From contig MWBE01000009.1 in assembly GCA_002068915.1 (NCBI GenBank), positions 1 through 55,629 on the forward strand: a DNA stretch of 55,629 bases. Direction: 5' to 3'. Every line of letters begins with the position of its first letter. Within the stretch, counting starts at the first letter, position 1. Positions 1 through 55,629 of this stretch are shown here, one piece after another. A program made the translations under genes and the position numbers. The DNA is from Parcubacteria group bacterium ADurb.Bin326. GTDB taxonomy: Bacteria > Patescibacteriota > Patescibacteriia > 2-01-FULL-39-33. The notes under the pieces are model-generated. The model was not told the DNA's origin. It worked only from the letters and a program-made list of their open reading frames with translations, and did no database searches.

Positions 1-86
1 ATAACCGATATGATTAATATCGGTTATTATAGCAAAAAAACCTTGATTTTAAAAGCCTAGTTTATTAAAAAAGTCTTTTAACGTCA

Positions 87-404
87 CTAATTCAGGCCAT
101 CAACCAACTCCTTGATTTCTTGGTAATGCTTTTTGACCACTTCTTGATCTCGAAAGTTTTTAGAAAACTCAGCCAATTCACCCAGCACCTTAATAATCGA
201 TTCTTTAGTGGGGTTATTAAAGTCTCCGCCGGTCTTATCAAAAAACTTCATTATGATCTGCCGACAATATTCACGATTCATATCCTTATCTTGGGGAGCA
301 ATTCCTGCTCCCTCACAATGAGCCTGAGCAAAACAATTAACTACCACATCTCTTACCATCAAGGGAGTAAGCGGTTCAACCAAAGTTATGCCATACTTTT
401 CCAT
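87..404 (-). CDS. hypothetical protein (105 aa)
   Basis: Intact ORF starting 5 nt after the stop of the receiver gene on the same strand. No recognisable motif. Confidence 0.5.
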   Translation of the reverse strand: MEKYGITLVEPLTPLMVRDVVVNCFAQAHCEGAGIAPQDKDMNREYCRQIIMKFFDKTGGDFNNPTKESIIKVLGELAEFSKNFRDQEVVKKHYQEIKELVDGLN

Positions 405-408
405 AAAT

Positions 409-777
409 TTATTTTAATTTCTCTTTGACTTTTTTAATTAAGTCTGCCATCTTCCAATCGCTTTTAACCAGATAATCCCTGACGCCACGCTGTACTGCCT
501 GAGCGGTTTTAGCCGCGTCATTGAGATTGGTTAAAACAATTACTTTTGCTTCCTTGCCTGAAGGCTCCAAACGAAGCAAGCGCAACATCTCCATGCCATC
601 CATTATCGGCATGACAATGTCAAGCAATATCAAATCGGGCTTATAACTTACAAAAGTCTCCAATCCACTTTTACCATTACGAGCCACTCGAACCGAAAAT
701 CCTTCCTTGGATAATTTATTTTTCAATGCCGAGGCCAAAGGAAAATCGTCCTCAATCACTAAAATCTTCTTCTTCAT
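409..777 (-). CDS. stand-alone response regulator receiver (CheY-like)
   Basis: KKILVIEDD...DLILLDIVMPIMDG...VLTN...K layout of a REC domain. 122 aa with no output domain. Confidence 0.85.
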   Translation of the reverse strand: MKKKILVIEDDFPLASALKNKLSKEGFSVRVARNGKSGLETFVSYKPDLILLDIVMPIMDGMEMLRLLRLEPSGKEAKVIVLTNLNDAAKTAQAVQRGVRDYLVKSDWKMADLIKKVKEKLK

Positions 778-802
778 ATACTAATTAATATTGTTTGCAC
801 TA

Positions 803-3243
803 CTAACTTAGTTGCTTGGTGCCCGCTTTAGCCTTCATGCCGGAAAGAGGTATCTTAACCTCAAAAATAGTGCCTCTACCCTCTTCTGACTCAAAAGATA
901 TTCTTCCCCCGGATTTCTCTATAATAGATTTTACCAAATAAAGACCCAGTCCGGTACCCTCGGTGTCAAGCGCTTTGACGTTATCGGCACGGAATAATTT
1001 CTCAAAAATTTTATCTTGCTGAGCTTTAGGAATTCCATAGCCAGTATCTTTGACTGATAAAGAAATTGCGGTTTTTTCCAAATTAAGAGACAACTCAACT
1101 CGGCCACCTTCAGGCGTATATTTGACGGCATTACTTAAGAGGTTCTGGAAGACTATTCGCGTCAATTTGGGGTCAACTTTAATTTTAGGAAGATTCTTGG
1201 CAAAAGAAGATTTAAACAAAAGCTTCTTGGCGCTGATCGATGGTTGTTGTTCTTTGATGACATCTTCCGCCAAAAATTTTAAATCAGTTTCTTGAGGCTC
1301 GATTATGAAAGTTCCCAACTCCAGGCGCGAAGTATTAAGCAAAGCATTAACTAATTCCACCATACGCTGATTGCCACGATAGATTTCTTCCAAATAAAGC
1401 TTTTGTTCTTTATTGATTTTACCGGCATCGCCATCGAGCAACATTTCTGCATACCAGCCAATTGCCGACAAAGGAGTCCTTAATTGATGCGAGGCCAAAG
1501 ACACAAACTCGGTTTTTGCCTTATCAACCTGTTTTTCTTTGGTAACATCCTTCTCAATGCCGACAAAAAATTTAACTTCGCCATTATCCTTATCTAAAAT
1601 CGGAGAAATAGTGGCCATAGCAACATAGGCTTCACCGTTTTTGCGACGATTATTGATCTCAGAACGAATTGCCTGCTTATCAATCTTAATCCTCTTCCAA
1701 AGTTTTTTATAAAAATCAATATCCATTAAGCCGCCCCACAATTCCTTGCTACCCGCTTTTTCCCCAGCATTTCATCGATGGAAAATCCCGTGATGCGCCT
1801 GATTGAATCATTAGCGTAAAGAATTATGCCATCGGGATCAGTGATGACAGTGTGGTCGGAAGCGCCATCCACGGCCAAGCGGAATTTTTCTAAATCACCC
1901 ACGAGAGCTTCGGCTCTGTCTTTTTCTAATTGCAAATCCTCCAAAATATTTAAAGCGGCTTCTTGCTGTTGTGAAGCCTTCTCATTAAGACTAAGAAGCT
2001 GTTTTTCTCTTTCCTTAGATTCGCTGATGTCTGACAAAATCCCCACAATTCCAGTCAATCTCTTTCTAGCATCATTATAAGTTGACTTGTAAATCTTGCA
2101 ATATCTATCCGTACCATCGGCAAATCTAATTCCGGACTCATAAATCTGTCTACCCGGATTGGCTAATAGCTCTTCATCTTTTGATTTATATATTTTGCCA
2201 AATTTTTGAGGCACCAATTCTAGGGCTGTTTTTCCTATTACCTCTTTTCTGTCCTTGCCCATTACTTGATCAAAAAAAGCCTTGTTGCCGCCAACATACT
2301 CTCCTTTTATGTTTTTATAAAATATCAGACTGGGAACGGCCTCTATAAGAGATTGAAAAAAAATTGAGTCATTTTTTCTTTTTAACCAAATCCCCAAAAG
2401 AAACAAAGACGCACCCAATAATGAAAGCAATAAAATTGTTATAATCAATAAAAACCAACGATATTCTAAAATTATCTGCTCCAAAGACATTTTTCCATAA
2501 TTTTCAAACGGCCTCAACCTCAGGGTCCTTAAGGTGTCAGCTACTGAATTATAATTACGCGGAGTACTCCAGCCAGAGATACCGACCGCCTGAGCAACCT
2601 GATGATTAGCTGACATACTATACAAAGCTCTGGCCACACTTCTTGACAAAACGTCATCTGTTCCCGCAATCTTGGCCAACAGCCACTCGGGGTACAGACG
2701 AGTGCTTAAAAGAAATGGGAATTTATGATCATCAGAGTAGCCCTCTCTTAAATTAATTATTTTAATATCAGCCAAATCTATCTTGCCATCAGATGCCAAC
2801 TTTTCCAGAGTATCAGTCCTAGCTGTTCCTGCATCAGCTTCACCGCTAAGTACGGCAAAAACGGCTTCGTCATGCCCGCCGGAAAAAATTAATTTCTTAA
2901 AATCAGTAAAAGGATTTATTTTTGCATCATACAATTCCCTATGGGCGGCCACCCAACCGCCAAAAGAATCTTTGTTTACAGCGACAAACCTCTTACCCCG
3001 CAAGTCTTCCAATTTATTTATATCTAAACGGTCGCTTCGAGTAAAAATAACTCCTCCAAATTCTGTAACCTCTACATCTCCGGATTTGCTAATTACCGTA
3101 GCAATTCTACTGACGGCATAGTCATTTTCCATTTCAACAGCAGATTCGACATCTAAGTCATTGGAAACTATGGCTGATTTTATACCTTCTGAATTCAATT
3201 CTTCTTCTATAACTCGGGCCAACAAAGAATCATCTTCCACCAC
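803..3243 (-). pseudogene. sensor histidine kinase (PhnD-like binding domain, TM, PAS, HisKA, HATPase), frame interrupted
   Basis: ORFs 1726..3243 and 803..1741 are one gene. The upstream part has a PBP/PhnD-like domain (FGGW, SGGHD, DAGTARTD), a TM segment (WFLLIITILLLSLLGASLFLLGIWL) and a PAS start. The downstream part continues the PAS (DFYKKLW..NRRKNGE), then the H-box SLASHQLRTPLS and N/G boxes (LLSNAVKYT, DTGYGIP, GTGLGL). The frames meet near the A5 run (T5 on plus, 1757-1761). One extra base would fuse them. Confidence 0.75.
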
Positions 3244-3362
3244 CAGAACTTTTTTACTCCAATTTGGCTAAAAATAGTTTTAAACATAAAAAAACTTGAT
3301 TTTTACTAGATTTATTAATGTTAATTATGCTCCTTTTATAAAAAAGTGTTAATTTTTTCAAT

Positions 3363-3398
3363 AAAAAATAACCAAGATATTAACTTGGTTATTTTTTT
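3363..3398. terminator. bidirectional intrinsic terminator hairpin
   Basis: AATAACCAAG-ATATTAA-CTTGGTTATT perfect 10-bp stem, flanked by an A-run and a T-run. Confidence 0.55.
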
Positions 3399-3463
3399 GG
3401 GTATCCAACAGCCCGCTTTGCGGGCGTGAAAAATTTGGAAAAAATTCTTTAAGTTTCGTATAT

Positions 3464-3676
3464 TCGAAGTTCCTAAACGAAGCTAGAACCTATTTTAAAG
3501 GAAAAACTTAAGTTTTTTCTTATTTTCCAAAATTCCAAACCAAATTTTTTAAGGCCGTGGCGAAATGCGGGCAAAAAATGACTGGGGGTTGGGGGGGAAG
3601 GAATTTTTGCCCGCCCGCCACGGCTTTGAAGCCCAAATCCAAAAAATGCTTTTTCCTGGCCGGCGCCGATTTTTCG
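3464..3676. repeat. IR-A left arm (about 212 bp inverted repeat)
   Basis: Reverse complement of 7334..7545 with 5 substitutions and 1 single-base indel by hand alignment. Confidence 0.9.
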
Positions 3677-3715
3677 TGTCGCGGCTACTGCCGCGACAGC
3701 CCCGCCTTTAAAAAT

Positions 3716-4048
3716 TTATAATCGCTCTTTAATAATAGCCATTAATTCTTTTTCGTCTGAATAAATTCCGTGTCTCAAAAAAACTAAAATTATTATTGAA
3801 TCATTATCTATTGATTTAAAAACCAACCTATAACCATCTGATTTTCCGCAATTTTCTTTGAGTGGTATCACTCTCGCTTTATATAATCTATCATTGCCCA
3901 ATCCAGAATATTTACAAACACCGGCCGTTTCATTAATTCCCTTTAAACAAAAATAGCGTTCCCATGCCTCCAATGATTCTTCGGGCGCTGGAAATCGCTT
4001 TAATTTCTTAAAATCCTTACCAATATCGCAATGTCGCTCAATCTTCAT
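3716..4048 (-). CDS. RelE/ParE-superfamily (HigB/Gp49-like) toxin candidate
   Basis: 110 aa. C-terminal ...KARVIPLKENCGKSDGYRLVFKSIDNDSIIILVFLRHG... matches the K-x-R...GKSgGYR(l/v)(i/v)(y/f)...I.L pattern of RelE-like killers. Starts 10 nt downstream of the PanA gene. Confidence 0.55.
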   Translation of the reverse strand: MKIERHCDIGKDFKKLKRFPAPEESLEAWERYFCLKGINETAGVCKYSGLGNDRLYKARVIPLKENCGKSDGYRLVFKSIDNDSIIILVFLRHGIYSDEKELMAIIKERL

Positions 4049-4057
4049 ACTCGCTAA

Positions 4058-4618
4058 TTAACAATCTTTGCCATCCATTTCACCATATTTATTGCGATAA
4101 TAAGCCAAGTTATAATCGATTATATCATTTGGCTTAGTGGCAATCCATGGCGCCTCACCATGTGTCGCACTTTTCATTTCCGATCCTGAAAATTTTTCCC
4201 ATTTATCGGCCACTTCCTCAAGCATTACGAGTTCCTCTTTATCAAAAACATTCAAATCGTAAAGTTGCAACGCCTCAATGTGCTGTTGATCGTTAATTCC
4301 AACACCAACCTTCCTATTTGTAACCTTAATGTCTTGCCCTTTCATTTTTGTTAGCATTGCCTCACCGTATTTAGGCACCGGCCCATTTTCCCATCGTAAA
4401 TACACATCGCCGGTCACTGAATGGCCATATTTTTCAAAAAAATCAAAATCTAGATAATAAAGCAGCTTCATCATCTTTAATTTGCCCAAGGTGCCATTCT
4501 GTATTTTGTTAGCGAAATACAAAATAGAATTTCTATACTTTTTACTGTCTATTTTAGCCATAAAACTCAATATTGTCTTGTTGATTTTATTATAACACGA
4601 TTTTAAAAAAGAAACCAA
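4058..4618 (-). CDS. Panacea (PanA, DUF4065/SocA-like) antitoxin-domain protein
   Basis: LGKLKMMKLLYYLDFDFFEKYGHSVTGDVYLRWENGPVPKYG matches the K-L-x-K-L-L-Y-Y...W..GPV.P core of DUF4065. Start is either TTG 4618 (2 nt after the AbrB stop) or ATG 4561. Confidence 0.7.
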   Translation of the reverse strand: MVSFLKSCYNKINKTILSFMAKIDSKKYRNSILYFANKIQNGTLGKLKMMKLLYYLDFDFFEKYGHSVTGDVYLRWENGPVPKYGEAMLTKMKGQDIKVTNRKVGVGINDQQHIEALQLYDLNVFDKEELVMLEEVADKWEKFSGSEMKSATHGEAPWIATKPNDIIDYNLAYYRNKYGEMDGKDC

Positions 4619-4619
4619 A

Positions 4620-4775
4620 CTACTTCCAATCTTTCATAACAATACTACGGCCCCTAGTTATTATTGTCAACTTCTGCTTCTCTTTAAGTTTCAATTTATC
4701 CACAATCTCGGCAGGAATGACGATTGCCAAACTTCGTTTACCAACTCTAGTGATTTTCCTAATGTATTTTTCCAT
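4620..4775 (-). CDS. AbrB/MazE/SpoVT-family small DNA-binding protein (51 aa; below ORF-track cutoff)
   Basis: Hand translation: MEKYIRKITRVGKRSLAIVIPAEIVDKLKLKEKQKLTIITRGRSIVMKDWK. The R-x-G-x-S-x-x-V-x-I-P motif is typical of the looped-hinge-helix fold. Confidence 0.7.
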   Translation of the reverse strand: MEKYIRKITRVGKRSLAIVIPAEIVDKLKLKEKQKLTIITRGRSIVMKDWK

Positions 4776-4776
4776 A

Positions 4777-4802
4777 TTTTTTGTTACGTAGCATGTTACG
4801 TA
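4777..4802 (-). promoter_or_regulatory. operator/promoter module TACGTAACATGCTACGTAACAAAAAAT abutting the AbrB start
   Basis: Tandem GTTACGTA half-palindromes. Nearly identical copy (27/29) upstream of the recombinase at 7814..7839. Confidence 0.5.
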
Positions 4803-4820
4803 ATAAAATTAATTACTATA

Positions 4821-5384
4821 CTATTGAACAATACCTTTTCTCGTAATAATCAGCAAATCTTTATGTAATTCTTGATCGCCAGCATGTAAGGCATCTTTTT
4901 CTTGCCAATCGATAGAATATTCTTCATTATTTAGCCTTTTTAGAACATTATTTATTTTTTCAAACATCGGCTTTTCACGCCAAATAGGATAAATTTCCAA
5001 CTTCCCATTAACTTTAAGTGAAGAAATTGCTTCACCAACCACTTTATTGACATCTAATTCGGTATCAGGATTTATAACTGAACGCATTAAAACCATATCG
5101 AATTGCTCGGGTTTAAAAGGCAAATTATCGACTTGACCAACTACATAATGGCCTTTGACTTTAGCGGCTAATTCTTGGCTAACTGGCGGTCGCAAATCAA
5201 CGCCTACAATGCCATCAATATTATTTTCAAGACAGAATTCAATAAACTGCGCCTCATCGCCACAACCAATATCCAATATTTTTTTATCTTTCAATGCTTC
5301 CGCGTCTAATTCAAAATCATTAATATATCTCTTTGCTTGATCGCTAATTTCTATATTTTGACTGAATCTTTCTGCATTATGCAT
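4821..5384 (-). CDS. class I SAM-dependent methyltransferase
   Basis: Motif I ILDIGCGDE, then a VGVDL acidic loop and FDMVLM motif. 187 aa. Confidence 0.75.
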   Translation of the reverse strand: MHNAERFSQNIEISDQAKRYINDFELDAEALKDKKILDIGCGDEAQFIEFCLENNIDGIVGVDLRPPVSQELAAKVKGHYVVGQVDNLPFKPEQFDMVLMRSVINPDTELDVNKVVGEAISSLKVNGKLEIYPIWREKPMFEKINNVLKRLNNEEYSIDWQEKDALHAGDQELHKDLLIITRKGIVQ

Positions 5385-5392
5385 AAATAATA

Positions 5393-5857
5393 TTATTGTT
5401 GTTTATCCGCTTTTGACGCCTCTCCCTCTAACACCGCCTTCTGTTCGCTCAATAAATGGAATTGATATTGAGGGTATGCTTCTTGCAATGGCCTTTTAAG
5501 ACCAGAAAAAACGTCATTAATAAAAACATGTTTAACGCCACTATCTTGAATTTTTTCTTTATATCCGGAGGTCAAAACTGCCAAGCCGTCTTTATAGGCG
5601 GTGCCACCACCAGTTCCCAGAGCTGAAGCTAATCCAGCTTTAACATCGGCTGGTACTTCAAATGGAGCAGTATAAAAATCATGGTCTTTGCTTATTCCAT
5701 GATCAAGTAAATTCAATAACTGATCGAGTTGTTGGGATTTGGCTACCCCGTGAGCATCATAATTAATTCCTATCTCGCCATCGACTGTTTGGAACATTTC
5801 ATCATTTTCGGGATTAATTCCCTGACTAACCATAAACATCTCGTCCCTAAGCGTCAT
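5393..5857 (-). CDS. hypothetical protein (154 aa); may be the 3' part of a larger gene
   Basis: Same frame as 5963..6547, separated only by one TAA (5963-5965) and a 105-nt open stretch. Confidence 0.45.
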   Translation of the reverse strand: MTLRDEMFMVSQGINPENDEMFQTVDGEIGINYDAHGVAKSQQLDQLLNLLDHGISKDHDFYTAPFEVPADVKAGLASALGTGGGTAYKDGLAVLTSGYKEKIQDSGVKHVFINDVFSGLKRPLQEAYPQYQFHLLSEQKAVLEGEASKADKQQ

Positions 5858-5962
5858 TCGTTTCTTTAATCCTATATCATTGTATTTTTGTTTTATGTCT
5901 TCTACTAATTTAGCCTTTTCCTCGGGGGATAACTCTTGATTATTAGTGTTATGACTCTCTGT

Positions 5963-6547
5963 TTATTTCTCGTTTTCAGTAGATAGTTTTTCCAGATTAA
6001 TATCAGGAGTCCAATCAACTTTTGCAAACCGCTTAAAATCAGGCATTAAATTATCTACTGTATCGCCTGCTTTTATTGGTTTACCCGCCATGGCCGCCCT
6101 CAATCTTTCGTCATATTCCCTGATTTTTTCCTTGCCGGCACCCTTAAATGCTTCAGCCATAAAATTAAAGCCGGCTTTTATATCTCTAGCTTTTTGCTCT
6201 TCTGGCGATAATATTTCTGCGTCTGTCGCTTCTATTAAGGATTGTTCAACTGGCTGAACTGGCAAGCCTAATTCTGTTCTAATTTCGTTAGCCCGATTAG
6301 CTGAATTAATCTCATCCTCCTGAGCCATTCTTTTTGTTTCTTGTCTTGCTTCTTGAGCGAGTAAAACTGCCTCTTTCGATTCTTCTTCTTTATCTTTTTC
6401 CGGATTTAATTTAGCTTCAATGGCTGTTCGAAAAGAATCGGGCAGCCCTTTCATAATTTCTTCGCTCGATTCTCCACTCTGAATACGACCGACATATTCC
6501 TCAACTTTTGCGGCACCGCCAGTTAGTTTTTGTTCTGGATTGATCAT
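5963..6547 (-). CDS. hypothetical Glu/Lys-rich protein (194 aa)
   Basis: Intact ORF with no recognisable motif. Confidence 0.45.
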   Translation of the reverse strand: MINPEQKLTGGAAKVEEYVGRIQSGESSEEIMKGLPDSFRTAIEAKLNPEKDKEEESKEAVLLAQEARQETKRMAQEDEINSANRANEIRTELGLPVQPVEQSLIEATDAEILSPEEQKARDIKAGFNFMAEAFKGAGKEKIREYDERLRAAMAGKPIKAGDTVDNLMPDFKRFAKVDWTPDINLEKLSTENEK

Positions 6548-6561
6548 AACTTGATAATAAT

Positions 6562-6932
6562 TTAATCAGTAACGACTTCAATTGGCTTGATTATTATACT
6601 AAAGCCGCTATCCATTGACTGTGATACTAATTTTAAACTTTCACCGATCAGGATTGTAAAATTTGAATTTGTACTTGATTTCATCAAATCAATGCCACCA
6701 TTAGCCCCCTCGGTTACTAATCCGCTTGATTGGATTTCAATTTTATTGTCATCAACAGAAGTTATTTCTAAAACGGGATGCTTTATGACGAATGCGGCGC
6801 CGATAAATCCGCCGAGGTCTCGCTCGCTTAATTTGTCTCCTACCGAAAAAACTTTTTCAATGTCTTGTGGCTCAGTAATTTTCCCAGCGAGTCCATCCCA
6901 AGCCCTAAGGTTAAAATTGTTCTAACTTTCAT
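6562..6932 (-). pseudogene. frameshifted small ORF (about 122 aa if repaired)
   Basis: ATG at 6932 opens MKVRTIL... and stops after 30 codons. An adjacent frame is open for 119 codons (6565-6921: ...RAWDGLAGKITEPQDIEKVFSVGDKLSERDLGGFIGAAFVIKHP...VVTD) but has no start. One extra T in the T4 run would join them. The plus-strand ORF 6587..6925 is its shadow. Confidence 0.4.
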
Positions 6933-6955
6933 AGTTTTGATTATTAATTAACAAA

Positions 6956-7174
6956 TTATATTAATTCATTAATATTTTTCTTATACATTTTAGCGAACGC
7001 CTTAAGCTCAATAATATCAAGACGATATGACCCCGATTCGACTCGGGAAATATAAGATTGCGGCCGCTTTATCTTCTTAGCCACCTCAATCTGTTTCAAG
7101 CCAGCATCAAGTCGGGCTTGCCGTAATTTCCTAATAAATTCGGCATATTCTTTTGTCCAAACCGTCTTACTCAT
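6956..7174 (-). CDS. XRE-family helix-turn-helix regulator
   Basis: LRQARLDAGLKQIEVAKKIKRPQSYISRVESG is a canonical Cro/C1 HTH. 72 aa. Confidence 0.85.
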   Translation of the reverse strand: MSKTVWTKEYAEFIRKLRQARLDAGLKQIEVAKKIKRPQSYISRVESGSYRLDIIELKAFAKMYKKNINELI

Positions 7175-7333
7175 ATAATAGTATTATATATCCGAAAAAT
7201 CTATATCTAAAATCTGGATATAATATTTTTATTGTGATACTATATAAGGGAGTGCCGTTTGCGCGCGCACGGGAGGGCGGGGCAAGCGCACTTAAAATCT
7301 ACGGGCGGCGCCCCGATGCCCTAAGGCATCGGT

Positions 7334-7545
7334 CGAAAAATCGGCGCCGGCCAGGAAAAAGCATTTTTAGATTTGGGCTTCAAGGCCGTGGCGGGCGGGC
7401 AAAAATTCCTTCCCCCCCAACCCCCAGTCATTTTTTGCCCGCATTCCGCCACGGCCTTAAAAAATTTGGTTTGGAATTTTGGAAAATAAGAAAAAACTTA
7501 AGTTTTTCCTTTAAAATAGGTTCGAGCTTCGTTTAGGAGCTTCGA
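7334..7545. repeat. IR-A right arm
   Basis: Reverse complement of 3464..3676. Directly contiguous with the recombinase 3'-end copy (7543..7701). Confidence 0.9.
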
Positions 7546-7707
7546 CATAAAACAACTTTCCAAAAATTTCGTTTTTTGTTCGCGCCCTTCAGGCGCGAGC
7601 TTAGTGATTTCTTCCCCCAATTTTTCTTTTAATTCAGCCAAGAATTTAAAATCAGAATTCCAATCCCACCCGACTTTCCGCCCCCAGAGGCGGCGGTTCG
7701 TAATCAT
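7498..7707 (-). pseudogene. orphan 3'-end fragment of a serine recombinase gene (IR-B inner arm, 7543..7701)
   Basis: Encodes ...NRRLWGRKVGWDWNSDFKFLAELKEKLGEEITKLAPEGREQKTKFLESCFMS, identical but for one residue to the last 53 aa of the 7853..9369 product. 159 nt with 1 mismatch to the reverse complement of 9205..9363. Confidence 0.9.
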
Positions 7708-7813
7708 TTCGCTTTTGAGATAATTGTGGTCTCAAACGCGGAATGATAGCCGGCTAATGCCGGCACCGTTTCTTTTCACCGCCTCGCCTTAAAGCGAGGC
7801 GACAAAGCCACGC

Positions 7814-7839
7814 TACATAACGTGCTACGTAACAAAAAA
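7814..7839 (+). promoter_or_regulatory. second copy of the TAC(A/G)TAAC(G/A)TGCTACGTAACAAAAAAT module, 13 nt upstream of the recombinase ATG
   Basis: Hand alignment with the reverse strand of 4777..4802. Confidence 0.5.
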
Positions 7840-7852
7840 TAATCCCTTAAAT

Positions 7853-9369
7853 ATGAAATATTTTCTCTACGCCCGAAAGTCGACCGAGAACGAAGAACGC
7901 CAAGTCATGAGTATTGAAGCCCAGCTGGCGGAGTTGGCGGACTTCGCCAAGAGGGAAAATATAGAAATTGCCGAGACGTTCATCGAGAGCAAGAGCGCAA
8001 AGAAACCGGGTCGAGAGATTTTTAACAAGATGATTACCACTATTGAAGCCAGCGCCGAGCCGGTCGGCATCATGGCGTGGCATCCGGACAGGTTGGCGCG
8101 TAACATTATTGATGGCGGACAAATAATTTACTTAATCGACACGGAACGCGTGGTTTCTTTGCGCTTCCCCACATTTTGGTTTGAGCCAACTCCGCAGGGA
8201 TTATTTATGTTGCAGGTCGCTTTCGGGCAGAGCAAATATTATTCGGATAACCTTAGCGAGAACGTTAAGCGAGGCCAAAGGCAGAAGCTCAGGCGCGGGG
8301 AATGGCGCCATATGGGTATATAAACAACGCCAGTACTAGAAATATAGACATTGACCCAGTCAAGGCCAAAATCGTAAAACTGGCGTTCAAGGAGTTTGGC
8401 GAGGGCAAGCATACTTTGTCGAGCTTGAGCGGACGCCTGTTTGAACTCGGAGCAGTCGGTCGTACCGGCAGACCTCTTTGCGTGGCGGTACTGGCGCAGA
8501 TGATGCGGCAAAAAGCGTATATGGGGATAATCACTCGCAAAGGAGAAAGTTATGAAGGCAACTTTGATCCGATTGTTTCCTTGAGCGATTTTGAAGCCGT
8601 CCAAAAACGATTAAAGAGCAAGGCCAAGCCGAGGAAAGTGAAGAAAGGTCATAACTTCCCTTTCGTCGGACTTCTCACCTGTGGCAAGTGCGGAGCGGCT
8701 ATCACGGCACAATACGCGCATGGCCATGGCGGGACATACGTCTATTATCGTTGCACTAAACGGCTTGGCCCCTGCTCGCAAAAATATATCGGATCAAACG
8801 CACTCATCGAGCAACTGAAAGGACGGCTAGAAAAAATCGCTCTTAAAGACGAGTGGGCAAAGTATATGCTCGACGAAGTGACAAAATGGGAAAAAGAGGA
8901 AAAATCCGGCGGCAAGGAATTCGCCCAAAATCTGGAAATGAAGATTGTTGAGGTCGACAAAAAATTGAACATGCTCGTCGACGAATATCTTGAAGGCAAT
9001 ATTGAAAAAGAAATCTACCTAAAGAAGAAAGATGAATTGGTCAAAACAAAAACAGACCTCAATAAGAAGAGATCTGATTTTGGGCGAAAGGGAAACAATT
9101 GGATCGAACCTATGCGAGAATGGATAAAAGAGGCTAATCGCGCAGGAAATGCGGCTTTGTTAAATGATTTTATAGCAATAAAATCATTTGTGAAAAGAAA
9201 CGGAACGAACCGCCGCCTCTGGGGGCGGAAAGTCGGGTGGGATTGGAATTCTGATTTTAAATTCTTGGCTGAATTAAAAGAAAAATTGGGGGAAGAAATC
9301 GCTAAGCTCGCGCCTGAAGGGCGCGAACAAAAAACGAAATTTTTGGAAAGTTGTTTTATGTCGGGCTGA
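7853..9369 (+). pseudogene. large serine recombinase (resolvase catalytic domain, recombinase domain, Zn ribbon, coiled coil), frame interrupted at 8302-8323
   Basis: N-terminus YARKST(catalytic S)...HPDRLARN...KRGQRQKLRRGEW stops at 8323. The -1 frame continues MAPYGYIN...CGKCGAAITAQYAHGHGGTYVYYRC... One extra G after TGG (8303-8305) would give ...RRGEWAPYGY.... Confidence 0.85.
9205..9363. repeat. IR-B outer arm (3' end of recombinase ORF)
   Basis: Reverse complement of 7543..7701 with 1 mismatch (9300, G vs A). Confidence 0.9.
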
Positions 9370-9434
9370 CAGGACTTGAACCTGCGACCTCGTCGTCCCG
9401 AACGACGCGCGCTAGCCAACTGCGCTACAGCCCG
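9361..9434 (-). tRNA. tRNA-Pro (anticodon CGG)
   Basis: Hand-folded cloverleaf: acceptor CGGGCTG/CAGCCCG, D arm GCGC/GCGC, anticodon stem CGTCG/CGACG with loop TTCGGGA (U33, CGG, G37), T arm GCAGG-TTCAAGT-CCTGT, discriminator A. CCA is not encoded. Confidence 0.9.
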
Positions 9435-9584
9435 ATATTGTATTTTAAAAAACGCTTAACCTTGTGTCCCTGAAACAGCCGGCCTACTAGCCAACTGCGC
9501 TACAGCCCGATATTGTATTTTAAAAAACGCTTAACCTCGTGTCCCTGAAACAGCCGGCCTACTAGCCAACTGCGCTACAGCCCG
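9412..9584. repeat. 75-bp tandem repeat: tRNA-Pro nt 1-23 plus 52 nt of upstream sequence, two extra copies
   Basis: TGCGCTACAGCCCG recurs at 9421, 9496 and 9571 (period 75). Units differ by one base (cttgtg vs ctcgtg). Confidence 0.9.
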
Positions 9585-9587
9585 TGG

Positions 9588-10043
9588 TTATTTATTTAAA
9601 ATTTCATAAGCTGCAATACCAAAAGCAACGGAAACATTCAGGCTTTCTTTTATTCCCTTCATTGGAATATGCACTACGGCATCCGATCTTTTCAGTAGCG
9701 ACTGGGAAACGCCATCAACTTCATTGCCAACAATCAACACTAAAGGAAATTTTGGCTTAAATAACTTAACATTTTTACTATTCTTTGTCAATTCTAACGA
9801 CACCGCTTTAAAGCCACGTTTCTTTAATTTATCAATTAACTGCCAAGCGTTTTTGCAATGTTCCCAGGGCACAGAATTTTCAGCACCTAGCGATACTTTA
9901 AGAACCCCCTTTTGTTCGGGGGTTCCTGTTATTCCGCACAAATAAATCTTTTTTACTCCCAAAGCATCGCTAGTACGAAAAATTGATCCGACATTATACA
10001 GACTGCGAATACTATCACAAACCACATAAACTTCCTGGCGCAT
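9588..10043 (-). CDS. SpoU/TrmH-family RNA 2'-O-methyltransferase
   Basis: 151 aa with NVGSIFRTSDALGV, LIVGNEVDGVS and IPMKGIKESLNVSVAFGI motifs of the SPOUT family. Confidence 0.8.
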   Translation of the reverse strand: MRQEVYVVCDSIRSLYNVGSIFRTSDALGVKKIYLCGITGTPEQKGVLKVSLGAENSVPWEHCKNAWQLIDKLKKRGFKAVSLELTKNSKNVKLFKPKFPLVLIVGNEVDGVSQSLLKRSDAVVHIPMKGIKESLNVSVAFGIAAYEILNK

Positions 10044-10046
10044 AAA

Positions 10047-11405
10047 TTAATATTGCAAAACTGTTTTTACCTCCTTGGCCTCTTTTTCTTTGTGGAAAAT
10101 TACCTTCTCGACATTATAAGTGCCATACTTTGGAGCCTCGACAAATCCCTGGATGGCCGCCTCGGCCAACCAGCCGGAATTAAGCCAGTCCATCAGCCAC
10201 TCATTGGTGTATTTAGGATCTTCTTGATCAACTCCCGCACCGATTAGTTGCAACCACTTCTGATTGAAAATTTCCTGGGAACCGATTGGCGGGGCCATAA
10301 TTATCGGCATGCCCAGAGCACAATAAAAACAAAGTTCGCTAGGCTTGGTCCACAAGATATCAGAATTCCTTAGAGCTTTATTAAAAGCTTTGAAGTATTC
10401 GTCCTTGGACGATTTGAATAATATGTTGACTCCCTTACCAATTTCTTTTGACATTCTGGCGTGTCGTAATTCTTGCTTAAAGTATTTGGCCACTCCCTCA
10501 TTTACTCCGGCAACCAAATTGATCCTAACTTTTTTCAAAATTATGTCCTTCTTGAGACTTTTTACTATATCAATTCCCAATTCTCTCTGAGCTCCGGCTC
10601 CGCCAACAGCAAAAGTAATCGTCAATGGTCGAGAAGGATTTAATTTAAGATTACCTCTACCAACTTGCGAGTGTAAAGTTTTCTTATACTGAGAAATATA
10701 CACCTTCTGTGGATCTAATTGTATCAATCTCTTGCCAAGATCTTGTTTCAGAATTTTAAGGCCTTGACCTACGTTTTCTTCCGGCAAAGGAAACCCGGTC
10801 AAAATTATTCTCTCTGGTCTAACGCCATAAAGTTTGAGTCTCTCCTCTACCCTTTTATTTGAAGCCAAATAAATAATCCTGCTTTTGTGGGGCTCCGGCG
10901 GCACCCAGGCACGAGAAATATCGGCGTCGCAAAGTATGCAATAAATATCTTCCGGATAATTGAAAAATTCCGCCATCATTGCTGTGGCAAAAAAAGTTGT
11001 CACTAGTGGCAAAGGCTTTTTTGCTAACTTAGCAATTAAATGTTTACCCCAATCATTGTCACGGAACAATTTATACATCTGTCGCAACTGCATGTTGGAG
11101 TTAGACAGGTCGCGCTTGGGATAAAATTTAGGTATTGCCTGAACCTTATCATACAAATCAAAAACTTTCTCGCCAATGACCGGAACCATCTTGAAGCGAG
11201 ACACGAACTCATAAAAAACTCTGCTATTTTGCCAAATAAATTTATCTGACTTCGGTATTCCCGAATAGCTGTTGGCGGTAATTACGCCGCCTTGAGCAAT
11301 CTTGGAAAACGGATAAGCAGCTCTCTGGTGTCCATAACCCATATCTACGGTTACGACCCAGGCCTTATTGCGATGCTTCGATAACTTATGAATTTTTTTA
11401 ACCAT
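10047..11405 (-). CDS. putative glycosyltransferase (MGDG-synthase/GT28-like)
   Basis: N-terminal DMGYGHQRAA resembles the G-x-G-H loop of MGDG synthase/MurG-like enzymes. Two Rossmann-like halves. Assignment is tentative. Confidence 0.45.
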   Translation of the reverse strand: MVKKIHKLSKHRNKAWVVTVDMGYGHQRAAYPFSKIAQGGVITANSYSGIPKSDKFIWQNSRVFYEFVSRFKMVPVIGEKVFDLYDKVQAIPKFYPKRDLSNSNMQLRQMYKLFRDNDWGKHLIAKLAKKPLPLVTTFFATAMMAEFFNYPEDIYCILCDADISRAWVPPEPHKSRIIYLASNKRVEERLKLYGVRPERIILTGFPLPEENVGQGLKILKQDLGKRLIQLDPQKVYISQYKKTLHSQVGRGNLKLNPSRPLTITFAVGGAGAQRELGIDIVKSLKKDIILKKVRINLVAGVNEGVAKYFKQELRHARMSKEIGKGVNILFKSSKDEYFKAFNKALRNSDILWTKPSELCFYCALGMPIIMAPPIGSQEIFNQKWLQLIGAGVDQEDPKYTNEWLMDWLNSGWLAEAAIQGFVEAPKYGTYNVEKVIFHKEKEAKEVKTVLQY

Positions 11406-11443
11406 TGAAAATAATTATTACTACGTCAAAGATATTATAACAC

Positions 11444-11472
11444 AAAACCCGGTCCTTTAGGAACCGGGTTTT
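11444..11472 (-). terminator. intrinsic terminator after hup
   Basis: ACCCGGTTCC-TAAAG-GACCGGGT hairpin followed by TTTTGTGTT on the minus strand. Confidence 0.65.
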
Positions 11473-11491
11473 ATAAATACTTGTTACAAAA

Positions 11492-11773
11492 TTATAATAC
11501 AGCTTCTTTAGCAGCCTTGGCAACACGGAATTTAACAACCGTCTTGGCAGGAATTTTGATGGTCTCGCCGGTAGCAGGATTTCTGCCTTCGCGAGCCTTG
11601 CGCTGTACTTTGACCAACTTGCCAACTCCTGGAATAGTGAATTCTCCATTCTTCTTTACTTCGGTATAAGCCATGGAGGTCATGTTCTCCATTAAAGCGG
11701 TGACATCTTTCTTGGAAATGCCAGTGGCATCAGCCAAGGAGCCGATGATCTGAGCTTTGGTCATCTTAGCCAT
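11492..11773 (-). CDS. hup: HU-family DNA-binding protein
   Basis: MTKAQII...GEFTIPGVGKLVKVQRKAREGRNPATGETIKIPAKTVVKFR is the HU/IHF signature. Confidence 0.93.
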   Translation of the reverse strand: MAKMTKAQIIGSLADATGISKKDVTALMENMTSMAYTEVKKNGEFTIPGVGKLVKVQRKAREGRNPATGETIKIPAKTVVKFRVAKAAKEAVL

Positions 11774-12026
11774 AATCTTTGAGATTAAGTTAATAATTAT
11801 TAGGATTTACTTATCCACATAGTTAATTATAGTTAAAAAAACAAGCAAAAGCAAGGAAAAATAAGGTTTTTTGTTAATGGTAAGGCGTAAATAAAAGGTT
11901 TTTGATGATTTACATCGTATTGAAGATTTAACTAGACGTGGGAAAATAAATAATAATAATGTTTAAATTTAAATAAAAAAGCCGACTTCACAGTCGGCAG
12001 AAAACAACAAACCGCGGAAACGAGCT

Positions 12027-12377
12027 TCAGCAAGACCTATGTAATTCCTCTACTTGCTTGTTCCAGAATCTCTCAATGATTCCGGGCAAACCGACGCGCT
12101 GACCATCGCTGACCCGAATCCGCTCCCAATGTATCGTCTCCCGCTTCGCGTCTGTATACGCAAAATGACGCTCCGAGAAGTACTCTCCCCCGAAGACAAC
12201 AATTTGCATATCAACTTCCAACGAAGGGTGAAATTCATTGCGAGAAACCCCAAACGTCCAATGAAGCAAGTGATAGATGTCGTACCACAAGGCGCGAAAG
12301 CCCAGGTTCCAAAACAACACTTTGACCTTGTAGTAGATTCGTGCATCAATTCTTAGTCCCAGCACTTTCTTGGTCAT
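12027..12377 (-). CDS. GC-rich orphan hypothetical protein (116 aa from ATG 12377)
   Basis: GAAGGAG 8 nt upstream of ATG 12377. Terminator GCCGACT-GTGAA-GTCGGC plus a T-run downstream (11987-12010). 33/60 G+C in line 12061-12120. Confidence 0.5.
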   Translation of the reverse strand: MTKKVLGLRIDARIYYKVKVLFWNLGFRALWYDIYHLLHWTFGVSRNEFHPSLEVDMQIVVFGGEYFSERHFAYTDAKRETIHWERIRVSDGQRVGLPGIIERFWNKQVEELHRSC

Positions 12378-12443
12378 TTTCTCTTCTCCTTCTGTTGTAA
12401 TCGCCACGGGTTGTAAAAAAAGGTTCTAACTATATTTAAACCA

Positions 12444-14231
12444 CTAGGACACTTTCCTAGCAGCTCTTACTCTATCAACTTCGGTCAATAACTGCTTACG
12501 CAAACGGATTGATTTGGGAGTTACTTCCAAATATTCGTCCTCCGCCATAACTTCCAATCCTCTTTCCAAAGTAATTTTCCAAGGCGGAGTCAATTTGATG
12601 GCTTCATCGGCACCGGAAGAACGCATATTAGTGAGGTTTTTGCCCTTGACTGCATTGACAGTCATATCGTTTCCTTTGGCTACATTGCCAATTACCTGTC
12701 CTTCATAAATATCCTCAGCCGCATCAATATAAAGCACGCCACGATTTTGTAAATTATCCAAAGCGTAAGCGGCGGCCTTGCCCAGCTCGCAAGAAATCAT
12801 GGATCCAATGTCGCGTTTTTCAACGGCACCGGCATGAGGCTTGAAACCAATGACGCGAGTACAAAGAATGCCCTCGCCACGAGTGTCTACTACAAATTCC
12901 CCACGATAGCCCAAAAGTCCGCGAGTCGGGATTTCAAAAATCATCCTGGTCTGTCCTCCGGTCTGATCCATATGGACAATAGTTCCCTTGCGCTTAGACA
13001 GTTTCTCAATTACCACGCCGGAACAATCAGTTGGTACATCGATGGTCGCTTCCTCAAACGGCTCGTGCTTAACGCCATCGATTTCTTTGATAATCACCTG
13101 TGGTTGAGACACTTGCAACTCAAAACCTTCACGACGCATATTTTCAATCAAAATAGCGATATGTAATTCGCCGCGGCCGTAAACCTTATAAAAATCACCG
13201 GAAGAAAAATCAATCTTCAGTCCAACGTTAACTTCCAGTTCTTTCTCTAATCTTTCTTTGATCTGTTTGGAGGTAACAAACTTGCCTTCACGACCGGCGA
13301 AAGGCGAACTATTAACCAAAAAATTCAAACAAATAGTCGGTTCGTCAATGGAGATAGCTGGCAAAGCCTCCTGATCGGCGTTATTGCAAATGGTATCGCC
13401 GATAAAAATGTCGGGGATACCGGCAATCATGGCAATGTCTCCTGCTTGAGCCTCACTGACTTCTTCGCGTTGCAATCCCTTGAAGGTAAAAATTTTGGTA
13501 ATCTTGCCGGTAGTTACTCCGCCCTCAGCTTTTTTTACTGTTACGGTTTCGCCGGTTTTGATTTTGCCTTCATAAATTCTAGCGATAGCTAGACGTCCGA
13601 GAAAATCATCATAAGCCAAATTGAACGGCTGAGCGCGCAATGGAGCCTGAACATTGTTTTCTGACGGCTTAACTTTGGCCAGGATTACTTCCAAAAGTGG
13701 ATCGAGGTTGTGAGAAATATCATCAAGATTAAGTTTGGCTACGCCCTCGCGTGCCACAGCATAAACAGTAGTGAAATCTAATTGGTTATCATCGGCTCCT
13801 AAATCCAAAAATAATTCGTAAACCTCTTCCTGCACCATATCCACGCGAGCAGCCGGTTTGTCAATTTTGTTGATAACAACTATCGGATGCAAGCCTAATT
13901 CCAAAGATTTTTTCAAAACAAACCTGGTTTGAGGCATCGGTCCTTCCTGCGCATCAACTACCAAAATAACCGAGTCAATAGAACGCAAAACACGCTCCAC
14001 TTCAGATCCAAAGTCGGCGTGTCCGGGTGTATCAACAATATTAATTTTGGTGTCTTTATAGAAAAGCGAACCATTTTTGGAATAAATAGTAATGCCACGC
14101 TCTTTTTCCAAGGCATTTTGATCCATAGAAAAATCGGCCGACACCATGCCGGTTTGCTTGAGTAAGGCGTCAGTCAAGGCGGTTTTGCCGTGGTCGACGT
14201 GGGCAATAATGGCTACATTTCTTATTTCCAT
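12444..14231 (-). CDS. typA: translational GTPase TypA/BipA
   Basis: [19 protein letters not shown]...DTPGHADFG...NKID. About 595 aa from ATG 14231. The ORF-track start at 14282 is an upstream alternative codon. Confidence 0.93.
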
Positions 14232-14373
14232 GTGTTTTAGGTATAACTGGTATATTTTAGCAAATATTTTGTTTTTTGTCAAAAAAACTAATTGGGCTCA
14301 ATTTAGGCAAAATCAATAATTCACACGAGCGTGTGAATTATTGAAAACCGGCCCCTAGCCATTAAACCCGAAT

Positions 14374-14727
14374 TTAGGCTGTTTTTTTAAACTTAACCGT
14401 AAACATCGGTTCGTACTCGACCTCATATTCATCCTTAACTTTGACCGTCTCACCTTTCATTAATTGCGTCAAAGCGATGTCAGAGAGCATCTCCGCGTCG
14501 GACTCCAAATCAATCTTGAGATCATCCAGTCGAGTAAATTCCGAAGAAAACTGCGCGCGAATGTCCGCCTCAATTTGCTTCTTGCGATTGCGCAAATCTT
14601 TCAAATCATCACTCACCTGCTTGTGTTCGGCTGAATTTAGCAACGCGTCACGATAGGCGTCTTTTAATTTTTTCTGTTCTTTTTTGGTTTCGCGGATGCG
14701 CAAGAAAACTTCCTGCAAATTGGACAT
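14374..14727 (-). CDS. hypothetical coiled-coil protein (117 aa)
   Basis: Intact charged ORF. A 12-bp perfect hairpin (14319-14346) lies upstream. Confidence 0.5.
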   Translation of the reverse strand: MSNLQEVFLRIRETKKEQKKLKDAYRDALLNSAEHKQVSDDLKDLRNRKKQIEADIRAQFSSEFTRLDDLKIDLESDAEMLSDIALTQLMKGETVKVKDEYEVEYEPMFTVKFKKTA

Positions 14728-14823
14728 AATTTTATCTTAATTCTTTTTTTTAAATAATAATCAACTCAACGGACAAATCAAAAACCGGCTAAAGTAGTCG
14801 GTTTAAATCAACAACCGAAAATC

Positions 14824-16077
14824 CTATCGAGCGTCAGCCAGTCCGTTTCCAGAAATCAATTTGGTAATTATTTCGTTTCTTTCATTCATGCTAAGGGCAT
14901 GCAAAACAACAATAATTTTTCCATCTTTTTTGAGCGCAACATTGCGTTGGGCCTCCGTCAAAAATCCGGTCTTTGAGGCTTGCACTCCAAAATCCAACAA
15001 AGAATAGTTTCGATTGGCGACACTAACTCGCCTCAGAGATCCATCCGACTGCTCGGCCATAAAAGAATGATTGCGATAATTCGTTCCTACGGCAATGAAA
15101 AAATTATCAAAAGCTAATCGGGAGAACTTGGCAAATTCCTCCGCTGTTGAAATATTATCCGGAGAGAGTCCCGACATTTCGACGAATTTAGTTTTGGTAA
15201 GCCCTAATTCCTTAGCCCTCTGATTCATTTTAGCAACAAATTCTTCGGTCGTCAGGCCACTATTATCAGCTAAAATCTTAGCTGATTGATTGGAGGAAGC
15301 GGTCAGAAGGGCAATCCAAAGATCTTCTATCATTACTTTGTCCCCTGCTTTAAGAGGAATCTCGCTGGTTGTGCCACAAGCCTGCAATGTACAAGGATAA
15401 GCAATTTGCTCAGGAGTAATTTCTACGATCTTACTCCAATCAGGATCGGTTTCTACAAAAACTAGAGCGGTCATCAATTTAGTTAATGAGGCTAAGGGCA
15501 ATACTTGGTCGCTATTACGGCTTCCAGAAAAAATTACGCCATCATAACTGGTATAAGCCAAATTAGAATCAAGCGGATCATAAGTAAGTTGCTTGCTATT
15601 AAGCGACAGTGGCTTAATGGAAGCGTCAGATACTCTAGCTCCCAACACCTTGGCAGTATTAATAAACGATCGATAATTTCCGGCATAGTAAGCCAATCCA
15701 TCTCCCGGATTAACATAATAGATATCCCCCTTAAACTTTATAAATTTACCTTTGTACTTCGCAACAATTGTAGTATTTGATTTAGTTTTGGGATTTTTGG
15801 ATATCTTGCTGAAATCGGAGTTGGAAATATCTACAGAAAATAATTCTGTCAAAAGCTCAATATCCTTTCCGTCCCTAATCAAGTACCTCTCTTTATTTTG
15901 AGGATCGAAGTACCATAGCTTATTATAATTGTCTTTTTGGACAACAAACCTGCCCTGCAAGTCCCGCCTCACTGCGGTCTGAGCGCTGGCCTTCGCTGCC
16001 GCTTCTGCCGAAAATGGCGCCGACAATAAAATAATTGAAAGCGATAGCGTTGTTGCTAGAAATATTTTTTTAAACAT
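14824..16077 (-). CDS. D-alanyl-D-alanine carboxypeptidase (S11 family) with N-terminal extension
   Basis: Signal peptide, then SLTK (SxxK), SSN (SxN) and KTG motifs in order. Confidence 0.85.
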   Translation of the reverse strand: MFKKIFLATTLSLSIILLSAPFSAEAAAKASAQTAVRRDLQGRFVVQKDNYNKLWYFDPQNKERYLIRDGKDIELLTELFSVDISNSDFSKISKNPKTKSNTTIVAKYKGKFIKFKGDIYYVNPGDGLAYYAGNYRSFINTAKVLGARVSDASIKPLSLNSKQLTYDPLDSNLAYTSYDGVIFSGSRNSDQVLPLASLTKLMTALVFVETDPDWSKIVEITPEQIAYPCTLQACGTTSEIPLKAGDKVMIEDLWIALLTASSNQSAKILADNSGLTTEEFVAKMNQRAKELGLTKTKFVEMSGLSPDNISTAEEFAKFSRLAFDNFFIAVGTNYRNHSFMAEQSDGSLRRVSVANRNYSLLDFGVQASKTGFLTEAQRNVALKKDGKIIVVLHALSMNERNEIITKLISGNGLADAR

Positions 16078-16091
16078 TGCCTTGATTTTTA

Positions 16092-16937
16092 TTATAATTG
16101 CGAACCAAGCGGCATAATATTTGACCCGTCAAGAAAGTTGACATCCACATCTATCGTAGTGCCGTCGATGCCGGGCAATTCTTGAAGCCAATTAATTTCT
16201 ACAACCCTTCTCTCCCCCGCCTTGATAGCGGAAAGCGGAGCACGATTTATAGAAATAAGATTGCCCCCGCTATAGAGCCCGACAATAACCCAAGCATCCC
16301 AATAACCATAAGGAGAATCATTGATAACTTCAAATCTGACACGGCTGGGATCGCCGACTTTAGCTGAAGGAAAAAACTCCTGATTCTCTATGACAAAACG
16401 ATAATGCGCTTCCTTGAACTCCTCGTACTGAAAAATTCGTCTCCACTTAATATTACTAATCTCCAAGCTAGCCTCCGGGGACGACCCACCCAAATCCATC
16501 AGATATTTTGCCTCTCCCGGCAAAACAAAGCCCTTCTGGGTTATGGAAGAAGTAGAAATCGAACGAAAATTATAATCAAATTCTACCAGCCAGCCGGGAT
16601 TGGGATTTTTAATCTCCGCCGCCAAATCAAAAGTTCCATCAACGCCCGGAAAAGATAAGTTGCCACTCAAATCGATGGAGTTAGGAGTTGCCGACTCGGC
16701 AGACCAAGAAGTGTCGGCGGGAGAGAAGAGAGACTGCTTAGCCTGATTGTCTATTCTTTCAAAATCTAATAGGAATATAAGCAAGCCAACAAAAACATAA
16801 AGCCAGAATATAATGGAAGCAACTATCAAACAGATGATAGCTACCTTCCTTAGCAACAATTTGTTGATGACATACCAATAGCTGAATTTTAGTTGCTTAT
16901 CGGTAAGCCCACTGGTTGGCAATTTAATTTCTTCCAT
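16092..16937 (-). CDS. membrane-anchored hypothetical protein (281 aa)
   Basis: One TM region (VAIICLIVASIIFWLYVFVGLLIFLL), then a beta-rich domain. Confidence 0.5.
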   Translation of the reverse strand: MEEIKLPTSGLTDKQLKFSYWYVINKLLLRKVAIICLIVASIIFWLYVFVGLLIFLLDFERIDNQAKQSLFSPADTSWSAESATPNSIDLSGNLSFPGVDGTFDLAAEIKNPNPGWLVEFDYNFRSISTSSITQKGFVLPGEAKYLMDLGGSSPEASLEISNIKWRRIFQYEEFKEAHYRFVIENQEFFPSAKVGDPSRVRFEVINDSPYGYWDAWVIVGLYSGGNLISINRAPLSAIKAGERRVVEINWLQELPGIDGTTIDVDVNFLDGSNIMPLGSQL

Positions 16938-17029
16938 GGATATATTATAACAGAATCAACGAAAAAATAAAAAGCGGAATTAAAATTTTTTTCCGCTCTT
17001 TATTTAATTGGATTATTTAACTGAAAAAA

Positions 17030-17797
17030 TTATTTTTTACCCATTTGGCCGAAAGCCTTAATGCCGTCCATTACTTCTACCGGTAGAGCAAAAATAACCG
17101 TCTTTGAAGGATCGGGATTAATTGCTTCAATCGTCTTAAGAGTACGCAAAGAAAGTCCGCCGGGAATATTTGATAGATTTTGAGCGGCTAAGGCAAGATT
17201 TTCTGAGGCCTTAAGTTCTCCTTCGGCGCGAATGATAACGGCGCGACGTTCACGCTCTGATTCGGCCTGCTTAGCCATGACACGCTTCATGTCAGCTGGC
17301 AATTCAATGTCCTGAATTTTGATGCTGGAGACATTGACGCCCCAAGCTCCTGTGGCTTCGGCCACGATTTTTTCTATCTCGTCAGCAATCTTATCGCGTT
17401 CTGCCAAGAGCGCATCTAATTCCACGCTACCGATAACATCGCGCAAAGCGGCTTGGGCATACTGTGATACGGCGGTTTTAAAATTCTGAATTTCAATCAC
17501 CACCATTTCCGCCCTAGAAACACGGAAATAAACCACGCCATTAATTCCTACCGGGACATTGTCTTTGGTAATAACCTCCTGTTGCGGAATATCGACAGTA
17601 AGAATTCTCATGTCGACTTTAGTCATCGTCTGAACGATAGGAATAATCCAAGTAAGGCCCGGATTACGCGTCCCGGTATAACGACCGAGAGTAAGAATGA
17701 CTCCCCTCTCGTATTGATTGATTATCCTGAGTCCGGGAATGACGATAAAAATTAATATCGCCACCAAAACCGAGATAATCAGAAATACTAGTTCCAT
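17030..17797 (-). CDS. SPFH/band-7 (stomatin/slipin-like) protein
   Basis: N-terminal TM, then VDMRILTVDIPQQEVITKDNVPV...AQAALRDVIG...AERER typical of SPFH. Confidence 0.85.
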   Translation of the reverse strand: MELVFLIISVLVAILIFIVIPGLRIINQYERGVILTLGRYTGTRNPGLTWIIPIVQTMTKVDMRILTVDIPQQEVITKDNVPVGINGVVYFRVSRAEMVVIEIQNFKTAVSQYAQAALRDVIGSVELDALLAERDKIADEIEKIVAEATGAWGVNVSSIKIQDIELPADMKRVMAKQAESERERRAVIIRAEGELKASENLALAAQNLSNIPGGLSLRTLKTIEAINPDPSKTVIFALPVEVMDGIKAFGQMGKK

Positions 17798-17833
17798 AGT
17801 TTTTTTTCTTAATTACTTTTTTAGTATATTAAA

Positions 17834-18943
17834 TTATTTGATTTCACGCAAAAAATTGCGAGCCAGTTCGCCCACGCCTCCGCCGGTCATAAAATCTTTC
17901 CAAACAACCACGATGTCAGCATCATTAAAAACCGCACTCTGAATTTCTTTGGAAGTATCTCCTCCCGCCACGGCAACCATAACATTAAAAGCCCCCTTAA
18001 TTTGCTTGATTTGGTAATAAGGCAACATTTTGCCTTTGCTAATCTCAGTCTCATCCACACCTCGATGCAAAATCACTACCTTGGGCATCGCTTTCAGTTT
18101 TTTCAAAACCAACAAGGGACTCTCCACGTTCATCATATCAACCATCGAATCTATTTGATTATTCTGACAGGCCGAAATAAAGTCCTCGATTGTTTCTATG
18201 GGGGCAACCCCTAAGCAGGTAGCCGCCGAAGCTCCGGCTGAAGCAAAATACTCAACCTCTCGTCTCGCCAAATCAGAGACCTTGATGTCGGCGACAATAT
18301 AGGCGTTGGGCATCAAGTAACGAATTTCCCTGACGGCGCGCGCGCCTTCTATTTTGATCAGTGGAGTACCCGCCTCAATGATAATTTTTTCAGAGGCCGG
18401 CAATTGGTCAACTACTTCTAGGGCATCAGACAACGAACCGTTTAGGGCTACTTGTAAATATTTGCGACGTCGATTCAATTCAACTCTGTTTGCAGAAAAA
18501 GACAACAACCTTCCCCAATATTCGGTCAGGGAAAGGGCTTGATTTTGAGTTGCTAAAGAAAATATGTCGGCTGGCTTAGAGTCGTCGGCGCTAACTTGGC
18601 CGACGTTGTTTTGCAATACTTCCCTGGTCTTCATTTCAACCGCCAAAACTTCTGAATCCAATTCTTCTTTGGTGTCACCGGAATAACCGGCTTCCTTCTT
18701 CTCTAAATTAATCTGCTGTTGTAACTGTTGTAATTTAGCGCCAATACCTTTTAATTCGGAGTACTTACCGTTGGACTTGCCGATAGCTAATATGATCAGT
18801 ATGAAAATAATAAAAGATATCAAGCTGGAAGCACCCTTGAAGCCGGGAATATTTTCCAAAACGGAGGAAATCAAAGGCAATACAAAAAATAATAAAATCA
18901 AAATTAAGCCAAGCGGATTGTTTTTATTGTTGGGAGCCGGCAT
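17834..18943 (-). CDS. membrane-anchored HPS/OMP-decarboxylase-family paralogue
   Basis: Two N-terminal TM helices, a coiled linker, then LQVALNG...IIEAGTPLIK...VADIKVSD...VDMMNV...ILHRGVDE...VAGG. This is alignable by eye to 3-hexulose-6-phosphate synthase. Confidence 0.6.
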   Translation of the reverse strand: MPAPNNKNNPLGLILILLFFVLPLISSVLENIPGFKGASSLISFIIFILIILAIGKSNGKYSELKGIGAKLQQLQQQINLEKKEAGYSGDTKEELDSEVLAVEMKTREVLQNNVGQVSADDSKPADIFSLATQNQALSLTEYWGRLLSFSANRVELNRRRKYLQVALNGSLSDALEVVDQLPASEKIIIEAGTPLIKIEGARAVREIRYLMPNAYIVADIKVSDLARREVEYFASAGASAATCLGVAPIETIEDFISACQNNQIDSMVDMMNVESPLLVLKKLKAMPKVVILHRGVDETEISKGKMLPYYQIKQIKGAFNVMVAVAGGDTSKEIQSAVFNDADIVVVWKDFMTGGGVGELARNFLREIK

Positions 18944-19610
18944 AACGTTTGATAGATGTCAAAAATTTCTGAGCCAATTGACCTGATTGCTCAGGTGACT
19001 GGAAAAACTCTTTCCAAACCACGGCAATATCGGCTCCGTTAAAAAAAGCTCTTTGCGCCTCACGCAAATCTTCGCCACCGGCGATTGAAATCATTATATT
19101 GTAAGCCCCTTTGATACGATTAATTTCGTGATAAGGAATCATTTTAGCTTTATTTGAAGCTTCATCAACCCCGCGATGCAAAACAACTATATCGGGTAAC
19201 TTTTTTAATTTTTGCAACACCTCAAAAGGAAAAGGAACATTCATCATGTCAACCATCGAATCTATTCCTAACTCCTTACACGTAGAAATGAAAGCATCGA
19301 TCGTTTCAATCGGCGCCAATCCTAAAACGGTAGCAGCACTGGCGCCGGCATCGCGAGCCATTTTAACCTCGGTAAAACCGCGATCCATGCACTTTAAATC
19401 GGCCACCAAATAGGCCTGGGAGCCGTTTTTTGACCTCCAGAGAGTAGCTAATTTAGAGAGTCCTGAATGGCCATACCTCTTAATAAAAGGCGTCCCAGCC
19501 TCAATTATGAGCCCAGGATGCCCTTCCAGACGGCCAATCATACTGGTCACCTCTGATAACGACCGATTAAAAGCAATCTGCAAATATTTTTTTCTACGAT
19601 CTAATTTCAT
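18924..19610 (-). CDS. HPS/OMP-decarboxylase-family protein (soluble paralogue)
   Basis: LQIAFNR...IIEAGTPFIK...VADLKCMD...VDMMNV...VLHRGVDE...IAGGE. Overlaps the next gene by 20 nt. Confidence 0.6.
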   Translation of the reverse strand: MKLDRRKKYLQIAFNRSLSEVTSMIGRLEGHPGLIIEAGTPFIKRYGHSGLSKLATLWRSKNGSQAYLVADLKCMDRGFTEVKMARDAGASAATVLGLAPIETIDAFISTCKELGIDSMVDMMNVPFPFEVLQKLKKLPDIVVLHRGVDEASNKAKMIPYHEINRIKGAYNIMISIAGGEDLREAQRAFFNGADIAVVWKEFFQSPEQSGQLAQKFLTSIKRYAGSQQ

Positions 19611-19616
19611 CTATGT

Positions 19617-20234
19617 TTAATAAACATTGAGGCAAGCCTTGGCCACTTCTTTATTTAAGGGAGGCTTGGCCGTCTTAAGTAATTGGTGCAAAAAGTTGTA
19701 ACTTTTTAATTCTTTTTCTGTAACATTTATCACTGCGCGACAAAGCTCAGTAGCCAACTGACGCTGACTGATTGATTTTATTTCCGGCTGATAACCCGAG
19801 CAAGATAATAATCCAAACAGCCCCCTGTTTAGTTTGGCAAGAGTCTCTCCCATACTTTTGGCGCAATCAATACCCTGAAAAAAATCTTCACTTATCTCAA
19901 AAACCTTGCGATCAGGAAAATCATTAATCATTAAATTATCCAAGGCTTCAGAAAAAAGCAAGGATACGGATGCCTTAGCTAAACTGCTTTTTATAGAGCG
20001 ATGACTATTGTCAATTCTAGCCCCGGCCACGCGATAAAAAACAGCGCTCTTAGCTAACATTAATTCGACGGAAGAAAAAATTTCCAAATGTGGAGATAGT
20101 TTGGAGGATACTTTTTTTGCCCCCTTGGCAATGGCGCTAATCTTGCCAAGATCACGGGTATAAATAACATATTGACGATCAAAATCGCCGCTATGCCCCC
20201 TTTTGATCACAATCCCTCGGGTAATGCAAGTCAT
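19617..20234 (-). CDS. recO: DNA repair protein RecO
   Basis: N-terminal OB-fold pattern GIVIKRGHSGDFDRQYVIYTRDLGKISAIAKGAKK. Size and position are typical. Confidence 0.75.
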   Translation of the reverse strand: MTCITRGIVIKRGHSGDFDRQYVIYTRDLGKISAIAKGAKKVSSKLSPHLEIFSSVELMLAKSAVFYRVAGARIDNSHRSIKSSLAKASVSLLFSEALDNLMINDFPDRKVFEISEDFFQGIDCAKSMGETLAKLNRGLFGLLSCSGYQPEIKSISQRQLATELCRAVINVTEKELKSYNFLHQLLKTAKPPLNKEVAKACLNVY

Positions 20235-20239
20235 GGCTC

Positions 20240-20629
20240 TTAGTTTAAACCATCAATATAATTTTGCAAAATCAACATGGCGGCCACATCATCATCCTTG
20301 CCTCCGGCTCCAAGTCTTTGCGCTGCTTGAGTGGAAAACCTTTCGTCATAAGGAATAATTTCCGTATCAATAAATCTTTCTTCCAGAGACTCGATAAATT
20401 GCCTCACTCTTTTTTCCTGAATTGAGGCGCTTTCATTTTGCGCATTAATCGGTACTCCGACAACAATCGATTCTACTCCTTCGGCCCTAATTATGTCCGA
20501 GAGGTCGGTAAATAGTTTTTGCCAATCCTTGCCACTGATAATTTTATATGGCAATGCTAACTTTGTTTCACTGTCTGCAATCGCTAATCCAACCTTAGAA
20601 TCTCCGTAATCAATTCCTAAATATTTCAT
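20240..20629 (-). CDS. ruvX: YqgF/RuvX putative pre-16S rRNA nuclease
   Basis: MKYLGIDYGDSKVGLAIAD... 129 aa. Confidence 0.88.
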   Translation of the reverse strand: MKYLGIDYGDSKVGLAIADSETKLALPYKIISGKDWQKLFTDLSDIIRAEGVESIVVGVPINAQNESASIQEKRVRQFIESLEERFIDTEIIPYDERFSTQAAQRLGAGGKDDDVAAMLILQNYIDGLN

Positions 20630-20630
20630 A

Positions 20631-21410
20631 TTATTGAGTTAGGATTTTATACCCATCCTTAGTGACAGCAATCGTATGCTCAAAATGGGCCGACAAAGAA
20701 CCATCGGCAGTGACTATTGTCCAGCCATCATCCAAAGTTTCTACGGGCCAATCACCAATATTAACCATCGGCTCTAATGCCAAAACCATGCCATCTTCAA
20801 GAACAACATCACGCACTCCGGGACTGGGCCATTGGTTGGGCACCTGGGGGTCTTCGTGCGCGGCAAAACCAACGCCGTGACCACAAAGCTGTTTGACTCC
20901 GGAAAAACCGTTACGCACAACTACGGCATCAATTGCTTTGGCAATGTCAGACAATTTCCTGCCGGGCTTAATTTTTTTTATGCCAGCCATTAACGCTTCT
21001 TTGGTAACTTTTAATAATTTTTTTACCTCGGGAGAAACTTTACCAATACCTACGCTTATCGCCATATCAGTATACAGGCCTTTATACTTTAGGCCACAAT
21101 CAAATCCGACAATGTCCCCTTCTTCCAAAACTCGAGAGTCATCGGGTATGCCATGAACCACTTCATCGTTGACTGAAACGCACAAAGCGGCCGGATAGAC
21201 GTGCTCTGCCCAAGCAGCTTTGTAGCCCTTAAAACTGGGGACGCCTCCGTATCCTTTTATCAATTTCTCCGCTAAAGCATTTAGTTCTCCGGTGGTTGTT
21301 CCTGGTTTGGCATTTCTAATAACTTCAGCCAAAACTTTAGACAAAATTTTTCCGCCCTCAGCCAAAATAGCTATTTGTTCTTCGGTCTTAAATTTGATCA
21401 TAATAAGCAT
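20631..21410 (-). CDS. map: type I methionine aminopeptidase
   Basis: VHGIP..D..GDIV..D...Y.G...D and HGVG..HE motifs. Confidence 0.93.
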   Translation of the reverse strand: MLIMIKFKTEEQIAILAEGGKILSKVLAEVIRNAKPGTTTGELNALAEKLIKGYGGVPSFKGYKAAWAEHVYPAALCVSVNDEVVHGIPDDSRVLEEGDIVGFDCGLKYKGLYTDMAISVGIGKVSPEVKKLLKVTKEALMAGIKKIKPGRKLSDIAKAIDAVVVRNGFSGVKQLCGHGVGFAAHEDPQVPNQWPSPGVRDVVLEDGMVLALEPMVNIGDWPVETLDDGWTIVTADGSLSAHFEHTIAVTKDGYKILTQ

Positions 21411-21441
21411 ATAATACCAGAAATCGAGGCTTATCGCAACA

Positions 21442-21470
21442 TTGACTAATTAACTTTTTACTGATAAAAA
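21442..21470 (+). promoter_or_regulatory. sigma-70-like promoter TTGACT-17-TAAAAA
   Basis: TTGACT 21442-21447, 17-nt spacer, TAAAAA 21465-21470. About 55 nt upstream of the orphan CDS. Confidence 0.5.
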
Positions 21471-21525
21471 GAAGCTATTGAATTGGGATTTAAATTCAGG
21501 ATCGCACCTTACGGAAAGGAGTCGA

Positions 21526-21792
21526 ATGATGCTAATGCAACCTCACCGCGAACATCGGGGACACCTGGACAAGCAGAGGCGGTCGCGCCTTGAGCGACTG
21601 TTAGCCGGCCACATTATTTTCTGTGGCGACCGTACCAAAACAGATGAGCGCGAAGTCGCCAGACTCAAACAGCGCACAACCAAGTGGCTTATTGACAACC
21701 ATTGGCCGGCATTGATTGAGGCCGAGGAAGATTTGGCGGTTGTCGCGAGAATACAAGAGAGCTTCGGCGACAGCCGCTTCAGAATCGGCTAA
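21526..21792 (+). CDS. GC-rich orphan hypothetical protein (88 aa), one of four plus-strand coding features in the window (with rpmB, the recombinase pseudogene and the ncRNA candidate)
   Basis: AAAGGAG 6 nt before ATGATG (21526). 40/60 and 32/60 G+C in lines 21541-21660. Own promoter and terminator. Confidence 0.55.
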   Translation: MMLMQPHREHRGHLDKQRRSRLERLLAGHIIFCGDRTKTDEREVARLKQRTTKWLIDNHWPALIEAEEDLAVVARIQESFGDSRFRIG

Positions 21793-21834
21793 CTCCCCCG
21801 ATCTATTCAAGTCTATTCAAGCAAAAACCTCGCA

Positions 21835-21877
21835 CAAAAAAGCCCCGGTCTTAACTGACTCGGGGCCTCATTTTTTT
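21835..21877. terminator. bidirectional terminator between the orphan gene (+) and adk (-)
   Basis: GCCCCG...CGGGGC stem flanked by A6 and T7 runs. Confidence 0.7.
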
Positions 21878-21883
21878 AAGGGT

Positions 21884-22561
21884 TTATTTCCAGCCAACTT
21901 TACTACGTAGATCATCAACCATCTGCCTAACAATCTGATAATAAACTTCTTCAATGTGTTGTTCACCGTCAATTTCTTTAAGCATTCCCTTGCTCCTATA
22001 ATACTCTACGATACTATCAGTCTCGCGATGATAAATATCCAACCTTGATTGGACTGTCTCCGGTTTGTCATCATCACGCTGGAATAATGGTTCGCCGCAA
22101 GTATCGCAGATTGTTGGATTTTTAGGCGGAGAATATTTCAAATGCCAAGTATGTCCGTTCTTGCAAACACGGCGTCCACTCATGCGCTCGATGATAATCT
22201 CGTCAGTAACTTTTATTAAGAAGACGTAATCAATATCGGCAGCAGAGTCTAAAAATTGCGCCTGCTCCAAAGTTCGAGGAAAACCATCCATGGCATAACC
22301 GAATTTGCAGTCCTCACCCTTGATCCTTTCTGCCACCAATTTATTAACTAACTCGGTTGGCACCAACTTGCCGTTATCCATATAATCTCTGACTTCGGCT
22401 GACATTGGATGACTGGTATCGGACTTAATAGCATGAAGTATTACTCCGGTAGAGATATGGGGAATGCTAAAAGTTTTTGCTACTAATTCGGTTTGTGTTC
22501 CCTTGCCGGAAACGGGCGGACCTAAAACGATTAACTCGAAAGGTTTTTCATTCTTGAACAT
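21884..22561 (-). CDS. adk: adenylate kinase (Zn-lid type)
   Basis: GPPVSGKGTQ P-loop. Lid CKNGHTWH...CDTCG. Confidence 0.93.
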   Translation of the reverse strand: MFKNEKPFELIVLGPPVSGKGTQTELVAKTFSIPHISTGVILHAIKSDTSHPMSAEVRDYMDNGKLVPTELVNKLVAERIKGEDCKFGYAMDGFPRTLEQAQFLDSAADIDYVFLIKVTDEIIIERMSGRRVCKNGHTWHLKYSPPKNPTICDTCGEPLFQRDDDKPETVQSRLDIYHRETDSIVEYYRSKGMLKEIDGEQHIEEVYYQIVRQMVDDLRSKVGWK

Positions 22562-22651
22562 AATTTATCTTTAATTATATGAATTAATTTTAACTCATTT
22601 CAGACAATTTTAAAAGGAGCGTTTCCGCTCCCTTTAAAGTCGTATTTGAAT

Positions 22652-23932
22652 TTATATTTCGTCGTAATCTCTCATGGCCAGCTGCGCATTGATTTGATTT
22701 ACCGTCTCGATAACCACAGAAACCACAATCAAAAGAGAAGTTCCTCCGACTACCAATGACTGCGTTCCTGTAAGCTGAGCGGTAATCAAAGGAAGTACGG
22801 CGATAGCACCCAAGAATAAGGCTCCGGGCAAAACTATGCGCACGACAATTTCTTGCAAATAATCAGCTGTTGATTTTCCCGGCCTAATTCCAGGAATAAA
22901 TCCTCCCTGCTTCTGCAAATTCTCAGCAATCTGATCAGGATGGAAAATTACGGCTGTATAAAAATAAGTAAAGGCAACTACCAACAAGAAATAAGAAACT
23001 CCGTAGAACAATTGATCAGCAAAAATACGGATAATCCATTGGGCGCCGGAGGCAATCCAAGGAGTTGATGCTTTCACAAATAATTGCGCCACTGTCGGGG
23101 GTATCAAGATAATAGAGATGGCAAAAATTATAGGAATAACTCCGCCTTGATTAACTCTGATCGGTAAGTGCGAAGACGACCCGCCGACCATGCGATTGCC
23201 ACGCATTTGTCTGGCATAAGAAACGGGTATATTGCGTTGACCCTCGGTTATAAATACCACCAAAGCTATGGTAGCGATGGCGATAACTCCAAAAATCAAC
23301 ATATTAATAATGTCGGACTGATTGTAGGTTGAAACCGTCCTTCCAATCATTGACGGCAGACCGGAAACGATTCCAGCAAAAATCAATAAAGAAATACCAT
23401 TGCCGATTTTCTTCTCCGAAATTAATTCTCCCAACCACATCATAAAAACTGTGCCGGCAGTAATGCTCACAACAGCAATTATCAAGTGCCACTGGGTAAA
23501 CCCGGCAAAGAGAGTGCTGGAACCCGGAGATTGTCTCAATAAAGCAATCATGCTAAGAGACTGGACGATTGCCAAAGGAACCGTCAACCACCTAGTCCAC
23601 ATGTTTATTTTATTGCGCCCATATTCCCCTTCTTTAGACAATTCCTCTAATGAAGGAACAACCATGGTAAGCAACTGAAAGATGATCGAAGCGGTAATAT
23701 AAGGAGCGACTCCAAGCATGACCACGGAGAAATTTTCCATTCCGCCGCCAGAGAAAATATTCATCAAGCCAAGAATCTGATTGTTGGCAAAAAAATTCTT
23801 CAACCCGGCAACGTCTACTCCTGGCAAAGGAATATGCGCGGCCACTCTGGCGATAGCCAACATCAATAAGACAAACAGGATATTATTCCTTAGGTCTTTC
23901 AACTTCCAGATTTGAAAGATTTTTTCAAACAT
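22652..23932 (-). CDS. secY: preprotein translocase subunit SecY
   Basis: 426 aa, 10-TM pattern, position between rplO and adk. Confidence 0.95.
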   Translation of the reverse strand: MFEKIFQIWKLKDLRNNILFVLLMLAIARVAAHIPLPGVDVAGLKNFFANNQILGLMNIFSGGGMENFSVVMLGVAPYITASIIFQLLTMVVPSLEELSKEGEYGRNKINMWTRWLTVPLAIVQSLSMIALLRQSPGSSTLFAGFTQWHLIIAVVSITAGTVFMMWLGELISEKKIGNGISLLIFAGIVSGLPSMIGRTVSTYNQSDIINMLIFGVIAIATIALVVFITEGQRNIPVSYARQMRGNRMVGGSSSHLPIRVNQGGVIPIIFAISIILIPPTVAQLFVKASTPWIASGAQWIIRIFADQLFYGVSYFLLVVAFTYFYTAVIFHPDQIAENLQKQGGFIPGIRPGKSTADYLQEIVVRIVLPGALFLGAIAVLPLITAQLTGTQSLVVGGTSLLIVVSVVIETVNQINAQLAMRDYDEI

Positions 23933-23989
23933 ATTTTTAAGGCCAAAGGCTGATCTCTTCTATTAAGAAAAACCTTCGAGCGTTAGAGA

Positions 23990-24427
23990 TTATTTAAGTT
24001 CTGCTTTGCCGCCAGCAGCTTCAATGGCAGACTTGGCGCTAGCAGAAAATCCGTCAGCAAAAACAGTAAGCTTCTTGGTAAGTTTTCCTGAGCCCAATAT
24101 TTTGTATTGCTTATTTCCTTTTTCAATCAATTTTTTCTGCGCTAACTTCTTGTAATCGATTATTTCTCCATTATCAAAATATTTTTCCAACAAAGAAATA
24201 TTGATTGCTGGGAGTTTAGGATGAATGGATCTAAAACCGCGAGCCTTAGGAGTCGATAAAAGCATTTGGCGCAAGCCCAAGGCTTTCAACCCGGAAACGC
24301 CGCTTCTAGAGCGCTGACCTTTCATGCCACGACCGGAATAAGTACCGCGCTTTCCTCCGCGACCGACTTCTTTACGTTTTTTGGTTGCTCCTTTTGCTGG
24401 GGCAATGTTTGATAAATTAACAGACAT
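23990..24427 (-). CDS. rplO: 50S ribosomal protein L15
   Basis: GRGGKRGTYSGRGMKGQRSRSG motif. Operon position. Confidence 0.95.
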   Translation of the reverse strand: MSVNLSNIAPAKGATKKRKEVGRGGKRGTYSGRGMKGQRSRSGVSGLKALGLRQMLLSTPKARGFRSIHPKLPAINISLLEKYFDNGEIIDYKKLAQKKLIEKGNKQYKILGSGKLTKKLTVFADGFSASAKSAIEAAGGKAELK

Positions 24428-24450
24428 ATTCGTCTAAATATTTAGGATCT

Positions 24451-24999
24451 TTATTTTTCTTCCTTTTTCTCTTTAGCAACCGGCTTTTCTTCCTTCTTTA
24501 AATCTTTCTTAGAAAATCTTGACTTCTTTAAAGAAGAGAGGGCCTGGAGAGTGGCTTTGATATTATTGATTTTATTATTGGTGCCAAATATCTTGGAAAC
24601 AATATTTTCAATGCCGGCCAATTCCAAAACGATACGGACTGCTCCACCAGAAATAATACCGGTACCAACGGGGGCGGGCTTCAAAAGAATTCTGGCAGAA
24701 CCAAATTTGGCCTTGACTTCGTGAGTGATAGTGCCCTCACGCAAGCCCACTTTAATCAAACTCTTCTCAGCCTGTTTGACTGCTTTCTGCACTGCCATTG
24801 GCACATCTTTAGCTTTGGCTACTCCGAGTCCGACGCGTCCTTTGCGGTCACCTATAACCACACAAGCGCGAAAACTCAAACGCTTGCCACCAGCCATGAC
24901 ACGGGTCACTCTGGAAATTTCGACGATGTTTTGTTCGAATTCCGGTTGCTCTCTCTTAGGAGCGCCCTTGAATCCTCTTTTTTTATCTTTGCCGATCAT
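24451..24999 (-). CDS. rpsE: 30S ribosomal protein S5
   Basis: ISRVTRVMAGGKRLSFRACVVIGD...GLGVAKAKDVP. Lys/Glu-rich C-terminal tail. Confidence 0.95.
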   Translation of the reverse strand: MIGKDKKRGFKGAPKREQPEFEQNIVEISRVTRVMAGGKRLSFRACVVIGDRKGRVGLGVAKAKDVPMAVQKAVKQAEKSLIKVGLREGTITHEVKAKFGSARILLKPAPVGTGIISGGAVRIVLELAGIENIVSKIFGTNNKINNIKATLQALSSLKKSRFSKKDLKKEEKPVAKEKKEEK

Positions 25000-25017
25000 A
25001 TTCTAATATTATATTGC

Positions 25018-25371
25018 TTAAATCTTTAATCCAGCTTCTCTAGCTCCTTCAGCCAAAGATTTTACCCTTCCATGATAACGAAAAGTTCCTCTGTCAAAAA
25101 CAGCTTCAGAAATTCCCTTCTCTTTGGCTCTGCTTCCCAATAATTTACCAACCTCAAAAGCCTTTTCGGTTTTGTTTTTTCCGGATTTGATTTCGGTGTC
25201 TTTGGCGCTAACCAAGGTCACTCCCTTTTCATCATTGATTAATTGGGCATAAACATGGGAAACGCTACGGTAAACGGAAAGTCTTGGTCTAGCTTCTGTA
25301 CCGCTAACCTTGGCTCTAACGCGTTTATGGCGTCTTTCCAATCTTTGATTTTTCTGCTTTGCTTTATTCAT
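25018..25371 (-). CDS. rplR: 50S ribosomal protein L18
   Basis: [27 protein letters not shown]. Confidence 0.95.
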
Positions 25372-25381
25372 AGGATTTCAA

Positions 25382-25927
25382 TTATTTGCCTTTAGCGGCA
25401 GCTTTTCCTGCTTTCCTGATAAACTGCTCTCCGACGTATTTAATACCCTTGCCCTTATAAGGCTCAACTTTCTTTATTTTTCTAATTTGTGCCGCCGTCT
25501 CTCCAACTAGTTGCTTATCTATTCCAGAAACAGTGATGACATTTCCTTCAACCGAAATTTCAGTGCCTTGAGGAATGGCAAATTCAACCGGATGAGAAAA
25601 TCCAACATTAAGGATTAAGTTTTTTCCTGAAACTGAGGCCTTCATTCCTACGCCGTTAATCTCCAATTTTTTGACAAACCCTTCAGTAACTCCAACAATC
25701 ATATTCTTAATTAAGCTACCAAAAAGTCCCCACAAAGCCCCTTGTGAACGGTCAGACTCGTCTTGGATTTTGACTACGACTGAATTTTCTGCCTTTTCAA
25801 CATTAACCAAGGGATGAATGACTTGGGTCAATACTCCCTTAGGTCCCTTTACTTCAATCATCGCGCCCTCTATTTTCACCTCGACTCCGGCGGGGATGGC
25901 GATGGGGTTTTTTCCTATTCTGGACAT
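25382..25927 (-). CDS. rplF: 50S ribosomal protein L6
   Basis: MSRIGKNPIAIPAGVEV. Confidence 0.95.
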   Translation of the reverse strand: MSRIGKNPIAIPAGVEVKIEGAMIEVKGPKGVLTQVIHPLVNVEKAENSVVVKIQDESDRSQGALWGLFGSLIKNMIVGVTEGFVKKLEINGVGMKASVSGKNLILNVGFSHPVEFAIPQGTEISVEGNVITVSGIDKQLVGETAAQIRKIKKVEPYKGKGIKYVGEQFIRKAGKAAAKGK

Positions 25928-25955
25928 ATTTTATAAAATCTTTATCTCAATATTT

Positions 25956-26354
25956 TTAGTAAATCTCACAAATAACTTCTCCTCCCAGACCAGCTTTTTT
26001 GGCTTGTCTGTTGGTCATAATTCCAGCGGAAGTAGAAATAATGGCAATACCATAATCATTGACTACTATAGGCAACTTTTCTTTGACTGCATAAACGCGG
26101 CGTCCCGGTTTGGAAATTTTCTTGATACCGGTAATAACGGACACCCCGTCTTCATATTTTAAAACCAAATTTAAACCGCCGAACTTATGTTCGTCATCTT
26201 TCTTGATTTCTTCAAAATCAGAAATAAAGCCTTCGCGCTTGAGTATTTTTGCGATTTCCAATTTCATTTTAGAAAAAGGAATAAAAACCTCCGCCTTTCT
26301 AATTTTGGCAGCGTTTCTGATTCTAGTAAGCATGTCTGCTATTGGATCTGTCAT
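25956..26354 (-). CDS. rpsH: 30S ribosomal protein S8
   Basis: MTDPIADMLTRIRNA. Confidence 0.95.
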   Translation of the reverse strand: MTDPIADMLTRIRNAAKIRKAEVFIPFSKMKLEIAKILKREGFISDFEEIKKDDEHKFGGLNLVLKYEDGVSVITGIKKISKPGRRVYAVKEKLPIVVNDYGIAIISTSAGIMTNRQAKKAGLGGEVICEIY

Positions 26355-26382
26355 ATACTAATTTTGTTTAGCTTGCTTTTAA

Positions 26383-26568
26383 TTACCAAGAAGACTTGGA
26401 TACTCCCGGAATCTGGCCGCTATTTGCCAGTTCGCGAAAACAGATTCGGCATAATTTAAAATCTCTCATGTAACCATGCCTTCTGCCGCAACGCCAGCAG
26501 CGGTTTACTTTCCTGGATAAGAACTTAGGAGCTCTCTTGGATTTGGCGATTTGTGCTTCTGTAGCCAT
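26383..26568 (-). CDS. rpsN: 30S ribosomal protein S14, short zinc-binding (type Z) form
   Basis: 61 aa, [20 protein letters not shown]. Confidence 0.95.
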
Positions 26569-26588
26569 ATTATATCTTTAAAATGATA

Positions 26589-27134
26589 TTACTTTTTTTG
26601 AAAAGGGAAACCTAATAAACGAAACATAGCCAAGCCTCTTTCTCTGGTTCCTGCATTGGTGGTAACCGTGATTTGCAGGCCATGAATGCGATCGATTTCA
26701 TCGGGCTTGATTTCAGGAAAAACTGTATGCTCCTTAAATCCGATGGTCATGTTTCCTTGCTTATCAACGCATTTATCCGATACTCCACGAAAATCACGAA
26801 TTCTAGACAAAGATATGTTAACCAGCTTATCCAAAAAGTCATACATCCTTTCGCCACGAATAGTGACAGCAACTCCAACCACCATATTCTCTTTTACTTT
26901 AAAAGCTGAGATGGCTTTTTTAGCCTTGGTACGAACCGGCTTCTGTCCGGTAATTCGCTCCAAAGTACTCTCAACGTTTTCCAGTAGATTGCTATCGGTG
27001 TTGCGAGAATTGATGCCGACATTCAAGACTACTTTCTGAATCTTAGGAATCGCCATGATATTCTTGATTCCCAATTCTTCTTTCAGCTTGGGTACGACTT
27101 CTTCTTTGTATTTTTTATAAAATCTGGACTTCAT
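26589..27134 (-). CDS. rplE: 50S ribosomal protein L5
   Basis: MKSRFYKKYKEEVVPKL... from ATG 27134. The ORF-track start at 27161 would overlap rplX. Confidence 0.93.
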   Translation of the reverse strand: MKSRFYKKYKEEVVPKLKEELGIKNIMAIPKIQKVVLNVGINSRNTDSNLLENVESTLERITGQKPVRTKAKKAISAFKVKENMVVGVAVTIRGERMYDFLDKLVNISLSRIRDFRGVSDKCVDKQGNMTIGFKEHTVFPEIKPDEIDRIHGLQITVTTNAGTRERGLAMFRLLGFPFQKK

Positions 27135-27142
27135 ATTTTTAT

Positions 27143-27448
27143 CTAGACAATTTCTTTGCATTTAGAACAGACGCGAAACTTCTTGTCTTCCTCGATCTTG
27201 TATCCAACTCTTACGGCCTTGCCGCACTTCGGGCAAACTAAAGCCACCTTAGAAACGGCAACTGCTGTAGGAAATTGAATTCTCTGACCTTTTTCACCTT
27301 GTCTTCTAGCGCGTTGATGTTTGATAGCTAAGTTTAGGCCTTCGACAACGACCTTGGATTCTTTGGCAAAAACCTGCAAAACCTTTCCTGATTTGCCTTT
27401 ATCTTTGCCAGCAAGCATTATTACTTTGTCTCCGCTCTTGATCTTCAT
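27143..27448 (-). CDS. rplX: 50S ribosomal protein L24 (four-Cys variant)
   Basis: MKIKSGDKVIMLAGKDKGKSGKV KOW motif. CPKCG...CSKC in the C-terminal half. Confidence 0.93.
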   Translation of the reverse strand: MKIKSGDKVIMLAGKDKGKSGKVLQVFAKESKVVVEGLNLAIKHQRARRQGEKGQRIQFPTAVAVSKVALVCPKCGKAVRVGYKIEEDKKFRVCSKCKEIV

Positions 27449-27470
27449 ATTATTTGAAACTTGTTGATTA

Positions 27471-27839
27471 TTATAATACTTCCGGAGCCAAAGAGATGAT
27501 TTTCTGGTAACCCAGATTTCTCAATTCTCTTGCAACTGGCCCAAAAATACGAGTGCCTCTCATTTCTTTCTTGGCATCAATTAAAACTACAGCATTATCA
27601 TCGAAACGGATATAAGACCCGTCAGCGCGCCTGATTTCTTTTCTAGTTCTGACAACTACGCCATGAACGACATCGCCTTTTTTAACATTAGAATGAGGCA
27701 CGGCTTCTTTTACTGACATGGAAACAATATCTCCGATTCTGGCATAGCGCTTGCGGTAACCTCCCCAAACCCTAAACACCGCCAATCTTTTGGCTCCGGT
27801 ATTGTCTGCTGATTTTACTATTGATCGTAACTGAATCAT
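27471..27839 (-). CDS. rplN: 50S ribosomal protein L14
   Basis: [17 protein letters not shown]. Confidence 0.96.
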
Positions 27840-27869
27840 ATTTTTGATTTATAAAATCGGAAAGTCGGA

Positions 27870-28118
27870 TTATTTATAGATAACTCTCCATCTCTTATCC
27901 TTGCTTAAAGGACGACACTCAACAAATTCGACGACATCGCCAATTTTAAACTGGCCTTTTTCGTCATGAACTTTGTATTTGCGGCTGATGCGATATCTTT
28001 TTTGATACTTCGGATGCATCCTAAAGCGATCAACCCTAACTACGATGGTTTTAGACATTTTGTCTGAAACCACTTCGCCCTTAAACTTTTTTAAGATTTT
28101 TTCCTTTACTTCTGTCAT
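27870..28118 (-). CDS. rpsQ: 30S ribosomal protein S17
   Basis: GEVVSDKMSKTIVVRVDR...HPKYQKR. Confidence 0.95.
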   Translation of the reverse strand: MTEVKEKILKKFKGEVVSDKMSKTIVVRVDRFRMHPKYQKRYRISRKYKVHDEKGQFKIGDVVEFVECRPLSKDKRWRVIYK

Positions 28119-28159
28119 ATTTTTTAGCTTATGCCTCTATTGAGGTGGCAGCCTAATTA

Positions 28160-28345
28160 TTATTTTTTCTCTTTTAGAGCTGTCATTACTCTGGCAATAT
28201 CTTTTTTGGCAGCGCGCATCTCCCTGACATTCTTGAGTTGGCCTTGATTAGATTTGAACTTCAAATCATCTAGTCCTTTGCGAACGTCTTTGAGCAATTG
28301 CTTCAATTCTTCCGCTTCTTTTAGTTTTAATTCTTTTATCTGCAT
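28160..28345 (-). CDS. rpmC: 50S ribosomal protein L29
   Basis: 61 aa. ELK..L..L...LF.LKF pattern and operon position. Confidence 0.9.
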   Translation of the reverse strand: MQIKELKLKEAEELKQLLKDVRKGLDDLKFKSNQGQLKNVREMRAAKKDIARVMTALKEKK

Positions 28346-28349
28346 ATCT

Positions 28350-28763
28350 TTATTGCTTTATTGCTACCTTAGTTTTGATAGGAAGCTTATAGCCCGCCAA
28401 AGAAAGAGCTTCTCTAGCCTGAGCCTCAGTAAGGCCATCGATTTCAAAAATTATTTTTCCAGCTCTAATGGCGGCAATATAAGATTCCGGGGCTCCCTTA
28501 CCTCCACCCATAGTGGTTTGACTGCCCTTGGTAGTAATCGGGCTATGCGGAAAAACTCGAATCCAAACCTTGCCGGTTTTTTTAACGAATTTAGCGATAA
28601 CACGTCTAGCCGACTCTAACTGTTGGGCAGTAACCCATCCGGAAGTAGTGGCCTTGAGTCCGAAGTTGCCAAAAGCTACATAATCTCCACTGGTGGCGTC
28701 GCCTTTGCGTCTGACATCAGGACGATGTTGCTTTCTTCTTTTTAATTTCTTAGGCATCAACAT
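28350..28763 (-). CDS. rplP: 50S ribosomal protein L16
   Basis: MLMPKKLKRRKQHR...FGNFGLKA. Confidence 0.96.
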   Translation of the reverse strand: MLMPKKLKRRKQHRPDVRRKGDATSGDYVAFGNFGLKATTSGWVTAQQLESARRVIAKFVKKTGKVWIRVFPHSPITTKGSQTTMGGGKGAPESYIAAIRAGKIIFEIDGLTEAQAREALSLAGYKLPIKTKVAIKQ

Positions 28764-28788
28764 ATATTTGCAAAATCAAATATCAAAT

Positions 28789-29460
28789 TTATTGTTTATT
28801 TTCCTTTTCAAAAACTTCACCCTTATAAAGCCAAACCTTAATACCAATGGCTCCATAAATAGTGTTGGCAGCGCCTCTAGCATAATCAATGTCGGCACGT
28901 AAAGTGTGCAATGGCACTTTTCCTGACAAGAATAATTCTCTTCTGGCAATTTCTGCTCCATCCAAGCGTCCGGAGATAATAATCTTTACGCCCTTGGCTC
29001 CAGCCTTTTCAGCTCTACCAATCGCCTGCTTAACGCAACGGCGAAAAGGAATTCTTTTTTCGACATCAGCGGCAATTGACTGCAAAATTACTGAGGCGTC
29101 CAAATTTGGATTGGATAATTCTATAATATTAACATTGATACTCTTGATCCCCTTTTTGCGGCTGAAAGAATCTTTTAGGAACTTATTATGCACTTCCTTC
29201 TTCAAATCTTCGGCTCCCGAACCGCCACGCCCGATAATCAATCCCGGTCGAGACGCATGAATATTAATATTAATTCCGCCTGCAGATCTTTCAATGTCAA
29301 CCTTAGAAATTCCCATGTGCTTGAATTTCTTGACAATAAATCTTCTAATTGACACATCTTGTTTCAGATATTCAGGAAAATCCTGCCCGGCATACCATTT
29401 GGAATCCCAGGTTTTATTAACCTTTAATCTGAACGCTTTGGCGTTTACTTTCTGACCCAT
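28789..29460 (-). CDS. rpsC: 30S ribosomal protein S3
   Basis: MGQKVNAKAFRL...KH domain...GRLDGAEIAR. Confidence 0.96.
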   Translation of the reverse strand: MGQKVNAKAFRLKVNKTWDSKWYAGQDFPEYLKQDVSIRRFIVKKFKHMGISKVDIERSAGGININIHASRPGLIIGRGGSGAEDLKKEVHNKFLKDSFSRKKGIKSINVNIIELSNPNLDASVILQSIAADVEKRIPFRRCVKQAIGRAEKAGAKGVKIIISGRLDGAEIARRELFLSGKVPLHTLRADIDYARGAANTIYGAIGIKVWLYKGEVFEKENKQ

Positions 29461-29471
29461 ATATATGTTCT

Positions 29472-29999
29472 TTACTTGCTTCCTGTTTTTCTATTTAAAA
29501 CCTTGCTGGCAAAGCCCTTGCCTGAAGCCGCTACCGGTTTTTTGTCTTCCTTTTTGGCAGAGCTTTTACCGGAGGCGTCTTGTAACTCATCGAACTCAGC
29601 TGAACCAACCTTGATCAAATCACTCTTATCGTCGGTTTTGACCTTTTTGGCAAGTTTGCCGCTCTCAACTATTTCGGACAAAGTTAAGATTACATGAGAA
29701 GTCCTCTTTCTGATGGGAGTGGCTCTTCCGTGAGCGCGCGGCATCCAACGCTTTAAAGTTGCTCCGCCATCAACAGTTACTGATTTTACCAATAAGTTAT
29801 TTTTATCAGCGCCAAAATTCTCTACGGCATTAGCAATAGCTGAATCAAGTAACTTAAGCAGTGTCTTAGAGGCTATCTTCTTATTGAACTCTAACTGAAT
29901 TTTTGCTTTATCCACGGCTAAACCTCTGATCAAACCTGCTACTAGGCGGATCTTTCTGGGACTCATCCTGATATTTTTTCCTTTGGCTCTGATTTCCAT
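29472..29999 (-). CDS. rplV: 50S ribosomal protein L22 with C-terminal extension
   Basis: RMSPRKIRLVAGLIRG...PRAHGRATPIRKRTSHV, then a roughly 60-aa charged tail. Confidence 0.94.
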   Translation of the reverse strand: MEIRAKGKNIRMSPRKIRLVAGLIRGLAVDKAKIQLEFNKKIASKTLLKLLDSAIANAVENFGADKNNLLVKSVTVDGGATLKRWMPRAHGRATPIRKRTSHVILTLSEIVESGKLAKKVKTDDKSDLIKVGSAEFDELQDASGKSSAKKEDKKPVAASGKGFASKVLNRKTGSK

Positions 30000-30024
30000 A
30001 TTTATAAGATAAATTTAACTGGAC

Positions 30025-30315
30025 TTATTTTTTCTTAGACTGCTCAATAGCTTTTTGAATCTTACCTCCGTGCTTAACAAATTTTCTGGTAGGAGAAAAC
30101 TCACCTAGCTTATGGCCGACCATATTTTCAACCACAAAAACTTGTATATGCTCTTTTCCATTATGAACTCCGAAATTCAAACCAACCATTTCTGGAGTAA
30201 TTGTAGAATTTCTGGACCAAGTTTTTATAATTGTTTTATCACCCTTTTTGACTTTGGAAATTTTTTCTAAAAGTCTTGGATCGACGTAAGGGCCTTTTTT
30301 TAAGCTTCTTGCCAT
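30025..30315 (-). CDS. rpsS: 30S ribosomal protein S19
   Basis: [12 protein letters not shown]...GHKLGEF.PTR. Confidence 0.96.
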
Positions 30316-30334
30316 ATAATAATTATTTCGAGCT

Positions 30335-31183
30335 TTATTTCTTCTTCTTTCTTGAAGGTCGGCGTTGCAATATCAAGTGGCTACTACTGGCTTTCTTCCT
30401 TCTAGTTCTGACGCCTAAGGCTGGTTTGCCCCAAGGAGTTTTAGGATGCTTCATACCAATAGGATTGACACCTTCACCTCCACCATGAGGATGATCAACT
30501 GGATTCATGACTTTACCTCTGACGGTCGGACGGATACCGCGATGGCGCATTCTTCCGGCCTTACCCCAACGAATATTCTTAAATTCCGGGTTGCTGGTCT
30601 GGCCGATGGTAGCGCAACATTTATCAGAAATCAATCTAATTTCTCCTGAAGGCATCTTAACTTGGGCATAGCCCTTATCAAAACCCATCAAAATAACTCC
30701 GGTACCGGCGCTGCGAGCCAACTGCCCGCCACGTCCTGGAGCAAGTTCGATGTTGTAAATATTCATGCCGGCAGGAATATGTTCTAAAGGCATGCAATTT
30801 CCTGTTTTGTAATCAACTTTAGACTGAGAGCTAACTACTCTGTCTCCCACTTTCTGCCCTTCAGCGGCTACGATATATCTTTTTTCACCGTCAGCATAAC
30901 TGAGCAAAGCGATTCTGGAGTTGCGATTCGGATCATACTCAATAGAAGCGACTACCGCCGGAATATCAAATTTATTTCTTTTAAAATCAATGATTCTGAT
31001 TTTTTTTCTGGCTCCGCCACCTTGGTGTCTTACGGAAATCTTGCCTTGGTTATTTCTTCCAGCCATTCTTTTGGCGGAAACAACCAACTTCTTTACCGGT
31101 TTGGCAACACTAATATCGCCGGAAAGCAACACTGAAGTTTGCCTTCTGGATGGAGTGGTTGGTTTGTAAATCTTAATCGGCAT
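30335..31183 (-). CDS. rplB: 50S ribosomal protein L2
   Basis: [14 protein letters not shown]...HPHGGGEG. Confidence 0.97.
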
Positions 31184-31204
31184 ATGTATTAATTCTTATC
31201 CTGT

Positions 31205-31618
31205 TTATTTGACTCCTTCGTAAACATTTATAGACTTGCCTTTAGGCAAAGAAATGATCGCCTTTTTCCAATCCTTAGTCTTGCCCCAGTTGCGTCCGTA
31301 TCTCTTGAATTTTCCATAGTAATTAGAGATATTTACTTTTTCCGGCATAATACCATAACGAGTAGCAAAAGCTTTGGCTATTTCAATCTTATTAGTAGAG
31401 GCCTCAACTATAAAAGCATACTTGTTCAATTGTTCCATTGCAGAGGCTCTTTCGGTAACCAAAGGGGCAACTAAAACGCCAGAAACGGCAAAAGCCTTTG
31501 ATTCTGATGTTTTGGTGGTTTTTTTAGCCGGCTTTTCTGAGGCAACAACCTTTTTTTCTTCTTTAGTTGCTACTTCTTCGGTCTTTGCTTCTTCTTTTTT
31601 CTTATTAAAAATTCCCAT
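31205..31618 (-). CDS. rplW: 50S ribosomal protein L23 with N-terminal Lys/Glu-rich extension
   Basis: ...KYAFIVEASTNKIEIAKAF...V core preceded by about 45 charged residues. Confidence 0.9.
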   Translation of the reverse strand: MGIFNKKKEEAKTEEVATKEEKKVVASEKPAKKTTKTSESKAFAVSGVLVAPLVTERASAMEQLNKYAFIVEASTNKIEIAKAFATRYGIMPEKVNISNYYGKFKRYGRNWGKTKDWKKAIISLPKGKSINVYEGVK

Positions 31619-31623
31619 ATACC

Positions 31624-32298
31624 TTATCCTTTAGTTTCTTTCTTTTCATTAACCTTCTTGAAATGCTTTTCAATGGCTACGGTTGCCTTCTCCGAAACAA
31701 GTACGGTGTCATATTTCAACAAATCAACGCAGTTAAGGCTGTTGTAACCGATGGTTGTGACATTCTTTAAATTCTTAGAAGCATTAAACAACGAGGCGTT
31801 TTTGGCATCTGTTACCAACAAGAACTTCTTACCGTTCTTCAATGACTCAATTTTTGATTTCATGGACTTAACCCAAGAATTCAAATCTTTGGTCTTGCCG
31901 CTTTCAATAGAAATAACATCAAAAACAACCAATGCTTTGCTGGCAACCTTGTCGGAAAGACACATTGCCAAAGCCAATTGCTTCTGCTTCTTGTTTACTT
32001 TAAGAGAGAAATTGCGCTCACTTCTAGGACCAAAAGTAATGCCACCACCAACCCAAATAGGTGATCTGGTAGAACCGTGGCGAGCCCTTCCTGTTCCTTT
32101 TTGTCTCCATGGCTTTTTTCCGCCACCGCGAACTTCAGCTCTAGTTTTGGTATGAGCCAAAACTTGGCGGGAATTAGCTTCTTGAGCAATTACTACCTGG
32201 TGGATAACCTCGGGCTTAACTGTGGCGCCGAATAAGCGCTTGGACAGCTCGAGATCCTTAACTTGTTCTCCTTTAGCGTTGTATACTGGGAACTTCAT
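31624..32298 (-). CDS. rplD: 50S ribosomal protein L4
   Basis: [30 protein letters not shown]. Confidence 0.96.
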
Positions 32299-32302
32299 AT
32301 GG

Positions 32303-33016
32303 TTATTCGGATTTTACTTCTTCAACAGAAGCTTCGACATTGGATGCTTCGGCGGATTCAGTTGCTTCAGTTGTCGCAACTTCTTCCTGTTTTTCATCAA
32401 CGGTTTCCGTGCAAATATAAACTAAGCCGTTTCTGGCTCCTGGCACCGCTCCCTTGATATATAAAATATTGTTGACCTCATCAATAGAGATAACTTTCAA
32501 GCCACTGATAGTAACCTGTTCATTACCCATTTGGCCGGCCATCTTTTTTCCCTTGAAAACTCTCTGGACTCCGCCAGCTCCAATAGAACCAGGCATTCTC
32601 AACTGATCTTTATGACCGTGAGTCTTAGGTGAACCATGAAATCCATGGCGCTTGACGACACCCTGAAATCCCTTGCCTTTAGATGTTCCGGAAACCTTAA
32701 CTTCATCTCCCTCGGCAAAAACAGCAACAGTAATAGTGTCGCCACGCTTGAGAGATTCTGTGTCTTCTTTTTTTACTTTAAATTCCTTAACTGCCTTAAC
32801 CGGAATCAAACCTTTCAAATGACCAGATAACGCTTTGCCGGTTTTTTTAGCTACTCCAAAACCAACTTGAACAGCATCATAACCGTCTTTTGACGATACA
32901 GACTTGACCTGAGTAATAACATTAGGCATAGCCAAAACAGCAGTAACTGGGATTACAGTGCCGTCTTCTCTATAAATCTGAGTCATTTCAATTTTCTTGC
33001 CTACGATGAACTTCAT
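32303..33016 (-). CDS. rplC: 50S ribosomal protein L3
   Basis: MKFIVGKKIEMTQIY...GKGFQGVVKRHGF.G. Confidence 0.96.
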   Translation of the reverse strand: MKFIVGKKIEMTQIYREDGTVIPVTAVLAMPNVITQVKSVSSKDGYDAVQVGFGVAKKTGKALSGHLKGLIPVKAVKEFKVKKEDTESLKRGDTITVAVFAEGDEVKVSGTSKGKGFQGVVKRHGFHGSPKTHGHKDQLRMPGSIGAGGVQRVFKGKKMAGQMGNEQVTISGLKVISIDEVNNILYIKGAVPGARNGLVYICTETVDEKQEEVATTEATESAEASNVEASVEEVKSE

Positions 33017-33070
33017 ATTAGACTTTTTTCTTTTTAATTTATTTTCGTCGGTGGCCGAGCAATAGACTCT

Positions 33071-33104
33071 AAAAACAAAAAATCCGGTTCAAACATAGAA
33101 CCAG
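33071..33104 (-). terminator. terminator-like hairpin inside the rpsJ-rplC spacer
   Basis: Minus strand: CUGGUUC-UAUGUUU-GAACCGG followed by AUUUUUUGUUUUU. Confidence 0.5.
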
Positions 33105-33287
33105 ACAGCGTATTGAGCCAAAACAACCCTTTATTGTGAGTTGTTACGACTTGATTAAGCTTTTATTGTCTAAATTCTTTTTAGTTTGAACTTTTTTGTC
33201 CCTAGGTCTCGTTCCGACGATGGAGGTTTTCCCCATAATGCTTCTTAATATCGCACGGGATCTTTCTCCATTTTCTTTACGGCCTTG

Positions 33288-33623
33288 TTACATTTTAATT
33301 TCAATGTTGACGCCTGCTGGCAGGTTTAAACCCATCAAAGCATCGACCACTTGCGCATTGGGATCAATAATATCAATGAGTCTCTTATGAGTTCTCATCT
33401 CAAACTGGTCCCTAGCATTCTTATGTACGAAGGTGGATTTGTTGACAGTATACTTCCTCTTTTCAGTTGGAAGCGGTACTGGACCAACAACTCTAACACC
33501 AAAACGATTGCAACTCTCGATAATTTTCTTAGCGGAGTTGTCAATGATCTTGTGGTCGTAAGCTTTCAGTTTGATTCTGATTCTCTGGTGGGCTTTACCC
33601 TCAGCTACCGTTTTGCTCGTCAT
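33288..33623 (-). CDS. rpsJ: 30S ribosomal protein S10
   Basis: [16 protein letters not shown]...[13 protein letters not shown]. Confidence 0.96.
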
Positions 33624-33718
33624 GTTACTTTTTAATTAATCAGCGAAATTGGACTTTAATTTATTTCGCACTGACGGAGGCGAGTTGCCTCACCTCCGCT
33701 ATGTGAAATCAATTTATC

Positions 33719-34903
33719 TTATTTGATAATCTTGGTTACAACACCGGCACCTACAGTATGGCCACCTTCGCGAATAGCGAATTTCATTTTATCTTCCATG
33801 GCAACCATCTTACCCAACTTGATCTTCAAGTTAATGGTGTCTCCAGGCATAACCATTTCAACACCTTCTGGTAATTCAACTTCTCCAGTAACATCAGTAG
33901 TTCTGATGTAAAACTGTGGCTTATAACCCTTAAAGAAAGGCTTATGGCGTCCGCCTTCATCCTTGGACAAGACGTAAACCTCGGCTTCAAATTCGGCATG
34001 AGGAGTGATTGAACCTGGCTTGGCCAAAACCTGACCGCGCTCAACTTCTTCCTTTTTAATACCGCGAAGCAATAAACCAGCATTGTCTCCGGCGCGTCCT
34101 TCATCCAAATTCTTATTAAACATTTCGATTCCGGTAACCACGGTCTTTTTGGTTTCTGACAAACCAACGATCTCAACTTCTTCATTCAATTTAATGGTAC
34201 CGCGCTCGATTCTTCCGGTTACTACAGTACCGCGACCTTCGATTGAAAATACATCTTCGATAGGCATCAAAAGTGGCTGATCAGTGGCGCGCTGTGGCTC
34301 AGGGATATAAGAATCTAAAGCATTGATAAGTTCAACGATACAATCACCTTCTGGGCCGGATGAATTTTCCAAAGCCTTCAAAGCTGATCCCTTGATAATA
34401 GGAGTGGTGTCTCCAGGGAATTCATATTTGCTCAATAATTCTCTGATTTCGGCTTCAACTAAGTCAATCATTTCTGGATCGGCCTGATCAACCTTGTTAA
34501 TAAAAACAACAATGTAAGGCACACCTACTTGTCTGGCCAAAAGAATGTGTTCTCTGGTCTGAGGCATAGGTCCGTCAGTTGCAGCTACAACCAAGATAGC
34601 GCCGTCCATTTGAGCGGCACCAGTAATCATGTTCTTGATGTAGTCGGTATGTCCGGGACAGTCAACGTGAGCATAGTGTCTCTTTTCAGATTCGTACTCA
34701 ACGTGAGTAGTAGCGATAGTAATACCGCGAGCCTTTTCTTCAGGAGCTGCGTCAATTTGGTCGACGCTCTTATTTTGGGCGGTGTAACCTCTGTTACCCA
34801 AAACAGTCAACATAGCGGCAGTCAAAGTAGTCTTGCCATGATCGACGTGACCGATGGTACCGACATTGACGTGCGGCTTATTGCGTTGGAATTGTTCTGC
34901 CAT
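33719..34903 (-). CDS. tuf: elongation factor Tu
   Basis: [19 protein letters not shown]...DCPGH.DY...NK.D. Confidence 0.98.
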
Positions 34904-34995
34904 GGTGGTAGATTCCTCTTTCTAAGACCCCCGACTTAACGGGTTTTAGCCAGGTCTTGAACGTGGTTAATTATTATTTATTTAATGGTTAGCAC

Positions 34996-35023
34996 ATTAT
35001 AACAAAATCCCTATTTTTTTCAA
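34996..35023 (-). promoter_or_regulatory. tuf promoter TTGAAA-16-TATAAT
   Basis: Reverse strand: TTGAAA (35018-35023), TATAAT (34996-35001). A perfect DnaA box, TTATCCACA, lies at 35044-35052 just upstream. Confidence 0.55.
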
Positions 35024-35070
35024 GTATTTATCTGTTCCACGACTTATCCACAAGCAAAATAAAAGGATTT

Positions 35071-35436
35071 TTAGTTTTCTACTGGTTCAAAATAGTATCT
35101 TTCTTCATCGACGGAACCTGCAGAGCGAAAATCATTTTCCCCAAATTTAGACAAATAATCTTCATCGGAGACTTCACCGATATCTTTGGCAAAATCGTAC
35201 TGGTCAATCGGCATTTCCCTGGCTTGCTGGGTATCTTTCCAAACTGCGATATCACGGTTTATTTTATCTAAAAGTTCATCTTCTGTCAATCCCTGAACCC
35301 CTGATCTGCCCAAAATTAGATCTTCATAATCACCCGCTGACATCAAAATAAAACCCGGATCACCATTTTCATCTAAAATTATTACTTTATCACCGGTTTT
35401 TTTAATCAAGCCGATAATTTTTTGTAGATTTGCCAT
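35071..35436 (-). CDS. hypothetical acidic protein (121 aa); N-terminus weakly Phd/YefM-like
   Basis: Intact ORF. KTGDKVIILDENGDPGFILMSAGDYEDLI resembles antitoxin-type beta-alpha N-termini, weakly. Confidence 0.45.
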   Translation of the reverse strand: MANLQKIIGLIKKTGDKVIILDENGDPGFILMSAGDYEDLILGRSGVQGLTEDELLDKINRDIAVWKDTQQAREMPIDQYDFAKDIGEVSDEDYLSKFGENDFRSAGSVDEERYYFEPVEN

Positions 35437-35613
35437 ATTTTAGCCTATTTTAGATATTTTATTATTTTTTTCTTAGAAAATAAAGAAAAAATGTCCTTAT
35501 TTTAGGGCTTCATTAAATAATGATAACGTTTAAAAAATAATTTGTAAAGGCAGGCTTTTATTGGCTATTTCTTGCCATTTATCGATAATTTGACCTATTT
35601 TAGGTTTTTCCAC

Positions 35614-35642
35614 TTGACATTGATTAATGGTGGGCGTAATAT
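35614..35642 (+). promoter_or_regulatory. near-consensus sigma-70 promoter TTGACA-17-TAATAT
   Basis: TTGACA 35614-35619, 17-nt spacer, TAATAT 35637-35642. Points away from all neighbouring genes into the GC-rich block. Confidence 0.65.
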
Positions 35643-35648
35643 CAATAA

Positions 35649-36082
35649 GGTTATCGGACCAATTCCAATCCGATATTAAATAGCTCCTTTGGTTCAGTCA
35701 ATGGTCGCCCTTCGGCCGGAAGCTGGACTTGTGTGTTCAAAACTGCAAAGGGGTGCTTCACCCCACAACAGGGAGGGTCAGGAAATGACGAGTAGTCCAC
35801 CGGACTGATTAACGAGCTTTTGGACGCTTCGGTCGTCGTCAAGGCGGCAAAAACGACGCTACAAATCTGCGAATCTGCCGCATCTGCGTGCGCGACAACC
35901 AGGTCTACCCCACGGCCCAAGGCCACTAAGGGAAAAGACGAAACATCACGTTTAGTCCGCGCACACCGCACCTTTTCAGTTTTTTTCAACCTCAACCCCA
36001 AGTCCGAAGCCAATGGGCAGTCGGGCGCAATCTATGCGGGCGTCAACCTCAACCAAGGATGGCGACCCGCTCTTTTCTTTTT
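35649..36082 (+). ncRNA. candidate structured non-coding RNA, family unknown (about 430 nt)
   Basis: 55-62% G+C by hand count versus AT-rich flanks. No credible CDS on either strand. Many stable hairpins. Own promoter and a stem (36036-36070) plus UCUUUUCUUUUU terminator. Strand assignment rests on the promoter and terminator. Confidence 0.55.
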
Positions 36083-36108
36083 AGATTATTTTTTATAATA
36101 ACAAAAAT

Positions 36109-36146
36109 AAAAGACTCGCGTTAAATCGCGAGTCTTTTATTTTATT
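36109..36146. terminator. bidirectional intrinsic terminator (fusA end / ncRNA backstop)
   Basis: AAAAGACTCGCG-TTAAAT-CGCGAGTCTTTT perfect 12-bp stem with T-runs on both strands. Confidence 0.8.
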
Positions 36147-36151
36147 AGAAA

Positions 36152-38281
36152 CTATTTTCTTTCTTCCTTGCCTTTACGTCCTTCAATGATCTTCATCTCA
36201 ACGTTTTTCGGCACTTCACTGTACTGCAAGAATTCCATACTATATGAAGCGCGTCCCTGAGTCATAGAACGCATTACTGTTGCATAGCCAAACATTTCAG
36301 CCAAAGGAACTTGAGCGTTAATAACCTTAACCGCGGCAGCTCCCGATCCTCTGTCTTCCATGGAATTAATGATGGCGCGGCGAGAATTCAAATCTCCAAT
36401 AACATCACCCATAAATTGCTCCGGAGTAACAACTTCTACTTTCATGACCGGCTCCAAAATTACCGGGGTAGCTCTCTTAGTGGCGTCTTGGAAAGCCATT
36501 GAGGCGGCAATCTTAAACGCAGCTTCAGAAGAGTCGACTTCATGATATGAACCATCATAGACAGTCACCTTGATGTCAATTAATCTGTAACCAGCCAAAA
36601 CACCACGATCCATGGCTTCACGAGCACCTTTTTCAATAGGCTTGATGTACTCCTTAGGAATAACACCACCCTTGACCTCATCAACAAATTCAAATCCCTT
36701 ATTGACCTCGGAGGGTTCAACGCGCAACCAGCAATGACCATATTGGCCACGACCGCCTGATTGGCGGACATACTTTCCTTCCGCTTCAGCTTTACCCTTA
36801 ATGGTTTCGCGATAGGCTACTTGTGGCTGACCGATGTTAGCCTCTACTTTGAACTCACGACGCATACGATCAACGATAATGTCCAAATGAAGTTCTCCCA
36901 TACCGGAAATAACGGTCTGGCCACTTTCCTCGTCAGTACGAACACGGAAGGTCGGATCTTCTTCAGCTAATTTTGATAAAGCCAAAGCCATCTTCTCTTG
37001 ATCGGCTTTAGTTTTGGGTTCGACAGCAATATCAATGACCGGATCCGGGAAAGTAATACTCTCCAAATGAACCGGAAATGACGGATCGGATAAAGTGTCT
37101 CCAGTGGTAATATCTTTGATACCAACAATGGCGGCAATTTCTCCGGCGTACACCTCATCAACTTCTTCGCGAGAATTAGAATGCATTCTCAAAATACGTC
37201 CAATTCTTTCCTTGTTGCCGGTGGAGTTATTTACTATATAAGATCCCGACTTCAAAACTCCGGAATAAACGCGATAGAAAACTAACTTTCCAACAAATGG
37301 GTCAGTAGCAATTTTAAAAGCCAATCCTGACAAAGGAGCGCTGTCATCAACTTTAATTTCAATTTTTTTCTCTTCATCGTCAACGTCTGAACCCAATGGA
37401 GGATCAATATCGATCGGAGATGGCAAATATTCAGCAACGGCATTAAGCATGAATTGAACGCCTTTATTTTTCAGGGCGCTACCACACAAAATTGGAACGA
37501 TTTTATTAGCAATAACCGCCTTACGCAAAGCCTTCTTTAAATCAATAACCGGGATTTCTTCACCAGCCAAATATTTTTCCATTAAAACTTCGTCAGTTTC
37601 CACAATTGCCTCGACTAACTTAGCGCGAAACTCCTTAGCTCTTTCTACTTCATCAGCGGGAATCTCGGACTCTTCGAACTTGGTACCAAGATCGTCTTTA
37701 TAAATCTCAGCCTTCATTTCAAATAAATCAATGATACCAGAAAAAGTTTCGGCAGCGCCGATCGGCAATTGAATAGGATGGGCATTAGAAGTCAAACGAT
37801 CATGAATTGATTTCAAATCGTTATAAAAGTTGGCTCCTATACGATCCATCTTGTTGACGAATCCCAATTTTGGCACGTGATACTTTTCTGACTGTCTCCA
37901 AACAGTCTCAGACTGTGGTTCCACGCCAGCAACGCCGTCGAATACGATAACGCCACCATCGAGTACGCGCAAAGCGCGCTCTACCTCAGCAGTAAAGTCA
38001 ACATGTCCGGGAGTGTCAATTAAGTTGATCTGGATTTCATTTCCTCCTAGCCATTCGGCATTAGGCCAATAGCAAGTGGTAGCGGCTGAGGTGATAGTAA
38101 TACCGCGTTCACGTTCCTGCTCCATCCAGTCCATGGTAGCTTCGCCTTCATGCACTTCACCGGTTTTATGTTTTTTACCGGTGTAGAAAAGTACGCGCTC
38201 AGATACGGTAGTTTTGCCGGCATCAATGTGGGCGATAATACCAATATTTCTGATACGCTCTAAAGGTGTCTTACGGGGCAT
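36152..38281 (-). CDS. fusA: elongation factor G
   Basis: [16 protein letters not shown]...DTPGHVDF...NKMD. 709 aa. Confidence 0.98.
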
Positions 38282-38307
38282 AAATTATGTTTTGAGTTTA
38301 ATTAAAT

Positions 38308-38775
38308 TTATCTAGAAAAATGAGCGAAGGCTCTATTGGCCTCAGCCATCTTATAAGTATCCTGCTTCTTCTTGATAGCGGCCCCCTCATTGTTATAAGC
38401 AGCGATAAATTCTTCGGCTAACTTCTCGGCCATGCGCTTGCCTTTCTTAGCGTTGGCGGCATCGATCAGCCAACGGCAACCGAGAGCGAAACTACGTTCC
38501 GGTCTAACAGCCATTGGAACTTGATAGTTGGCGCCACCGACACGACGACCCTTGATTTCTACGCTAGGAGAAATATTTTTGATAGCTGCATCAAAAATTC
38601 CCAGAGCGTCTCCTTTGGTTTTCTCAGAAACTATATCTAAAGCTTCGTAAACAATGCCCTTGGCAACCGTTTTTTTGCCGCGTTGCATTATGTAATTGAT
38701 AAACTTAGCAATGTCTTGGCTATTAAACTTATCATCCGGTTTAATAACTCTTTTAGGTGCTCTTTTACCTCTCAT
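38308..38775 (-). CDS. rpsG: 30S ribosomal protein S7
   Basis: ...MQRGKK..A..IVY.A...GGANYQVP. Confidence 0.96.
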   Translation of the reverse strand: MRGKRAPKRVIKPDDKFNSQDIAKFINYIMQRGKKTVAKGIVYEALDIVSEKTKGDALGIFDAAIKNISPSVEIKGRRVGGANYQVPMAVRPERSFALGCRWLIDAANAKKGKRMAEKLAEEFIAAYNNEGAAIKKKQDTYKMAEANRAFAHFSR

Positions 38776-38790
38776 ATCTATTCCTCTTTA

Positions 38791-39219
38791 TTACTTAGCG
38801 GCTTTCTTTTCTTTTTTGGCTCCATACAAGCTACGACCGCGCTTGCGATTAGCAACGCCGGCAGAGTCATAAACTCCACGGACGATGTGATAACGAACAC
38901 CAGGAAGATCTTTGACTCTACCGCCACGAATCATGACGATGGAGTGTTCTTGTAAGTTGTGACCAATTCCAGGAATATAAGCAGTAACTTCTTGTCCATT
39001 AGATAAACGGACACGAGCGATTTTTCTCAAAGCTGAGTTAGGTTTTTTCGGGGTGGTGGTTCTTACTTGAGTGCAAACGCCACGCTTAAAAGAATTACCC
39101 TTCTGCATGGTTCTGCGCTTTCTGTGCAAGCTGTCCAAAGTGATCTGCATATCCGGAGTCTTGGATTTTGCCGGCTTGGACTTCCTGCCTTTTTTCAATA
39201 ACTGATTGATTGTTGGCAT
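38791..39219 (-). CDS. rpsL: 30S ribosomal protein S12
   Basis: [12 protein letters not shown]...[33 protein letters not shown]. Confidence 0.97.
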
Positions 39220-39422
39220 AATTGATTGTTTTTTCTCCAGTTTTAAATTGGAAAATAATGCAAATAAGCGAATTCGCCTTCAAATTAGAGAATTCCCAAC
39301 GTTCTCAGAAACCCTCGGGTTAAAGACGAAAAAATCCCAAAACCGGATGTGGGACCTTCGGATTATTTGGCTAAAATTAAATAATTTTTAACGCCAATAG
39401 TCAGCATCTATCGACGCTAAAT

Positions 39423-39451
39423 ATTTTAACTTATTTCCCTTTAAAAGTCAA
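39423..39451 (-). promoter_or_regulatory. str-operon promoter TTGACT-17-TAAAAT
   Basis: Reverse strand: TTGACT (39446-39451), TAAAAT (39423-39428). Leaves a roughly 200-nt leader before rpsL. Confidence 0.55.
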
Positions 39452-39456
39452 CTCGC

Positions 39457-40092
39457 CTACTGAATTAGACGGCTAATCAAATCAACCATAAAACCGAATA
39501 ACCGGCTAAAAATCCCCGCTCCAGTAATTGAATCAAAAATTATGACCATCAACAGTATCCAGGGACCATTAACCGAAAACTTGTACTTAAACTCGGCAAA
39601 CCGTGAATCCGGCAATAAACTGAATAAAATCTTCGATCCGTCAAGTGGCGGAATGGGAATCAAATTGAAAACAAACAATGAAATATTAATCAAGGTCATC
39701 ATGAATAAAAAATTAGAAAGCAAATTATTGATTCCTAAAATCGGCGACAAAAACTTAAATAATAAAGCAAAAATAAAGACGCAAACTAAATTAGCCAAAG
39801 GCCCAGCCAAAGAAACCAGGGCTATGCCGGAACGTGGTTGACGTAAATTATAAGGGTTAACGGAAACTGGTTTGGCCCAGCCAAAACCGGCAATTAACAG
39901 CATAAAAAATCCCAACGGATCGATGTGAGTCAAGGGATTGAAAGAAATTCTCCCATCTTCTTTAGCTGTATGATCGCCCAAAAGATAAGCAGTGAACGCA
40001 TGGGAAAATTCATGAATGGTTAACGCAGTAACTATGGCAACCACCCAGGCCACAAAAAATAATGGTTCGGTAAAAAGCCGATTTATCAGCAT
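39457..40092 (-). CDS. site-2 protease family (M50) membrane metalloprotease
   Basis: HEFSHAF (HExxH) in a TM helix and NLIPIPPLDGSKIL (NxxPxxxxDG). Confidence 0.88.
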   Translation of the reverse strand: MLINRLFTEPLFFVAWVVAIVTALTIHEFSHAFTAYLLGDHTAKEDGRISFNPLTHIDPLGFFMLLIAGFGWAKPVSVNPYNLRQPRSGIALVSLAGPLANLVCVFIFALLFKFLSPILGINNLLSNFLFMMTLINISLFVFNLIPIPPLDGSKILFSLLPDSRFAEFKYKFSVNGPWILLMVIIFDSITGAGIFSRLFGFMVDLISRLIQ

Positions 40093-40198
40093 ATTATTTT
40101 AAAGCCTTAATAATTATTGCCATTATTTTATCATAATTGACTTTTTTTAACAATTGTGCTAATATTTCAAACAGTCAAATAAACTATAAAATCTAAAT

Positions 40199-40366
40199 AT
40201 GTCCAAGTCATGCCAAATCTGCGGTCGTGGCACTAGCACCGCTAACAATGTTAGCCACTCTAATGTCAAGACCAAGAGAACTCAGAAAATCAATTTGCAA
40301 AGCAAGAAAATTGCTGGAGCCAGAGTAAAAGTCTGCACCAGCTGCCTAAAAACCAAAGCTAAATAA
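40199..40366 (+). CDS. rpmB: 50S ribosomal protein L28 (55 aa; below ORF-track cutoff)
   Basis: Hand translation: MSKSCQICGRGTSTANNVSHSNVKTKRTQKINLQSKKIAGARVKVCTSCLKTKAK. Confidence 0.9.
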   Translation: MSKSCQICGRGTSTANNVSHSNVKTKRTQKINLQSKKIAGARVKVCTSCLKTKAK

Positions 40367-40382
40367 ATTTTTAGAGATTAAC

Positions 40383-40406
40383 AAAACCCGCCTTACGGCG
40401 GGTTTT
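40383..40406. terminator. bidirectional terminator between rpmB (+) and ndk (-)
   Basis: AAAACCCGCC-TTAC-GGCGGGTTTT. Confidence 0.8.
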
Positions 40407-40420
40407 GTTGTACTTCAATT

Positions 40421-40921
40421 TTAGAAAGTAAGATCTTCGTAAACAGTCTTGTAGCTATAAATCTCTTCCTCAGAAAACCAAATGTGAATTTCCTTGTCTG
40501 CCTCTTCTGGCGTAGCTGAGGCGTGGATAATGTTAGCCACGGCCTTACCGGCAGCGTCAGCTCGAGCATAAGATATGTGAGAATAGTCGCCACGAATAGT
40601 TCCAGGCAAGGCTGATTTAGGCTCGGTAGAACCAACCATCATGCGTACATTTTCCACCGCGTTCACTCCTTCAATTACTATGGCTAAAATTGGCCCCGTA
40701 GTAATGAAATCGATTAGGAGTTGCCTGACTTTTTCGCCGCGTCTAGTTATAATATCTTCTCCATAGTGCTGTCCGGCGGAATCAGGATTGGCCCATTTTA
40801 ATTTCATGGCAGCGATTTTCATTCCCGATTTTTCAAAACGAGAAATAACCTCCCCCATTAATCCTCTCTTGACTGCATCGGGCTTGAGCAGCACCAACGT
40901 TCTTTCGATTTGATCTTCCAT
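40421..40921 (-). CDS. ndk: nucleoside diphosphate kinase
   Basis: ERTLVLLKPDAV.RGL.GE.ISRFE..G...NIIHAS. Confidence 0.93.
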   Translation of the reverse strand: MEDQIERTLVLLKPDAVKRGLMGEVISRFEKSGMKIAAMKLKWANPDSAGQHYGEDIITRRGEKVRQLLIDFITTGPILAIVIEGVNAVENVRMMVGSTEPKSALPGTIRGDYSHISYARADAAGKAVANIIHASATPEEADKEIHIWFSEEEIYSYKTVYEDLTF

Positions 40922-40945
40922 AATTTTACAATTACTAATTTTATC

Positions 40946-41326
40946 TTATTTAAATACTATCTTCTTAACCGCCGATAAAACATCAGCTGGGGTGTGTTGC
41001 GACTTAATAAAATATTCAACCGCTCCCAACTGGCTTCCCTTTTCTTTGTCGCTCTCTTGTCCCAAGTTAGTCAACATCATCACAGGAATGTTTTTAGTCT
41101 TGGAATCATCTTTAATCATCTGCAAGACAGAGAAACCGTCAATTTCCGGCAAAATCACATCCAATAAAATGATATTCGGTTTTTCCTTGGAAGCAATTTC
41201 AAAAGCCTCAGTCCCCTTATCCGTCACTAAAACCTCAAAACCCTCCTCCTCTAATCTCATCTTATACATATCAACTATCATCGACTCGTCTTCGACTAGG
41301 AGCACTTTTATTTTTTTATCGCTCAT
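40946..41326 (-). CDS. stand-alone response regulator receiver
   Basis: KVLLVEDES...IILLDVILPEIDG...LTN...K. Confidence 0.85.
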   Translation of the reverse strand: MSDKKIKVLLVEDESMIVDMYKMRLEEEGFEVLVTDKGTEAFEIASKEKPNIILLDVILPEIDGFSVLQMIKDDSKTKNIPVMMLTNLGQESDKEKGSQLGAVEYFIKSQHTPADVLSAVKKIVFK

Positions 41327-41378
41327 TTGTTTAAATTAGAATCATTAATCTGGTCCTATCTTAACAAAAAACATGGCC

Positions 41379-42353
41379 TTAATCAAGAAGCTCCGGTTTA
41401 AAGCCATTTTCGGAGGAAATAAAAAGAATGTCCCCCAAAATATCAGTTCTTAAAATTTTTGAATCGACTTTTTCTAAATTGTATAAGGTTCGGTAGTGTG
41501 GGTGGCCGAAAGAATTTTTCTTACCGCAGGAAATGATAGAAAAATAAGGCGAGACAACGGCAATAAACTCCTTGTCATTAGCATTGCTTGAGCCGTGATG
41601 GCCGACTTTCAATATTTGAGATTTTAAAGCTTCGGGACCATAAGAAGAAACTAGCGTTTCTTCATCTTCAAAATCTCCCATAAACAATGCGGTGCCGGAA
41701 CCATAAATAAGACGAAAAACCAAAGAACTGTTATTTATGTGTTCCGGCTTAATCTGATAAAAACTTTTTACAGGAGCAAGAAACTGCAAATTTACTCCAT
41801 TGTCCCAAGATAATTCCTGCGGCCTATCAATAATTTCTGCATCAATGTTTTTGTCTTTAATAATTTTTAAAAACTCCAAATAACCGGGAGCGGAATGAAC
41901 CGATCCATTAAAGTAAATTTTATCTACTTGATAGCGTTCCATGATTTCCGCGAGGCCGTCGACATGATCGGCATGCGCGTGTGTAAGAATCATTACTTCG
42001 ATTTTGCGATCAGTGTAAGGAAGATATTTGCCTAACTTTTCCAAAATCGACCTGTCAGGACCTCCATCAATTATCATTTCCCAATCGCCCTGCTTTACCA
42101 TGACACTGTCGCCTTGACCGACATCAAAAAAATATAATTTCAAATCGGATGACTTTTCTTCATAGCTTTCTTGATTTACTGAAGGCCCATTCTCGGAAAA
42201 ATCATCGCTACCGGTGACAGAATAAAAATCATCGCGGCTTATTTCTGCAACCCCGGCAACCGAGCCGTTCAAAAAATCAGATGATGAAAAAAATATCAGC
42301 CACAACAAGCCGGCGGTAATTGCGATAATTAATGATGAGAGTATTTTTTTCAT
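41379..42353 (-). CDS. MBL-fold metallo-hydrolase (ComEC C-terminal-type domain) with own signal/anchor
   Basis: THAHADHVDG motif, N-terminal hydrophobic segment, immediately downstream of comEC. Confidence 0.8.
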   Translation of the reverse strand: MKKILSSLIIAITAGLLWLIFFSSSDFLNGSVAGVAEISRDDFYSVTGSDDFSENGPSVNQESYEEKSSDLKLYFFDVGQGDSVMVKQGDWEMIIDGGPDRSILEKLGKYLPYTDRKIEVMILTHAHADHVDGLAEIMERYQVDKIYFNGSVHSAPGYLEFLKIIKDKNIDAEIIDRPQELSWDNGVNLQFLAPVKSFYQIKPEHINNSSLVFRLIYGSGTALFMGDFEDEETLVSSYGPEALKSQILKVGHHGSSNANDKEFIAVVSPYFSIISCGKKNSFGHPHYRTLYNLEKVDSKILRTDILGDILFISSENGFKPELLD

Positions 42354-42364
42354 AATTTACTTAA

Positions 42365-43825
42365 TTATACCATCTTTTTTCCGGCCAGCCAGACCCAAAC
42401 AAAAATAATCAGATAAGAAATAATTGCGCTCAATAAACTGATCTGCCCCAATCCCCAATCACTAAAAAGTAAGCCGTCAAGCCATTTAGAGACTTCCAAC
42501 CAATAAACGCAAATAACCCAGACTGGAAAGCCGATTATTTTACCAAAAAGTACAGAAATTACCGCGACAACAACTTGCGCCAAACCCAAAACAGTAAGCA
42601 AGGGAATGGCAGGCAGTATCAATAAATTGGCAAAAAAAGAAATGAAGGAAAAATTGCCGAAATGAAAAAGAATTAAGGGCATAGTCGATAATTGGGCTGC
42701 ACAAGTCGCCACCACAATCTCTCTTAATTGCAAAAATTCAGGAAAAATAGAGAAGTATTTTTTTATAATCGGAGTTATATAAATCAAGCCCCAGACAGCG
42801 GCAAAAGAGAGTTGAAAACCAACGTCGCCTATGATAATTTCCGGATTTTCCAAAGCCATCAAGGCGGCCGCTGAGATCAAAACATTTTTTGACCTAGAAA
42901 GGCGTCCGATTTTTTGGGAGAAAAGAATCATTAACCCCATAATCGCGGAACGAACTGCTGACGCCGGGGCCCCGACTAAAATAACGTAGAAGACAACGAT
43001 CCAAAATATGGGCCAAAAAGAGCGTGGTCGCGAGACACCTGCTGTCAAAAAACAAGCCAGAAGAACGGAGCAGACTATGGCTATATGTGATCCGGAAATA
43101 GCAATTACATGAGTGAGTCCCAAGCGAGAAAACCTATCCTTCAAATATTTTGGCATGCCCGCCCCATCTCCCAGCATCATGCCTCGCATCAGTGACGCTG
43201 TAGGCTCGGGCAAAGTTAAATTTATTTTCTCTGACAAAAAACGACGAGCAGATCCCCAAAAACCGGCAAAGCTCGCGCTACCGAAATCCAAAACTGTAAT
43301 TTCAGGATTCCAGCAAGACGAATAAATTCTTCGACTCGATAAATACTTTGCAAAACCGGACTGTTTTATTTCATCAAGTCCTTGCAACTCACAATTGACG
43401 CTGATTATATCCCCAACGTCGAATTTAGGAAAGATGCCGGCTGTAGTTTGAATTTTTCCTGATACGGCGATATTACCAGCCTCGAGCTTGGAAGCAGAAA
43501 TTTCCAGACGCTGACTATCCGGACTATTAGAGACTAGAACTATTTTTCCTATAAAAGCAACTTTTTGTCCGTTGTGATAACAAAGATTTTTCGGCCGGCT
43601 ACAATCAGGCAATGACAAATCATAACGCCACCAACCAAAAACAAAAACTGTCGCCAAAATGAGCACATAAAAAAATCGTTTATGCCGAAAAAACATTAAT
43701 GAACAAAAAAATAAAATCAATAACAAACAAAAAAGATAAAAGCCTTCTAAAAATAAAAAACTGCCCGTAACTATTCCGGCAAGGAAAAATATCAGGCAAT
43801 AAAAAAATAATTCCGAATTAGCCAC
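42365..43825 (-). CDS. comEC: ComEC/Rec2 DNA internalisation channel (membrane part)
   Basis: 486 aa polytopic. Has the DUF4131-like OB region and the competence-domain pattern GLTHVIAISGSHI. Confidence 0.8.
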   Translation of the reverse strand: MANSELFFYCLIFFLAGIVTGSFLFLEGFYLFCLLLILFFCSLMFFRHKRFFYVLILATVFVFGWWRYDLSLPDCSRPKNLCYHNGQKVAFIGKIVLVSNSPDSQRLEISASKLEAGNIAVSGKIQTTAGIFPKFDVGDIISVNCELQGLDEIKQSGFAKYLSSRRIYSSCWNPEITVLDFGSASFAGFWGSARRFLSEKINLTLPEPTASLMRGMMLGDGAGMPKYLKDRFSRLGLTHVIAISGSHIAIVCSVLLACFLTAGVSRPRSFWPIFWIVVFYVILVGAPASAVRSAIMGLMILFSQKIGRLSRSKNVLISAAALMALENPEIIIGDVGFQLSFAAVWGLIYITPIIKKYFSIFPEFLQLREIVVATCAAQLSTMPLILFHFGNFSFISFFANLLILPAIPLLTVLGLAQVVVAVISVLFGKIIGFPVWVICVYWLEVSKWLDGLLFSDWGLGQISLLSAIISYLIIFVWVWLAGKKMV

Positions 43826-43846
43826 CCTCCTTTATTTTATTACTTA

Positions 43847-44939
43847 TTACTGAGAAGCCGACTGGCGTAAAAAGCTTTCTACTAACTGATCGATTTCTCC
43901 ATTTAATACTGCTTCGGTGTCAGGCGTTTCAAATCCGCTACGATGATCTTTTACTAGGCGATAGGGTTGCAGCACATAAGAACGAGCCTGATTGCCCCAT
44001 TGAGCCTTGCGATACTCGCCTTTGATTTTTTGCAGATCACTCTCTGCTTGTTCTTGATAGACCAAAAGCAACTTGGCCTTGAGAATCTTCATGGCCGTAG
44101 CCCTATTCTGTACTTGAGATCGTTCATTCTGGCACTTTACGGCTATCCCTGTCGGCAAGTGAGTGATGCGAACCGCCGAGTCAGTAGTGTTGACGCTCTG
44201 GCCGCCGTGACCACCGGCACGCATCACTTCTATTTTCAGGTCGTCTTCTTTTATCTCAATCTCTTTTGATTCCTCAATCTCGGGCAGGACTTCAACCAAG
44301 GCAAACGAAGTGTGGCGCATTTTTTCAGCGTCAAAAGGAGAAATGCGCACTAAGCGATGCGCTCCGCCTTCACTTCTTAACCAACCATACGCATAACGAC
44401 CAGCAACCTCCAACGTAACACTTTTAATCCCCGCTTCGCTTCCGGGCGTCTCGTCAACAATACTTGTATCAAAACCGTGACGCTCACAAAAACGCAAATA
44501 CATTCGCAGGAGCATTTGCGCCCAATCTTGAGCATCAACTCCTCCGGTTCCGGCATGAATTGATATTATGGCATTACCCTTATCAAAATCTCCCGAAAAT
44601 AAAACGCTAAACTCCAAAGAGGAGTAGCGCTTTTGCAGTTCGGCTAATCGGGAAGAAATCTCTTCTTCTATTGAAGAATCGCCGCTTGAAATTTCAGATA
44701 ACTCCAATAAATCCCTGGCTTCTTTAATAAACTGAGACCAGAGATCCACTTCTTGTTTAATTAATTCATAGCGCTTACTGACGTCCTTGGCCTTTTCTTG
44801 GTCAGACCAAAAATCGGGAGCATTCATCTCCTTCTCCAGTTCCTCCATTTGCTTACGCGACCTATCTAGGTCAAAGTAACCTCCAAGTGCCTTGAGCTCT
44901 TTCGAGCAGGTCTTTTATTTGAGAAATTAAATTTTCCAT
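43847..44939 (-). CDS. prfB: peptide chain release factor 2, programmed +1 frameshift
   Basis: ATG 44939, 22 codons, then GGAGG-TTA-CTT-TGA-C (TGA 44871-44873). The +1 frame continues DLDRSRKQMEELEKEM... with SPF and GGQ motifs. Confidence 0.92.
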
Positions 44940-44943
44940 TTTG

Positions 44944-45180
44944 TTAAATTCCTAAAAGTTTAAAGATATCTCCATCTCCGACCAAATCTTTGATAAGGGA
45001 AGGAATGTAAAATATAGCAAAGACAGCAGGAGCCAAAACAATAATTATCCAGACTACATTAAAAATCAATCGCAATCGCAAATACCGTCTTATGTGAGAA
45101 ATCTCTTCTTTAACCTCCGCCGTCTCTGTGAGATTCTTTTCAAGCAATTCTTTAATTTGATTAAAATCAGTCTCTGGCAT
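44944..45180 (-). CDS. small membrane protein (78 aa)
   Basis: One TM (LIFNVVWIIIVLAPAVFAIFYI). Tightly packed between nrdG and prfB. Confidence 0.5.
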   Translation of the reverse strand: MPETDFNQIKELLEKNLTETAEVKEEISHIRRYLRLRLIFNVVWIIIVLAPAVFAIFYIPSLIKDLVGDGDIFKLLGI

Positions 45181-45184
45181 AAAT

Positions 45185-45874
45185 TTATCTTATAGAACAC
45201 TTCTTAACAAATTTCTCGCACTGCATGCGCATTTTTTCCATTTCCGCAGGAGTAAAGCCAACTAATCTCGCCTTAGGATTAAGCGTCGGCTCATCTCGAA
45301 ATCCCTGTAAAAAATACAACTCGGCACCCTTAATATCTTTTCCTATTTTAACAGCATCCTCAATCGAATGCAATCCTTTAGCGAATGTGGTCCTAAACTC
45401 ATAAGACAGGTCGGAATTCATCACTAAAGCAATACTCTCTTTTATATTTGAAGTATCTTCAATGCCACAATACTTAGAATACTCGCCCAACGGACCCTTA
45501 ATGTCCATGGCTATGTAGTCAATTAACTTTTGAGAGATTAGTTTTTTAAGAACCTCCGGCAACAAACCATTAGTGTCTAACTTTACGCTGTAACCCATCT
45601 CCTTAACCTCCCCTAAAAAACTGGGTAGATCGTTTTGGATTGTTGGCTCGCCTCCGGTGATCACCAATCCATCAAGATATTTTTTTCTTTTTTTTAGAAA
45701 GGACAGAATTTGTTTTTCTTCAAAAGATTTTTCTTTGTCCAAGTGTTCCGGCAGAACCAATTTATAATTATAACAAAAGGGGCAGCGCATATTGCACCCT
45801 GAGGTGAAAATAATCGCTGCCACCTTTTGCGGATAATCCAGAAGAGTTACTGGCTGAAAACCCCCTATAACCAT
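45185..45874 (-). CDS. nrdG: anaerobic ribonucleotide reductase activase (radical SAM)
   Basis: CNMRCPFCYN cluster motif, GGEP, 229 aa. Confidence 0.9.
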   Translation of the reverse strand: MVIGGFQPVTLLDYPQKVAAIIFTSGCNMRCPFCYNYKLVLPEHLDKEKSFEEKQILSFLKKRKKYLDGLVITGGEPTIQNDLPSFLGEVKEMGYSVKLDTNGLLPEVLKKLISQKLIDYIAMDIKGPLGEYSKYCGIEDTSNIKESIALVMNSDLSYEFRTTFAKGLHSIEDAVKIGKDIKGAELYFLQGFRDEPTLNPKARLVGFTPAEMEKMRMQCEKFVKKCSIR

Positions 45875-45883
45875 AACAAGAAA

Positions 45884-46054
45884 TTAAACCCCTGCACCAT
45901 CTTCTCCGGAACAAGCGCAAACGTCGAAAGTCTTTCGATCAATAAACTCTGACTGCTTCCCAGGATTCCATTGATCTACCGGCCTAATATAGCCGACAAT
46001 TCTGGAGTAGACTTCGCAGGGCTGTCTCTCCAGCTGTTCTTTTGCACCTTCCAT
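45884..46054 (-). CDS. separately encoded glycyl-radical domain of class III RNR (56 aa; below ORF-track cutoff)
   Basis: Hand translation: MEGAKEQLERQPCEVYSRIVGYIRPVDQWNPGKQSEFIDRKTFDVCACSGEDGAGV. SRIVGY...WN.GK..EF.DR is the NrdD C-terminal radical loop. Confidence 0.8.
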   Translation of the reverse strand: MEGAKEQLERQPCEVYSRIVGYIRPVDQWNPGKQSEFIDRKTFDVCACSGEDGAGV

Positions 46055-46160
46055 AATATTATCTTAAGTTATTAATAAGTATAATATATAGCACATTATT
46101 AAATATAACACATTAAAGGCTTTATCGAAAGATGTATTATTTCTTCCAAATTAAGGCATT

Positions 46161-48209
46161 TTACAGGGGCAACTTTTCTTTCTGTTCATGGACATAGCCG
46201 ATTTCCGCATCGCAGTGGGGACAATAGCGGTATTCCCCAGGTAAATAACCGTGCTTGGGACAAATCGAAAAAGTAGGACTAATAGTGTAATAGGGCAGAT
46301 GGAAATTTTCCGCAACCTTTCTAACCAAATTCTTGGTGCTGTTAATATCAGGCATTTTCTCTCCTAAGAAAATATGAACTACTGTTCCTCCGGTATACTT
46401 TATTTGCAAGCCATCCTGCTTCTCTAGCACTTCAAAAATGTCATTGGAATAATTGACCGGGAAATGAGAAGAATTAGTGTAGTAAGGAGCACAACAAGAT
46501 TGCTTGTAGGCCTCTTCATTAGCAACTATGATATCAGGATAAAGCTCTTTGTCCTTCTTGGCAAAACGATAAGTCGCTCCTTCGGCGGGAGTCGCCTCTA
46601 AATTATAAAGCTGATCATCCTCCTCTTGATATTTTGCCAAGCGCTGTAACATAAAGTCCATGACTTTCTCAGCAAACTCAATGCCTTCCTTAGAAACAAG
46701 AGGTTTATTGAAAAAATTAAGAGACGCCTCATTCATGCCGTTAATGCCAATGGTATTAAAATGATTTCTCCAATACTGACCAAACCTCTCTTTGATATCT
46801 TTTAAATAATATTTTGAATATGGATAAAGACCCAGCTCAGTAAACCTCTCCAAAATTTCTCTCTTAAGTTTCAGGCTCTGGCGAGACAACTCCATTACTT
46901 GCCCTAAACGACTAAAGAAGGCTTGCTCGTTACCCTTGGACAAATAGCCGATTCTTGACAGATTGACAGTAACCACACCAACTGATCCGGTTAAAGGATT
47001 GGCAGCGAAAATTCCGCCACCACGTTTGCGTAATTCGCGATTATCCAAACGCAGACGACAACACATCGAGCGGGCATCCTCGGCCTTCATATCGCTATTA
47101 ACAAAGTTGGCAAAATAAGGGATGCCGTACTTGGCCGTAATTTCCCAAATAGGATCGAGAACTTCGTTGTCCCAATTAAAGTCTTGGGAAATATTGTAAG
47201 TTGGAATAGGAAAGGTAAAAACTCGACCGCGCGCGTCTCCATCCATCATGACTTCGGCAAAGGCGCGATTAATCATGTCCATCTCGCGCTGAAACTCCTT
47301 GTAAGTCTCTTTCTGTGGTACTCCGCCGATCAAGACCGGTTCATTAGCCAAAGTAGAAGGACAGGTCAAGTCAAAAGTTAAATTGGTAAAAGGAGTTTGA
47401 AAGCCGACACGAGTCGGAACATTCATATTGAAAATAAATTCTTGCATGGCTTGCTTGACCTGACGATAATCAAGGCCGTCATAACGAATGAAAGGAGCTA
47501 AAAGAGTGTCAAAATTAGCAAAAGCCTGGGCTCCAGCCGCTTCACCTTGCAATGTATAAAAAAAGTTGACTATCTGGCCCAAGGCAACACGAAAACGCTT
47601 GGCTGGCTTGCTTTGTACTTTTCCGTCAACGCCCCCAAAGCCTATCCTGAGCAGAGCTTGCAAATCCCAACCACAACAGTAAACGGCTAAAATTTGCAAA
47701 TCATGAATATGAACAGTGCCATCATTGTGAGCATTCCTGATTTCCGGAGGATAAATTTTATTAAGCCAATAATGAGAACTAACCGCAGAGGCTACGTGAT
47801 TGTTTAATCCCTGTAGCGAATAAGCCATGTTCGCATTTTCTTTAACCTTCCAATCAAGCTTCTGCAGATAACCCTCGATAATATCATTGGAGTTCAACAA
47901 CTCCTTCATCTCGCGTAGCCTGGCATGCTGTTCACGATAAATAATATAAGCTTTGGCGGCGCGAACAAGATCCTCTTTAATAAGAACCTCTTCTACTAAA
48001 TCCTGAATCTCTTCTATGGCGGGAATTGACCTAGGATGAAATTTGGCATTAAGGACTTGAACTACCTTTTCCGAAACAGCCTCTGCCAACTCAATATCGT
48101 CTCGACCCACAGCAAAAAGCGCCTTATGTATGACGTTAACGATTTTCTTCTGGTCAAAATCTACTATATCTCCGTTACGCTTTCTTATTTGCTTGATTTG
48201 GGTCTCCAT
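46161..48209 (-). CDS. nrdD: anaerobic ribonucleoside-triphosphate reductase, large fragment lacking the glycyl-radical loop
   Basis: ATP-cone N-terminus, core CCRL active-site loop, C-terminal ICPKHGYLPGEYRYCPHC, then stop before the expected EVYSR(V/I)VGY segment. Confidence 0.9.
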   Translation of the reverse strand: METQIKQIRKRNGDIVDFDQKKIVNVIHKALFAVGRDDIELAEAVSEKVVQVLNAKFHPRSIPAIEEIQDLVEEVLIKEDLVRAAKAYIIYREQHARLREMKELLNSNDIIEGYLQKLDWKVKENANMAYSLQGLNNHVASAVSSHYWLNKIYPPEIRNAHNDGTVHIHDLQILAVYCCGWDLQALLRIGFGGVDGKVQSKPAKRFRVALGQIVNFFYTLQGEAAGAQAFANFDTLLAPFIRYDGLDYRQVKQAMQEFIFNMNVPTRVGFQTPFTNLTFDLTCPSTLANEPVLIGGVPQKETYKEFQREMDMINRAFAEVMMDGDARGRVFTFPIPTYNISQDFNWDNEVLDPIWEITAKYGIPYFANFVNSDMKAEDARSMCCRLRLDNRELRKRGGGIFAANPLTGSVGVVTVNLSRIGYLSKGNEQAFFSRLGQVMELSRQSLKLKREILERFTELGLYPYSKYYLKDIKERFGQYWRNHFNTIGINGMNEASLNFFNKPLVSKEGIEFAEKVMDFMLQRLAKYQEEDDQLYNLEATPAEGATYRFAKKDKELYPDIIVANEEAYKQSCCAPYYTNSSHFPVNYSNDIFEVLEKQDGLQIKYTGGTVVHIFLGEKMPDINSTKNLVRKVAENFHLPYYTISPTFSICPKHGYLPGEYRYCPHCDAEIGYVHEQKEKLPL

Positions 48210-48318
48210 AATTAAGGCTCCTTTATTATATTTTTGAGATTAAGAAAAGACCAGTGGAATCATTACTGATTAAAAAAGCCAAGTTCTTTGGCGCCTCCTG
48301 GTCTAAATTACTGTTATC

Positions 48319-48347
48319 ATTATAACCAGGTAAGACAAGCTAGTCAA
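48319..48347 (-). promoter_or_regulatory. nrdD promoter TTGACT-17-TATAAT
   Basis: Reverse strand: TTGACT (48342-48347), 17-nt spacer, TATAAT (48319-48324). A roughly 100-nt structured leader follows. Confidence 0.65.
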
Positions 48348-48488
48348 CGCTTGTTTTTACTGGCTTTTTTAACAATTTCTCTCTTATGTGGATAACAAAA
48401 AAAATAAGCTAATACAGGCAAGACATAAAAATCTTTTTCTGTCTATAAAAAGACCCGAGAAGAACTCGGGCCGCTTTTATCTCATCTC

Positions 48489-49793
48489 TTATTTCATTTT
48501 TTTTCTCAGAAAAGGAGGAATCTCCAGATCTTCTTCTTCCGCTTCCTCAATTTGCTGCTTTTTCCAAGATAACGGAGGAATTTTGGACTGCTCTTGTTCT
48601 TCTTCAGTATCTTCTTCATCGTCTATTGGAGAGAAAAACCTGCCCTTCTCCGGCGCTTTAGTCTCTATATCTGCTATAAAACTCCTAGATTTATTAGGAT
48701 TCTTTTCCGGCTGATAAGGATTTGGTGTCTTTCTTGCCGGAGCCGACTCTTCTTCCTCATCTTTAGCGTCTTGTTCCAAAAAGATCTTATTCAAACGATA
48801 CCCAAGATTGCTTTTTGATGACTCCTGCCTTCTTGCTTGTTCGTCTCCAAATCCCGTAGCAACCAAAGTAACCCTGACCTTATCCTTCATATTATCGTCT
48901 ACATTAGCACCAAAAATTATTTTAGCATCATCAGAAACGCCGGAGGTAATTACATCGGTTATTTCCTTGATCTCATTCATGGTTAAATCGTTGCCTCCGG
49001 AGATAACAAATAAAACTCCCTTAGCTCCATCAATTGACAAGTCTAAAAGAGGAGAAGAAATCGCCGCCTTAGCTGCCTGAACAGCGCGATTGTCTCCTGA
49101 AGCCTCGCCAATACTCATTAAAGCTGAGCCAGCATCTTTCATTACCGCCTTAACATCGGCAAAATCAACATTAATCAAAGCTGGAATTGTTATAATCTCT
49201 GATATGCCTTGTATTCCTTGACGTAAAACATCGTCAACCACCTTGAATGCGTCTAAAACGGAGGTTTTCTGATCGACTATCTGCCAGATTTTATCATTAG
49301 GAATGGTTATTATAGCATCAACGTTTTGCTTGAGTAGATCAAGTCCTTCCTCGGCAATTCCTGAACGCTTAGCCCCCTCAAATTGAAAGGGTTTAGTCAC
49401 TACGGCAACCACCAAAGCTCCAATGTCTTTAGCTATTTGAGCTACTACCGGAGAAGCCCCGGTTCCGGTTCCTCCACCCAAACCACAGGTAATAAAAACC
49501 ATGTCCGAACCCTTGAGTAGCTCTCGAACTTCATTGGCGTTTTCTTGAGCGGCAGCCAATCCCACTTCGGGATTCATTCCCGCGCCCAACCCCCTGGTTA
49601 TTTTCTGTCCAATATGGAGCTTGTTCTTTGATTCATTGTTATGCAAAGCCTGCAAATCAGTATTGATAGCTATAAAATCAACCCCCTTAATCTTAGCGGA
49701 AACCATTCGATTGACCGCGGAGCCACCTGATCCCCCAACTCCAATAACCTTAATCTTAGCAATAGTTTCGATTTCCGGTTTTATTTCTGGCAT
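48489..49793 (-). CDS. ftsZ: cell division protein FtsZ
   Basis: GVGGSGGSAVNRM...GGGTGTGASPVVA. Long acidic C-terminal tail. Confidence 0.97.
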   Translation of the reverse strand: MPEIKPEIETIAKIKVIGVGGSGGSAVNRMVSAKIKGVDFIAINTDLQALHNNESKNKLHIGQKITRGLGAGMNPEVGLAAAQENANEVRELLKGSDMVFITCGLGGGTGTGASPVVAQIAKDIGALVVAVVTKPFQFEGAKRSGIAEEGLDLLKQNVDAIITIPNDKIWQIVDQKTSVLDAFKVVDDVLRQGIQGISEIITIPALINVDFADVKAVMKDAGSALMSIGEASGDNRAVQAAKAAISSPLLDLSIDGAKGVLFVISGGNDLTMNEIKEITDVITSGVSDDAKIIFGANVDDNMKDKVRVTLVATGFGDEQARRQESSKSNLGYRLNKIFLEQDAKDEEEESAPARKTPNPYQPEKNPNKSRSFIADIETKAPEKGRFFSPIDDEEDTEEEQEQSKIPPLSWKKQQIEEAEEEDLEIPPFLRKKMK

Positions 49794-49814
49794 ATCTTGA
49801 ACTTAATTAAATAA

Positions 49815-50558
49815 TTAAAACTTAAAAGTATTAACAAAAATCAAATAAAAATTAATCATCTCTTGAGTCAATTGAGGCGCCATCATAGAGATTGAAAAAA
49901 TCTTTCCATCTTTCTGAAAATAAAGGACGTAAGCCGTCATATCGGCCGCTAACATTTTCTGCTGACGAACCAATGCTGGCATCTCCATAAAAGTAGCATC
50001 GCTTGAAGTAACTACTTCTATCGAAGGCTTGCCCTCCCAAGCTTTTGCTGAAATTTTGTCTTGCTCTTTAATCCATTCAGAAAGATCGCCTTCGTACTCT
50101 TCAAAATTAATCAGCAATTGAATTTCACTGGAAGTAGAAACACTGCTTAATCTGATTAAATCGTCATTTCTTTCGACTTGCAATTCCGCCGGGTACTTAA
50201 ATGAATATAGGGAATCTTTTTCGCTTGATGAAGCTAAGGTGAAATCAAACATTTTCCAAGAAGCTGTCGGGTCTTGCTGTTGAGTCTGCTCTGCTTGAGA
50301 AAAAATCCCCAAAGGAACCTGATAATTGTCACTCACAACGGCTTCCTCTTGGTCTTGATTGATGAAATTAAAATCCATCGAGGATAAAAACTTATCATAA
50401 ACCAAAAAGCTAACCAAAGCTATGATTATCAGAGATAATAAAATCGTTGTCAGAGAAGAATTCGATGATTTCCGGGGGGCGTTTTTAGGAAAGGGCTTGT
50501 TGACGACTTTAGACTCTAAAACAGTTTCTTGCTCCTGAGTTGTTTTTTTTCTAGGCAT
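49815..50558 (-). CDS. single-pass membrane protein between ftsA and ftsZ (247 aa)
   Basis: One TM (LTTILLSLIIIALVSFLVY). No recognisable domain. Confidence 0.5.
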   Translation of the reverse strand: MPRKKTTQEQETVLESKVVNKPFPKNAPRKSSNSSLTTILLSLIIIALVSFLVYDKFLSSMDFNFINQDQEEAVVSDNYQVPLGIFSQAEQTQQQDPTASWKMFDFTLASSSEKDSLYSFKYPAELQVERNDDLIRLSSVSTSSEIQLLINFEEYEGDLSEWIKEQDKISAKAWEGKPSIEVVTSSDATFMEMPALVRQQKMLAADMTAYVLYFQKDGKIFSISMMAPQLTQEMINFYLIFVNTFKF

Positions 50559-50563
50559 ACGGT

Positions 50564-51814
50564 TTATGGCAATAATGATTTAAAAATTTTCTTTATTTGT
50601 CCGACGGTCTTATCTACTACATCGAAATTTGATGGCAACCTAATTCCTCCGGAGCGAGTATTCATTTGCGACCCCCAAAGCACCAATCCTACGGCTGCGG
50701 TAAAAGCCGGGTCGCTAACCTTATCCAAAGAAGATACTAAATCATGAGGATAACCCAAAGAAACAGGAAGGCGTAAAGTCCGCTTGGCTAAATCAACTAT
50801 ACCATCAAGCTTGGCGCCACCACCCGTAAGAACAGCTCCGGCCGGAAGCATTCCTGAACGTCCAACCTTCTTGAGTTCCTTATCAACTTTTTCAAAAATT
50901 TCTTCAATTCTAGCTTCTACTATTTCCGCTACCTGTTTTTTAGAAAAACTTCCCTCTTCTAATCCGCCAATATCAGCAAATTTCATTTCATCTTGTTTTT
51001 TAAACTCTTTAGGTAAACAACTTCCTTCTCTAACCTTAATCTTTTCTGCGGTGTCCATAGAAATTCGCGACAAAAGAGCAATATCCTGGGTAACGTAATC
51101 AGACCCTAAAGGAATCACTGCCGTGTGCAACAATTCGCCTTCCTCAAAAACGGCAAGACTGGTTGTTTTGCCGCCCAAAGATATTACCACCACCCCTAAA
51201 TCCTTCTGTCTGTTAGTAAGAACACTCTCTGCTGTTGCCAGTATTGATAAAACTAAATCGTCTATATTCAGTCCAGTCCTATAAATGCAGTTGATAAGGT
51301 TTTTAATCTGAGATGATAGCCCCTGAATTATCTGAGTCTCCACCTCTAAACGTATTCCAGTCATGCCCACCGGATCTTTGATTCCCACTTGGGAATCCAC
51401 TACAAAACTTTTAGGAATTACATGAAGAATTTCATAGTTAGGCGGAGCGGCAACTGACTTGGCATTTTCTATTACTCTCTCAACATCGGCCTCACGTATC
51501 TCTCCGTTAACTTTGGAGACGGCAACCACGCCCCTGCTCTCAGAGGTGGTAATATGGCTGCCATTGACACCAACCCAAGCATTGGATATTGGCTGGCCGA
51601 TCATTCGCTCGGCACGCTCTAAAACAGAAGAGATGGCGGAAATAGCGTCTTCAGCGCTAACCACCAATCCTTTGGAAATTCCTTGCGAAGGACCTTCTAC
51701 GGCCCCTATAATGCGGATTTTAGAATCGTTTTTGGATCTTTCACCAACAACTACCCGAATCGCTGAGGAACCGATATCCAATCCGGTTATTATATTGTCT
51801 TTTAGCATGGGCAT
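50564..51814 (-). CDS. ftsA: cell division protein FtsA
   Basis: Actin-fold motifs GLDIGSSAIRVVV...VISLGGKTT...LTGGGA. Confidence 0.93.
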   Translation of the reverse strand: MPMLKDNIITGLDIGSSAIRVVVGERSKNDSKIRIIGAVEGPSQGISKGLVVSAEDAISAISSVLERAERMIGQPISNAWVGVNGSHITTSESRGVVAVSKVNGEIREADVERVIENAKSVAAPPNYEILHVIPKSFVVDSQVGIKDPVGMTGIRLEVETQIIQGLSSQIKNLINCIYRTGLNIDDLVLSILATAESVLTNRQKDLGVVVISLGGKTTSLAVFEEGELLHTAVIPLGSDYVTQDIALLSRISMDTAEKIKVREGSCLPKEFKKQDEMKFADIGGLEEGSFSKKQVAEIVEARIEEIFEKVDKELKKVGRSGMLPAGAVLTGGGAKLDGIVDLAKRTLRLPVSLGYPHDLVSSLDKVSDPAFTAAVGLVLWGSQMNTRSGGIRLPSNFDVVDKTVGQIKKIFKSLLP

Positions 51815-51927
51815 TTCTGTGCCAATTAGGATTTATTAACCCGGGGTTATTATAACAAAAAAATCTTTTTTAAACAAACATGGGTTGAACAAATTTTTTG
51901 TTCAGTGCACCATAAACTTGCGAAATT

Positions 51928-52401
51928 TTAAAAATCAAACCCAGCCTGCTTTAAAATCTTTTTTTCAAATTTGATCATCTTCAACTCTTCTTCTTTGCTG
52001 ACGTTTTCGTGATCATAGCCGCAAAGATGAGCCAGGCCGTGCGCCAAAAGCCTCGCCAACTCCTCTTCCCTGCTCCAACCGTAAAGCTTGGCTTGCTTGG
52101 AAGCAATCGAATTACAAATTATTATCTCGCCTAATTCTTGCCTTTTTTCGTTTTCCGTTTCGGGAATAAACTCATCTGATTCTAATTCTGAAAAAGAAAG
52201 AACGTCGGTAGGTTTATTTTTACCACGATAAGCGAGATTCCACTTCTTTATTTCAGAAGGAGAAACGACAGCCAAAGAAAATTTTTTGTTTTTAGAGGAC
52301 TTGGAAACCAAAGACAGGGCTTTAGCTATTTTTGCAACCACTTCCCTGTCAGAATCTTTACCGCAAAAATCAAACGATATATTAGCTTTATTTTTAATCA
52401 T
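51928..52401 (-). CDS. ybeY: rRNA maturation endoribonuclease YbeY
   Basis: HGLAHLCGYDH zinc motif. 157 aa. Confidence 0.92.
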   Translation of the reverse strand: MIKNKANISFDFCGKDSDREVVAKIAKALSLVSKSSKNKKFSLAVVSPSEIKKWNLAYRGKNKPTDVLSFSELESDEFIPETENEKRQELGEIIICNSIASKQAKLYGWSREEELARLLAHGLAHLCGYDHENVSKEEELKMIKFEKKILKQAGFDF

Positions 52402-52409
52402 TGTCTAAC

Positions 52410-53612
52410 TTATTTACAAACCATACTGGAAATTAGAGCGTCGCCGGAATAACAGTCCACCTCCTGACAAGAAAGACCGTCCAAACAATCCAGATCTGAA
52501 TCGCAAGTACTTAAATAGCAGACTCCCCTAGGCGGATTGGACTCGCAACTATTACCTCCATCCGGCTGTAGGCCACAAGGACTGGTGGCGCAAAAGAAAT
52601 TAGCGCAAGTTGAGGCAGTGTAAGGAGATTGCTGAGTTTGAGGCGAGGAAGTTGCCGGACTCACGGTAACCGCAGGATTAGCAATGGTTTCAAATTGCTT
52701 GATTAACATAGTAAAAATAGCGGGATAACGAAACTCCAGTTGCCTACCGATAACGTATTCAAAAACATAAAACTTAGACTTGTCTTTGTCTGTCAAATAA
52801 GCCGAAAGACCATCGGGAGAATAAACACCGGTCAAATCTCTGGAGTCGACTATTCGCAAATCGCTTACCGGCGTCTGGGGGTATTGTTGTAAATACCAAG
52901 ACATTGCCGGTATCTTATCGGCATTATCCTTAACAGTAATTGTTATTACCTCTCCGGTGTTGACGGTTAAAACTAATTGCTTGGAAGCCTTTGCGAGACT
53001 GGGACGCCAGTCCTTGGGATAAAGAAGCTTAAAATTATCAGAATCAAAATCAGTAGTCATTGAGATAATAAAGGGAGAGTCAGAGACTTTAACATTTCCG
53101 CCCTTATTGGGAGAATAGCCGTTAGCCACCTCTACTCCGTCCTTATAGCCATCGCCGTCAGTATCGGCGCTAGAGGGAGCCGTCCCAAAAATAACCTCTT
53201 CAATATCTGTAAGCTCATCATTGTCAGAGTCAAGACTGAATTTTATCTCCGTAGACTCTTCGGTTGAGGTAGTCATTTCTTCAGTAGAGGTGGCCGTGGA
53301 AGTCGCCACTTCTTCGGTGGAGGTGGCCGTGGAAGTCGCCATCAACATTTCTTCCTCTTGAATCTCGATTATTGGGGGACGCTGTTCTTCAGCTGGCTCC
53401 TGAGAAATTCGCGACCTCTGCCAACTGTCATAAGCGAAATAAACTCCTGTCAAAAGCATTACCGTTAGCAAAACCAAGGCGGAAATAATAATGCCACGAT
53501 TACTACCCGACGAGCCCTTCAGACGAAATTTATCAGGCATTACATAAACGTCGCTCGCAACTGCTGGTTGGATCGATTGCTTAGTGATCTCATTATTATT
53601 TGTTTCTTCCAT
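52410..53612 (-). CDS. membrane-anchored surface protein with TSP3-type Ca-binding repeats and a Cys-rich C-terminus
   Basis: TM (IIISALVLLTVMLLTGVYFAY), ATSTATSTEE(V/M) tandem (a 36-nt repeat at about 53280-53345), DSDNDELTD...DTDGDGYKDG, and a C-terminal Cys-rich region of about 70 aa. Confidence 0.6.
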   Translation of the reverse strand: MEETNNNEITKQSIQPAVASDVYVMPDKFRLKGSSGSNRGIIISALVLLTVMLLTGVYFAYDSWQRSRISQEPAEEQRPPIIEIQEEEMLMATSTATSTEEVATSTATSTEEMTTSTEESTEIKFSLDSDNDELTDIEEVIFGTAPSSADTDGDGYKDGVEVANGYSPNKGGNVKVSDSPFIISMTTDFDSDNFKLLYPKDWRPSLAKASKQLVLTVNTGEVITITVKDNADKIPAMSWYLQQYPQTPVSDLRIVDSRDLTGVYSPDGLSAYLTDKDKSKFYVFEYVIGRQLEFRYPAIFTMLIKQFETIANPAVTVSPATSSPQTQQSPYTASTCANFFCATSPCGLQPDGGNSCESNPPRGVCYLSTCDSDLDCLDGLSCQEVDCYSGDALISSMVCK

Positions 53613-53656
53613 ATTAATTCTTGATTTATACTATCAATTATAATTCTATGACACTA

Positions 53657-54457
53657 CTATTGTTGAGGTACATCAAACAAACGAGCGCCACCACTTTTAG
53701 CCGGATCATAGCCATTAATAACTTCCTCTCCGTCTTTGTAGCCATCACTATCTGAATCAGGGTCAAGCGGATCCGTCTTGTAAATTTTAATTTCCGCCCA
53801 ATCGGTAAGTCCATCAGAATCAGTATCGGCGCTGTTGGGGTTGGTTTTTAATTCAATTTCCTCCGCGTCAGTTAGTCCATCTCCATCACTATCTTTTTCT
53901 GAACTAACCACTGTTTGAGTTTGAGTGGAGGTGGTTGTCTCGGGAATGGCGGGAATTACTGTTTCGTTTGGCGTATTCTCTGCTTGATTATTTTGAGGCG
54001 GAGTATTGGTGGCGGGCGTGTTAGCGGAAGTTTCTTGGCTGACAACTTCTTCTGCCGGCTCCTGAGAAGCAAAATAATTGTAAGTAAAATAAGCAGCAAC
54101 TGCTACTAAAACAATCAACAACAGACCCGATAAAATCATGATTATTTTGCCGAAATTGATTCCTCTGCCCCCATAAATATCAGAATAACTCATTGCTGGA
54201 GGCATCTGCTGGTAGGATTGGCCCGGTTGACCGTACTGAGCATTAATGTTTCCAGAAGCAGGGATGTCGCGAGTAGTCGCAAACATGTCCTCCGGCTGGC
54301 TTGCATTGCCATAAGGAGTTTGTGCCGGACTACTAACCTGATTTAACCAAGGATTATTTGCCTCGGGATTGGGTGCGATGGGTGGCTGAGGTTGCGGTTG
54401 GGTTGGTGTAACGCCAGGTTGTCCAAAATTTTGGTTTGGTTGATTTTGTTCAAACAT
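53657..54457 (-). CDS. Pro/Gln-rich membrane protein with TSP3-type repeats
   Basis: PQ-rich N-terminus, one TM, DSDGDGLTD / DTDSDGLTD / DSDSDGYKDG repeats. Confidence 0.6.
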   Translation of the reverse strand: MFEQNQPNQNFGQPGVTPTQPQPQPPIAPNPEANNPWLNQVSSPAQTPYGNASQPEDMFATTRDIPASGNINAQYGQPGQSYQQMPPAMSYSDIYGGRGINFGKIIMILSGLLLIVLVAVAAYFTYNYFASQEPAEEVVSQETSANTPATNTPPQNNQAENTPNETVIPAIPETTTSTQTQTVVSSEKDSDGDGLTDAEEIELKTNPNSADTDSDGLTDWAEIKIYKTDPLDPDSDSDGYKDGEEVINGYDPAKSGGARLFDVPQQ

Positions 54458-54469
54458 AATATATTGGTT

Positions 54470-55629
54470 TTATTTTTGTGGCTTACAAACATAATTGCCA
54501 CTCTCTTGCTTGCAGGTTTTGCCATAACCGCATCCGGCATCAGCCCAACAATTACTACAATTTTCAATTGGATTACCTGAAACATCTACATCAATTATGC
54601 CATTACCGCAAGACTCCAAAGCAGAATCACAGGCTCCGGAATTGACTTGGCAAATACTAAACATTTCAGGGAAACTCTTGCAGAAATTAGACAATCCGGA
54701 ACTGTAGGCAAAAAAAGGATCAGTTCTAAGATTATTAACTTTATTCCAGTCGGGACGCCATAATGTCGAAGTGTTATTGGAGAATTCGCCTTTAGCCATT
54801 AACTGGTAATGTTTTCCGCCATCCCAAGAATAATAAGAATAAGCCGCTGATGTAGTCGCTGGACTACAGAACATATTCTTTGTTTCCTGATTCCAGCAGG
54901 TAGTAGAATCGTACGGTGATAAACAGCCGACAAATTTATTTATCGGATCAGTAGGTAATGTCATTGATATTGACTTGCCCAATTCGTCCTGCCAAGACGG
55001 CCAAACACTAAAGGTTTTTCCCGGTATGTAAGTACCTGCTTTAAGTGCCGGATAATAGTTACCGCAAGTACCTCCACCATAACAATCGGAATTAATCTTA
55101 CAAGACCTTGTAAAATCATTGCTACAACGAGAAGCACTATAAAATCTAAGCAGCTGGGAGGCAATGTTTTGCAAATCAGCTAGCCTCTTAGTGTCTCTAA
55201 CTAATTTGGCTTTATACGCAGCGCAATTAGACTTGCCACGCTTAAGACAATCAATGTCTGTTAAGCAATAATTGCCATCAGCATCAGATTCACCCTCGCA
55301 AAGACCTAAGGCGTCGGCGTATTCCAATCCTCCGCTAGCCATATCGCCAGAATTAAAGAACCAATTATTAACCATCTGCTTGAAAACATTTTGCAGAGCT
55401 TGGCTAGCTCCCTGACTGAAAGACATCAAATAAATATTAGAGAAAATTGATTGAGGGTTTGTTACGCTTGGTCCGGCTTCCGTTGTAGTTGACAAATCTC
55501 CACCGCCAACATACACCGTTCTACCCTCATTAACTGCTTCATAACCGTCAACAATCATCTTTTCTCCGGCAAATTGCAATCTAAACCTATCGGAATACCA
55601 CTTATCCGGGGCATAATGATTGTTGTTGG
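54470..55629 (-). CDS. Cys-rich secreted/pilus-associated-like protein, 5' partial (frame open to window edge)
   Basis: No stop between 55579 and 55629 in frame. Many Cys pairs. C-terminal CGNGIID...C..C resembles Cys-rich repeat modules. Confidence 0.55.
   Translation of the reverse strand, partial: NNNHYAPDKWYSDRFRLQFAGEKMIVDGYEAVNEGRTVYVGGGDLSTTTEAGPSVTNPQSIFSNIYLMSFSQGASQALQNVFKQMVNNWFFNSGDMASGGLEYADALGLCEGESDADGNYCLTDIDCLKRGKSNCAAYKAKLVRDTKRLADLQNIASQLLRFYSASRCSNDFTRSCKINSDCYGGGTCGNYYPALKAGTYIPGKTFSVWPSWQDELGKSISMTLPTDPINKFVGCLSPYDSTTCWNQETKNMFCSPATTSAAYSYYSWDGGKHYQLMAKGEFSNNTSTLWRPDWNKVNNLRTDPFFAYSSGLSNFCKSFPEMFSICQVNSGACDSALESCGNGIIDVDVSGNPIENCSNCWADAGCGYGKTCKQESGNYVCKPQK

What the first reader, a model, noticed from the sequence alone, without database searches (positions are those of the whole stretch)
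3244..9585. tRNA-Pro-anchored island: three junctions share only a TCG core, as expected for attL / attP-like / attR of a serine-integrase element
The recombinase ORF ends ...ATG TCG GGC TGA (9358-9369), while the tRNA-Pro 3' end is at 9361. Its last codons therefore overlap the acceptor stem. Three junctions read: ttttatgTCGggctgac (9354-9370, recombinase end | tRNA); ttttatgTCGaagctcc (reverse strand of 7536-7552, recombinase-end copy | IR-A); cgtatatTCGaagttcc (3457-3473, left flank | IR-A). Identity switches abruptly at TCG in each case. Left of 3464 the sequence is only distantly similar to the recombinase 3' end, with the same hairpin plus GGAAA layout. Right of it the sequence is about 97% identical to the other IR-A arm. 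This is the pattern of site-specific crossover at or next to TCG. It implies an attP that lies inside the recombinase coding end. It also implies an internal, inverted, intact attP-like copy in the same island, which is not a standard prophage or ICE layout.
Basis: partly seen in the sequence, partly recalled or inferred. Interest (0 to 1): 0.75.

Follow-up and report, generated by a model that had tools for sequence, protein, structure and literature searches.

The report
Serine-integrase tRNA island with spare attP
This is a small mobile island inserted at the very end of a proline tRNA gene by a large serine integrase; it carries a second, upside-down copy of its own attachment site, and the same odd layout recurs in dozens of related loci sampled from a family of thousands of relatives, apparently without having been described.

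Summary
Two long inverted repeats (3464-3676 / 7334-7545, 97%; 7543-7701 / 9205-9363, 99%) meet on the same 3 bp (TCG). The third TCG is the last 3 nt of tRNA-Pro(CGG).

It is not a one-off. In 82 related loci the integrase ORF runs into a convergent tRNA 3' end in about 55. In about 72 the gene's last 90-200 bp recur inverted upstream. In at least 16 the cargo is bracketed by a second inverted repeat. The shared core changes with the tRNA targeted.

The cargo-side arm carries a T-loop-like CGAAC motif. It lies exactly 5 bp further from the crossover than the tRNA's own T-loop in 35 of 35 loci. This is the published attP/attB geometry of serine integrases.

So 9363 is attR and 7545 is an intact, inverted attP. 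The site at 3464 is not a clean attL. Its left flank is a diverged integrase-end arm left by an earlier element.

The integrase here is dead (10-bp deletion). Cargo is toxin-antitoxin and methylase genes; relatives carry restriction systems. Rearranged relatives suggest the spare attP is active. What it is for remains inferred.

The parts
3403..3463 (+). P* arm: a 61-nt remnant of the 3' end of a related recombinase gene (hairpin cagcccgctttgcgggcg, A/T tract, AAGTT motif). It forms the left side of junction S1.
   Evidence: BLAST gives 97% over 3403-3433 to L002 11458-11488. A global alignment gives 48/64 identical to the L002 P arm, with shuffles reaching at most 41. The spacing to TCG is the same as in P arms.
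3464..3466 (.). S1 core TCG, junction P*|P'.
   Evidence: Start of inverted repeat I1; sequence.
3464..3676 (+). IR-A left arm, the P' arm of the attachment site. The P' half-site is aagttcctaaacgaagctagaacc at 3467-3490. The arm also holds a conserved hairpin with a G-rich loop at 3553-3624.
   Evidence: I1 and I3. P' consensus and CGAAC at +19. Hairpin covariation.
3716..7174 (-). Cargo, all on the minus strand. ORFs: 110 aa (no family); 186 aa SocA/Panacea antitoxin-like; 51 aa AbrB/MazE-like; 187 aa SAM methyltransferase; 154 aa and 194 aa unknown; 72 aa XRE-type HTH next to S2. A promoter-like site lies at 7211-7183.
   Evidence: ORFs; Pfam, PHROGs and PADLOC; promoter scan.
7334..7545 (-). 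IR-A right arm, an inverted copy of the P' arm. Its copy of the hairpin is at 7384-7456.
   Evidence: I1 and I3.
7543..7545 (.). S2 core (CGA on the + strand, TCG on the - strand). This is the centre of the intact inverted attP: read on the minus strand it gives P|P'.
   Evidence: I1 ends at 7545 and I2 starts at 7543.
7543..7701 (-). Inverted copy of the P arm, i.e. of the last 159 nt of the recombinase gene.
   Evidence: I2, 99%. A further 14-nt piece continues at 7766-7779 vs 9190-9203 (I21).
7749..7841 (+). Recombinase upstream region. It contains a terminator-like hairpin at 7749-7764. It also contains the repeated GCTACGTAAC motif at 7814-7841, which recurs inverted at 4775-4802 in front of the AbrB/MazE-like gene.
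   Evidence: hairpin; I4 (28 nt, 93%).
7853..9369 (+). Large serine recombinase gene, inactivated by a 10-bp deletion between 8298 and 8299. The ORFs are 7853-8323 and 8302-9369.
   Evidence: Pfam. Alignment with L001 and L002. Intact 508-aa relatives exist. The same split occurs in the independent assembly L087.
9205..9363 (+). P arm of the attachment site. It encodes the variable C-terminal tail of the recombinase, starting at the invariant GTNRRL motif.
   Evidence: I2; invariant columns of alignment A1; P consensus.
9361..9363 (.). S3 core TCG, which is the reverse complement of tRNA positions 71-73. Junction P|B' (attR).
9361..9434 (-). tRNA-Pro(CGG). Its acceptor and T arms form the B' half-site.
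   Evidence: ARAGORN; Rfam 65 bits.

Best explanation
**What it is.** Window 3464-9363 is an integrated copy of a small island. It belongs to a very large clade of large serine recombinases (LSRs) that insert at the extreme 3' end of tRNA genes. This copy is now immobile.

**Shown.**
- Strand exchange lies within TCG. That is tRNA positions 71-73, so only the discriminator and trailer are replaced and the tRNA stays intact.
- The P arm of attP is the last ~60-160 nt of the recombinase ORF.
- The P' arm imitates the tRNA T-arm, with its CGAAC motif 5 bp further out. This is what an LSR needs to tell attP from attB.
- 9363 is attR.
- 7545 is a second, complete attP in inverted orientation. The recombinase gene therefore sits between inverted P arms, and the cargo sits between inverted P' arms.
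- 3464 joins P' to a leftover P arm of a related element.

**Inferred.**
- The central dinucleotide is probably CG.
- The element integrated into the attR of an earlier occupant. Newcomers insert next to the tRNA, so the older element was pushed left and then decayed.
- Excision by attL x attR would give a circle with two inverted attPs, and either could be used for integration.
- The attP left in the chromosome stays reactive. It can recombine with other tRNA genes or other junctions. That would flip the recombinase module, invert chromosome segments between tRNA genes, or swap or lose cargo.
- An AbrB/XRE-type regulator of the cargo probably controls the recombinase promoter through the shared GCTACGTAAC operator.

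**State of this copy.** A 10-bp deletion has killed the recombinase.
For: **Enzyme.** The recombinase has Resolvase + Recombinase + Zn-ribbon domains. It has more than 6,600 relatives at E <= 1e-20, including intact 508-aa ones. It is distantly related to the SPbeta and A118 integrases.

**Family-wide tRNA abutment.** The ORF runs into a convergent tRNA in about 55 of 82 loci. Most are Pro, but Met, Gln, Trp, Lys, His, Ala, Arg, Asp, Phe and Ser also occur.

**Inverted copy of the gene's 3' end.** It lies upstream in about 72 of 82 loci and is mostly 97-100% identical within a locus.

**Second inverted repeat around the cargo.** It was found in about 20 of 36 loci with enough upstream sequence.

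**Triple junctions.** The core covaries with the tRNA: TCG for Pro, CTG for Gln, TTG for Met, TGC for Arg, CAG for Trp. In several loci the host arm is terminator-like.

**Site geometry.** CGAAC lies at +19 in P' against +14 in the tRNA arm in 35/35 loci. This matches the published shift of the zinc-ribbon (ZD) motif 5 bp towards the centre in attB (PMC3783163).

**Polymorphism and turnover.**
- A near-identical strain, L001, has flanks 99.7% identical but a recombinase module only 88% identical, and it carries no cargo.
- L096 has a 130-bp P'-P scar at the same tRNA.

**Evidence that the spare attP acts.**
- In L033 the recombinase module lies between two convergent tRNA-Pro genes (3' ends facing the module) and has two different P arms.
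- In L064 the module is flipped relative to its close relative L073.
- 23 of 120 family proteins end in P'-encoded tails.

**Tandem arrays.** L098 and L100 show them.

**P\* arm.**
Against: - No empty tRNA-Pro site, and no circular junction distinguishable from S2, was found for this lineage.
- No recombination directionality factor was identified.
- No experiment exists for any member of the clade, as far as the paper searches show.
- The P arm is not a mirror image of P'. The dyad search gives only a weak peak at C|G, so the exact crossover dinucleotide is unproven.
- Canonical LSRs do not recombine attP with attR or attL. The proposed accretion and rearrangements therefore need either relaxed rules or rare events.
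- Some alternative junctions come from short or low-coverage metagenomic contigs. Inverted repeats longer than the assembler's k-mer can be mis-joined.
- Long, near-identical inverted repeats could be kept alike by gene conversion without any function.
Confidence: 0.72

Rival explanations
1. The element is an ordinary serine-integrase island. The inverted attP is a neutral duplication that arose once in the clade's ancestor. Gene conversion between close inverted repeats keeps the copies alike. The spare site plays no part in the element's life cycle.
For: - Within-locus identity of the repeat arms is usually 97-100% although loci differ widely. Gene conversion would produce this.
- The repeats are far longer (90-400 bp) than an LSR half-site needs.
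- Canonical LSRs do not use attP with anything other than attB (PMC3783163 abstract).
Against: - The layout is retained across recombinases only 54-92% identical in several phyla. That is hard to explain for a neutral duplication in streamlined genomes.
- The copy always ends exactly at the core and always keeps a complete P|P' site.
- Products expected from its use exist: L033, L064, and the P'-encoded tails.
- Some loci have arms of different origin (L001 88%, L033 79%). This fits site-specific exchange better than pure conversion.
Confidence: 0.15
2. The system is two separate palindrome-ended modules rather than one element. The first is an IS-like unit, rc(P)-recombinase-P, whose circular junction would be P|rc(P). 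The second is a non-autonomous cargo cassette, P'-cargo-rc(P'). They insert next to each other at tRNA ends and move independently.
For: - Recombinase-only units occur without cargo (L001, L033).
- P|rc(P) head-to-head palindromes occur in L065 and L068.
- A tiny palindromic insert flanked by inverted P' ends lies left of S1 in L002.
- Cargo is highly variable while the recombinase module is conserved.
- For tRNA-Pro the probable central dinucleotide CG is palindromic. That would remove site polarity (for the principle).
Against: - Members on tRNA-Gln, Met, Trp and Lys have non-palindromic cores and the same layout. Two inverted ends could then only invert, not excise.
- No free rc(P')|tRNA junction (cargo alone next to a tRNA) was seen.
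- L096 shows a simple P'...P scar, as expected of a single element.
Confidence: 0.1
3. The recombinase acts mainly as a DNA invertase, like Hin. The segment between the inverted P arms flips as a switch, and the tRNA association is incidental.
For: - The recombinase gene lies inside inverted repeats, as hin does.
- Both orientations exist among close relatives (L064 vs L073).
- Contigs often break at the repeats.
Against: - The protein is a 508-aa LSR with a zinc ribbon, not a ~190-aa Hin-type invertase.
- At least 11 different tRNA species are targeted at the same tRNA position, with a matching core.
- The attP/attB-type +5 geometry holds.
- Strain-level presence or absence of cargo and a scar remnant point to insertion and loss.
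- Flipping changes neither junction sequence, and no regulated neighbour is evident.
Confidence: 0.03

Closest known systems
Phage and prophage serine integrases (A118/LI, SPbeta SprA, Bxb1, phiC31)
   Same: - Same domain set: Resolvase, Recombinase, Zn ribbon.
- Short att sites that share only the crossover core.
- The zinc-ribbon motif lies 5 bp closer to the centre in the host-type half-site than in the element-type half-site.
   Different: - Only distant sequence similarity (SPbeta E 2e-15, A118 9e-5).
- The target is the last nucleotides of tRNA genes.
- The P arm lies inside the integrase ORF.
- A second, inverted, complete attP is a fixed part of the element.
- The elements are 2-10 kb with no phage genes, and only 3 relatives were found in IMG/VR.
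SCCmec-type cassettes moved by the Ccr serine recombinases
   Same: An LSR inserts a non-phage, non-conjugative cargo cassette at the 3' end of a conserved housekeeping gene. Tandem arrays of cassettes form at the site.
   Different: - NCBIfam Ccr models score far below cutoff (83 vs 900 bits).
- The target is a tRNA, not rlmH.
- There is a single recombinase.
- SCC elements are not known to carry an internal inverted attP (my knowledge).
Classical tRNA-integrating genomic islands and prophages (tyrosine integrases, e.g. P4-like)
   Same: The island sits at a tRNA 3' end, restores the tRNA end, has the integrase gene at the tRNA-proximal edge, carries defence or TA cargo, and accretes in tandem.
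   Different: The enzyme is a serine recombinase, not a tyrosine recombinase. There is no 15-50-bp direct repeat of the tRNA 3' end; only 3-9 bp are shared.
Hin/Gin-type invertible segments
   Same: The recombinase gene is enclosed by inverted crossover sites. The enclosed segment is found in both orientations among relatives.
   Different: It is an LSR rather than a small invertase. The sites are attP/attR-type rather than hix/gix-type. The system is clearly insertional.
Yeast 2-micron plasmid (FLP/FRT), as an architectural analogy only
   Same: The predicted excised circle would consist of two unique segments separated by two long inverted repeats. Each repeat has a recombinase site at its centre.
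   Different: The enzyme there is a tyrosine recombinase in a eukaryotic plasmid with replication functions. No replication gene is seen here, and no circle has been observed.

Membership tests
Large serine recombinases (serine integrases) | N-terminal resolvase-type catalytic domain with the serine nucleophile | tested here: met
   PF00239 at E 8e-22 on 7853-8320. S10 in YARKS is invariant in the 32-sequence alignment.
Large serine recombinases (serine integrases) | C-terminal recombinase domain plus zinc-ribbon domain | tested here: met
   PF07508 at 1e-8 and PF13408 at 2e-9 on 8302-9366. The protein aligns to the SPbeta and A118 integrase C-terminal domains.
Large serine recombinases (serine integrases) | Coiled-coil insertion in the zinc-ribbon domain, which controls directionality | not tested
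   A long charged helical stretch follows the zinc ribbon, and the alignment to SPbeta spans residues 6-410. No structure prediction was run.
Large serine recombinases (serine integrases) | attP and attB share only a short core around a 2-bp crossover; no long identity | tested here: met
   The three junctions share 3 bp in the window. They share 3-9 bp in 16 other loci.
Large serine recombinases (serine integrases) | Outer (ZD) motif 5 bp closer to the centre in attB-type than in attP-type half-sites | tested here: met
   GAAC lies at +14 in the tRNA arm and +19 in the P' arm in 35/35 loci including the window. The rule is taken from PMC3783163.
Large serine recombinases (serine integrases) | Quasi-palindromic half-sites about the central dinucleotide | tested here: inconclusive
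   An inner GTT...AAC dyad about C|G is visible. The profile dyad score at that centre (0.314) is not the unique maximum.
Large serine recombinases (serine integrases) | Demonstrated attP x attB recombination, with RDF-dependent excision | not testable with these tools
   There is only comparative evidence. No RDF was identified. An HTH_17 gene in the L002 cargo is a lead only.
Tyrosine-integrase tRNA islands | Tyrosine recombinase, with a direct repeat of the tRNA 3' segment at both ends | tested here: not met
   No tyrosine recombinase is present in 3244-9585. The only direct repeat between the ends is TCG.
Hin/Gin small serine invertases | Protein of about 190 aa with a C-terminal HTH; about 26-bp inverted crossover sites | tested here: not met
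   The intact length is 508 aa and the protein has LSR domains. The sites have attP/attB-type geometry.
Ccr recombinases, XisF, IS607 transposases (named NCBIfam equivalogs) | Score above the curated family cutoff | tested here: not met
   XisF 85 vs 375 bits; CcrB 83 vs 900; IS607 24 vs 110.
TnpX/TndX-type LSR transposons (Tn4451, Tn5397) | GA dinucleotide at both ends and many target sites | tested here: not met
   The cores are tRNA-derived (TCG, CTG, TTG and others), and insertion is confined to tRNA 3' ends. The definition of this family is from my own knowledge.

The most novel reading that the evidence does not exclude
The duplicated inverted attP is a working part of the system. These islands would then be a natural two-site serine-integrase platform. 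Either attP can integrate the circle. The one left over in the chromosome stays live. It would mediate flipping of the integrase module and exchange or loss of defence cargo cassettes between inverted P' arms, as in natural recombinase-mediated cassette exchange. It would also mediate chromosomal inversions between tRNA genes in small-genome bacteria. That would require an LSR clade able to use site pairings beyond attP x attB.
Probability: 0.35. Interest if true: 0.8.

Novelty: new variant of a known kind. Interest (0 to 1): 0.68.

Why it matters
1. It defines a very abundant, apparently undescribed clade of serine integrases in CPR/Patescibacteria, Omnitrophota and Bacteroidota. Its att sites can be read straight from genomes. 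The target is the T-arm and acceptor end of a tRNA, and the core follows the tRNA. That is useful raw material for integrase engineering.
2. It shows how small defence and toxin-antitoxin cassettes are mobilised in bacteria with tiny genomes, where few mobile elements are known.
3. A conserved, complete second attP in inverted orientation is not part of the textbook picture of serine-integrase elements. If it is active it would explain tRNA-to-tRNA inversions, cargo turnover at one site, and the frequent assembly breaks at these loci.
4. The +5-bp motif shift, seen in 35 natural attP/attB pairs, is independent comparative support for the structural model of attP/attB discrimination.

Tried and rejected
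- **Empty site or circle.** I looked up 10 contigs encoding the identical neighbouring SpoU methylase. I also scanned metagenome contigs for the 40-nt tRNA arm. Every informative contig carries the recombinase module or a scar, and none is empty.
- **L087.** It joins window 3922 to window 583, but at 1x coverage, so I did not rely on it.
- **Chance or homologous-recombination origin of the junctions.** Rejected, because the pattern recurs and the core covaries with the tRNA.
- **Phage or inovirus origin.** Rejected.
- **Known RNA family in the G+C-rich arms.** Rfam gives nothing at E <= 1.
- **Cargo orientation flips.** Only three relatives share recognisable cargo genes, and all have the window's orientation. 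Cargo inversion is therefore untested.
- **Left boundary of an older element near window 141-151.** The TCGAAAG there does not carry the P' motif, so I dropped it.
- **Dyad search for the crossover dinucleotide.** Inconclusive.
- **Literature.** Six full-text searches found no description of this clade or layout.

Full report
**1.

- ARAGORN and Rfam place tRNA-Pro(CGG) on the minus strand at 9360/9361-9434.
- The ORF 8302-9369 ends ATG TCG GGC TGA, so its last codons overlap the acceptor stem.
- The repeat finder returns two long inverted repeats. I1 is 3464-3645 vs 7364-7545 (97%), continuing after an indel to 3676/7334. I2 is 7543-7701 vs 9205-9363 (99%).
- I1 ends at 7545 and I2 begins at 7543. 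The two repeats therefore share exactly the three bases CGA, which read TCG on the other strand.
- The far end of I2 (9363) is tRNA position 71, and the far end of I1 is the TCG at 3464-3466.

I call the three junctions S1 (3464), S2 (7545) and S3 (9363). I call the recombinase-end arm P, the cargo-side arm P', and the tRNA arm B'.

**2. The enzyme**

The two ORFs 7853-8323 and 8302-9369 together carry Resolvase, Recombinase and Zn_ribbon_recom domains, which makes a large serine recombinase.
- The split is caused by a 10-bp deletion between 8298 and 8299, relative to two relatives.
- The same split gene is present in an independent assembly (L087). It is therefore a real pseudogene, not an assembly error.
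- Intact 508-aa relatives exist, the closest at 92% identity. More than 6,600 cluster representatives match at E <= 1e-20, mostly from Patescibacteria-type metagenome bins.
- The nearest solved structures are the SPbeta integrase (E 2e-15) and the A118 integrase (9e-5).
- No curated NCBIfam family is reached.

**3. The pattern belongs to the whole clade**

I fetched 80 loci from one-genome-per-species assemblies, with recombinases 54-85% identical, plus two loci from metagenomes.
- In about 55 of the 82 loci the ORF runs into a convergent tRNA gene. Most are tRNA-Pro with any of three anticodons. Met, Gln, Trp, Lys, His, Ala, Arg, Asp, Phe and Ser also occur.
- In about 72 of 82 the last 90-200 bp of the gene recur inverted 120-300 bp upstream of the start codon. 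The two copies are usually 97-100% identical within a locus.
- In about 20 of the 36 loci with enough upstream sequence, the 150-400 bp beyond that copy recur inverted 1.4-9.3 kb further upstream.
- About 60 of the 82 contigs end within a few hundred bases of the gene, as expected if assemblers break on these repeats.

Writing out the junctions for 16 loci gives the same picture each time: S3 = P|tRNA end, S2 = P|P', S1 = X|P' (more loci). The shared core changes with the tRNA. It is TCG for Pro, CTG for Gln, TTG for Met, TGC for Arg and CAG for Trp. Where the CCA end is genome-encoded, the core is extended by tgg. A recombination site whose core tracks the target is strong evidence for site-specific exchange at tRNA positions 71-73.

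**4. The site architecture is that of a serine integrase**

The P' arms share a consensus..TatTgAACgaaGc.CGAACcTaTTTTgA.
- Their CGAAC lies at +19 from the point where S2 and S3 diverge.
- The T-loop GAAC of the tRNA arm lies at +14.
- The difference is 5 bp in all 35 informative loci, including the window.

So P' is an attP-type half-site that mimics a tRNA T-arm, and the tRNA is the attB-type half-site.

The P arms have their own consensus, gAaa.t....aAaGTt...ttTgG-TCG. An inner GTT/AAC dyad centres on C|G, which suggests CG as the central dinucleotide. The profile dyad score there is not a unique maximum, so I treat this as tentative. For tRNA-Pro that dinucleotide would be palindromic, which in LSRs removes polarity (principle quoted). 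Members on other tRNAs have non-palindromic cores and the same layout, so palindromy does not explain the architecture.

**5. S1 in this window is not a clean attL**

The 61 nt left of 3464 are a full-length P-type arm.
- The length from the hairpin to TCG (59 nt) is the same as in L002.
- AAGTT sits at -13..-9.
- Window 3403-3433 is 97% identical to L002.
- Over the whole arm, 48 of 64 positions are identical, against at most 41 in 500 shuffles.

L031 shows the same thing with an L021-type arm. In other loci the arm left of S1 is a terminator-like hairpin, as expected of the native tRNA trailer. L098 and L100 show recombinase-P|P'-cargo arrays whose repeat copies have diverged (83-87%), so they are not assembly collapses.

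The simplest reading is accretion. A newcomer recombines with the attR (P|tRNA) of a resident element, because the tRNA half-site is what matters. This leaves P_old|P'_new on the left and P_new|tRNA on the right. In the window the older element has decayed to its last 61 nt.

**6. Evidence of turnover and of activity of the internal attP**

- L001 comes from a near-identical strain (flanks 99.5-99.7%). It has an intact recombinase module that is only 88% identical. It lacks window 142-7541. In place of the cargo it has a 17-nt piece of a P' arm fused to the inverted P arm through TCGA.
- L096 is another genome with the same tRNA. It has only a 130-bp P'-P fusion between two TCGs, which is a scar with clean attL- and attR-type ends.
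- In L033 the recombinase module lies between two convergent tRNA-Pro genes (GGG and CGG; 3' ends facing the module) and has two different P arms. That is the product expected if the internal attP recombined with a second tRNA gene.
- In L064 the module is flipped: the tRNA abuts the upstream copy and P' follows the gene. Its close relative L073 has the usual order.
- L065 and L068 contain P|rc(P) palindromes.
- Of the 120 best family proteins, 23 end in a P'-encoded tail (for example WSQLLNEVRTYFE). The rest mostly end in an antisense-tRNA tail (for example WSGRQDLN).
- L099 has its gene reading into P|P' and then the cargo. Both contig ends stop inside the repeat. This fits either a flipped module or a circle with two inverted attPs, and I cannot tell which.

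**7. Content**

- The window's cargo is seven minus-strand ORFs. They include a SocA/Panacea antitoxin-like protein, an AbrB/MazE-like protein, a SAM methyltransferase and an XRE-type regulator next to S2.
- Relatives carry a type I restriction system (L031), a methylase with an AAA_15 ATPase (L041), GmrSD with AAA_13 and an EcoRI-type methylase (L072), and a Fic protein (L027).
- No replication, transfer or virion genes were seen.
- Only three weak relatives occur in IMG/VR.
- A 28-nt motif with repeated GCTACGTAAC lies in front of both the recombinase gene (7814-7841) and the AbrB-like gene (4775-4802, inverted). This suggests common repression.

**8. Mechanism, and what is inferred**

Shown by sequence and comparison:
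- an LSR element at a tRNA end;
- the core lies within TCG;
- the P arm lies inside the ORF;
- the P' arm mimics the T-arm with the +5 shift;
- there is a complete second attP in inverted orientation;
- the layout is general to the clade;
- the integrase here is dead.

Inferred:
- CG is the crossover dinucleotide;
- the element accreted into an older attR;
- excision yields a circle with two inverted attPs;
- the chromosomal spare attP remains reactive.

The purpose of the spare site is unknown. Canonical LSRs recombine only attP with attB, so a spare attP in the chromosome can still attack any other suitable tRNA gene. That fits L033.

Rival readings are given with their weights in the rival explanations. 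They are a neutral duplication kept alike by gene conversion, two independent palindrome-ended modules, and a Hin-like switch.

**9. Novelty**

Six full-text searches found no paper describing this clade, its tRNA-end targeting or the doubled attP. Subscription journals are not covered.

I file it as a new variant of a known kind. It is clearly a serine-integrase integrative element. It has a fixed architecture (integrase gene between inverted P arms, cargo between inverted P' arms) that I cannot match to any described system.

Noticed in passing
window 9412-9584: A 75-bp tandem repeat lies just 5' of the tRNA. Each unit holds the first 23 nt of tRNA-Pro, 52 nt of other sequence and a promoter-like site (GGGACA-17-TAAAAT). 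There are 2.3 copies here and more in strain L001; L096 also shows the repeat, with about 1.3 units. Several contigs end inside it. Its origin is unknown.
   Followed up: partly
window 3553-3624 and 7384-7456 (inside the IR-A arms): A conserved hairpin has an 11-bp stem, and 9 of its pairs show compensatory changes across 12 loci. The G-rich loop, GGGGGTTGGGGGGAAGGAA, has a nearly invariant G-rich core. It is present in many family members, once in reverse orientation (L072). It has no Rfam match. Whether it is an RNA or a DNA element is unknown.
   Followed up: partly
window 3677-3703 vs 7303-7330: Just inside the inverted repeat each arm continues with its own hairpin. The S1 side has GTCGCGGC...GCCGCGAC and the S2 side has CCGATGCC...GGCATCGG. 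Each is conserved arm-specifically in L002 and L005.
   Followed up: no
window 4775-4802 and 7814-7841: A 28-nt inverted match (93%) contains repeated GCTACGTAAC. It lies in front of the AbrB/MazE-like gene and in front of the recombinase gene. L002 conserves it at 96%. It is probably a shared operator.
   Followed up: no
window 142-3403 (part of the 105-aa ORF, a response regulator, and two sensor-kinase ORFs): This block is absent from the near-identical strain L001, where the 105-aa ORF is cut after its last ~18 codons. It is either a deletion in L001 or cargo of the older, decayed element. I did not resolve which.
   Followed up: partly
window 11881-12459: This segment, which includes ORF 12027-12407, is replaced by about 130 bp in L001, L088 and L091. 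It is a second strain-level indel, unrelated to the island.
   Followed up: no
L087 7835 (window 3922 joined to window 583): An independent assembly carries the same element with the same dead recombinase. It joins the 110-aa cargo gene directly to the response-regulator gene, and the left part is only 85% identical. Coverage is 1x, so this may be a chimera.
   Followed up: no
family proteins P0001-P0120: The C-terminal 20-50 residues of these recombinases are translations of antisense tRNA (for example WSGRQDLNLRP) or of the P' arm. Everything after the invariant GTNRRL motif is encoded by the att arm and varies with the insertion site.
   Followed up: partly
L002 4130-4195: Left of S1 in L002 lies a perfect palindrome, gagcttCGAcaaataaaaatacagc...gctgtatttttatttgTCGaagctc. 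It looks like a ~60-bp hairpin element inserted between inverted P' ends.
   Followed up: no

Follow-up and report, generated by a model that had tools for sequence, protein, structure and literature searches.

A probable serine-recombinase island at a tRNA-Pro gene of a Parcubacteria genome, with an inverted internal copy of its predicted attachment joint

Inverted repeats of about 212 bp bracket 3.66 kb of cargo genes beside a serine recombinase gene in a 55,629-nucleotide stretch of DNA from Parcubacteria group bacterium ADurb.Bin326 (contig MWBE01000009.1), referred to here as the window. An initial annotation regarded the enclosed segment, 3677-7333, as an invertible or mobilisable cassette delimited by its arms. 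Are these arms the crossover sites of an inversion switch, or parts of an element of another kind? Our analysis places the limits elsewhere: the real unit is 3464-9363, which includes the recombinase and a second repeat pair, B'/B. This unit is, in all likelihood, a 5.9-kb integrative island that a large serine recombinase (LSR) inserted into the gene for tRNA-Pro(CGG), at its very 3' terminus. Its features are as follows.

3464-3676, plus strand: arm A, left island terminus on the attL side; identity to the internal copy begins at the TCG core, 3464-3466
3677-7333, minus strand: cargo segment, all genes on this strand
3716-4048, minus strand: ORF without a match in the family search
4058-4618, minus strand: SocA/Panacea, by family match
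4620-4775, minus strand: MazE/AbrB, by family match
4821-5384, minus strand: methyltransferase, by family match
5393-5857 and 5963-6547, minus strand: two ORFs without a family in the same search
about 6560-6935, minus strand: decayed ORF, an intact 123-aa gene in the independent contig L002
6956-7174, minus strand: XRE/HTH_3, by family match
7334-7545, minus strand: arm A', inverted copy of A and A half of the internal attP-type joint
7543-7701, minus strand: B', final 53 recombinase codons copied in inverted form without a start, and B half of the internal attP-type joint
7702-7852, plus strand: region upstream of rec, containing a hairpin at 7780-7800 and, at 7814-7841, an operator-like TACGTAAC repeat
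7853-9369, plus strand: rec, LSR gene broken into 7853-8323 (Resolvase) and 8302-9369 (Recombinase and Zn-ribbon)
9205-9363, plus strand: B, genuine rec 3' end and right island terminus on the attR side, with core TCG at 9361-9363
9360-9434, minus strand: tRNA-Pro(CGG), the predicted integration target (Rfam tRNA match, 65 bits)

The island, its junctions and its recombinase

A repeat search recovered the inverted arms as 3464-3645/7364-7545 (182 nt, 97%) and 3633-3676/7334-7377, separated by one indel alone. MAFFT alignment of 3440-3700 with the reverse complement of 7310-7569 matched 3464-3676 with five substitutions and a single one-base indel (96.8% identity), exactly as originally described. 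The other, unrelated inverted repeats in the same 12 kb are all of 34 nt or less and at most about 85% complementary, far shorter and less complementary than the arms, which excludes a chance origin for the latter. The reported contiguity of the right arm with a copy of the recombinase 3' end is likewise borne out: B' directly adjoins A' and matches the reverse complement of 9205-9363 with one mismatch in 159. The two repeat pairs divide the island into a cargo segment of 3.66 kb and a rec-core segment of 1.5 kb, in the order A-cargo-A'B'-rec-B, followed by the tRNA gene.

Three junctions have a TCG core in common (3464-3466, 7543-7545 and 9361-9363), and the outer ends of the arms lie exactly at this crossover trinucleotide, in agreement with the suggestion that the arms are tied to the adjacent serine recombinase. 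The attL junction reads TATATTCG followed by AAGTTCC; the internal attP-type junction, on the minus strand, TTATGTCG followed by AAGCTCC; and the attR junction TTATGTCG followed by GGCTGACAGG, the latter part being tRNA. The trinucleotide encodes a conserved Ser close to where rec ends, and since the crossover thus falls within the recombinase's own last codons, integration would exchange the final ~14 codons for antisense-tRNA sequence (here 'G-stop'). The last 3-4 bases of the tRNA gene come from the island, and the rec stop codon (9367-9369) lies inside the tRNA gene. Arm A is the predicted island end that in the excised circle would follow rec, and it contains a P-type half-site, the ~14 unused native rec tail codons, an AT-rich palindrome and a G-loop hairpin (3553-3624) whose stem covaries across relatives while the G-rich loop is invariant. 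On the minus strand, A' extends B' by the tail SKLLNEARTYFKGKT and a stop codon. A'B' is an intact, inverted, promoter-less copy of the joint expected in the excised circle, that is, a second, internal attP. No empty site for the host was recovered among 14 contigs with the neighbouring SpoU gene, so the attL and attR assignments rest on junction logic and family comparison.

The half-site geometry supports this assignment. In relatives the A side has a GAAC motif at +19/20 and the tRNA side has it at +14, an offset of +5 in 51 loci and of +6 in 12 (63 of 63); in the window, too, arm A carries the motif 5 bp more distant from the core than the tRNA side does. This offset agrees with the published 5-bp shift of the LSR zinc-ribbon motif between attP and attB (PMC3783163). 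The host flank and the B end have AACTT in common, at equal distance from the core. The arms are neither a generic nor a dedicated pair of inversion sites: A is the attL terminus, and A' is half of the internal inverted attP copy.

Domain matches to PF00239 (E=8e-22) on 7853-8323 and to PF07508 and PF13408 on 8302-9369 give rec the Resolvase, Recombinase and zinc beta-ribbon set of an LSR, all three being present in intact homologues of 505-580 aa; with its frameshift repaired, rec would be 506 aa long. The YARKSTE motif is present, and R8, K9 and S10, the last of which we take from family knowledge to be the nucleophile, are invariant in a 14-sequence alignment. The named LSR equivalogs XisF, CcrA and CcrB are not reached at the NCBIfam curated cut-offs (86 vs 375, 79 vs 900 and 55 vs 700 bits), and no phage or plasmid record reaches 30% identity. 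A 10-bp frameshifting deletion at about 8305, between GAATGG direct repeats, is identical in the independent assembly L002. The window's rec is a pseudogene, and this copy has no intact, expressible recombinase. With rec broken and the arms drifted, the copy is probably immobile and most likely a fixed fossil that retains toxin-antitoxin and methyltransferase cargo. Only three contigs carry this island, and neither an excised circle nor a flipped form of it was seen among them.

The cargo list of the initial annotation holds for SocA/Panacea, MazE/AbrB, the methyltransferase, the two ORFs and the XRE regulator, all on the minus strand as stated; the label 'RelE-like' is provisional for the ORF at 3716-4048, which has no family match.

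Layout and orientation among relatives

The B/B' repeat is present in 124 of 162 related loci, rising to 78/93 where more than 450 nt upstream are available and to 42/47 where more than 6 kb are; among the loci with more than 6 kb upstream, 30/47 also have a contiguous A/A' repeat. B pairs have a median arm identity of 99.2% (n=122) and A pairs of 99.3% (n=41), and the shared core forms an overlap of 2-9 nt between A' and B'. In 76 of 111 loci the outer end of B coincides in part with the 3' end of an antisense tRNA. The A-cargo-A'B'-rec-B order is found in two long-read MAG contigs (L050 and L056) and, overall, in several phyla and the output of many assemblers. On this comparative evidence the layout is inherited and is the defining feature of a large LSR family found in Patescibacteria/CPR, Omnitrophota and further uncultivated lineages.

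Past the core, the motif xR[TK][FY][FY] is retained by the internal copy of 74 among 94 loci; the expressed gene, in contrast, continues into tRNA sequence. The Arg codon of this tail is CGA in 73 of the 74, a DNA-level constraint that weakens the argument for a functional tail peptide. No conserved start codon was found at the inner edge of B' across relatives. The operator-like TACGTAAC repeat upstream of the window's rec has a second, inverted occurrence at 4775-4802, where it precedes the AbrB-like gene; the motif also precedes rec in L176, and L175 has an equivalent repeat pair.

We searched the loci for both orientations; the sites are inverted but of unlike type (attL-like and attP-like), and the flipped isomers are rare and mostly in short-read contigs broken in repeats. 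The small HTH gene adjoins A' in 24 of the 26 informative loci and A in 2. Two otherwise identical contigs from two samples (L139 and L140) differ solely by inversion of the cargo plus arms, and the cargo of L151 is flipped too. In L191 and L192 rec reads via B and A into the HTH gene, as in a flipped rec core; where identical arms exceed the assembler's k-mer, orientation may be the assembler's choice, and the repeat in L191 is 126 nt (k-1) at 100% identity. A native rec tail ends at least 16 of the best 120 homologues, as well as P0004 and P0012, which were recognized by alignment and missed by the tail pattern. By script, the canonical arrangement is found in 95 loci against 1 with the native tail, or 2 if L097 is counted. 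The dominance of the canonical form here and in the cargo counts indicates that inversion is rare or counter-selected.

Possible roles of the internal joint

The similarity of the arms is probably maintained by gene conversion, and the arms probably serve as substrates for occasional inversion of either the cargo or the rec-core segment. Such inversion would most plausibly proceed through host homologous recombination, since neither attP x attL nor attP x attR is a canonical LSR reaction. A flip of the rec core would give rec back its native 3' end and the terminator, both of which are stored in B'A', and we tentatively suggest, while regarding it as open to considerable doubt, that B'A' serves as such a spare 3' end. 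A broader proposal is an LSR family with DNA-encoded self-control. Integration at a tRNA gene would sever the native rec 3' end, the silent inverted B'A' joint would store it, and inversion of the rec core (1.5 kb, B' to B) would toggle between tRNA-fused and native rec, gating excision or re-integration without a separate directionality factor; the mirror attP could also drive tRNA-to-tRNA rearrangement in streamlined genomes. Taken jointly, these suppositions are speculative and we consider them doubtful.

Alternatively, A'B' might be retained as a second live attP that recombines with further tRNA attB sites and gives rise to alternative integration, tandem accretion, deletions or chromosomal inversions. 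Both halves have full P-type geometry; the rec core of L038 has a tRNA-Pro gene on each side, one GGG and the other CGG, in inverted orientation, a tRNA or tRNA 3' fragment abuts B' in L039, L047, L064, L069 and L103, and L191 has two nested A' ends that both stop at the core. These states are rare, however (about 6 of 160 loci), and several of the contigs end at B, with the other junction beyond the contig. The B copies of L038 are only 80% identical, and two elements fused by deletion would fit equally well. Repeated attP x attB recombination should also be harmful within a genome of ~1 Mb. We consider this role unlikely.

The arms could instead be the crossover substrates of a Hin/Gin/Cin-like recombinase switch, with the 3.66-kb cargo flipping as regulated phase variation. 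The cassette proposed at the outset survives to the extent that the segment is mobile-element DNA whose geometry allows inversion: the arms are inverted with outer ends at the recombinase core, L139/L140 differ in just this way, the order in L151 is flipped, and assemblies break at the arms. Against a dedicated switch, the enzyme is a 506-aa LSR and not a ~190-aa invertase, and rec is a pseudogene in the window. The HTH gene keeps its place beside A' in all but two informative loci, and terminator-like bidirectional hairpins in both arms mean that flipping would not join the cargo to an outside promoter. Moreover, the paired sites are attL-like and attP-like, and attP x attL recombination is disallowed under canonical LSR rules (PMC3783163). 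On balance a regulated cargo switch is improbable.

We give an equally low chance to a regulatory role, in which the internal attP copy would be a recombinase-binding operator or an insulator between divergent HTH and rec promoters, its long identity a mere by-product of gene conversion. In every case the copy separates rec from the divergent HTH_3 gene and is 100-350 bp upstream from where rec starts; its arm hairpin is conserved in covarying stem and invariant G-rich loop, and the operator-like repeat is common to the rec and cargo promoters. Yet ~50 bp suffice for a binding site as opposed to 250-600 bp, regulation offers no rationale for B' as a faithful coding-sequence copy, and the binding and promoter overlap are putative only.

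It is hardly credible that the repeat arose by passive duplication or faulty assembly, or that it forms the ends of an IS or composite transposon: although no transposition or inversion is documented at the window's locus, where rec is dead and the arms are drifting, the 97% identity of the copies excludes a collapsed repeat, the A'B'-rec-B block of L002 is 99.8% identical to the window, the Logan unitig L004 (3647-7363) has both ends within the arms, and the layout recurs in 78 of 93 relatives from many assemblers, long-read contigs included. An IS or composite transposon was rejected because the island has no transposase domain and the flanks of 3464 and 7545 show no target-site duplication. 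The initial annotation, which saw no transposase, had likewise set the arms apart from the short terminal inverted repeats of an IS.

Relation to known recombination systems

Compared with LSR elements such as phiC31, Bxb1, A118/LI, SPbeta SprA, CcrAB and TnpX, the island is alike in its Resolvase, Recombinase and Zn-ribbon domains with coiled-coil, its 2-3-bp core instead of long direct repeats, the 5-bp motif shift between attP-type and attB-type half-sites and the position of the recombinase at one end. It differs in a sequence far from every named family, an attP core within the terminal codons of the recombinase gene itself, a second, complete attP that is kept inverted inside the element, and a target at the very 3' end of tRNA genes; no recombination directionality factor (RDF) candidate was identified.

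Hin/hix, Gin with the G segment and Cin with the C segment of P1 are small serine DNA-invertase switches, the P1 inverted repeats being ~0.6 kb long. There, as here, a serine recombinase adjoins a segment between inverted repeats, the outer ends of these repeats being the crossover points, and two alternative 3' ends for one gene flank a flippable promoter-plus-5' segment. In the island, by contrast, an LSR takes the place of the invertase, the two sites differ in type, orientation is biased 24 to 2, enhancer or Fis logic is not known, and the gene with the switchable 3' end would be the recombinase itself. An invertase of the Hin/Gin/Cin/Pin type was rejected on the enzyme, 506 aa with LSR C-terminal domains as opposed to ~190 aa with a C-terminal HTH.

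The inversions linked to pTN3 lie between tRNA genes. SSV-type archaeal tyrosine integrases (SSV1, pTN3) carry attP inside int, and integration in a tRNA gene remodels the integrase gene (PMC8371274); a further report links pTN3-type integrases to chromosomal inversions (PMC5495485). The island resembles these elements in that integration at a tRNA gene remodels the recombinase gene. They are archaeal tyrosine recombinases with a different mechanism, however; int is split into two large parts whereas the island's rec loses ~14 codons, and an internal inverted spare copy is not described for the SSV type.

The yeast 2-micron circle is a replicating plasmid whose tyrosine recombinase (FLP) acts on identical sites (FRT). 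The island has no replication gene, and its two targets would form an attP x attP pair, which is non-canonical for LSRs. A 2-micron-like flip-flop plasmid was rejected, as the family search found no replication protein in the cargo and the element is chromosomally integrated. The likeness to FLP/FRT and to synthetic inverted attB/attP latches (PMC6511857) is that the island's circle would comprise two unique segments between long inverted repeats, with a recombinase target in each repeat and the recombinase gene in one segment. Our limited literature search found no description of the mirror attP, and it agrees with the initial annotation, which knew of no described system with its arrangement of arms and recombinase.

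Serine integrases are prized for the simple control of direction, acting on attP x attB only and being reversed by the RDF. An attP inside the integrase gene, with a complete inverted spare attP beside the promoter, would be a new answer to directionality and maintenance. The family would also supply new tRNA-targeting integrases whose att sites can be read directly from genomes, since a single locus contains attL, attR and also an intact attP. The window itself, a decayed and probably immobile member, is a more modest result. Many relatives' contigs start or end within B' or A. MAG contigs of Patescibacteria, Omnitrophota and related lineages often break at these recombinase genes, and tRNA genes in such streamlined genomes are sites of variable small cargos (toxin-antitoxin, restriction-modification and defence-type); the mirror-attP architecture helps to explain both observations.

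Repeats and junctions of the island

A repeat search of the window returned inverted arms at 3464-3645/7364-7545 (182 nt, 97%) and 3633-3676/7334-7377, which on alignment form a single continuous repeat of 212/213 nt, arms A (3464-3676) and A' (7334-7545), with five substitutions and one 1-nt indel; the inverted repeat reported in the initial annotation is real and lies in the same place. All unrelated inverted repeats in the same 12 kb are 34 nt or shorter. A second inverted repeat adjoins A': positions 7543-7701 (B') are the reverse complement, with one mismatch, of 9205-9363 (B), the last 159 nt of a large serine recombinase (LSR) gene, here called rec, which bears out the further claim that the arm is contiguous with a copy of the recombinase 3' end. 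The stop codon of rec (9367-9369) lies inside the 3' end of a tRNA-Pro(CGG) gene.

Features of the island (window positions; a slash marks the junction)
3464, left junction, ...TATATTCG / AAGTTCCTAAACGAAGC
3553-3624, with its mirror at ~7385-7456, arm hairpin, one per arm
4775-4802 and 7814-7841, operator-like 28-nt inverted pair (93%) containing TACGTAAC direct repeats (x2)
7545, minus strand, internal junction, ...TTATGTCG / AAGCTCCTAAACGAAGC
7853-8323, Resolvase domain, and 8302-9369, Recombinase and zinc-ribbon domains, the halves of one LSR split in two
9363, right junction, ...TTATGTCG / GGCTGACAGGACTTGAACC (tRNA)
9360-9434, minus strand, tRNA-Pro(CGG) (ARAGORN; Rfam, 65 bits)

The internal block A'B' consists of the right end of the island (B) and its left end (A) fused at their common TCG, and thus equals the joint of an excised circle. 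Host DNA to the left of 3464 contains two terminator-like hairpins on the tRNA strand, as expected downstream of a tRNA gene. We conclude that a single island, 5.9 kb long and spanning 3464-9363, has inserted at the last bases of tRNA-Pro, with A as the attL side, B as the attR side and A'B' as an internal inverted copy of attP type. The G+C content is ~30-40% in the cargo (3677-7333, between the arms), ~40% in the host flanks and 45-51% over 7000-9000.

The polarity of the sites can be read from a rule described by Rutherford et al. (PMC3783163), according to which the motif of the zinc-ribbon domain lies 5 bp nearer the centre in attB than in attP. We located a GAAC motif in 63 non-redundant loci of the family described below; counted from the core, it stands at +14 on the tRNA side and at +19/20 on the A side. 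The shift amounts to +5 for 51 of these loci and to +6 for the other 12, which under this rule makes the A side P-type and the tRNA side B-type. In the window itself, AACTT stands at equal distance from the core in the host flank and in the B end. Generic offset matching of the two right half-sites yielded a noisy histogram and was set aside; only the explicit GAAC test was clean.

A large recombinase family with a conserved double-inverted-repeat layout

The island is a member of a large, undescribed LSR family that shares this layout. A set of 160 related loci, drawn from collections of genomes and metagenomes, was screened for inverted repeats and tRNAs. Once the window and L002, an independent assembly, are added, 124 of 162 loci have the rec 3' end copied in inverted form 100-350 bp upstream of where rec starts, a fraction that becomes 78/93 where more than 450 nt of upstream sequence is available and 42/47 where more than 6 kb is. 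Of these last 47 loci, 30 have a second repeat contiguous with B', with its partner 1.2-9 kb further upstream, and the overlap between A' and B' is mostly 2-9 nt. Of 111 loci, 76 have an antisense tRNA whose 3' end overlaps B at its outer end; the targets are mostly tRNA-Pro, with Met, Arg, Gln, Trp, Ala, Glu, Ser, Ile, Lys, Tyr, Asp and Phe among the rest. The recorded hosts span many Patescibacteria/CPR classes, Omnitrophota and Elusimicrobia, as well as MAGs labelled Gammaproteobacteria and Planctomycetia, and two loci from long-read Microflora Danica MAGs (L050 and L056) display the same layout. Repeat copies are highly similar within elements: the median identity is 99.2% for B pairs (n=122, 53 of them at 100%) and 99.3% for A pairs (n=41).

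The recombinases themselves, more than 6000 homologues, all of them single ORFs of ~505-580 aa, are remote from characterised LSRs. Scores of the window protein against XisF, CcrB and CcrA fall far below the cut-offs, its catalytic domain alone finds any match in PDB, and no phage or plasmid record reaches 30% identity. Viral contigs contain only distant recombinases (22-48% identity) that lack the repeats. Limited full-text literature searches turned up no account of an LSR element that combines an attP within the recombinase gene with an inverted attP copy inside the element, in agreement with the earlier remark that no system with such an arrangement was known. Near analogues are the invertase switches of the P1 Cin type, which have long inverted repeats, and the 2-micron plasmid. 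Others are the engineered latches with inverted attB/attP (PMC6511857) and the SSV-type archaeal tyrosine integrases, whose attP lies inside the integrase gene (PMC8371274, PMC5495485). The interest of the window's copy taken alone is modest; that of the architecture it reveals at the level of the family is considerable.

Further elements of the layout recur. In 15 relatives the arm hairpin shows compensatory changes in 8 of 11 stem pairs and a conserved G-rich loop, GGAAGGGGGTTGGGGGGAAGG, and its orientation with respect to the core differs between elements; it is a candidate terminator, protein site or G-quadruplex. A Rfam scan of 3000-10000 at E<=1 detected only the tRNA, the arm hairpin matching no known RNA family. 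T-rich runs lie beyond the hairpin on both strands, and the arms are predicted to act as bidirectional insulators or terminators. Just inside A' and directed away from rec, a Cro/C1-type HTH_3 gene of 64-89 aa is present in at least 24 of 42 two-arm loci, the window included. Of the operator-like pair, one copy immediately precedes the AbrB/MazE-like gene and the other the start of rec, which suggests a shared operator that would couple cargo and rec expression; the motif also precedes rec in the sister-strain contig L176, and an equivalent pair exists in L175. The cargo is otherwise highly variable between loci, with Panacea/AbrB toxin-antitoxin-like genes and a methyltransferase in the window and restriction-modification, patatin, NYN/WYL and similar genes in relatives. 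Defence-system models applied to the window's cargo gave only a weak mad2-like match (the methyltransferase) and generic HTH matches.

Many related contigs end exactly inside an arm, and a Logan unitig (L004) comprises the window cargo plus 30 nt of each arm and nothing more. In contigs L005-L164 rec lies mostly within 100-500 bp of a contig end, and many of them begin or stop exactly in B' or A, so that these elements systematically break up MAGs at tRNA genes. The difference between L013 and L087 proved to consist of scaffold gaps only. L175/L008 is a possible excised circle or, given that it carries A three times in diverged form, perhaps an array of tandem or composite type.

Inversion isomers and possible roles of the internal copy

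Each arm is the left terminus of the island or its counterpart, one half of the internal mirror attP. The initial annotation had proposed the arms as an inversion substrate, and a few flipped isomers among related loci support this in part. The contigs L139 and L140, recovered from two samples, match at 100% over 2.9 kb of the rec side, and all that separates them is an exact inversion of the cargo together with its arms; in L151 the HTH gene adjoins the distal arm; and in L191 and L192 rec runs through B.A straight into the HTH gene, so that one segment is flipped relative to the canonical order. Three mismatches between B and B' in L192 indicate that its path is not a collapsed repeat, while in L191, where host DNA follows the far arm, the B copies are identical over 126 nt (k-1) and the orientation could be a choice of the assembler. 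The native tail, the rec C-terminus that reads B into A, ends at least 16 of the 120 best homologues, all on short contigs, and alignment adds P0004 and P0012. The canonical order nevertheless dominates, with 95 loci against 1 of the native-tail type in a scripted call (2 counting L097) and the HTH gene adjoining A' in 24 loci and A in 2. The isomers are thus rare, which is evidence against a free switch. A further point against it is that inversion by the recombinase would need the pairings attP x attL or attP x attR, which are not canonical LSR reactions (PMC3783163). Most simply, the arms would occasionally mediate inversion through host homologous recombination, and gene conversion probably homogenises them.

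Because the layout places a promoter-plus-5' segment between two alternative 3' ends, the most attractive function, possible if somewhat doubtful, is that flipping the rec core, the ~1.5-kb segment between B' and B, would restore the native rec 3' end and terminator. Alternatively, the internal attP may be a second live attP, a reading favoured by L038, L039 and the nested A' ends of L191, or A'B' may be a regulatory element or insulator. Core flipping and these two roles would not be mutually exclusive. That the internal copy is an independent small gene supplying a C-terminal fragment in trans can be dismissed: most relatives lack a start codon at the boundary (the window has an ATG at 7707, the inner boundary of B'), and with no conserved start codon the internal copy is a silent 3' fragment.

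The expressed rec runs past a conserved Ser into the antisense tRNA, which gives it tails like 'G-stop' and 'GCGELNPVY...'. The internal copy retains the motif [LI]LN.[AV]RT[FY]F and a stop in 74 of 94 loci. The tail 'LLNEARTFFE' might be taken as proof of a functional C-terminal peptide, an argument weakened by the Arg codon, which is CGA in 73 of 74 loci, and by the coincidence of the motif with the DNA half-site; the conservation is thus largely at the DNA level and marks the half-site, not necessarily a functional peptide.

Two loci deserve description. In L038 (JAUSEG010000027.1, 940-2937) the rec core has B-type ends on both sides, each fused to a different tRNA-Pro in inverted orientation (GGG upstream, CGG downstream), consistent with recombination of the internal attP with a second tRNA or with fusion of two elements by deletion. 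L191 (ENA ERZ978523 k127_908561, 5647-7237) contains two nested, inverted A' copies that both stop at the core. A Panacea toxin-antitoxin module separates them, and host genes lie beyond; the arrangement looks like accretion of a second, rec-less remnant at the same site.

The window copy and its sister contigs

Compared with its homologues, the window rec lacks the 'PG' of ...RRGEWPG[ML]APYGY..., after which the frame changes, the result of a 10-bp frameshifting deletion at ~8305 between GAATGG direct repeats. Since the identical deletion is found in the independent ENA assembly L002, the window rec is a real pseudogene and not a sequencing error. The decayed ORF noticed earlier in the cargo is likewise confirmed: 6560-6935 has no cargo-strand ORF, and the homologous place in L002 holds an intact 123-aa gene, a sign of cargo erosion in the window's strain. 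At 96.8% identity the A pair is one of the 12 most diverged A pairs, and a single arrangement is all that appears in the two contigs reaching across the right arm and rec. With rec dead, arms drifted, a cargo ORF decayed and a single arrangement seen, the window copy is best described as a fixed remnant.

L176 (JGI Ga0116248_10009466, 2380-4740) represents a sister strain with flanks 99.4-99.6% identical to the window's, an element 88% identical and an intact recombinase of 508 aa. Window 142-7510 is missing from it: 3.3 kb of host genes, among them a response regulator and two sensor kinases, followed by arm A, the cargo and the greater part of A'. The identity between its B and B' is only 88%. 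The loss is a non-site-specific deletion, and L176, which truncates a 105-aa host gene and keeps 32 bp of A', was rejected as a minimal element. In L002 (ENA ERZ15185696 NODE_4757, coverage 1x), positions 347-929 match window 1-583 at 85% and are joined straight to window 3922, inside the ORF at 3716-4048, skipping the two-component genes and arm A; the remainder is 99.8% identical to the window, and the contig is a two-strain chimera or else a variant with a deletion.

A search for an empty tRNA-Pro site through the neighbouring SpoU and PAS-kinase proteins retrieved contigs that all end at a tandem repeat or carry a recombinase. This 75-bp tandem repeat, upstream of the functional tRNA-Pro (9412-9636), has a unit made of the first 23 nt of the tRNA and 52 nt resembling a degenerate tRNA piece, a T-run and a -10-like TACAAT, and it is the end point of many contigs from the window's species. 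The window holds three copies, the third 65% identical, and L176 at least four, so that the copy number varies.

Follow-up and report, generated by a model that had tools for sequence, protein, structure and literature searches.

In Salmonella, inverted repeats flank an invertible segment that contains the recombinase gene hin, and in the Gin and Cin systems inversion exchanges the C-terminal ends of a protein. Hin and Gin are small serine enzymes of approximately 190 aa, which use 26-bp sites and a Fis enhancer. In the R64 shufflon, the tyrosine recombinase Rci acts on sfx sites of 19 bp, and pilV has many alternative ends; the yeast 2-micron plasmid employs FLP and FRT, the latter located inside 599-bp inverted repeats. 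In the cluster G mycobacteriophages BPs and Brujita, attP lies in a coding sequence; integration changes the C-terminus of the product and hence the life-cycle decision. To our knowledge, serine integrases today depend for reversal on an additional protein factor, whether in nature or in genome-engineering tools. The archaeal suicidal integrases (SSV1, pTN3, pT26-2) possess a recombination site in the integrase gene, which is disrupted by integration into a tRNA gene, and the intact gene itself is the directionality control (PMC8371274). These enzymes are tyrosine recombinases of the Phage_integr_3 type and have been reported exclusively in Archaea (PMC8371274).

The window, i.e. the whole 55.6-kb stretch of DNA analysed here, contains at positions 3464-9363 an island of 5.9 kb that owes its insertion at the 3' end of a tRNA-Pro(CGG) gene to a large serine recombinase (LSR). 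The features of the island are listed in Table 1. Its integrase Int shares with the LSRs of phages and islands (phiC31, Bxb1, A118/LI, SPbeta) the set of domains, the fold, a short attP/attB core, and attL and attR as hybrid sites. In contrast to these systems, integration takes place at the very 3' end of tRNA genes, the ORF of the integrase contains attP, and a second, inverted attP with long flanks is present.

Table 1. Features of the island and its integration target in the window
Feature	Position	Strand	Remarks
Arm A	3464..3676	+	island's left end; attL is formed by host DNA and A; TCG core 3464-3466
Variable cargo	3677..7333	-	all genes on minus strand
orf110	3716-4048	-	cargo
SocA/Panacea antitoxin-like gene	4058-4618	-	cargo
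MazE/AbrB-like gene	4620-4775	-	cargo
Methyltransferase gene	4821-5384	-	cargo
orf154	5393-5857	-	cargo
orf194	5963-6547	-	cargo
XRE-type HTH regulator, 72 aa	6956..7174	-	cargo
Arm A'	7334..7545	-	inverted copy of A; native tail coding sequence (KLLNEARTYFKGKT, then stop) and hairpin
Arm B'	7543..7701	-	orphan inverted copy of the last 53 int codons
Unique region upstream of int	7702..7852	+	hairpins and operator-like repeats, conserved in loci L001 and L002
Terminator-like hairpin GCCGGCTAATGCCGGC and T-run	7749-7776		upstream of int
Second hairpin	7780-7801		upstream of int
Operator-like repeats GCTACATAAC / GCTACGTAAC	7812-7833		upstream of int
int, large serine recombinase gene	7853..9369	+	Resolvase, Recombinase, Zn_ribbon_recom domains
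Arm B	9205..9363	+	int 3' end in use; outer end TCG 9361-9363 = attR junction with tRNA
tRNA-Pro(CGG)	9360..9434	-	integration target; overlaps the end of arm B, which supplies the last bases of the tRNA

The original prediction of a 159-nt inverted duplicate with one mismatch was borne out by a repeat search: B' is the reverse complement of B (99% complementary over 159 nt), and the two copies are 1503 nt apart, a distance taken up by the upstream region and about 90% of int. Due to the single mismatch (G at 9301, T at 7605), an alanine is encoded in the gene and a threonine in the orphan. The orphan was said to encode the same last 53 aa, followed by an alternative tail; the minus-strand ORF 7498-7707 (69 aa, MITNRRLWGRK...FLESCFMS KLLNEARTYFKGKT) matches this description. 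A second inverted pair is formed by A and A' (182 nt at 97% and 44 nt at 91% identity) and overlaps the B/B' pair by 3 nt (TCG); the proposed layout A...A'B'...B with a shared middle arm is real. The only other long repeat in the whole window is a 75-nt tandem repeat by the tRNA gene, which rules out chance for both pairs. The first 45 nt of arm A code for the native tail, (K)FLNEARTYFKGKT and a stop codon, and a long GC-rich hairpin comes after them; the RNA fold of arm A contains a long hairpin, whose stability is not above that of shuffled controls (z = -0.57).

The arms are the two halves of the attachment site of the integrase: B, within the 3' end of int, is the left half of attP and A is the right half. 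The site attL is the junction of host DNA and A at 3464, attR is the junction of B and the tRNA gene at 9363, and the middle arm (7334-7701) repeats the recombined B-A junction, i.e. an intact attP, in inverted orientation. Only TCG is common to the three junctions of the window (x-A, B-A as the reverse complement of the middle arm, and B-tRNA). For 16 other complete loci, the shared core comprises 3-9 nt and is often TGGTCG, the reverse complement of the ...CGACCA end of the tRNA. The end of arm B lies 3-5 nt within the tRNA gene's 3' end in approximately 45 loci, and the targets across loci are tRNA genes for Pro, Met, Arg, Phe, Gln, Trp, Asp, Lys, Ser, His, Ile and Ala. On the tRNA half-site, the motif [TC][TC]GAA[CT] starts at +13 from the junction (39 of 56 loci); in the A half-site it starts at +18 (18 of 56 loci), with a second copy at +7. 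According to the literature on LSRs, the motif of the zinc-ribbon domain sits 5 bp nearer to the centre in attB than in attP half-sites (PMC3783163), and the shift between +13 and +18 agrees with this rule. One metagenome scan revealed neither an empty site nor another state of the locus in the same species; it contained one further occupied contig (L103).

With the R64 shufflon, the island has in common invertible segments with shared arms and an inversion that alters the C-terminus of a protein. The shufflon-like logic put forward at the outset is nevertheless a poor fit, as the island of the window lacks a tyrosine recombinase and a set of short crossover sites and does not shuffle gene ends among multiple segments. 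Moreover, there are two segments here, the arms are halves of att sites, and inversion of the cargo is without coding consequence.

Among the cargo genes, the XRE gene is the only one kept across the integrase family. It always adjoins A' in divergent orientation from int, and a promoter-like site is present at 7211-7183. The cargo classes of the family's islands are restriction-modification, toxin-antitoxin and defence genes; a recognisable directionality factor was not found in the elements. Three contigs (L091, L094, L095) read from int through the B-A junction into distal cargo without a tRNA gene, which fits circles or, possibly, walks of the assembler. The inferred circle (int - repeat - cargo - inverted repeat) formally matches the 2-micron plasmid, whose long inverted repeats likewise hold the recombinase target and cut the circle into two unique segments, one with the recombinase gene. 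If the circular form played a corresponding role, flipping during replication would amplify the copy number, and the existence of unit-length contigs without tRNA (L091) is compatible with this idea. We consider it highly improbable: the 2-micron system is a replicating plasmid with a tyrosine recombinase and amplification, whereas no replicon is evident here, the cargo of the family contains no conserved replication gene, the XRE regulator being its sole conserved member, most copies are chromosomal, and attP x attP recombination is not known for LSRs (PMC3783163).

The product of int comprises approximately 505 aa with recombinase and zinc-ribbon domains (Pfam matches PF00239, PF07508 and PF13408), and Ser10 and Arg8 are invariant in its motif YARKST. 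A sequence search found no close solved structure for Int, and the best identity to any phage integrase of a phage collection was at most 29%. The AF2 model of Int matches the structures of the SPbeta, Bxb1, phiC31 and LI integrases with E-values of 1e-19 to 1e-10. Int and the arms differ from small invertases, which are characterized by approximately 190 aa with a C-terminal HTH and by crossover sites of approximately 26 bp. In comparison with Hin and Gin, the enzyme is a 505-aa integrase, the arms measure 90-190 nt, the switched protein is the recombinase itself, and flipping is probably due to homologous recombination.

In the integrated state, int ends with ...FLESCFMSG and its stop codon lies within the tRNA gene; the core is located 6 nt before this stop and approximately 14 codons before the native one. 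What integrated int lacks is the native tail, i.e. the last ~14 codons with the C-terminal helix motif ..LLNEARTYFE... In addition to the original prediction, the defect of the recombinase gene is not a simple frameshift: near 8303, 10 nt have been lost between direct repeats of GGAATGG, and the gene is split into the ORFs 7853-8323 and 8302-9369. Due to this deletion, the island of the window is probably immobile or dead.

A consensus promoter scan of 7702-7852 found no int promoter. That a tRNA promoter drives flipped int was considered and rejected, because the conserved terminator-like hairpin stands between the arm and int. The same hairpin, located between B' and the int promoter, indicates that transcription is managed there, and the arms are perfectly complementary; a transcript of B' might be antisense to, or pair with, the 3' end of int and govern int expression at the RNA level. 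Such a control is improbable. RNA pairing tolerates G-U pairs and mismatches and leaves both the 100% identity of the DNA and the A/A' pair unexplained, and the terminator would keep B' out of the int mRNA. In addition, no promoter was found for rightward transcription across A'B', and the tRNA was the sole match of an Rfam scan.

Relatives of Int were detected in large numbers (at least 585) among the GTDB species representatives. Only three relatives occur on viral contigs, so the family is not phage-borne. The layout A-cargo-A'B'-int-B-tRNA was found in 73 of 76 testable related loci from Patescibacteria, Omnitrophota and Bacteroidota; the orphan 3' fragment, whose occurrence in related islands had been suggested as a check, is present in them. 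In 73 of 82 loci, the 3' end of int recurs in inverted form 15-750 nt upstream of int, and the nine loci without it include five with less than 100 nt of upstream DNA and one in which int is cut by the contig end. The A/A' pair is present in 16 loci besides the window, counting those with enough upstream DNA. The arrangement of the arms is ancient and has been inherited across recombinases with no more than 54-85% identity; the assumption of a recent duplication was wrong. In L055 and L063, the stop codon of int precedes the core, and the repeat is kept nonetheless. As a side observation, the breaks and fold-backs that many metagenome contigs show at these genes are explained by the inverted arms.

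Within a locus, B and B' are 95-100% identical (the arms mostly 98-100%), whereas the values among loci are 53-94%. The arms thus cluster by locus, which signals concerted evolution and supports the ongoing gene conversion that had been suggested. Across loci, the arms comprise 90-215 nt and are homogenised over their full length. As the original prediction itself foresaw as its refutation, the orphan arm could be left over, without function, from a second copy of the element that was mostly deleted: in L001, the orphan is decaying (arms 88% identical, tail gone, A' cut to 18 nt), and L002 carries a third A copy, which suggests tandem elements. This explanation is already refuted and has virtually no weight, given the same arrangement with the same boundaries in the 73 loci across phyla, the concerted evolution of the arms and the preservation of the reading frame.

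The middle arm is a silent spare 3' end of int: it contains the 53 final codons, the native tail and, downstream, the hairpin, but lacks its own start codon. In approximately 45 of 58 loci, among them those with diverged arms, the orphan frame is open through the arm into the conserved tail. An independent small gene was considered and rejected, because no start codon is conserved at the inner boundary of the orphan arm; often, there is no in-frame start upstream at all. The Leu, Phe and Glu codons of the tail vary synonymously among loci, and, given its conservation, the 14-aa tail may be important for the activity of Int. It counts against this functional reading that the tail stretch coincides with the attP half-site, in which CGAACC is invariant at the DNA level.

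Both orientations of the int segment were observed. L084 is flipped, reading tRNA-Pro(+), B', int, B, A and HTH(+), with arms that are 95% identical, and L064 is flipped likewise (91%). Because these arms have diverged, the two flips cannot be assembly artefacts. The proteins P0247 (577 aa, read-through into the tRNA) and P0248/P0249 (521 aa, native tail) represent one element in two states; their bodies are identical or differ solely at the SNP of the arm. P0249 has the orphan-arm SNP and is located upstream of, and co-directional with, the HTH gene. A comparison of L085 and L086 mapped the switch point to the 159-nt arm. These findings support the original prediction in that an inversion between B' and B would swap the C-terminal tail of the recombinase and its 3' context. 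The native tail is found in approximately one quarter of the full-length family ORFs in metagenomes; among 80 representative genomes, about 58-67 have the truncated state, and the flipped one is rarer. Note that the occurrence of both orientations in one population was deduced from assembled contigs, in which near-identical inverted repeats can mislead the joining of flanks. L090 and L096, which have perfect terminal inverted repeats of 2154 nt and 1419 nt, were set aside as assembler walks.

Flipped molecules show both SNP configurations (P0248, P0249), which argues against one fixed crossover point. In the window, the arms are still 99% and 97% identical despite the broken int, an observation that was counted for homologous recombination. 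Hence, it is presumably homologous recombination, and not Int, that does the flipping.

We propose, with a probability of roughly 0.5, that integration truncates int, that the full gene is restored when the segment between B' and B inverts, probably through homologous recombination, and that the two states lock and unlock excision. The attP of Int sits inside the 3' end of int itself. Integration at the 3' end of tRNA-Pro divided it into attL (host and A) and attR (B and tRNA); at the same time, approximately 14 codons were removed from int, and they are now found at attL, at a distance of 5.9 kb. In the stable, locked form, int would be truncated and point into the tRNA gene. Recombination between B' and B would then invert the int body and join int to the spare end in frame, with the island still in its integration site. 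RecA-type homologous recombination may be the flipper and would also keep the arms identical through gene conversion. Since the flipped state would provide full-length Int and allow excision, flipping would act as a gate, and direction would be controlled without the need for a separate directionality factor. At excision, the spare end is not needed for regaining the tail, because attL x attR rebuilds the B-A junction; consequently, the lock model would require a truncated Int that is incompetent for excision. The size of the A arms, which at 148-433 nt exceed what is needed for tail and terminator, counts against it, as do the A hairpin, whose stability does not surpass that of shuffled sequences, and the few members (L055, L063) that retain the repeat although int stops ahead of the core.

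The middle arm might alternatively act as a DNA site, i.e. as a second functional attP or as a high-affinity operator for Int that separates the divergent promoters of the HTH gene and int, the swap of the tail being incidental. Such a site could let either attP serve for integration, allow int to be autoregulated, or allow recombination with additional tRNA targets. Both full half-sites and the core are present in the middle arm, which always has the XRE gene on one side and the upstream region of int on the other; the three contigs without tRNA mentioned above fit circles with two attP copies. In L033, two different tRNA-Pro genes are found, one at each arm (GGG upstream, CGG downstream), as is expected from attP* x a second attB. 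L045 is similar: a tRNA-Pro gene abuts the upstream arm, and the downstream arm reads into tRNA-like sequence. Both loci suggest that the internal site can itself recombine with tRNA targets, which would favour a site-based role. We regard this explanation as possible but rather unlikely, since an LSR site needs approximately 50 bp, whereas the arms comprise 90-430 nt per side and are homogenised throughout. Furthermore, equivalent copies of attP predict equal orientations, in contrast to the one orientation shared by most of the 80 genomes, and a pure site does not require that the orphan frame and the native tail stay intact despite diverged arms.

A single-stranded circle, in which pairing of A with A' and of B' with B makes attP double-stranded again, in the manner of CTXphi attP or integron attC, was set aside as well. 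A serine recombinase cuts both strands, which would result in two hairpins and a chromosome with hairpin ends, and the cargo is devoid of genes for a single-stranded life cycle.

The island is close to the SSV type in that, in both cases, the recombination site lies within the integrase ORF and integration disrupts this gene. In contrast to the SSV-type gene, which is split into two large halves and has no spare copy, int belongs to a bacterial serine recombinase, loses approximately 14 codons and is accompanied by an inverted spare 3' end. In the cluster G phages, the gene affected is that of the repressor, the integrase is a tyrosine recombinase, and there is neither an inverted spare end nor an inversion. 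That Int is the first bacterial serine-type suicidal integrase, whose integration locks the island and whose inverted spare 3' end unlocks it via rare recombination, is a tentative proposal, and we judge the odds to be somewhat against it. A full-text search of the literature, which was not exhaustive and included programmed inversions, the ssrA islands of Dehalococcoides, tycheposons and Integrase-On-Demand, did not turn up an account of such an architecture; the elements are apparently an undescribed, large family of small mobile islands.

If the proposed mechanism is true, it would be a new way to control the direction of serine-integrase reactions, namely via the arrangement of the DNA and not via a separate directionality factor. 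The idea of the suicidal integrase would extend to bacteria and to the unrelated serine family, and it would be complemented by a built-in rescue device. The principle of locking and unlocking would then apply to hundreds of small islands with restriction-modification and defence genes, in Patescibacteria as well as other phyla. The family itself is a large and compact set of integrases with predictable tRNA target sites. Its islands carry restriction-modification, toxin-antitoxin and defence genes in the Candidate Phyla Radiation, where mobile elements are poorly known.

A repeat search of the window revealed two inverted pairs of arms (B'/B and A'/A, see table), which overlap by 3 nt; besides these and a 75-nt tandem repeat next to the tRNA gene, the window contains no other long repeats. 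The arms B' and B are 159 nt long, 99% complementary and spaced by 1503 nt; their sole mismatch is 9301 G versus 7605 T. The original prediction of a 159-bp inverted duplicate of the recombinase 3' end with one mismatch was thus confirmed, as was the orphan frame with an alternative tail: a minus-strand ORF (7498-7707) encodes the last 53 recombinase residues again and then the terminal KLLNEARTYFKGKT. According to a domain search, the gene between the arms (int) codes for a large serine recombinase (LSR) whose domains are Resolvase, Recombinase and Zn_ribbon_recom, and a structure comparison matched the fold of a close relative to the integrases of SPbeta, Bxb1, phiC31 and LI. The highest identity to any integrase of the phage collection was 29%. 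Compared with the related loci L001, L003 and L005, int is disrupted at approximately 8303 (between 8298 and 8310) by a 10-nt deletion (GCCGGGAATG) located between GGAATGG direct repeats. Owing to this loss, int is a pseudogene here, and the window's island copy is probably immobile.

Reading the three island junctions in one direction shows that TCG is the sole sequence common to all of them; B, inside the int 3' end, thus forms the left attachment half-site and A the right one. Accordingly, host|A at 3464 is attL, B|tRNA at 9363 is attR, and the middle arm A'B' is an intact, inverted attP. In the integrated orientation, int is without its native tail and either stops at once (...WSG, stop) or continues into the tRNA complement; in an AF2 model the crossover falls mid-way in the C-terminal helix (residues 494-520). 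The GCTAC(A/G)TAAC repeat region upstream of int is a probable operator for the XRE protein. In L002, the motif occurs additionally upstream of another cargo gene (4973-5000).

Features of the island and its surroundings in the window (L001 and L002, related loci)
Feature	Position	Strand	Description
PAS/HisKA/HATPase protein	803-1741	minus	left flank
Phosphonate-binding/PAS protein	1726-3243	minus	left flank
Island	3464-9363		5.9 kb
Arm A	3464-3676		left island end
Left junction			...TTTCGTATAT TCG AAGTTCCTAAACG...
Cargo: orf110		minus	
Cargo: SocA/Panacea-like protein		minus	
Cargo: MazE-like protein		minus	
Cargo: methyltransferase		minus	
Cargo: two proteins of unknown function		minus	
Cargo: XRE regulator		minus	adjoining A'
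Arm A'	7334-7545		inverted copy of A
Middle junction			...GTTGTTTTATG TCG AAGCTCCTAAACG... (reverse complement)
Arm B'	7543-7701		inverted orphan copy of B
Terminator-like hairpin	within 7749-7833		GCCGGCTAATGCCGGC + T-run; directly upstream of int start; kept in L001
Second hairpin	within 7749-7833		CGCCTCGC...GCGAGGCG; directly upstream of int start; kept in L001
Two GCTAC(A/G)TAAC repeats	within 7749-7833		directly upstream of int start; kept in L001 and L002
int	7853-9369	plus	LSR gene
Arm B	9205-9363		int 3' end in use
Right junction			...GTTGTTTTATG TCG GGCTGACAGG... = tRNA 3' end
tRNA-Pro(CGG)	9360-9434	minus	

A protein search with the repaired int protein gave thousands of relatives (5748 at E <= 1e-20). 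A scan of one genome per species gave at least 585 related loci in many Patescibacteria lineages, Omnitrophota, Bacteroidota and others, with integrases 54-85% identical to the query; 80 of these loci were fetched. The orphan 3' fragment, whose presence in related islands had been proposed as a check, was sought in each locus with that locus's own int 3' end, and 73 of 82 loci proved to have an inverted copy, located 15-750 nt upstream of int. These copies are 33-238 nt long (mostly 90-200 nt), and most are 98-100% identical to the end in use; among the nine loci without a copy, the upstream sequence is shorter than 100 nt in five, and in one the contig end cuts int. In approximately 45 loci, arm B terminates 3-5 nt inside the 3' end of an opposite-strand tRNA gene, mostly for Pro, else for Met, Arg, Phe, Gln, Trp, Asp, Lys, Ser, His, Ile or Ala. 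In 16 loci with sufficient upstream DNA, an inverted copy of the stretch directly outside B' lies 1-9 kb further upstream (91-433 nt, 85-100% identical, in most cases with an overlap of about 3 nt with B'). On its host side, attL shows no conservation among loci, and the shared core comprises 3-9 nt, often TGGTCG, the reverse complement of the tRNA end ...CGACCA. Counted from the junction, a [TC][TC]GAA[CT] motif begins at +13 in the tRNA half-site of 39 of 56 loci and at +18 in the A half-site of 18 of 56, a shift equal to the 5-bp offset between attB and attP half-sites described for serine integrases (PMC3783163). The XRE regulator adjoining A' (64-73 aa) is the only conserved cargo gene; other cargo includes type II restriction-modification genes, Fic, LexA-like proteins, AAA ATPases and toxin-antitoxin genes. 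Viral contigs contained only 3 relatives among 2.9 million, and the elements are chromosomal islets, not prophages.

Within each of nine loci, B and B' are 88-100% identical (95-100% in seven of the nine), compared with 53-94% between loci; the arms thus group by locus and not by position, in concerted evolution. In about 45 of 58 loci, including ones with diverged arms, the orphan is open in the int frame through the arm into the conserved tail W-S-x-(L/I)-L-N-x-(A/V)-R-T-(Y/F/H)-F-E; a comparison of related loci found no conserved start codon at its inner boundary. The orphan can be read as a silent spare gene end. Within the tail, CGAACC is invariant at the DNA level, and the Leu, Phe and Glu codons differ synonymously, which indicates constraint on the tail at the protein level in addition to the DNA level.

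Both orientations of int were found. In L084, int lies inverted between its two flanks (order: tRNA-Pro(GGG)(+), B', int, B, A, HTH(+)); because the arms are only 95% identical, this inversion cannot be assembler confusion. L064 is also flipped (arm identity 91%). One Buchananbacteria element was found in both states: the reading frame of its integrase P0247 (577 aa) runs into the tRNA, and the integrases P0248 and P0249 (521 aa) have the P0247 body plus the native tail. P0249 has the orphan-arm SNP; downstream of it and in the same direction follow the HTH and 312-aa genes, which are divergent from int in truncated-state contigs; an alignment of L085 and L086 located the switch within the 159-nt arm. 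Note that for such both-state contigs near-identical arms are able to mislead assemblers, as in L090 and L096, which are very probably assembler walks through the repeat. These two metagenome contigs have perfect terminal inverted repeats (L090, 1-2154/8599-10752; L096, 1-1419/2938-4356), which take in either the complete int segment or the complete HTH end. In 34 of 80 GTDB loci the contig ends no more than 500 nt upstream of int, which points to assembly breaks at the arms. The truncated state occurs in 58-67 of 80 representative genomes and the flipped state in only a few; in metagenomes, about one quarter of the full-length family ORFs have the native tail.

Several loci and flanks deviate from the common layout. 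L001, from the same host species, is 99.6-99.7% identical to the window in the host chromosome right of the tRNA, and only 88% in the int region. Its B resembles the window's (94%) and its orphan B' that of L003 (88-90%), only 18 nt of A' remain and are followed directly by the homologue of window 1-141 (L001 2397-2728 compared with window 1-141 and 7543-9363), and a counterpart of window 142-7515 is missing; with these features, L001 is a mosaic, decaying derivative. The missing part includes 803-3243, whose two overlapping minus-strand ORFs look like one sensor kinase split in two. Next to the tRNA gene, window 9412-9636 consists of three tandem 75-nt units, each starting with the 23-nt tRNA-Pro 5' end, to which 52 nt of upstream sequence are joined; units one and two are 99% identical, and unit three has only the tRNA part in common with them. 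L001 has one unit more (4464-4729), which indicates that copy number differs between strains. L002 contains three A copies (3370-3578, 9505-9830, 11366-11749); B|A continues after int, and this third A matches the other copies at an identity of only 92-96%, which points to either a hybrid junction or two related elements arrayed in tandem. L091 (1-8456; also L094, L095 and L097) has the order int, B|A, distal cargo end ... HTH, with no tRNA and no host flank on these contigs. L091 is about one element unit long. The layout is consistent with a possible excised circle with both attP copies.

Most likely, integration truncates Int, and B' x B flipping rebuilds the full gene. Integration via the attP inside int would yield the truncated Int, the inverted A'B' block would serve as a spare 3' end, and B' x B recombination would flip the int body and rebuild the full gene with the island still integrated. 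In the chief alternative, the internal attP would be important as a site, namely as a second attP or an operator. In L033 (941-2936), tRNA-Pro(GGG) adjoins the upstream arm and tRNA-Pro(CGG) the downstream one; in L045 (9633-11562), tRNA-Pro(CGG) adjoins the upstream arm, and the downstream arm enters tRNA-like sequence, followed by the contig end. No A arm adjoins int in either locus. This arrangement is the product expected from internal attP x a second tRNA target and hints that the internal attP itself may recombine with tRNA targets. As to the rebuilding of int by flipping, host homologous recombination is favoured as the driving process, because homogenisation extends along the entire arms, flipped molecules have either arm SNP, and the window's arm pairs remain 99% and 97% identical despite the broken int. 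Moreover, LSRs are not known to act on any pairs but attP x attB and, with a directionality factor, attL x attR (PMC3783163).

A literature search, targeted papers included, did not find the island's architecture described. The closest idea is that of the 'suicidal' tyrosine integrases, a class described in a review as exclusively archaeal (PMC8371274). In contrast, the enzyme studied here is bacterial and serine-type, loses nothing but its tail and comes with a built-in rescue cassette. With Hin, the shufflon and the 2-micron plasmid the island has one feature each in common, but the likeness did not hold in their defining tests. With respect to function, we infer, together with the other steps of the scheme, that the truncated state would act as a lock and that the rare flipped state would unlock the island for excision; the strong bias towards the truncated state fits such a lock/unlock scheme.

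Follow-up and report, generated by a model that had tools for sequence, protein, structure and literature searches.

A candidate accessory cassette for a structured noncoding RNA beside fusA in a Parcubacteria group genome

Is the orphan GC-rich unit that lies beside fusA in the genome of Parcubacteria group bacterium ADurb.Bin326 a gene for a large noncoding RNA, and does that RNA belong to a known family? Bacterial noncoding RNAs of more than ~400 nt with complex folds are rare, and RNase P RNA, tmRNA, group I and group II introns, OLE, ROOL, GOLLD and HEARO have all repaid study. Patescibacteria (CPR) have tiny genomes with little space for useless DNA, and to our knowledge almost nothing is known of their regulatory and structural RNAs. 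We addressed the question in contig MWBE01000009.1 (assembly GCA_002068915.1), whose full 55,629 nucleotides are referred to here as the window.

An earlier examination of these letters, made without database searches and called here the sequence-only reading, had described the unit as an orphan plus-strand noncoding transcription unit of no known RNA family. This core claim was supported by the lack of an Rfam match, the lack of a protein homologue and the existence of a diverged, conserved copy in a related lineage. We consider it fairly probable (about 0.6) that positions 35550-36102 form an accessory cassette for a ~435-nt structured plus-strand noncoding RNA outside the known families. 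The element is most likely an RNA gene found so far in two closely related lineages only, and as such it is a solid candidate and not a discovery.

A variable site between fusA and the gene preceding tuf

The GC-rich unit is flanked by fusA on one side and, on the other, by a conserved 121-aa gene (35071-35436) that is followed by tuf. Its earlier placement between fusA and tuf was accurate with respect to fusA, which adjoins it, but not with respect to tuf, from which it is separated by the 121-aa gene. The GC-richness that first drew attention to the unit was confirmed, with values of 0.50-0.56 over 35700-36100 as compared with 0.41 in the whole window and 0.24-0.32 in the flanking spacers. 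Element-free relatives (L001, L070, L132 and L138) were homologous up to 35549 and again from a point between 36103 and ~36150; the cassette in the middle has the fusA terminator on one flank and, on the other, the promoter of the 121-aa gene preceding tuf (Table 1). The block CTTTACAAATTA...TAT(C/T)AT at the latter promoter was kept in L001, L070, L132, L137 and L138. The perfect bidirectional terminator of the sequence-only reading was recovered as a 17-bp inverted repeat, and an equivalent of this terminator was also seen in relatives that lack the cassette.

The cassette was identical in 10 of the 11 independent assemblies examined (from ENA, JGI, Logan and NCBI), and the eleventh, L061, showed three transitions, all GC-to-AT, inside the element and none in fusA. 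This pattern led us to reject an assembly artefact. The element is not conserved across the CPR, being restricted to a few lineages whose neighbouring gene is identical to within ~95%; samples that carry it include ERZ28614917 and SRR28820825, and the organism also occurs at the sites of JGI 3300009674 and 3300010351. Its single diverged homologue, L137 (Logan SRR28423913), is the copy against which divergence was measured. At this locus the element is missing from L001, L070, L132-L134, L138, L069 and L136; two short vestiges of it are left in L132-L134 and L138, and a small Cys-rich protein gene stands in its place in L069 and L136. Entirely absent from the nearest species representatives, the element is dispensable. 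Many lineages have inserts of unrelated kinds in the same gap between fusA and the 121-aa gene (valS, toxin-antitoxin pairs, a patatin-like gene and MITE-like repeats), and the possibility that the cassette is a remnant of such genes (valS and others) was rejected when tblastn gave no match.

A mobile element was also rejected, as no convincing terminal repeats or target-site duplication were seen at the cassette, nor extra copies in the window and ~140 related loci. End-to-end comparison of the cassette for the inverted or direct repeats of a MITE or IS remnant yielded only AT-rich low-complexity matches, and searches with BLAST and nhmmer revealed no second copy in the window or the ~140 related loci. 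A 14-nt direct repeat (35549-35562 and 36128-36141) was discarded as a target-site duplication because its right copy does not abut the cassette end; its left copy resembles sequence upstream of the 121-aa-gene promoter in cassette-free relatives. No homologues outside this locus were detected in public collections searched by exact 18-29-mers, or by BLAST against phages and plasmids, which returned only AT-rich terminator-tail matches. A metagenome 20-mer scan recovered the same locus and one chance match, with the matched JGI metagenome carrying the cassette on one contig only, and seven viral scans returned only chance k-mers.

In the explanation that we prefer, a small Buchananbacteria-like group of Patescibacteria would have acquired the cassette in its common ancestor, at the hypervariable spot that separates the fusA terminator from the next promoter. 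Purifying selection may then have kept it in two lineages, with deletion or replacement in sister lineages.

Table 1. Positions in the window of the cassette, its predicted parts and the adjoining signals
Feature	Position	Strand	Description
Promoter of 121-aa gene and tuf	35520..35548	-	TTTACA-17-TATCAT; from consensus scan; neighbour, back-to-back with cassette promoter
Lineage-specific cassette	35550..36102	+	AT-rich 5' flank, promoter, GC-rich RNA body, terminator, short spacer
Sigma-70-type promoter	35614..35642	+	-35 TTGACA 35614-35619, 17-nt spacer, -10 TAATAT 35637-35642
Predicted noncoding transcript	35649..36082	+	~434 nt; ~550 nt in L137
5' hairpin	35652..35675	+	7-bp stem UAUCGGA/UCCGAUA, 10-nt loop; in MFE
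Two-tier stem-loop	35691..35729	+	8 bp (35691-35698/35722-35729) and 6 bp (35702-35707/35713-35718); in MFE
Central multibranch domain	35739..35983	+	Closed by 16-bp long-range helix 35739-35756/35968-35983
7-codon mini-ORF MTSSPPD	35785..35808	+	GGAGG (35772-35776) 8 nt upstream
Plus-strand intrinsic terminator	36036..36082	+	Bulged 13-bp hairpin 36036-36070, then U-tract UCUUUUCUUUUU 36071-36082
Bidirectional fusA terminator	36104..36143	both	Perfect 17-bp inverted repeat; neighbour, outside cassette

Transcription signals and predicted fold

The plus-strand TTGACA-17-TAATAT arrangement noted previously was present and scored 10/12 in a consensus scan; as a sigma-70-type promoter, it would be expected to start plus-strand transcription near 35649. 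At the other end of the unit, the hairpin GCGGGCGUC/GGCGACCCGC followed by UCUUUUCUUUUU was found as described. Transcription would stop at this hairpin-plus-U-tract terminator, and the bidirectional terminator of fusA could serve as a back-stop. The terminator hairpin was the only local fold clearly above chance (z = -3.58, with 0 of 200 shuffles folding as well), and the other sub-windows gave no fold above chance (z from -0.07 to -1.34).

Both signals were kept in L137. All 12 bases of the promoter hexamers were identical and the length of the spacer was retained, with 6 of its 17 bases (35%) differing; both stem arms of the terminator and the sequenced part of its U-tract were also identical to the window copy, and the changes in this region (three substitutions and a 1-nt insertion) all fell in the loop. 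The unit therefore possesses its own promoter and terminator on one strand, both retained in a diverged relative, as is generally expected of a gene for a structured noncoding RNA. The RNA itself is probably made.

In the predicted fold (Table 1), the RNA opens with the 5' hairpin, continues with a two-tier stem-loop and then forms a large multibranch domain, which a long-range helix closes. The stem of the 5' hairpin is identical in L137, in which the loop is reduced to 5 nt and carries two substitutions. Both changes of L137 within the two-tier stem-loop preserved pairing, as U35698->C gives C-G and G35715->A gives U-A (each from U-G), and the L061 SNPs at 35708 and 35719 lie at unpaired positions of the same structure. 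The long-range helix was picked up as a 13-nt inverted repeat with 92% complementarity, appears in both the MFE structure and the RNAalifold consensus, and is kept in L137 with one change of G-C to G-U. Inside the domain that it closes are small hairpins at 35777-35789, 35793-35807, 35844-35881 and 35888-35964, and the L137 insertions of 99, 10, 7 and 3 nt all occurred in loops or junctions of this domain.

Every feature listed in the sequence-only reading was located where it had been placed, including the small helices at 35653-35674, 35750-35764, 35777-35789, 35794-35806 and 35834-35858. The proposed cUUCGg-type loop at 35710-35715 was not supported, as the L137 change G35715->A agrees with a U35705-G35715 pair, as in the MFE hairpin, and not with a C-G closing pair. 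The motif UCAACCUCAACC does occur twice, at 35986 and 36043, but the UCAACC doubling was lost in L137, in which one copy is halved and the other altered. When used as a doubled probe, UCAACCUCAACC matched only hexamer tandem repeats in unrelated genes, and no enriched complement of it was detected within the window.

The description of the unit as highly structured was not borne out by the window copy alone (z = -1.48 on the plus and -0.67 on the minus strand, relative to shuffles); the L137 copy folded better than shuffles (z = -4.60 and -2.09, respectively). Base pairs were spared in a strand-specific manner: the substitutions of L137 break two of the plus-strand pairs predicted for the window, as compared with 7.6 +/- 1.8 expected (permutation test, P = 0.0014), and the reciprocal test gave P = 0.006, while the minus-strand tests gave P = 0.02 and 0.68. 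Among the 122 pairs compared in three sequences, which comprise one diverged homologue and a variant with three SNPs, none was changed on both sides and no compensatory double change was seen; one-sided changes kept the pair in 8 cases and broke it in 2.

Sequence constraint and coding potential

The sequence of the cassette is constrained. Comparison of the window copy with L137 gave 27 differences over 382 aligned sites of the RNA body (7.1%), and four-fold sites differed at 35% (31/89) in fusA and 37% (14/38) in the 121-aa gene, so that the body has diverged ~5x less than the synonymous rate of the flanking genes. For the fusA terminator the divergence was 19%, and for the adjacent spacer 31%. 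Nine indels distinguish the body and terminator of L137 (5, 1, 99, 3, 10, 7, 3, 6 and 1 nt), and all nine fall in predicted loops or unpaired stretches. The spacer of the cassette promoter has diverged as fast as synonymous sites in the flanking genes, an argument for a cassette that dates back to the split of the two lineages. Part of the low divergence could have arisen if these lineages exchanged the cassette more recently, instead of through selection.

Conservation had been named in the sequence-only reading as a check on the candidate, and L137 supplied a favourable outcome: a diverged copy in which the promoter hexamers and terminator stems are unchanged, the body has diverged little and plus-strand pairs are spared. 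The footprints at the promoter and terminator, the five-fold drop in rate and the strand-specific sparing of pairs make the functional case stronger than the count of representatives suggests.

The cassette lacks coding capacity. Long ORFs are indeed open on both strands (35651-36013 on the minus and 35820-36098 on the plus strand), and a conserved protein-coding homologue, which the sequence-only reading had named as evidence against a noncoding RNA, was not found: neither ORF has homologues and neither is kept in L137. The 120-aa minus-strand ORF matched only itself among 1.84 billion representatives (full HMMER search) and 5.8 billion clusters, word-indexed searches with both ORFs gave no protein match for the 92-aa plus-strand ORF, and Pfam, PADLOC and PHROGs gave no matches for the cassette. 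The 3-periodicity of GC was absent, and substitutions were spread over the codon positions without bias (7/7/9 and 6/5/11). Both ORFs are abolished in L137 by indels that are not multiples of three (5, 1, 10, 7 and 1 nt). The conserved frame, synonymous bias and homologues of a protein-coding gene were thus all missing, and the cassette resembles noncoding RNA genes in having no conserved open reading frame. The lack of a Shine-Dalgarno (SD) sequence, which had also been offered as an argument against coding, is uninformative because most genes in the window have none. The only combination of an SD and a start codon on either strand of the cassette belongs to the mini-ORF MTSSPPD. In L137 this mini-ORF is retained, differing by one synonymous substitution (ACG->ACA) and by 1 nt inserted after the SD and ahead of the AUG; as this is a single change, its conservation is not statistically meaningful.

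Alternative explanations and comparison with known systems

RNase P RNA, the product of an essential gene, is marked by the conserved regions CR-I to CR-V and the P4 pseudoknot, and tmRNA by a tRNA-like domain with a CCA-proximal T-arm and by a tag reading frame. Rfam 15 at gathering thresholds identified only a tRNA-Pro in the whole window, and a search of 35400-36250 and the L137 copy at E <= 10 with relaxed filters returned only chance terminator-type matches, none of them on the GC-rich body. The cassette thus has no match at gathering thresholds and its GC-rich body none at E <= 10, in agreement with the earlier proposal of a candidate novel RNA. Among the corresponding loci of 12 relatives, Rfam gave one weak tRNA match, at L015. 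ARAGORN found no tmRNA in the window or L137 and no tRNA or tmRNA in the cassette. RNase P RNA (RF00010, RF00011 and related models) was rejected after neither gathering thresholds nor E <= 10 gave a match in the window region and L137, as were tmRNA (RF00023), for which both ARAGORN and Rfam were negative on the window and L137, and SRP RNA and 6S RNA (RF00169, RF01854, RF00013), with no match at E <= 10. OLE, GOLLD, ROOL, raiA and HEARO were likewise dismissed, Rfam 15 being negative for them on the window, the region and the L137 copy. A by-eye likeness to RNase P RNA (e.g. AAGUCCGAAGCCAAUGGGCAG) had no model match, and the strings concerned follow the wrong order and are split between the strands.

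It is therefore hardly credible that the unit encodes one of these housekeeping RNAs (RNase P RNA, tmRNA, SRP RNA or 6S RNA) in a form too diverged for the Rfam models. A length of ~435 nt and the GC-richness are within the range of RNase P RNA and tmRNA, and a few short strings such as AAGUCCGAAGCCAAUGGGCAG do look like RNase P conserved regions, but their order and strands are wrong, two diverged copies gave no model match even at E <= 10 with relaxed filters, and ARAGORN was negative. Moreover, an essential RNA would not be expected to be missing, vestigial or swapped for a protein gene at this locus in lineages that are ~95-98% identical in the neighbouring gene. We find it very unlikely that the RNA is an mRNA whose product is the 120-aa (minus), the 92-aa (plus) or the 7-codon MTSSPPD ORF. 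Both long frames are open, a gene caller predicted the 120-aa ORF on two contigs, and the missing SD does not count against them in this genome; however, they have no homologues, family matches, codon-position bias or GC periodicity, non-triplet indels have destroyed both in L137, and no gene was called at the cassette in 10 of 10 contigs inspected. The MTSSPPD peptide has the only good SD of the cassette and recurs in L137 with a synonymous change, but this conservation rests on one substitution, and since the mini-ORF covers 24 of the ~434 constrained nt it cannot explain the conservation of the remainder.

A role in cis seems to us improbable, whether convergent transcription or the RNA itself were to modulate termination or stability at the fusA 3' end, or the pair of promoters were to tune expression of the 121-aa gene and tuf. 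The unit does converge on fusA, with which it has the bidirectional terminator in common; its promoter stands back-to-back, at ~66 bp, with the conserved TTTACA-17-TATCAT promoter; and the unit's own terminator has a 3' arm to which the 7-nt GGUCGCC (35703-35709) is complementary. However, that complementarity, invariant in L137, is within chance expectation, relatives express the same operon without the cassette, and a cis role would not require constraint and sparing of structure over ~430 nt. Nor would the unit be expected to overlap fusA in antisense, as it has its own terminator ahead of that of fusA. Unlikely, in our judgement, is the explanation that the cassette is non-functional GC-rich DNA, foreign or scrambled, which was acquired at a hot spot for insertions and is now in slow decay, with the likeness between the window and L137 due to recent exchange. 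The variety of inserts in the gap, the absence of the element from the closest species representatives and its deletion or replacement in sister lineages are all in keeping with such an origin, as are the fold of the window copy (z = -1.48) and the three within-population SNPs of L061, which are GC-to-AT and confined to the element. Surveys of GC-rich intergenic regions (IGRs), in addition, mostly yield ORFs and unnamed or low-ranking candidates (PMC11109978). What weighs against it is that divergence is uneven in the way that function predicts: the promoter spacer differs at 35% and its hexamers at 0%, loops vary and stems do not, and the body differs at 7%. The spacer, having diverged as much as the flanking synonymous sites, argues that the age of the cassette is that of the split; pairs were spared on the plus strand (P = 0.0014) and not on the minus strand; and stems were avoided by nine of nine indels.

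If the cassette does encode a structured noncoding RNA, as we prefer, it is probably the fold of this RNA, and not a short seed, that acts in trans, for example by binding protein or as a scaffold. This view draws on its length, its closed multibranch architecture, its tolerance of a whole additional hairpin domain and its long invariant blocks. A bolder version, which we offer as a long shot, is that a large structured RNA of a new class, either a ribozyme or the scaffold of an RNP, moves as a promoter-RNA-terminator unit and is interchangeable with the cassette for a small secreted Cys-rich protein at the same site in sister strains, both being strain-specific accessory factors of an episymbiotic lifestyle (host interaction or defence).

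The candidate is an RNA-only cassette that sits within the most conserved operon cluster of the genome under about five-fold constraint, yet is swapped in and out among near-identical relatives. Its very narrow distribution and the lack of a functional clue limit the case. What the cassette provides is a tangible, testable way into the accessory RNA functions of the Patescibacteria (CPR). The cassette RNA is similar to RNase P RNA and tmRNA in size, GC content and independent transcription, but it differs from them in having neither a model match nor their conserved cores and in being dispensable in sister lineages. Salmonella Isr sRNAs are encoded on islands by horizontally acquired genes. 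The cassette resembles such sRNA genes as a stand-alone promoter-RNA-terminator unit with a strain-variable insertion site, a base composition unlike that of the host, and presence or absence among close relatives. In contrast to them, its RNA is several times longer than typical base-pairing sRNAs, has no known target or chaperone, and is predicted to adopt a closed multibranch fold instead of a seed and terminator.

OLE, GOLLD, ROOL, raiA and the HEARO/IscB omega RNA were found as long GC-rich IGRs in AT-rich genomes, and the cassette fits the same logic (PMC11109978). Like these RNAs, the cassette RNA is GC-rich, noncoding and multi-helix, at ~435-550 nt, with its own transcription signals in an AT-rich genome and a function that is not obvious. 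It matches none of these families in sequence or structure, however, and it is known from two diverged representatives without covariation, whereas they have hundreds of representatives and strong covariation. HEARO adjoins iscB and OLE is associated with oapA, while the cassette RNA has no associated protein gene. When set beside the "low-ranking candidate" motifs that have come from GC-rich IGRs (PMC11109978), the cassette differs in that its single comparison is unusually informative.

Locus, boundaries and distribution of the element

The element was located in an uncultured Patescibacteria genome (window GC, 41%), in which the minus strand holds almost all genes of the window, within the gap between fusA and a conserved 121-aa gene that precedes tuf. 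This gap was found at the same length and with identical sequence in 10 of 11 independent assemblies examined (ENA, JGI, Logan and NCBI GCA_022705865.1), while the eleventh (L061) carried three transitions; the element is real DNA. In several otherwise near-identical strains, SNPs were clustered in tuf at 33835-34523 (~20 sites in L060, L062, L065 and L066, many more in L067), and an indel at the 3' end of the L3 gene (~32348-32411) gave products of 237, 244 or 259 aa. In most strains fusA was free of such SNPs; the pattern is suggestive of recombination tracts, or of mixed strains, within the assemblies concerned.

Related loci, which we fetched by means of the 121-aa gene, had titles naming Candidatus Buchananbacteria, Falkowbacteria or "Patescibacteria group". 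The gene order fusA, 121-aa gene, tuf was conserved in 58 species representatives, most of which had a gap of 20-200 nt. Longer gaps held unrelated content (valS, a toxin-antitoxin pair, a patatin-like gene, MITE-like repeats), which makes this site a hot spot for insertions across the clade. Inserts were seen in L002, L003, L006, L019, L022, L035, L045 and L058, with valS in L002 and L003 and a patatin-like ORF of 273 aa in L006; L035 held a pair resembling RelE/ParE-type toxin-antitoxin systems, and the inserts also included further, unknown ORFs. The MITE-like repeats of several relatives (TGTCATTCC...GGAATCCAG / CCTGGATCCCCGC...GCGGGGATGACA) are the source of spurious "...IPAKAGIQ..." ORFs. 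The 121-aa gene itself has this position, with fusA on one side and tuf on the other, in 58 or more species (L001-L058) of Buchananbacteria, Falkowbacteria, Komeilibacteria and related Patescibacteria, and looks like an uncharacterised housekeeping gene belonging to the clade's str operon. It has its own conserved promoter (TTTACA-17-TATCAT) and no toxin partner, and its product combines an acidic C-terminus with an N-terminus weakly resembling PhD/YefM antitoxins (Pfam E = 0.0017, below cut-off).

In the nearest species representative, L001 (EF-G 93% identical), the gap is AT-rich and 207 nt long, and directly connects the fusA terminator with the 121-aa gene's conserved promoter, TTTACA-17-TAT(C/T)AT. 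Homology between the window and the element-less L001, L070, L132 and L138 breaks at 35549 and at ~36103-36150, which delimits the cassette as 35550-36102. Close relatives in the 121-aa protein's 90% cluster showed four states: the element as in the window; a diverged element in L137, from Logan SRR28423913 (protein 98% identical); a short gap (255 nt in L132-L134, shorter in L138; 95-96%); and, in L069 and L136 (97-98%), a gene on the opposite (fusA) strand for a 112-aa Cys-rich protein with a hydrophobic N-terminus. This AT-rich gene (666-1004 in L069, 955-1293 in L136) encodes 11 Cys, and its product had no family matches. The short-gap type kept two colinear vestiges, GAGCTATTTAATAT (= 35686-35673, 14/14) and TAAAATAAGTCAAATTAT (= 35602-35585, 17/18), so that from its sequence it resembles the product of a deletion that removed the promoter and 5' hairpin together with the entire body. 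Gain of the element probably took place in the common ancestor of this small group; two lineages then kept it, one lost it by deletion, and in another it was replaced.

Features of the locus, with their differences from the L137 copy; RNA anatomy marked MFE was predicted from the window sequence alone
Feature	Position	Strand	Remark	Difference from L137
tuf	33719-34903		after 121-aa gene, then rpsJ	
121-aa gene	35071-35436	-	N-terminus weakly PhD/YefM-like	
Gap holding element	715 nt		between fusA and 121-aa gene	
Promoter-like TTGACA-17-TAATAT	35614-35642	+		
-35 and -10 hexamers				0/12
17-nt promoter spacer			length kept	6/17 (35%)
GC-rich body	35643-36035			27/382 (7.1%); ~4% in 5' half
5' hairpin	35652-35675	+	MFE	
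Two-tier stem-loop	35691-35729	+	MFE	
16-bp long-range helix	35739-35756 with 35968-35983	+	closes multibranch domain, MFE	
Hairpins inside multibranch domain	35777-35789, 35793-35807, 35844-35881, 35888-35964	+	MFE	
MTSSPPD, 7-codon ORF	35785-35808		sole SD-plus-start combination in cassette	
Hairpin	36002-36026	+	MFE	
Terminator	36036-36082	+		
Bulged hairpin, then UCUUUUCUUUUU	36036-36070	+		both arms and sequenced part of U-tract identical; loop, 3 substitutions and 1-nt insertion
Spacer	36083-36103			31%
fusA terminator, 17-bp, bidirectional	36104-36143			19%
fusA (rpsL-rpsG-fusA)	36152-38281	-		
MITE-like repeats	L005 5160-5200, 5570-5610; L015 5680-5740, 5830-5860; L020 5730-5800, 5860-5890			

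Coding capacity and homology searches

The features that the sequence-only reading had listed were all present where it placed them, including the small helices, a doubled UCAACCUCAACC and ORFs on both strands, and GC was 0.50-0.56 over 35700-36100 vs 0.24-0.32 in the flanking spacers. Its view that the long ORFs are non-coding agreed with our searches. Among 1.84 billion representative proteins and 5.8 billion clusters, the 120-aa minus-strand ORF had no match other than itself. The plus-strand ORF had no protein matches, and Pfam, PADLOC and PHROGs were negative for the element. No three-base periodicity of GC was detected, and gene callers had left the gap empty in all 10 public contigs inspected. 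Both long ORFs are destroyed by indels in L137, where substitutions by codon position (7/7/9 and 6/5/11) showed no third-position bias. The reading's argument from a missing Shine-Dalgarno (SD) sequence has to be set aside, since such a sequence is lacking from most genes of the window: sequences upstream of starts are A/T-rich, and AGAGGA or AAGGAGG precedes only tuf, rpsG and a small number of other genes. A strong SD marks atypical or foreign sequence here.

The claim that the element belongs to no known RNA family also held. At gathering thresholds, Rfam 15 returned only tRNA-Pro in the whole window, and at E <= 10 with relaxed filters all matches were confined to the AT-rich terminator region, leaving the GC-rich body without any. 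No further homologue was found by BLAST against phages and plasmids, or by nhmmer and BLAST against ~140 loci and the window itself. A metagenome 20-mer scan returned the same locus and one chance match, seven viral k-mer scans returned chance matches only, and the EF-G 90% cluster yielded one more identical copy and nothing else. More distant homologues may exist, as public collections were scanned for exact patterns only.

Two other GC-rich islands were noted in the window. One (21478-21877, plus strand, GC up to 0.56) is antisense to the spc operon, between minus-strand genes of 259 aa (20631-21410) and 225 aa (21884-22561) that resemble map and adk. Within it, an 88-aa ORF (21526-21792) is preceded by a strong SD (GGAAAGGAG), unusual for the genome, and the island has a hairpin terminator of its own (~21838-21877); it had no matches in Pfam, PADLOC or PHROGs, and looks like another foreign cassette, protein-coding. 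The other (7240-7470 and 7540-7830, GC up to 0.61) has no ORF, adjoins an apparent small HTH gene (~6990-7175, minus strand) and had no credible Rfam match at E <= 1. It folds with z = -2.64, includes a long hairpin (~7380-7460) and is followed by a series of short GC hairpins; it may represent a further ncRNA or a repeat element.

Divergence and predicted fold of the L137 copy

We used four-fold degenerate sites as the neutral yardstick between the window and L137; these differed at 31/89 (35%) in fusA and 14/38 (37%) in the 121-aa gene. The conservation of the promoter hexamers and terminator stem is, at the level of sequence, the footprint expected of a working plus-strand promoter and terminator. 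Blocks of the body such as 35725-35765 and 35874-35909 were invariant, and the L137 body and terminator carried nine indels (5, 1, 99, 3, 10, 7, 3, 6 and 1 nt). The UCAACC motif that the sequence-only reading had noted as doubled was not conserved.

As to the description of the unit as highly structured, the window copy alone did not fold beyond its composition (whole-unit MFE z = -1.48 on the plus strand, -0.67 on the minus strand), but its 3' hairpin stood out, alone among five plus-strand sub-windows (z = -3.58, 0/200 shuffles). The L137 copy gave z = -4.60 on the plus strand (0/100 shuffles) vs -2.09 on the minus strand. When the fold of the window sequence, predicted blind to L137, was mapped onto the alignment of the two copies, 10 of 30 L137 substitutions fell in paired positions (16.1 +/- 2.5 expected, P = 0.011) and 2 pairs were broken, vs 7.6 +/- 1.8 expected under random placement of these base changes (P = 0.0014). 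The reciprocal test, with structure from L137 alone, gave 3 broken pairs vs 8.3 expected (P = 0.006). Minus-strand tests were weaker (P = 0.022 and P = 0.68; mirrored plus-strand structure, P = 0.10). The sparing of pairs is therefore a plus-strand-specific signal, and it comes from exchanges of Watson-Crick for G-U pairs or the reverse, which remain paired on that strand only. Compensatory double changes numbered 0 in 122 pairs, among only three distinct sequences.

The predicted fold places all nine indels outside stems, in loops or in other unpaired stretches. The 5' hairpin kept its 7-bp stem while its loop went from 10 to 5 nt, GUCA-GGAAA-UGAC became GUCA-GGAAAA-UGAC, and the 99-nt insert would form a hairpin domain of its own. 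A cUUCGg loop at 35710 is contradicted by a G35715-to-A change that keeps the pair of the MFE hairpin (U-G to U-A). The insert (L137 935-1033, locus minus strand, corresponding to the RNA plus strand) includes a hairpin shaped like a tRNA T-arm, with a 5-bp stem (UUCGG/CCGAG) and a 7-nt loop (UUCAAAC); ARAGORN found no tRNA in it.

Interpretation of the element

We favour, with a probability of about 0.6, an accessory, structured, plus-strand ncRNA gene of no known family that was acquired as a promoter-RNA-terminator cassette and is under purifying selection in two lineages. This supports, with caveats, the interpretation of the sequence-only reading, whose underlying observation was confirmed. 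It is unlikely that the element is non-functional acquired DNA recently exchanged between the two lineages: the promoter spacer has diverged almost neutrally, which speaks for a cassette of the same age as their split, and thus for selection as the cause of the low divergence of the body. A peptide or protein gene is improbable; the MTSSPPD ORF was kept in L137 with one synonymous change, which was not significant, and both long ORFs were lost there. That the element is a diverged housekeeping RNA is very improbable, and ARAGORN found no tmRNA.

For the favoured ncRNA gene, its length, closed multibranch design, tolerated extra peripheral domain and long invariant blocks suggest that the RNA may have a trans-acting, fold-dependent role, e.g. 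as a protein-binding or scaffold RNA. It is quite unlikely that it acts in cis or as an antisense RNA at the fusA/tuf promoter-terminator region. On the number of its representatives, the element would count as a "low-ranking candidate" by the standards of GC-IGR surveys (PMC11109978). The single available comparison, with L137, is unusually favourable despite these few representatives, and the element would represent a new, narrowly distributed RNA family of a known general kind.
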